Positions 1-20,000 are shown, counted from the first letter of the stretch. The stretch: DNA of 20,000 nucleotides from Raillietiella orientalis (GCA_036172245.1 JAYWIR010000007.1:5391574-5411573), one strand, 5' to 3'. Numbers and translations are program-made. The notes: a model not told the origin generated them from the sequence alone.

Positions 1-378
1 GTTCTCATTGCGTTGACAACCGTTGGCAATTGGTATCTGATCTTTTCGATATCCTCCTCCTTGAACATACGTTGAGCGCCTTTTAGTTATCAGATCTGAG
101 TGGCAAATGAGATATAGTTACACGAATGTAAATGGCATTTTGCCTCACCACCTACCGGTTGAAAGTGAACCTCGCTAGGTAAGAGATGAAGATGAAGTGT
201 TGAAAGACTGTGCTGAAGTTGAATGCGTCAATACCCCCAAATCTCTACCCTTGCACTCAAACCCAAGTCTCGAAACGCGCGGACGTGCTTTGCTGCGCTC
301 CTCGCTTGTACTGTTTGAGTCCGTCTTTGTGAGCACTGTTTCGTTTCCTTGTGGTAACTGGAACCGGCTCATTCTTCC

Positions 379-1777
379 ATGGAGTGTGGGGAACGTTTAC
401 TACGGATTCCTAGTCTGCCGGACGCCTCACTGCCGGAGAGACTTCCCACCATCGTGAAGACAGAGCCAGCCGAAGGCGCGCCTGCAGACGTGGCAGAGTC
501 GCAAGCATACGTTGCCCAAGGCTACAAGCCTGTGCTCTGCTACAAGGTAAGTACCTTGGTTCCAGAGCAGACGGGTGACCAGCTGTGGAGAGAGCTGGAA
601 CGGGTCGGGGTCCGCGAGAGCGATCTTCTGGCTTTGATGCCAGTGAACCAGCTTCGACATTGGGAGGTACACTGCAAGGATGCAGCCCTCGTCCAGCGCC
701 TGCTTCAAACCCCGTTGACAGTCGATTGGCAGCAAGTCGTTCCTACTGTGATGGACCAGTCGATCGCACTCGAACTCTCGGCCATTCGGCCGGGAATCGC
801 CAACCGCGATTTGATCAGCGCGCTGGAGGCGTTCGCCACCGTGCACGCGTTGTGGAGGCATGTCAACCCAGCGAAAGAGGTTCCGAACCTCCACTGCGGA
901 CTCGCCACCGCGCGAGTCACCATGAATGACCGGTCTGAATTGCCTTCGCAAATGGAAATTCGTGACGCGGTCGTATTTATACGGTTGGTCGGCTAGAAGC
1001 CGGCATGCGGCAACCGCAGCAAAGAGAGCCACCGTCCGCGAAAGTGCCCCACGCGTAGTTGCCGTTACTGCAAAATGCTCGGCCACTTAATTAATCAGTG
1101 CGCCGAGCTGAGAAGTAAACGATGGGTGCCAAATCGCTCCGCAGATACGCCGTCCGCGTCGAATATTCCGGTCCAGTCGGTGGGCAAGAATTGCGGCGCG
1201 AGCGCGGTATGCTCGGAACGTGGCGCTGCCACGAAAGAACCCGCAGGCGTTTCAGCGGGCAGGGAACCGCGAAAGCTCGTGCCGAAGCGTGAACAGCCGC
1301 AACCCCCTGAGGAGAGGCCTGGCGCTACGCTGCAGGCGAAGAGCGGTGTCATAAAGCCTGCGGCGCCGTGCGCGTCGGTCGCCGTCCCTGAACAAAACGG
1401 CCGCGGCACGCGCGGAAATTCTGCCGCGGCCGTCAATGAGGGACGAGCACCCCTCATCCCGCGGAAGGCCAAGTCGTCAATGGTGACCCGTTCCGCAGGT
1501 AAAGCTGCGAAAACTCGTTCGAGTTTACGTCATTCCGACGCTTTGCGTTCACCTTCCGGTAAGGAGGAGCAAAATGCAAAGGAGGCGAGGGAGCTCCATT
1601 CCGCGATCGCGAAAGCGGAGCCTGTTGCGGAGACGGAAGGGCACTGCAGAGCATCCCTTGTCCAGCGAGGGAACTCCCGAGGATCGCGAAGCTGAATGGA
1701 CCTTGGTGGGAAGCAGAAAAAAGTACGTATTCAAGAAGAAGAGGTCTTCTCGCTTCCCCACAAGATTGGTGGGGTAA
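379..1777 (+). pseudogene. LINE ORF1 (gag-like nucleic-acid-binding protein with two zinc knuckles), disrupted
   Basis: ORFs 379-996 and 1075-1695 share one frame, split only by TAG at 994-996. Read-through gives G*KPA-CGNRSKESHRPRKC-PTRS-CRYCKMLGHLINQC: an intact CX2CX4HX4C at 1060-1101 and a first knuckle at 1006-1047 whose second Cys is CGC (Arg). A low-complexity basic tail and a frameshifted EWTLVGSRKK segment follow. Confidence 0.85.
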
Positions 1778-2192
1778 AAAGGCAGTCCCGCGGGCCAAAA
1801 AAGGCAACAGCCGCAGTCACGATCGGCCGACTCTTGAGGTCTTGAAAGAGGCTAAGGCAGAGGCGGCACGCACCGCCAATGCTGGAAGAGCATCGAGCTG
1901 CCAGCAGGCAAAAAAGCAGGCCAAACGCCTGTGTCGTGTGCGGCGCGACATTCCGACTCCGATGAGGACAAAGTGCGCAAAAGTGCGCGAAAGCCCGGTA
2001 CTACCTGGACAGACGCGAAGCCAAATTTTCCAGGCGTAAGTCTGATGGTGGGAACGGTTCCCGATGCTCGGAGCCCGAGGCAATGCTCCTCGACACCCCG
2101 TGCGGCGCGGCGGAGGCAGGGGGCGGTTGTGCTCCCCAATCTGCCACGCTCTCGGTTGATGCCTCGCCGAACGGAGCGAGGAACGCGCCGCC

Positions 2193-4822
2193 ATGTCCGC
2201 AGCCGTAAAGCGCGTTCTCGAATCTTCTCGTCGCGTCCGAGTGGCCTGTTGGAACGTCAACGGGCTGCAGGACAACGAGAAGGGGCGATTGGTTGCTAAC
2301 GTTTTGCACGACTTCGATCTGGCCCTGCTGCAGGAGATTCACGCTCTCACCGAACAGCAAGCGGCCAATCTTGCAGATCGCGCAGGCGGGACGCTCCATT
2401 GGAAGAATACTTCTCCCAGAATACCTGCGGAGTAGCATACCTTGTCCGGGGCAAGGTGGCGGTGCGGTGCGGAACGCTTGTTCCGACGAGGAAGGTCGTG
2501 TGGGCCAACTTGTTCTCAAGTGGTCCGAATCGATCGACCTTGTCGTCACGAACGTGTACGCGCCGTGTGGCTCCGTGCGTCACACCGAGAAACTCGGTGA
2601 CCACCCCATGCCGTCCGAGCTGTCCGACCACCACAGGCTGGAATTTGAGCTACTCCCGCCTGGAAAGGGCCCTCTGACGCACGTCTGGAGGTTGCCGACC
2701 GACTGGCTGAAGAACCCAGTGGCTGCGGAACACCTCCGCCAGCATCTCCAGGGCTTGGTCGTTCGAGAGCTTGCGGACTGGGAAGAGTTTTGCTGCCGGT
2801 TTCCCATGCTCCCCTGCTGCTTCTGGGAAAGCGTGGCCAACGGCAGACCGTTTTTGCAGGTCCGCACTTCTTCCCGCTTCCCGGACGTCCGGCATCTTGC
2901 GGAATAGAAGGCGAAAGCTGAGCGCCATGTCTGGCACTCAAGAGCGGCTTGTCTGCTTGACGAACAGGGCCTGGAATGCTCGGCCTACGGCTTTTGCCGG
3001 CCGATGCCCCTGCTGTCAACGAGGAGGAACGCGCAACCTTGGATCTGCCCTTCACGGCGGGAAAAGTGCCTTCTTCCGCCATAGCGTGCCTGAAGAGGCG
3101 AAAGTCTCCTGGTGAGGATGGCCTGCCTGAGGAGTTCTTCCAGTGCTTCGCGGCGGAACTCATCCCTTTCTTCGCTGATACGAGAGTCCGAATCACCTTG
3201 GTGAATACAGGCGTCTTCTTGTAATCCAAGCTGTGGGTTGCGCGCTTAGGAAGAATCGCGGAATCCGTGGTAAGTCCGGAGCAGTCGTACGCTGTTCCCG
3301 GACGGTCCATGGAGGCGAACCTTTTCTTCGCGCGCACACGGATACAGCTACAGCTGCGCGTTGCGCGCTGTAGCTGTAGCTGTGGTAGGGAAAACGTGAG
3401 CGCTTACGGCGAGAGGAAACGCCGGGTGCCTTGTCGCTCGCGGTCGATCTCTATAAAGCGTTCTACTGTGTCAACTAGAAACTTCTTTAGAGTGTGGTCG
3501 TTCGTGTCGGTGCGGCGTTGGTGGGGCAGTCCTACTGGATCTGCCTGGAGATCCCCACGGCCAGGTATTTCGAGTATCTTGTGGAAGTTCGTCGTTGCCC
3601 CCCTCTTTCGCCTGCTCTTTTTCGTTTGCCCGCCCCCTTGCTCGGCCAAGCTACAGGCAACTTGCCTGTTCAGAAACGCTCTGTGGGGTCCAGCGAGGTC
3701 CAGGATCCGACTCAAGGACTTGGTGACCCGGATCCTGAACGCCGGCTTAGGCATCCTGACATTGGAGCGCATCGAACTGCAGTTGCAGCTCCAGATGTTG
3801 GCGCTTGGTGCCAACTATGGTCGTCCCCTTGGTGTGCTCCCGCGCGCCTGCTACAGAGGCGCTGCGTCGGTAGCGAGGGACTGCTTTCGCTTCTGCCGCA
3901 TGTGGAACACGCCACGAAGAACTTTGGTTTCCCCCTGAAACCCATCTACAGGCTGTTGCAAGCCCATTCTTGGATCTCCTGCCGCCCTGCCAACTTCAGC
4001 GCCTGGAGGCAGGAAGCCTTATCTTTCTGGGCCAAGCATCTGGAAGTGCCACTTACGCAACTACGTTGCGTGCGACTCTTCCCTTATTTTCCACTGGAGG
4101 ATGTGATGCAAGACCAGGGCAAGTGGACGAGCCTGGCCACCACGCCGCTCGCCTGTCTGCCCTGAGGGCAAGAGTAGACAGTTGCCTACTGGCAAGGTGG
4201 GAGGTCTTCTGCAACATTGCAGGAGCCACCCGACCCATGGATGGCTGGAGAATTAGCGAGCTGGCACACGCCGTCACGCCTTGCAACATCGCGAAGGGAA
4301 TCCTTCCGTGGAGCGTGAACTGTGTGCTTACCGAAGTACTTGTGGTCCCTCCGTCTCTCAACACCTCAAGTGTTCCCTCTTGTATGGAAACAGGACGTGT
4401 TTCTGCTGGTGCATTGGGGCTTTCATTCCAGCCAGAGCACGAACATTGTTTCCGTCTCCTCGAACTGTGGACGGTACGGAGAAGCGAAAACGCTCACCCA
4501 CCTGCTCTTTGACTGCGGTAATCTCAATAGTCTGTGGCGCAGACAAGCATCAGCACTGCAACACCGAGGGGACAAAGCATGGACCATAATGCGCTGCTTC
4601 TTCAGCCCAGGCGGCCTATCGTTAGGTGCGATCGTTGCAACCATCCGGTGCGTCCGCGCCATCGTTAAGGTCCGCCGCCAATTGAAGTCACAGGCCATCA
4701 CTGGAATCGCCGTCAACAACATGACGTCGGCAGCCAGGGCGCGTCATCTTATAGAAGACGTCAGGAAGGAAATCTCTCGCATTCAACGCCGTTTCTGGGA
4801 TCGAGGAACGTTTAACGCCTAA
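2193..4822 (+). pseudogene. LINE ORF2 (APE endonuclease, reverse transcriptase, C-terminal zinc motif), frameshifted and internally deleted
   Basis: Endonuclease motifs: VACWNVNGL, DLALLQEIH, CGVAYLV, VTNVYAP, LSDHH, WRL. RT motifs: KSPGEDGLPEEFF, SPEQSYAVPGRSMEANL, VDLYKAF, CPPLSPALF. Post-RT: LWG..RI..L..AGLGI. C-terminal: C..(Y)GEAKTLTHLLFDC. The GDFN and YADD motifs were not found, apparently deleted. Confidence 0.92.
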
Positions 4823-4847
4823 GACCCCTGTCCCCAAATCTCTCCAA

Positions 4848-4975
4848 ATATTTATATATATATATTTTTTCATATATTTTTGTTTTCCCGGTGTTCCCGC
4901 CCCCTCACGTTTCGAGCTCTTATGTTTACCGACCGGCGTGTCGGGGTTCCCTCCTTTTTTTTTTTTTTTTTTTTT
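4848..4975 (+). repeat. (TA)n run and T21 tract in the LINE 3'UTR
   Basis: TATATA run around 4848-4865; T run at 4955-4975. Confidence 0.9.
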
Positions 4976-5014
4976 CTTGTATCGTTGTCTGAGAATCTTT
5001 GTTCTTAGTTCTTC

Positions 5015-5046
5015 AATAAACTCCCCGGCGCAATCTGGGGAAAAAA
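5015..5046 (+). promoter_or_regulatory. LINE 3' end: polyadenylation signal, GCAA-loop stem-loop and short A tail
   Basis: AATAAA at 5015-5020; CCCCGG-c-GCAA-t-CTGGGG at 5023-5040; AAAAAA at 5041-5046. Confidence 0.65.
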
Positions 5047-5339
5047 GATGAAATTCGTTGGGATCACTCTTTTGGCTCTCTGAATCGGAATAGAAACTTT
5101 GAAATTCAACAAAAATTCCTCTATCTTTTCTATTTCAATGTGGTCAGATCCCGACAAATCTCCACCTTTGCACGCAAACGAAAACCGCGGGATCCTATTG
5201 ACTTTGGTCGCCATTCTCAGAGATGAAATTGGTTGAGATGACTCTCCATTGGCTTTCTGCATTGGAATAAAAGCTCCAAAATCCAACACAAGAATTTCTG
5301 TATCATTTCCCTAACCAACTCTAGGACAAATTGGTAAAA

Positions 5340-6018
5340 TTGTTCAATATTACAATGTGAACCATATATCCAAAGATGCTTTTGAACTGCTTCCTTAGGG
5401 AGAAGGCGTCAAGAAAGAAACTGAGATGTTGGAATGGCAAACATTTGTTTCTTTGCTAGGGATCAGCACCCAACGGTGGGCGATGCTCCATATGAAAAAG
5501 GAGCAGGAGTGATCATGAGCCCTGATGTGGCCGGAGATTCGATTGATGGTGCGCTTTCTGCTGGCAGGGATACTGAATTTCCTTATATGACTCCATATGG
5601 CACGAAACAGCATGGAAGCTTTGCAGAAGAATTGATAAGATTCACTCCTATGGCGATATTGTGTTTACGATTTGAGGGAGTTGTCCAAAGAGTCGTTGAT
5701 GAGCGCACTCGTAATGAGTTAACAAGAGAAAATGATGTTCTTCCAGGATGTGAGCCAGCTGCGATGGTACTTCTTGATCCATGTGTTTGACTTCTTCCTG
5801 CTGGAATAAGTAATTGATGAACGTTCTCGTTGTGGAGGTGGTATGCTTGAGTACCCTCCATATTCGAGACCTAAGCAGTGGACAGAACACGGAATGCCGT
5901 TCCGTTCCCTGCAAATTACAAACAAAAAAGTGATTGGAGGCGGAAACGGTCTGAAGTGTTAACAAAATGGAGTAGCCCTGAATTATTAGATGTAACGAGA
6001 AGGGACAAATTCACTTGG
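5340..6018 (+). pseudogene. trmD: tRNA (guanine37-N1)-methyltransferase pseudogene, Wolbachia/Anaplasmataceae-like
   Basis: Across frameshifts it reads FNITM*TIYPKM ... NICFFARDQHPTVGDAPYEKGAGVIMSPDV ... YMTPYGTK ... ILCLRFEGVVQRVVD ... VLPGCEPAAMVLLDPCV*LLP ... GGGMLEYPPYSRPKQW ... NYKQKSDWRRKRSEVLTK..PELL..DKFT. This is collinear with TrmD motifs (TVDDxPYGGGAG, CGRFEG, GGEPAA, LEYPxYTRP, WR..PELL). Internal stops at 5358 and 5788. Confidence 0.95.
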
Positions 6019-6038
6019 AGCAAATGCCAGTGTTGGCT
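6002..6038 (+). pseudogene. rplS: 5' remnant of 50S ribosomal protein L19 overlapping the trmD end
   Basis: An overlapping frame reads (G)TNSL../EQMPVLA, resembling the N-terminus of Wolbachia L19 as I recall it (MTNLL..QQMQxLA). trmD-rplS is a conserved gene order. The match is very short. Confidence 0.45.
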
Positions 6039-6109
6039 TGCAGTTGTTGCATATGCAATACGTCACACATCACTTTAGAACCCTATTAAACTTTCCATAA
6101 GATGATAAA

Positions 6110-6640
6110 TGGATCCACATTCTAAGTGGACAAACTGTGGTTCGCCAGTGTCAGCGCTGTGCTTCAAAAAGTAGAGTGATCCACGGAGGACGACAAAGGA
6201 AAGCACACGGTATTTCATCGTGGGTGCCGTATGGTACGATCGACCACGGCCATGGGGCAATGAATTCGAATCGTGATAGCGGAAGCCTTTATAGGAACGG
6301 GGAGTAACTGGGAAAACGGAGTCATAACCGTAGGAATGATCCGTAGGAATATCGGCTCATATAGCTGTGAGGGATGTTTTCCAAAGAGCTAAACGTAGGT
6401 CTTCAACCGCACTTCGGCAGCAATCACCAAAACTACAGAAAATATACCGAGACAGGCGTTTTTTGGGAAGAGAGTTCTTTAGTGCTACCAGTGGACATAT
6501 GACAGATGAAGTGATTAATGGGTTCATTAATAAACATCAACCTGGAACTCTATCTAGCTCAAGATTGGAGTGGCTTCAGCTTCTTACCGCGCTTGCAACT
6601 CAATGTGCAACCTTTCGGCTTCGGCCGATAGTGCTTCCCG
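6110..6640 (+). mobile_element. Decayed IS200-family (IS200/IS605) bacterial insertion sequence; ends approximate
   Basis: A tnpA remnant is flanked by hairpins: left TCCAC-N7-GTGGA (6114-6130), right CTtTCGGC-TTCG-GCCGAtAG (6612-6631). No terminal inverted repeats, as expected for this family. Total length about 0.55 kb. Confidence 0.8.
6183..6573 (+). pseudogene. tnpA: IS200-type Y1 (HUH) transposase pseudogene
   Basis: Reads (ACG)EDDKGKHTVFHRGCRMVRSTT ... *IRIVIAEAFIGTGSNWENGVIT ...frameshift... ISAHIAVRDVFQRAKRRSSTALRQQSPKLQKIYRDRRFLGREFFSATSGHMTDEVINGFINKH. Family pattern: GxHTVFHHRYHxVW-KY / IPPHIAVSD..RxKGRSS..LQQEFPxL.K.YW...FWxRGYFSxTSG..TDE.I..YI..H. The HUH motif is deleted and the catalytic Tyr position is Phe. 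Confidence 0.88.
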
Positions 6641-7111
6641 AACGGGACATCCTAGATGAATCCATTCCATGTGTACATCCAATGGCATTTTGCAGCGAAA
6701 TGTGTTTATTCAGGGTGTAACTCACTGAAGATTCAGAAAGAACTTTGTGCAACGAAAATGTGCTTCGTTCGTCCTTTGCCCTCTGCAATAGATTGCGCCT
6801 ACATTACATTTAGGCACTCGAAGTCTACGGGAAACAAGCAAATATGCATAACCACCGTGGAAAATGGTAACCAAATATTCACAGTGCATACATGTTTGAG
6901 GCCATTTTGTAATCCAATGTTATTTCAAAGAGCTTACTCTGGAAAATTCTGTCCAGTCTTGACAAGATGCGGAGTCTGAACTGGAAAAACTGTAAGAAGC
7001 ATTGAAAAAAATAGAGCACCGGAAAGAATTGCCCTAAGAAAGTATTTAGAACCACGTCAAAATTGGCGATAATGAACCAATTTCATGAGAATACCACTTT
7101 AGCCTTTGCAA

Positions 7112-7480
7112 TCATGCGGAAGGGACATTAGCATAGTAGTTGAAAATCACGTTCCTAGGCAACGCTCCCATTTCCTCAAAATGACAAACACTTCCATCCA
7201 TGTCTTTGATTCGAAAAGAAACTTTGCTGAACTTCTTCAGGAAGAGCTTCTCATCATCGGGGAGTTCCCTCGTCTTTTGCGCATTTCCAATATGGTAGCC
7301 GATGACGCTCATTTTTCCTTTCCTTCGAGTATCACTTTATTTCAACATATTTCAACCATTGCACCGTTGTTCCTATCACTCCATCTTTCTACAAGTCTTC
7401 ATCGTCGGTTTTCCGAATTTTTCTCTCCCCCCCCCCTCTTCCTCTACATATTCCCTTCATTTCTCAGTGGAAAAGATTAC
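7112..7480 (-). pseudogene. Unidentified decayed coding-like segment, possibly a continuation of the endosymbiont-derived block
   Basis: Purine-rich minus strand; one frame reads through several stops into GYHIGNAQKTRELPDDEKLFLKKFSKVSFRIKDMDGSVCHFEEMG. No motif recognised. Confidence 0.25.
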
Positions 7481-8035
7481 TAATTTTCCTACTGATTTTC
7501 GTCATCTGATCGGTAATTTGCGCATTCCAATTACAGATTAAGACAAGCAAATTGCAGTTTTCTCCAAACTTGAAACGTGTATTTTGCAGGCAAATAATAA
7601 CAGGCCTTCAATTCTGCAGTTGAATGAGTGCAATCATGATTTGCTGGGACTCTGGATCTCTGCATTTGAACCTCTGGCGTCCTGTGTATTTCTGGCTGGA
7701 ATAAAATATTCGCTCAATAAGGGAGGGTAGGGATATTCGTTCCATGGATGGGAAGGCCTTCCCACCCAAGCAACCCCCCAGTTTTCAGTTTGCTATCATT
7801 CCTCAACAGATTCTTACATCCTATAGGTCGCTGAAACACATGGAAGGATTCAAACACGCTGAATGTCACTCTATTAGAGGCTTTGCAAAACCCGGCTGCA
7901 GATGTCCCGCCACGAAGACGCACGCTACTTACGGATGCGCTCTACCCCCTCCCGCCACGGATGGCCAACGGTTGACCCGCTAGCCGCAAAAAGACGCAGC
8001 CTGCAGTTGCCTTAGGCGGCACAGCTCCTTCTGGT

Positions 8036-9360
8036 GTGCGTGCAGCTTTCATGAGAGGGAACGCTTGGAGCGAACCAGCCGAAAAGCTCCGCCGCGCACC
8101 AACGTCCGTGGCAGCGCGCCCACACTCCCACCGTCCGGCTGACGAGCCGGCGATCGCGCCTGCGGTGCCCACGCGCCTTCCTGCGCGCGCTCCCACCCGT
8201 GTTCCGCGACCAAAGCCGAGCGCGAGCTGGGCGCCAACGAGTTGCCGCGCACGCCGACGCCAGGAGGCGGCGCGATCGGAGCGCAGCCCTTACCGAAGAC
8301 AGACGACGCCTTCCCGCTGGCCGCTCGCTCGGCTGTCGTCGGCACCCCCGCTGCCTGCAGCTGCCCGCTGCCCGCTGAAAACAACCCCTGCGAAGCGCCC
8401 AGCGCGACGAACAGCACGTCGGCGTGAAGCTCGGTGGACAGAAGACTGGCCTGGGCACCCTACGCTGCCTGAAGAAGCGCCTCCTCCACGCAAGTCGACG
8501 ATTCCTCCGTCCCTGAAACGAAAGGAAAGAAATGAATTTCGTTCACGGAAGACGAATCTTCCGTGGCGTTTTCCGCAGAGCACCCTCCACCCTCTTCGCG
8601 GCTTGCAGTCGAGCTCGTCCGAGCGTTCTGGTGCTCCACAACGTACGTGGGGAAGCGGCCGAGGTCCAAGGACGAGTGCCGATCTCGCCGTGCCGCGTGC
8701 TGCTGAGAAATGCAGCCGAGATTCAGGAGAGCACGCCGAACAGCACACAGCCCGCGTCCGTCGAACGCAGGCACCTGGAGCAGTTGGCTGCGCCAGGCAC
8801 CACGCACGACGCCGTCCATGGCGCGCCGGTAGACGCCGCTCCAGCTCCACTGGCAGCACTCCTCCTGCATCTGGAAAAAGCAGCGAAATTGGCGTTCGGC
8901 TCGTCGCCATCGGGCAGACTGGTTCGGCTGCTTCGCACGCGGGCGAGCGGATGGGGAAGCCAGCGCGGAAGCGTCCATTCAGCTCGCCCAGCGAAACGGT
9001 GAGCGCGCACGAACGCGATCCGAGCCACGCTCCCAGCGGGCAACGGAGAGGACGGGCACGGGCGCCCACTCCATCGCCCGGCCCGCCGCACGTCGCTCAG
9101 CTCTCTCTCTGCACTCTCGAGCACCAAGCATGGACCGCTGGAGAGCGAGCGCTGGCAAGCGGCGTGCGAAGCAGGCAAGACGGCGCAGGCGCGCCCGCAG
9201 CGGCGGTGGCCGGCGTGGGGTCACCGCCGGCGGCAGCCACAGCCGCCGCTTGCGCGCGCCCCGTCCCGCTCGCTGGCTGACCCCTGCGCCTCGCATCCGG
9301 CGCCGCTTGCCCACCGCGCCAGCGCCCAACCTACCTTCTCACCCTCCGGCGTCGCACTGC
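8036..9360. other. GC/CpG-rich island of unknown origin
   Basis: Sharp compositional shift. The long overlapping ORFs on both strands are Arg/Pro/Ala-rich and have no recognisable domain. Confidence 0.6.
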
Positions 9361-11527
9361 TCACTTCCTCCGACGAACCGACAGCTGCCACACACGCGCA
9401 CCGACAACAAGTCACCGTGGTCAAACACAATCGTGCACAGAGAGGCACAGAGAGAGAGCGCACACATGCCCGATGCGGACACGACGAAAGCTTCCTTTCG
9501 AATGGAATGAGAAAATTTTCATCCTTTGTTGGAACGTTCGACGACGGAACAATGATGCCGGTCGTCCTGGGCGACGCCCTGGCCGGCGGTCGACGCTGGC
9601 AACAGCTCTCTTCGCACCTGTCCCGTCCCCATCTACAAATATTGCAAAACGGCAATCCATTCTGTGGATGGACGCTAAGGGCTCCTACATACGCCCATCA
9701 GCACACTTTCCAATCAGCGTGGACGTTCTCATTTCCGTACGCCACCATTACCGAAGCAGGCTGCGTGCAAGATGTACACGCTCCCATCAAGAAGGGCAAA
9801 ATGGAAACGTCGACATCCGCAAGCACGTGTCGGTGGACGGAAAAGCTGCCTAGCACTCCGGATCACTTTGCATCTTCAGGTACTTTCTGAGCAAAGTGGA
9901 CTGCCCGCACATTCGCCGGTCGACACCGAAATTGTCGGCTCTGCTGCGGAAATAGGTGAGTGTGCGTCACTGCCAATATGCCCGCAGTTCCATCCATGCG
10001 AATGCAATTCTATCCGTCTCCCCTCGAAGTGTTAACCACCGAAGCGTGTTCGCGTGAACGCACCGATATCCTGGAATATTGAGTATTTGCAGCATGAAAT
10101 ATTGAGAATCGATGTGTGTGCGTATACACTTCTACATTCCTGTTGATGCGCTACTCCCAATCGAGAGATTCAAAGACTGATGGGAAGATTGATAGAAGCG
10201 TGTATGCAAATATGTGAACGTAGGTTCATATCAACAGGGACTGCTGAACATACAAACACGCACACGCATTTATATATATGTATACATGTATTGAGTAGCA
10301 ATGCGTACATCAACATCTGCATGCATTTTACAGCGCGGATAGTGACAGCTCTTGCATCCACGGGTTGAATCCGTGCCATCATCGTTAGGGCTCGACTGGT
10401 GCTAGAAATCAGCACGCAGCGAATGGTGATCACCAGGATGGCATTAGGGCTACTGCGCGGTGACCTCACCTGGGAGAGGAAGCCTCCGACAGCCATCCCC
10501 GTTTGAAACAAGGCTTGGAACGGAGGGCCTGGTGATCCTTGTCCCCTTTCTCCCTTTGTTTTGTTGATTATGTCTTTGCTCTCCCTTACCCATTCGTTCC
10601 GTGCCGACGCTTTTCCCTCTGATCGCGGTGTACGCAGAGCGATACCGAAGATCCCCTTCCCACCAAGCTTGTTTCTTTTTTTTTGTGCCTTTGTCCCTGA
10701 CCGTTCTGGACATTCCGTCTTCCCACCCTTCGTGGCCGCGCACCTACCCTTCGTTTCTTGTTGTCGTCGGTTGGCAACTTTCCTTCCCAACCGACTGATT
10801 TCCTTTTATAAACGAAACCTCGCAACATGAGCGTTTGAAAAACTTCAACGTGCGCCTTCTGTCAGGAGAAGGCGCCTCGGTCCACGAGGTGTGCACAGCG
10901 GTGCACACGCGCACCATCGACCACGTTTTCCTTGATCGGCTTCTGTGCATCGGCTCGCGCAGGCGCGGCAAGGTGCGGTCGGAGCTATCCGATCACTTCC
11001 GGATGGTATTCAAAGTTCGGCCAATTAGCAGCGGTCCCCCCTCGATTGCGGACTAGGAAAATCTTCCTGGTGCCGCGAAACCCCTTCCCTCGTTCTTTCG
11101 GAGTTTTCAGGCTGCAGACGCCCACGGAGTGGGGCCGCGGCAAACGCTCGGTCCGTCTCGGACGAGCTTTTCCATCAGCTTCCCTTTTTCGCTGTTCTGT
11201 CTCGAACGCTATGTCTGTTCAGAGCTGCAGGGTTTCTTGGGAGACGAAATGTTGAGTGAAACTTTAATTCTTGTTCAGACACTTCCCTCGAAGCTAAAAT
11301 GGTGGCACACGATCGACACGGAAGTATCGCGACACAGGTGGTTCTGTGACGCTTTCGTAGCCCACGTGGCAAAAGTTCTGTCACACTTTGGTGTGAATGA
11401 GGGCACGGATGCGCGTTGTTTTCCTGCTGAGCGATCCAGCCTCCCAGTATCGCACAGTTTGAGCGCCACGAAGACCTGAGAGTTTGATTGCCTTAGCCAT
11501 CTTTCCGTTGCTAGTGGCTCCTCCGTC

Positions 11528-11680
11528 TGCCTTCTGAACTGTGCTGGCACCGCACGGAAACTTGTTTCCGGGATCGGCCCCTTCTGCGCAATGGAATTGC
11601 CCGTGGCGCGAACGATTCTCCTTCCGCCCATTTGCGGAATGTTCCTCTTCGTTCACGAGCCTCTTCTGCTGCCGAGCAAG
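11528..11680 (-). pseudogene. Degenerate ankyrin-repeat remnant
   Basis: QQKRLVNEEEHSA...FHCAEGADPGNKFPCGASTVQKA is in exact register with the ankyrin consensus GADPNxKDxxGxTPLHxA (G,A,D,P,K,G,A identical). Confidence 0.45.
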
Positions 11681-12159
11681 TTTCGCAACGTTTGGTGCTA
11701 CCCAGTCTCACGCTCAGCATGGCTCTTCCTTGATCGGGATGCTTTCCTGCTAGGGATTGCCGAGCGTGCTCTCTTTGCAATGCTCTCACGGAGGACGCAA
11801 ATGTTCTCCTATTTCTTCTAAAAGTGACGCCTCCAATCTCTCTGGAATGCTGCCTACCAACGAACTTATAGCACGTTTCACTTCCCCTCGAAGCCTTTCT
11901 TCTTTTTATCTGCAATTTCTCTATCTCTGTGCTGTGCCTTGGAATTCTTCTAAAGAAATGGCCTGTCATGTGTTCTCAGGGATCCCTATTTGAAAGTGGT
12001 TCCAAAATTTTCTTCTGGACCATGTCCTCAAAAGTTTCTTGTGCCCGTTTCTTCACCTTACTGCCTGGAGGGGTGACTGACGGAAGACAGCTGTTCATAA
12101 TCAGCGTGACCGATTCGTCCGCCAGTTCCAACCCTCCCAGGCAATTCTTCGTTCTCTCT

Positions 12160-12535
12160 CCATGTAGGTATTCGTCTCCATGCAAATCTTGTCTTCCGAA
12201 AAAGGAAAGAAGCTACACTGCCAGGACCACTAGCGGAAAGTGAGGGTGACTGTCCTCTGTTATCTTTTACACTAGGATGGGCTCCATCGCTTAAGAGTGA
12301 AGCTGCAACTACATCAGGCTTTGCCCCCTTTCCCAGCTATACTCGATACAGCACGTAATGCCATTCTCCTCCCGTGAGGTTAAGAACAATTTCTAAATCT
12401 TGATGATCCTCATTATCTTCTCGAAACTCTTACATAGAAGCCTTACAGAACCAGAGAACCTTCGTAACCAGAGGAAGAAAGGTAGACATTAGGGATACTT
12501 CATGGTTGTATATTTAGCTTCTGTTCTTTTTGCAT
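12160..12535 (-). pseudogene. Ankyrin-repeat protein pseudogene, Wolbachia ANK-like
   Basis: MQKEQKLN (ATG at 12535) ...frameshift... EFREDNEDHQDLEIVLNLTGGE..VLY..*...LLSDGAHPSVKDNRGQSPSLSA (12297-12232; consensus LLxxGADPNxKDxxGxTPLHxA), then frameshifted QDLHGDEYLH (12191-12162). May extend to about 11900. Confidence 0.65.
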
Positions 12536-12699
12536 TGAACGTGTGCGAAAAAACCACATGCTTGTTAAATCGTCAAATCAAGAGTCATCAGAGGATTCCT
12601 AGCCCACTACAGCAGGGAACTGTGAAAGAAGAGAAATTCAGTACGTCTTCTGCGGCTCATGAATCACGTCCTTGATGGGGACCAGCTGACTCTCTTTCT

Positions 12700-13970
12700 T
12701 CATGCTACCTCTCTTTGCATTGCTTGCCAGCCAGTATCTTGAGGAGTCACAAGCGAATTGAATGTCCAGTCGATAGACGTTTCTTTGGTGTCGGTGTATT
12801 TTCAGATGTAATTATCTCTATGGATTTCCGAATTACACTCGCTCTGTGGCAGTTTTCGTTTAGAATTTCTGATTTTTTCGATAAATAGGTCACCCTCATG
12901 ATCGATCAGAATCAAATGCTCTTTGCCTGCTGTTTTTCAGATAGAAAAGATTACAGTTGCTGACATCTTCCATGGGTCGGCGGGTCCAAAGGAGCGAAAT
13001 AAGGGACATGGAGTCTCCGCATCGGTGAGAGATGCCCCGGAGAAAGGAAAACCCGAACCGATTTGACCAGCTTTCTGCGCACTGATGGCACGATTCCGTA
13101 CCGTCGCACTGCACGTCCCGACTGATGAAGAACGCACCTGCAGACGGTCCTTCTCTTCGGGGTTCGAGGACGCCTCTTCTGCCGATATCTCCGTTCCCTC
13201 GGCAGGGTGTGATTTCCGGTCCACACTCCAAATATCGGGGTCGCTCTCCGCACTTTCTTCAAATCCCGCCCCGTAGACCTGAGGAAAATCGGCAAATTCC
13301 TTCTCCCGTGCTACAGTCGTGCTGCTTGGGTTCCCCTTTTGAGTTCTGGACGGACCCTCCGGGTTCGTTTGTTGGTTCCTTCCCAAGGAGCGTAATGCCA
13401 CCTCTTCCAACCTTTTCTTATGCTTGCGGAATAGAAAGCAAGCCGTGTTTCTACGTGATGGGATTTTCTCGTTCAGGATCTTGCTGTGTACACCTTCTTG
13501 ATGCCCCTCTTCAAAGCACTGGTGGTTCCTGCAGCTCCATCCTGTTTCCTCGGGACAATTTCGCTTTTTGCAGTTCCTCTTCTTCCTTGTTCCTCTCGAC
13601 CTGAGCTTTTGGCTTTTCCACGCCACGCTGCTTGCATTGCTTCTGACCTTCCTCATCCTGCTGCTTTTCGCGTTTCGCAATCTGTTTTTCTCCTTCTTCT
13701 TTGCTTCTTCAGCTTAGGATTCATCCTCTTTTGATCCCTCCTTGCACATCGGATGGCTTCCTCATCTCTCTTTTCGAATTCTCGTCTCTCTTTATCGGCC
13801 ACAGTGTGCTTTCTCTTGAACAGCCACGTGCTTTTGCGCATCTTCGGGAGAGTTTCCTCCAACGACAGCGTGTCCTCGCTTTCCCCGCTCTCCCTTAGCT
13901 GCACTCCACGCAACTTGCGATTGCCCATCTCCGAGGTGAACCAATGCCACCTTTTCCAGTCGGCTTTCAT
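12700..13970 (-). pseudogene. Decayed gene with a Glu/Lys/Arg-rich, coiled-coil-like N-terminal part; product unknown
   Basis: ORF 13680-12937 continues in frame through isolated TGA codons (SI*KTAGKEHLILIDHEG...) to TGA at 12702-12700. Charged segments (KERREFEKRDEE, EEKQIAKREKQQDEE) switch frames upstream. It is co-oriented with, and ~165 bp upstream of, the ANK remnant. Confidence 0.4.
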
Positions 13971-15340
13971 GCTGAAAAATTCGAAGACTGCCAGCGGCTA
14001 CTCCTCTTCCGTTTGCTTCGGGTGGTTCTCGGAAGAAACGGTAACAGCAGACGGCTTTCCGAACGGTAACTGGCTTTCCTCTGTCCAATTACAAGCTTTG
14101 TGCTCCGGGCAATGAAGTTCTGCCTCCCCCAAACACAGGGACGTGATCCTGGACCACATGGGAATGCAGGCTGAGCACAATGCTTTCCAAATAGGGCGTG
14201 TTCGACCTGGAAATCATGCAAAAGTCATGAGCCACCATGCGCATCGCATGTACTGCACACTATCAAGAACGTTGCATTCATCGTACCGATACTCAACTCT
14301 CCTTGTCCATCAGCTTTTCTGCTTTCTCAAGGCAACCGGGTTCGCAAGTCGACAATTTTTCAGGAATACCCCTGAGGCAAGATACACGGGATGTGTTTAA
14401 AATGGCAAGCGTTAAGAATCGCTTTCCGTTTAGCTTGGGAAGCGAATCCGAGGTTGTGGATTCGCAGAGAAGCGAGTTACTTCCGGATGATGTTCGCTAT
14501 CTGCTACGATGTTCCCAACTTATAAACAACGCCCAAGTAGATGAGCAATCTATCCAGCAGCAGTACAATGTTCAGATGTGCGATCTGTTCCACGAAATCC
14601 TCGAGTCGAACTGGGAACCGAATTCACAATCAGCACACGTTTCAGAAAAAAGGTCCTTAGCTAAGAAACAAGAATGGTTGCCAAACACAGAGGTGTCCGT
14701 ACTCACGTCGCACAATCGACTGAGCACGCACCCAAGCAACGCGTTTGGCGAACGACAATCCATCCTGGTGGTGCGCACAGTGGTGCACGCAAACCTGCGA
14801 AACAACTCGACCGGCGGTCTTTTTGGAAAGTCTCTTTGGCTCGTTTCCTTTTTCCCGATTCTCGCAATCGGGGTGAAGAATCGACCCCGTTGGTTGACTT
14901 GCTGCTTCACGCTTTCGTCTATCGGCGTGTGTACGATGTGTACGCTGCTAACGCACTTGGTCACACGCGCTATCCAAGGCGTGCGTGTTCCGTTTTCGTG
15001 AAGGATGCGCATGTCCATCGAGCCTGTGCACGCGTCTTCTCCCTCACCACCGTCTGGGTCAGAGTACGCATTCTGCAACGCAGCACATGCGAGTTGCGCC
15101 AAACGGAAAGGACGCGGTTGACATCGAATGTCTTCTTCAGCACGGCAGCTGTCCGTGGAGCATGGGCTTCCCGGAGAAACACGGTCCTTCGGAGGTACGC
15201 ATCCTCCTCGCCTGCAACAACAGCAAGGAGGCTCGCGAGCATCATGCTGGTGAGTGTGCAATCCACGCTGCACCCATTCAATGTTCGCCAAAAAAAAAAA
15301 CTCCGTCGGGAAAAAGTCGTTTTCGAATTTGCAACTTTTT

Positions 15341-18300
15341 AATTCCGACACTGGTTACCATGAAAACGACACAGAGTCCACAGTGCCCCACCCTAATGAA
15401 ACGTCGGACTCATCTCAATGTCCTTCTGAACCAACGAAAAAGGACGTTTGTGCTTGCATCCATCACGGGAATGTTCCGGTAACTGAAAACGGATCCTCCG
15501 TGAAAAAACGCAAAACTGCAAAGGTGAAATCTGCTGATTTCGAATTGATTCCGAACTCCCAAAAGTTGCAAATTCGGACGACATATTGAATCAAAGAGAG
15601 GAAAAACCTTTTCCTTCTAATTCCGACACTGGTTACCATGAAAACGACAGAGAGTCCACAGTGCCCCACCCTAATGAAACGTCGGACTCATCCCAATGTC
15701 CTTCTGAACCAAAGAAAAAGGACGTTTGTGCTTGCATCCATCACGGGAATGTTCCGGTCACTGAAAACGTATCCTCCGTGAAAAAACGCAAAAGTGCAAA
15801 GGTCAAATCTGCTGATTTCGAATTGATTCAGAACCCCCAAAAGTTGCCAATTCCGACCACATAATGAAACAAAGAAAGGGAAAACCTTTTCCTTGTAATT
15901 CCGACACTGGTTACCATGAAAACGACACAGAGTCCACAGTGCCTCACCATAATGAAACGTAGGACTCATCTCAATGTCCTTCTGAACCCACGAAAATGGA
16001 CGTTTGTGCTTCTATCCATCACGGGAATGTTCTGGTCACTGAAAACGTATCCTCCGTGAAAAAACGCAAAAGTGCAAAGGTCAAATCTTCTAATTTCGAA
16101 TTGATTCCGAACCCCCAAAAGTTGCAAATTCAGACCACATAATGAAACAAAGAGAGGGAAAACCTTTTCCATGTAATTCCGACACTGGTTACCATGAAAA
16201 CGACACAGAGTCCACAGTGCCCCACCCTAATGAAACGTAGGACTCATCTGAATGTCCTTCTGAACCCACGAAAAAGGACGTTTGTGCTTCTATCCATCAC
16301 GGGAATGTTCCGGTAACTGAAAAGGGATCCTAAGTGAAAAAACGCAAAAGTGCAAAGGTCAAATCTGCTGATTTCGAATTGATTCCGAACCCCCAAAAGT
16401 TGCAAATTCGGACCACATAATGAAACAAAGAAAGGGAAAACCTTTTCCTTCTAATTCCGAAACTGGTTACCATGAAAACGACACAGAGTCCACAGTGCCC
16501 CACCCTAATGAAACGTAGGACTCATCTCAATGTCCTTCTGAACCCACGAAAATGGACGTTTGTGCTTCTATCCATCACGGGAATGTTCCGGTAACTGAAA
16601 AGGGATCCTACGTGAAAAAACGCAAAAGTGCAAAGGTCAAATCTGCTGATTTCGAATTGATTCCGAACCCCCAAAAGTTGCAAATTCGGACCACATAATG
16701 AAACAAAGAGAAGGAAAACCTTTTTCTTCTAATTCCGACACTGGTTACCATGAAAACGACACAGAGTCCACAGTGCCCCACCCCAATGAAACGTAGGACT
16801 CATCTGAATGTCCTTCTGAACCCACGAAAATAAACGTTTGTGCTTCTATCCATCACGGGAATGTTCCGGTAACTGAAAAGGGATCCTACGTGAAAAAACG
16901 CAAGAGTGCAAAGGTCAAATCTGCTGATTTCGAATTGATTCCGAACCCCCAAAAGTTGCAAATTCGGACCACATAATGAAACAAAGAGAAGGAAAACCTT
17001 TTTCTTCTAATTCCGACACTGGTTACCATGAAAACGACACAGAGTCCACAGTGCCCCACCCTAATGAAACGTAGGACTCATCTCAATGTCCTTCTGAACC
17101 CACGAAAATGGACGTTTGTGCTTCTATCCATCACGGGAATGTTCCGGTAACTGAAAAGGGATCCTACGTGAAAAAACGCAAGAGTGCAAAGGTCAAATCT
17201 GCTGATTTCGAATTGATTCCGAACCCCCAAAAGTTGCCATTTCGGACCACATAATGAAACAAAGAGAAGGAAAACCTTTTTCTTCTAATTCCGACACTGG
17301 TTACCATGAAAACGACACAGAGTCCACAGTGCCCCAACCTAATGAAACGTCGGACTCATCTCAATGTCCTTCTGAACCCACGAAAATGGACGTTTGTGCT
17401 TCTATCCATCACGGGAATGTTCCGGTAACTGAAAAGGGATCCTACGTGAAAAAACGCAAAAGTGCAAAGGTCAAATCTGCTGATTTCGAATTGATTCCAA
17501 ACCCCCAAAAGTTGCAAATTCGGACCACATACTCAAACAAAGAGAAGGAAAACCTTTTCTTTCTAATTCCGACACTGGTTACCATGAAAACGACACAGAG
17601 TCCACAGTGCCCCACCCTAATGAAACGTCGGACTCATCTCAATGTCCTTCTGAACCCACGAAAATGGACGTTTGTGCGTATATCCATCACAGGAATTTTG
17701 CGGTCACTGAAAACGGATCCTCCGTGGAAAAACGCAAAAGTGCAAAGGTGAAATCTGCTGATTTCGAATCGATTCCAAACCCCCAAAAGTTGCAAATTCG
17801 GACCACATAATGAAACAAAGAGAAGGAAAACCTTTTCCTTCTAATTCCGACACTGGTTACCATGAAAACGACACAGAGTCCACAGTGCCCCACCCTAATG
17901 AAACGTAGACTCATCTCAATGTCCTTCTGAACCCACGAAAATAAACGTTTGTGCTTCTATCCATCACGGGAATGTTCCGGTAACTGAAAAGGGATCCTAA
18001 GTGAAAAAACGCAAAAGTGCAAAGGTCAAATCTGCTGATTTCGAATTGATTCCGAACCCCCAAAAGTTGCAAATTCGGACCACATAATGAAACAAAGAGA
18101 GGGAAAACCTTTTCCTTCTAATTCCGACACTGGTTACCATGAAAACGACACAGAGTCCACAGTGCCCCACCCTAATGAAACGTAGGACTCATCTCAATGT
18201 CCTTCTGAACCCACGAAAATGGACGTTTGTGCTTCTATCCATCACGGGAATGTTCCGGTAACTGAAAACGGATCCTCCATGAAAAAACGCAAAAGTGCAA

Positions 18301-18800
18301 AGGTCAAATCTGCTGATTTCGAATTGATTCCGAACCCCCAAAAGTTGCCATTTCGGACCACATAATGAAACAAAGAGAAGGAAAACCTTTTTCTTCTAAT
18401 TCCGACACTGGTTACCATGAAAACGACACAGAGTCCACAGTGCCCCACCCTAATGAAACGTAGGACTCATCTCAATGTCCTTCTGAACCCACGAAAATGG
18501 ACGTTTGTGCTTCTATCCATCACGGGAATGTTCCGGTAACTGAAAAGGGATCCTACGTGAAAAAACGCAAAAGTGCAAAGGTCAAATCTGCTGATTTCGA
18601 ATTGATTCCGAACCCCCAAAAGTTGCAAATTCGGACCACATAATGAAACAAAGAAAGGGAAAACCTTTTCTTTCTAATTCCGACACTGGTTACCATGAAA
18701 ACGACACAGAGATCACAGTGCCCCACCCTAATGAAACGTAGGACTCATCTCAAAGTCCTTCTGAACCCACGAAAATGGAAGTTTGTGCTTCTATCCATCA
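15341..18800. repeat. Satellite array family A, 278-bp monomer, about 12.4 copies
   Basis: The anchor TTCCGAC recurs at 15343, 15621, 15899, 16177, 16455 (variant TTCCGAA), 16733, 17011, 17289, 17567, 17845, 18122, 18400 and 18678. Period 278, with one 277. Confidence 0.98.
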
Positions 18801-20000
18801 AAAGCTGCAAAGTTGGACCACATAATGAATGAGAGCGAAGGAGAATATTCCCCTTGTAAGTCCGACACTGGTTACCATGAAAACAAGACAGAATCCAAAG
18901 TGCCACGCCCTAATGAAATTTCGAACTCTTCTTAATCATCCTCTGAAAGCAGAAATTGGAATGGCTTTCGGCTCTCCATGAAAACGATTTGCCACTCACT
19001 GCAAAAGGATGCTTCGTGAAGAGGCGCAAAAGTGCAATGGTGAAATCTTTTGTTTTCTAATATCTTACATATCCGCAAAAGCTGCAAAGTTGGACCAGAT
19101 AATGAATGAGAGCGAAGGAGAATATTCCCCTTGTAAGTCCGACACTGGTTACCATAAAAAAAGACAGAGTCCAAAGAGCCACGCCCTAATGAAATTTGGA
19201 ACTCTTCTTAATCATCCTCTGAAAGCAGAAATTGGAAGGGCTTTCGGCTCTCCGTGAAAGGGATTTGCCACTCTCTGCAAATGGATGCTTCGTGAAGAGG
19301 CGCAAAAGTGCAATGGTGAAATCTTTTGTTTTCTAATATCTTACATATCCGCAAAAGCTGCAAAGTTGGACCAGATAATGAATGAGAGCGAAGGAGAATA
19401 TTCCCCTTGTAAGTCCGACACTGGTTACCATGAAAACAAGACAGAGTCCAAAGAGCCACGCCCTAATGAAATTTGGAACTCTTCTTAATCATCCTCTGAA
19501 AGCAGAAATTGGAAGGGCTTTCGGCTCTCCGTGAAAGGGATTTCCCACTCACGGATAAAAAATGCTTCTTGAAAAGGCGCAAAAGTGCAATGGTGAAATC
19601 TTCTGTTTTCTAATTGTTTACAAATCCCGAAAAGCTGCGAAGTTGGACCACATAATGAATGAGAGCGAAGGAGAATATTAACCTTTTGAGTCCGACACTG
19701 GTTACCATGAAAACAAGACAGAGAGCAAAGTGCCACTCCCTAATAAAATTTCGAGCTCTTCTTAATCATCCTCTGAAAGCAGAAATTGGAAAGGCTTTCG
19801 GCTCTCCATGAAAGGGATTTGCCACTCTCTGCAAATGGATGCTTCTTCAAGAGACGCAAAAGTGCAATGGTGAAATCTTCTGTTTTCTAATTGTTTACAA
19901 ATCCCGAAAAGCTGCGAAGTTGGACCACATAATGAATGTGAGCGAAGGAGAATATTAACCTTTTGAGTCCGACACTGGTTACCATGAAAACAAGAAAGAG
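18801..20000. repeat. Satellite array family B, ~277-bp monomer homologous to family A, runs off the window
   Basis: The anchor GTCCGAC recurs at 18860, 19137, 19413, 19690 and 19967 (periods 277/276/277/277). It shares conserved boxes with family A but differs widely between them. Confidence 0.97.

Follow-up and report, generated by a model that had tools for sequence, protein, structure and literature searches.

The stretch of DNA analyzed here, which we call the window, is 20,000 nt long, and an ORF scan found no long open frames in it. Between a retrotransposon and a satellite it contains a broken trmD, the first codons of rplS and an IS200 element, one after the other and all resembling Wolbachia, together with a fragment of an ankyrin-repeat gene 6 kb away. 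According to the GC profile, positions 5001-7500 have a GC content of 0.40-0.46 and the flanking DNA one of 0.49-0.70, with stretches that reach 0.63-0.70.

The left flank (1-4822, plus strand) reads as a degenerate non-LTR retrotransposon (LINE), recognized by translated motifs and an Exo_endo_phos fragment. A CCHC knuckle lies at about 1060-1101 and the start of an APE endonuclease (WNVNGL...LQEIH) at about 2235-2390, on which Exo_endo_phos scored 21.9 bits (E 1.7e-4), below its cut-off of 24.5. Reverse transcriptase (RT) motifs, read by eye only, follow in shifting frames at about 3100-3650, and the RVT family gave no match to these pieces in Pfam at E values up to 5. The C-terminal Cys/His zinc motif was located at about 4433-4537, with a weak zf-RVT match (E 0.11). 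For an intact ORF1-like piece of the LINE (358-993), the nearest Atlas clusters were 100% Eukaryota and most commonly Arthropoda (score 0.96); the arthropod label taken from these look-alikes serves as a lead only. The earlier note had the LINE directly abutting the bacterial DNA, but its reading frame stops at 4822, ~500 nt before trmD, and is followed by AT- and T-rich tracts to about 4977. The right flank is the satellite in which the window had been said to end, a tandem array with a period of 278/277 bp and about 17 copies that occupies 4.6 kb (15340-20000) and runs off the window.

The flanks of the Wolbachia-like piece thus look eukaryotic. This bears on the idea that the pseudogenes belong to a very degenerate bacterial symbiont genome and not to a host chromosome. 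Reduced symbionts do carry pseudogenes, but such a genome would have to accommodate a LINE with APE and RT motifs and a CCHC knuckle, 4.6 kb of 278-bp satellite and stretches with a GC content of 0.63-0.70. Scans of the window returned no tRNA and no Rfam family. Family searches likewise failed to reveal an intact bacterial gene family among 98 fragments of 4319-9277, among 102 fragments (70 aa or longer) taken from the remaining window up to 15586, and in an NCBIfam scan of 62 fragments. Nor did the window yield more than trmD and ankyrin ORFs when the ORFs of a whole Wolbachia contig were searched against it (see below). We give a symbiont genome next to no credence.

The trmD, rplS and IS200 pieces

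The trmD pseudogene is found at 5340-6018 on the plus strand, and its DNA match to Wolbachia begins 12 nt upstream, at 5328. In a six-frame translation of 5000-7800, TrmD-like text appeared in three shifting frames. All 235 codons are represented, in keeping with the full-length but broken gene first proposed. The start codon has changed from ATG to TTG (5340-5342) and the stop codon to TGG (6016-6018); deletions of 9, 2, 14 and 4 nt follow positions 5378, 5420, 5814 and 5898, the last three of which shift the frame; and in-frame TGA stops occur at 5358-5360, about 5422-5424 and 5788-5790. The motifs YMTPYGTK, GGGMLEYP and DKFT, which had been likened to those of Wolbachia TrmD, are all there. 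A 24-base stretch across the 14-nt deletion gave 0 matches in a metagenome scan.

At the protein level, an open piece of 118 codons (5434-5790) was compared. Its sole match among longer proteins was TrmD of the Wolbachia of Cruorifilaria tuberocauda, with 57% identity, full coverage and an E value of 6e-32, and this same protein (P0001) matched 5338-6015 by tblastn (E 4.5e-51). Against family models the open piece scored 18.3 bits with Pfam PF01746 (cut-off 27.3) and 64.8 bits with NCBIfam TIGR00088 (cut-off 220; E 6e-18). At the DNA level, 5328-6017 matched trmD in 57/60 Wolbachia species genomes, and the best five of these were 75% identical along the full 690 nt, with E values between 1e-139 and 1e-143. 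When only the 663 unbroken codon columns were compared, identity to the nearest Wolbachia rose to 79%, versus at most 57% for other Anaplasmataceae; the best matches thus fall in Wolbachia, within the order Rickettsiales to which the earlier note had tied its assignment. In a nucleotide alignment, 129/235 projected residues were identical to those of a named locus (L002). Judged by these comparisons, the window trmD is a pseudogene of the TrmD family, homologous over 235 codons and predicted to be unable to work.

Wolbachia-like DNA had been claimed from 5047 onwards, but it starts at about 5328. Upstream of that point, homology to Wolbachia trmD loci was absent, with a local alignment score of 18 that is below the shuffle mean of 21.6, and 5046-5327 is instead a direct repeat in two copies, spaced 175 nt apart, that does not resemble Wolbachia DNA. 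A protein match at 5008-5310 (minus strand) to one of 60 Wolbachia genomes (E 0.008 per genome) was taken as chance. When the DNA of 4823-5335 and of 6600-8000 was compared with 60 Wolbachia genomes, only the end of the IS element (6601-6636) and short low-complexity matches were returned.

At its 3' end the pseudogene overlaps a 5' remnant of rplS (6002-6038, plus strand), as in Wolbachia, where the rplS ATG falls within the last trmD codons in eight named loci. The overlapping rplS-like start had been claimed and holds, and the order of the two genes is that of the Wolbachia loci. The window has GGG at 6002-6004 in place of the ATG, and ~13 nt are missing after the end of trmD; positions 6019-6038 then agree with rplS at 18/20 bases, with a score of 30 compared with a maximum of 24 in 200 shuffles. 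Only about the first 16 codons survive, whereas rplS in live Wolbachia is intact and has 125-127 codons; the remainder was not found in the window by searches that included tblastn with the whole rplS. The same approach gave no match in the window at E 0.01 for the genes, among them purC, purM and the whole rplS, that flank trmD at five Wolbachia loci.

An IS200 element of Wolbachia type with tnpA only lies at 6087-6635 on the plus strand. It was recognized from the fragment 6340-6717, in which Pfam Y1_Tnp, matching by its C-terminal half, scored 23.7 bits and passed its cut-off of 23 (E 5.6e-5); NCBIfam reported an IS200/IS605 transposase (E 5.6e-5). The same fragment had no match at E 0.01 among 9 candidates from a large protein collection, and the Wolbachia match was obtained only by DNA comparison and tblastn with elements taken from Wolbachia genomes, 18 of 60 of which contain Y1 transposases. 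Three of these loci (L089, L094 and L104) share an element of about 610 nt with tnpA only. Positions 6082-6636 matched L089 with 70% identity over 600 nt (E 5.6e-78), and the window copy matched L094 with 74% over 311 nt and L104 with 68.5% over 572 nt; tblastn of a Wolbachia TnpA of 148 aa to the window gave E 1e-26. The identification as IS200 therefore stands, at 70% DNA identity, but the word "remnant" used for it does not, as the window copy is collinear with the Wolbachia copies from end to end (6087-6635). Its subterminal hairpins, read from the aligned sequence and not folded, are placed as in those copies (6114-6130 and 6615-6628), and the 148-codon Y1 frame is still recognizable. Unlike the Wolbachia copies, it has deletions of 24, 8 and 12 nt that break this frame. 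The 8-nt deletion strikes the HUH region, and the element would consequently be unable to move. It thus appears to be a whole but dead Wolbachia-type element, with a divergence about that of trmD.

The junction between rplS and IS200 deserves a comment. An IS200 that begins ~50 nt after codon 16 of the essential rplS would be a non-viable arrangement in the donor, so that one has to assume a rearrangement, a loss of DNA after the transfer or a mosaic join when the piece integrated.

Beyond the element, 6636-7950 forms a low-GC stretch (GC 0.40-0.47) for which no match was found, and which may belong to the host or be Wolbachia DNA too decayed to be recognized. Here, too, candidate proteins were rejected. 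A match at 6656-6976 (plus strand) to one of 60 Wolbachia genomes (E 5e-4 per genome) was taken as chance. An ORF at 7115-7336 (minus strand), compared with 1.84 billion representatives, gave two matches that were artefacts, neither of them with a relevant family: in one protein (P0121, 1289 aa) only a 21-residue stretch that is repeated ten times was matched, and P0122 (1735 aa) appears to show the same short match, in five stretches. Taken together, 5046-5327 and 6636-7950 make up about 1.6 kb of low-GC sequence next to the recognized Wolbachia pieces that may belong to either side.

A second low-GC island, with values of 0.42-0.46, was observed at 12001-13000 and holds a Wolbachia-like fragment of an ankyrin-repeat gene with an internal stop (12184-12687, minus strand), identified by DNA match and tblastn. 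The DNA of 12208-12431 matched 5/60 Wolbachia genomes, at best with 67% identity over 212 nt (E 3.6e-12), and was the only place with a match when 7900-15400 was compared with all 60. By tblastn, 12184-12426 (minus strand) shared 43% identity over 84 residues with a Wolbachia ORF that is over 950 residues long (E 7e-12). Ankyrin repeats are present in all four matched Wolbachia ORFs, and these four and the window have in common the segment F.(E/Q/K)DN.D.QDL(E/K).VLNL..GE, which is unlike the generic ankyrin consensus. For a wider view, the 4928 ORFs of at least 60 residues from a whole Wolbachia contig of 1.45 Mb were searched against the window. With the reversed window as control (best match 2.5e-4), the only ORFs to score better were trmD (2e-53) and two ankyrin ORFs (4e-6 and 8e-6), the latter extending to 12687. 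We read the ankyrin piece as a further fragment derived from Wolbachia, which could have come with the first event or with another one.

Placement of the donor

To place the donor, a codon-aligned DNA tree was built from 72 rows: the window, with its broken codons and stops masked, 58 distinct trmD sequences of Wolbachia, and an outgroup of 13 other Anaplasmataceae. Identical rows were collapsed, and L011 and L012 (Pelagibacteraceae), L045 and L055 were left out of the trees. The window nested inside Wolbachia, in a clade of 25 rows with a support of 99/98 that includes the Cruorifilaria, Dipetalonema, louse, cicada and Paracimex strains. In pairwise DNA comparisons, the window differed by 21.3-21.9% from the five nearest rows, by 23-40% from other Wolbachia and by 43-52% from the 13 other Anaplasmataceae.

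The end branch of the window is long (0.37 changes per site in DNA and 1.15 in protein) and the placement of long branches is unsure, which leaves some room for a donor among other Anaplasmataceae or Rickettsiales, or in an unsampled sister lineage of Wolbachia. Against this, a position outside all live Wolbachia was rejected by the AU test (p 0.012), the differences from the 58 Wolbachia rows (21-40%) lie below those from the 13 others, and the IS200 too matches Wolbachia elements end to end. We regard such a donor as highly improbable; on these comparisons the donor was certainly a Wolbachia, and the phylogeny agrees with the assignment that the earlier note had made from motifs.

Within the genus the placement is less sharp. 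Placing the window beyond the 24 live rows that make up its clade was not rejected (AU p 0.077, for a group chosen after the tree had been seen), and neither was a grouping with the 8-row subclade of Cruorifilaria and Dipetalonema strains (p 0.27). A quick protein tree grouped the window with Madathamugadia, Penenirmus, Tettigetta, Mansonella and Meromenopon strains (SH-aLRT 85-87), but it was superseded by a careful and less resolved protein tree of named sequences. In the latter the backbone lacks resolution, the window pairs with P0002 at 91/81, and the nearest named rows by path include the Wolbachia of Madathamugadia hiepei.

PMC10195089 assigns wMhie and Mansonella strains to supergroup F and makes supergroup T the sister group of F, C, J, S and D, and louse Wolbachia strains are treated as supergroup F in PMC9903615. 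The rows nearest to the window are F-like, and our best estimate is that the donor would have been of supergroup F type, that is, a Wolbachia from the clade holding supergroups F, C, D and J that most resembles present supergroup-F-type strains. The supergroup-F-type trmD-rplS loci (L002-L005, of which L003 is from the Wolbachia of Penenirmus auritus) share with the window the 235 codons, the C-terminal DKFT and the rplS/trmD overlap. In these live loci trmD is preceded by purC on the opposite strand and followed by a complete rplS of 125-127 codons, whereas the window has neither.

Neutral decay in a probable host genome

The pattern of substitutions in trmD was compared with a consensus of eleven F-like rows. 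The window differed from it by 0.235, 0.217 and 0.181 at codon positions 1, 2 and 3, whereas pairs of live Wolbachia trmD differ by about 0.10, 0.07 and 0.30. The changes amounted to 94 non-synonymous and 14 synonymous codons. The GC content of trmD is 0.436 in the window versus 0.38 in the consensus, with AT to GC changes at 73/412 sites and GC to AT changes at 35/251 sites, and every indel of at least 2 nt in trmD and IS200 is a deletion. The even spread over codon positions indicates that trmD drifted without selection, and together with the frameshifts and stops it points to a long neutral decay, which is at odds with a living bacterium. The claim of an old insertion, made from the heavy decay, is consistent with this pattern.

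A 118-codon open frame is left at 5434-5790 and some nuwts (nuclear Wolbachia transfers) have been reported to be transcribed, which could suggest that trmD was co-opted by the host and still acts as a protein or RNA. However, the gene has suffered three frameshifts and three stops and has lost its start and stop codons, and the open piece reaches 64.8 bits where 220 are required for TrmD. The excess of non-synonymous changes and the flat codon-position profile indicate that selection on the TrmD protein is absent. Co-option is barely credible on this evidence, and a dead copy remains our reading of trmD.

Repeats such as the LINE and the satellite in the flanks are where misjoins are commonest, and it could be argued that the Wolbachia-like piece is contamination or an assembly chimera, in which bacterial reads or those of another organism were misjoined to host repeats. 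In a living Wolbachia, though, trmD would be functional: the gene was matched in 60/60 live genomes, as one unbroken frame in 57, with a single TAG in 2 and in two pieces in 1. The window trmD, by contrast, has its frameshifts and stops and 21% change spread evenly over codon positions, its GC content has risen toward that of the flanks, and a second decayed Wolbachia-like piece is present 6 kb away on the same contig. The decay, the rise in GC and the second piece imply that the piece would come from a non-bacterial, neutrally evolving setting even in the case of a faulty join. We consider a chimera or contamination quite improbable, and the decay appears to be that of a dead copy drifting in a GC-richer genome and not that of bacterial contamination.

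Wolbachia origin, full decay, a neutral pattern of change and eukaryote-like flanks occur here on the same contig. Accordingly, we hold it very probable, from sequence alone and for this one assembled contig, that the 1.3-kb stretch 5328-6636 represents an old nuwt. The host is probably an arthropod, a grouping that we infer. In the scenario we propose, DNA of a germ-line Wolbachia in an animal host would have been joined into a host chromosome, presumably by double-strand break repair, which is the usual route. The inserted piece would have held the trmD-rplS locus and the IS200 element, and the ankyrin-repeat fragment could have arrived in the same event or in a second one. After insertion, the DNA would have drifted without selection: roughly 21% of its bases changed, most of the indels were deletions and the GC content moved toward the higher value of the host. 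Host repeats surround and probably split the insert.

There is no excess of changes at third positions, which implies little divergence on the bacterial side, and we infer a donor that stood near the F-like cluster of today. The observed difference of 21.3% corresponds to about 0.25 changes per site by Jukes-Cantor, and the end branch in the tree to 0.37. With neutral rates for arthropods, the insertion would be millions to about a hundred million years old.

Comparable transfers and what the fossil may record

Organelle DNA in nuclear genomes (NUMTs and NUPTs) is captured at chromosome breaks, is dead on arrival, decays neutrally, is often mosaic and is later split by transposons. The same logic applies to the nuwt in the window, except that the donor is a facultative or obligate endosymbiont and not an organelle. 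Nuwts, which occur in arthropods and nematodes, have been screened in 22 filarial nematode genomes, and F-derived nuwts are reported among the results of that work (bioRxiv 10.1101/2025.03.17.643741). As presented there, the filarial nuwts resemble the window in that they are Wolbachia fragments in nuclear DNA, with a donor supergroup assigned by phylogeny, and traces of past infection. The window differs from them in its arthropod-like setting, in having only about 1.3 kb and 0.5 kb of recognizable sequence, and in its 21% neutral change. Nuwts are common and well described, and the window adds a case and not a concept.

For genome annotation, 5328-6636 and 12184-12687 should be treated as bacterial-derived pseudogenes, which are neither to be filtered out as contamination nor to be called as genes. 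If the host lineage has no known Wolbachia, or one of a different supergroup, the fossil records an infection that was lost or replaced, and orthologous copies in related hosts could date that infection. A more far-reaching reading is possible, although we hold it as doubtful: the trmD-rplS-IS200 stretch and the ankyrin piece would be the last recognizable parts of one large and very old supergroup-F-type Wolbachia insertion in an arthropod lineage, which was cut up by host transposons and in which nearly all change took place on the host side, so that a near-ancestral F-type sequence was kept. Such a single large F-type insertion, if true, could help to put a date on the supergroup and reveal an earlier infection of a host that is perhaps Wolbachia-free today.

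A second Wolbachia-like fragment and IS200 load

A second decayed Wolbachia-like fragment was recognized in the window by sequence likeness, at 12184-12687 on the minus strand, and represents part of an ankyrin-repeat gene. It has a non-generic motif in common with four Wolbachia ankyrin ORFs. The fragment sits in the second low-GC island of the window, ~5.5 kb from the decayed IS200 element.

Across the 60 Wolbachia species genomes searched, IS200-type Y1 transposase matches were distributed highly unequally: 60, 16, and 14 were found in G035, G055, and G020, respectively, and none in 42 of the 60.

The LINE and the tracts upstream of trmD

The degenerate, GC-rich LINE at 1-4822 (+) has a GC content of 0.50-0.64. 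It shows a CCHC knuckle and the start of an APE endonuclease, together with RT motifs interrupted by frameshifts and a zinc motif at the C-terminus. Its ORF1-like piece (358-993) retains an open frame, for which the look-alikes in the Atlas protein clusters are arthropod proteins (most commonly labeled Arthropoda, a lead only).

Between the LINE stop and the stretch at 5046-5327, a (TA)n palindrome (4836-4879) and a run of ~24 T (~4953-4976) were observed. These tracts (4836-4977) may mark the 3' terminus of the LINE or be a scar left by an earlier insertion. The stretch at 5046-5327, just upstream of the trmD pseudogene, contains two similar segments of ~100 nt spaced 175 nt apart, with 88% identity over their first 25 nt; it gave no match to Wolbachia.

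GC-rich open frame and satellite

GC content reaches 0.63-0.70 at 8000-9500. An open frame of 414-434 codons in this stretch (7976-9277, +) matched no family in Pfam or NCBIfam; it probably arose by chance in repetitive, GC-rich sequence.

A tandem satellite occupies 15340-20000. In its first part, a 278-bp unit is repeated 12.5 times (95% matches); at ~18800 this unit gives way to a 277-bp variant (93% matches) that continues past the window end.
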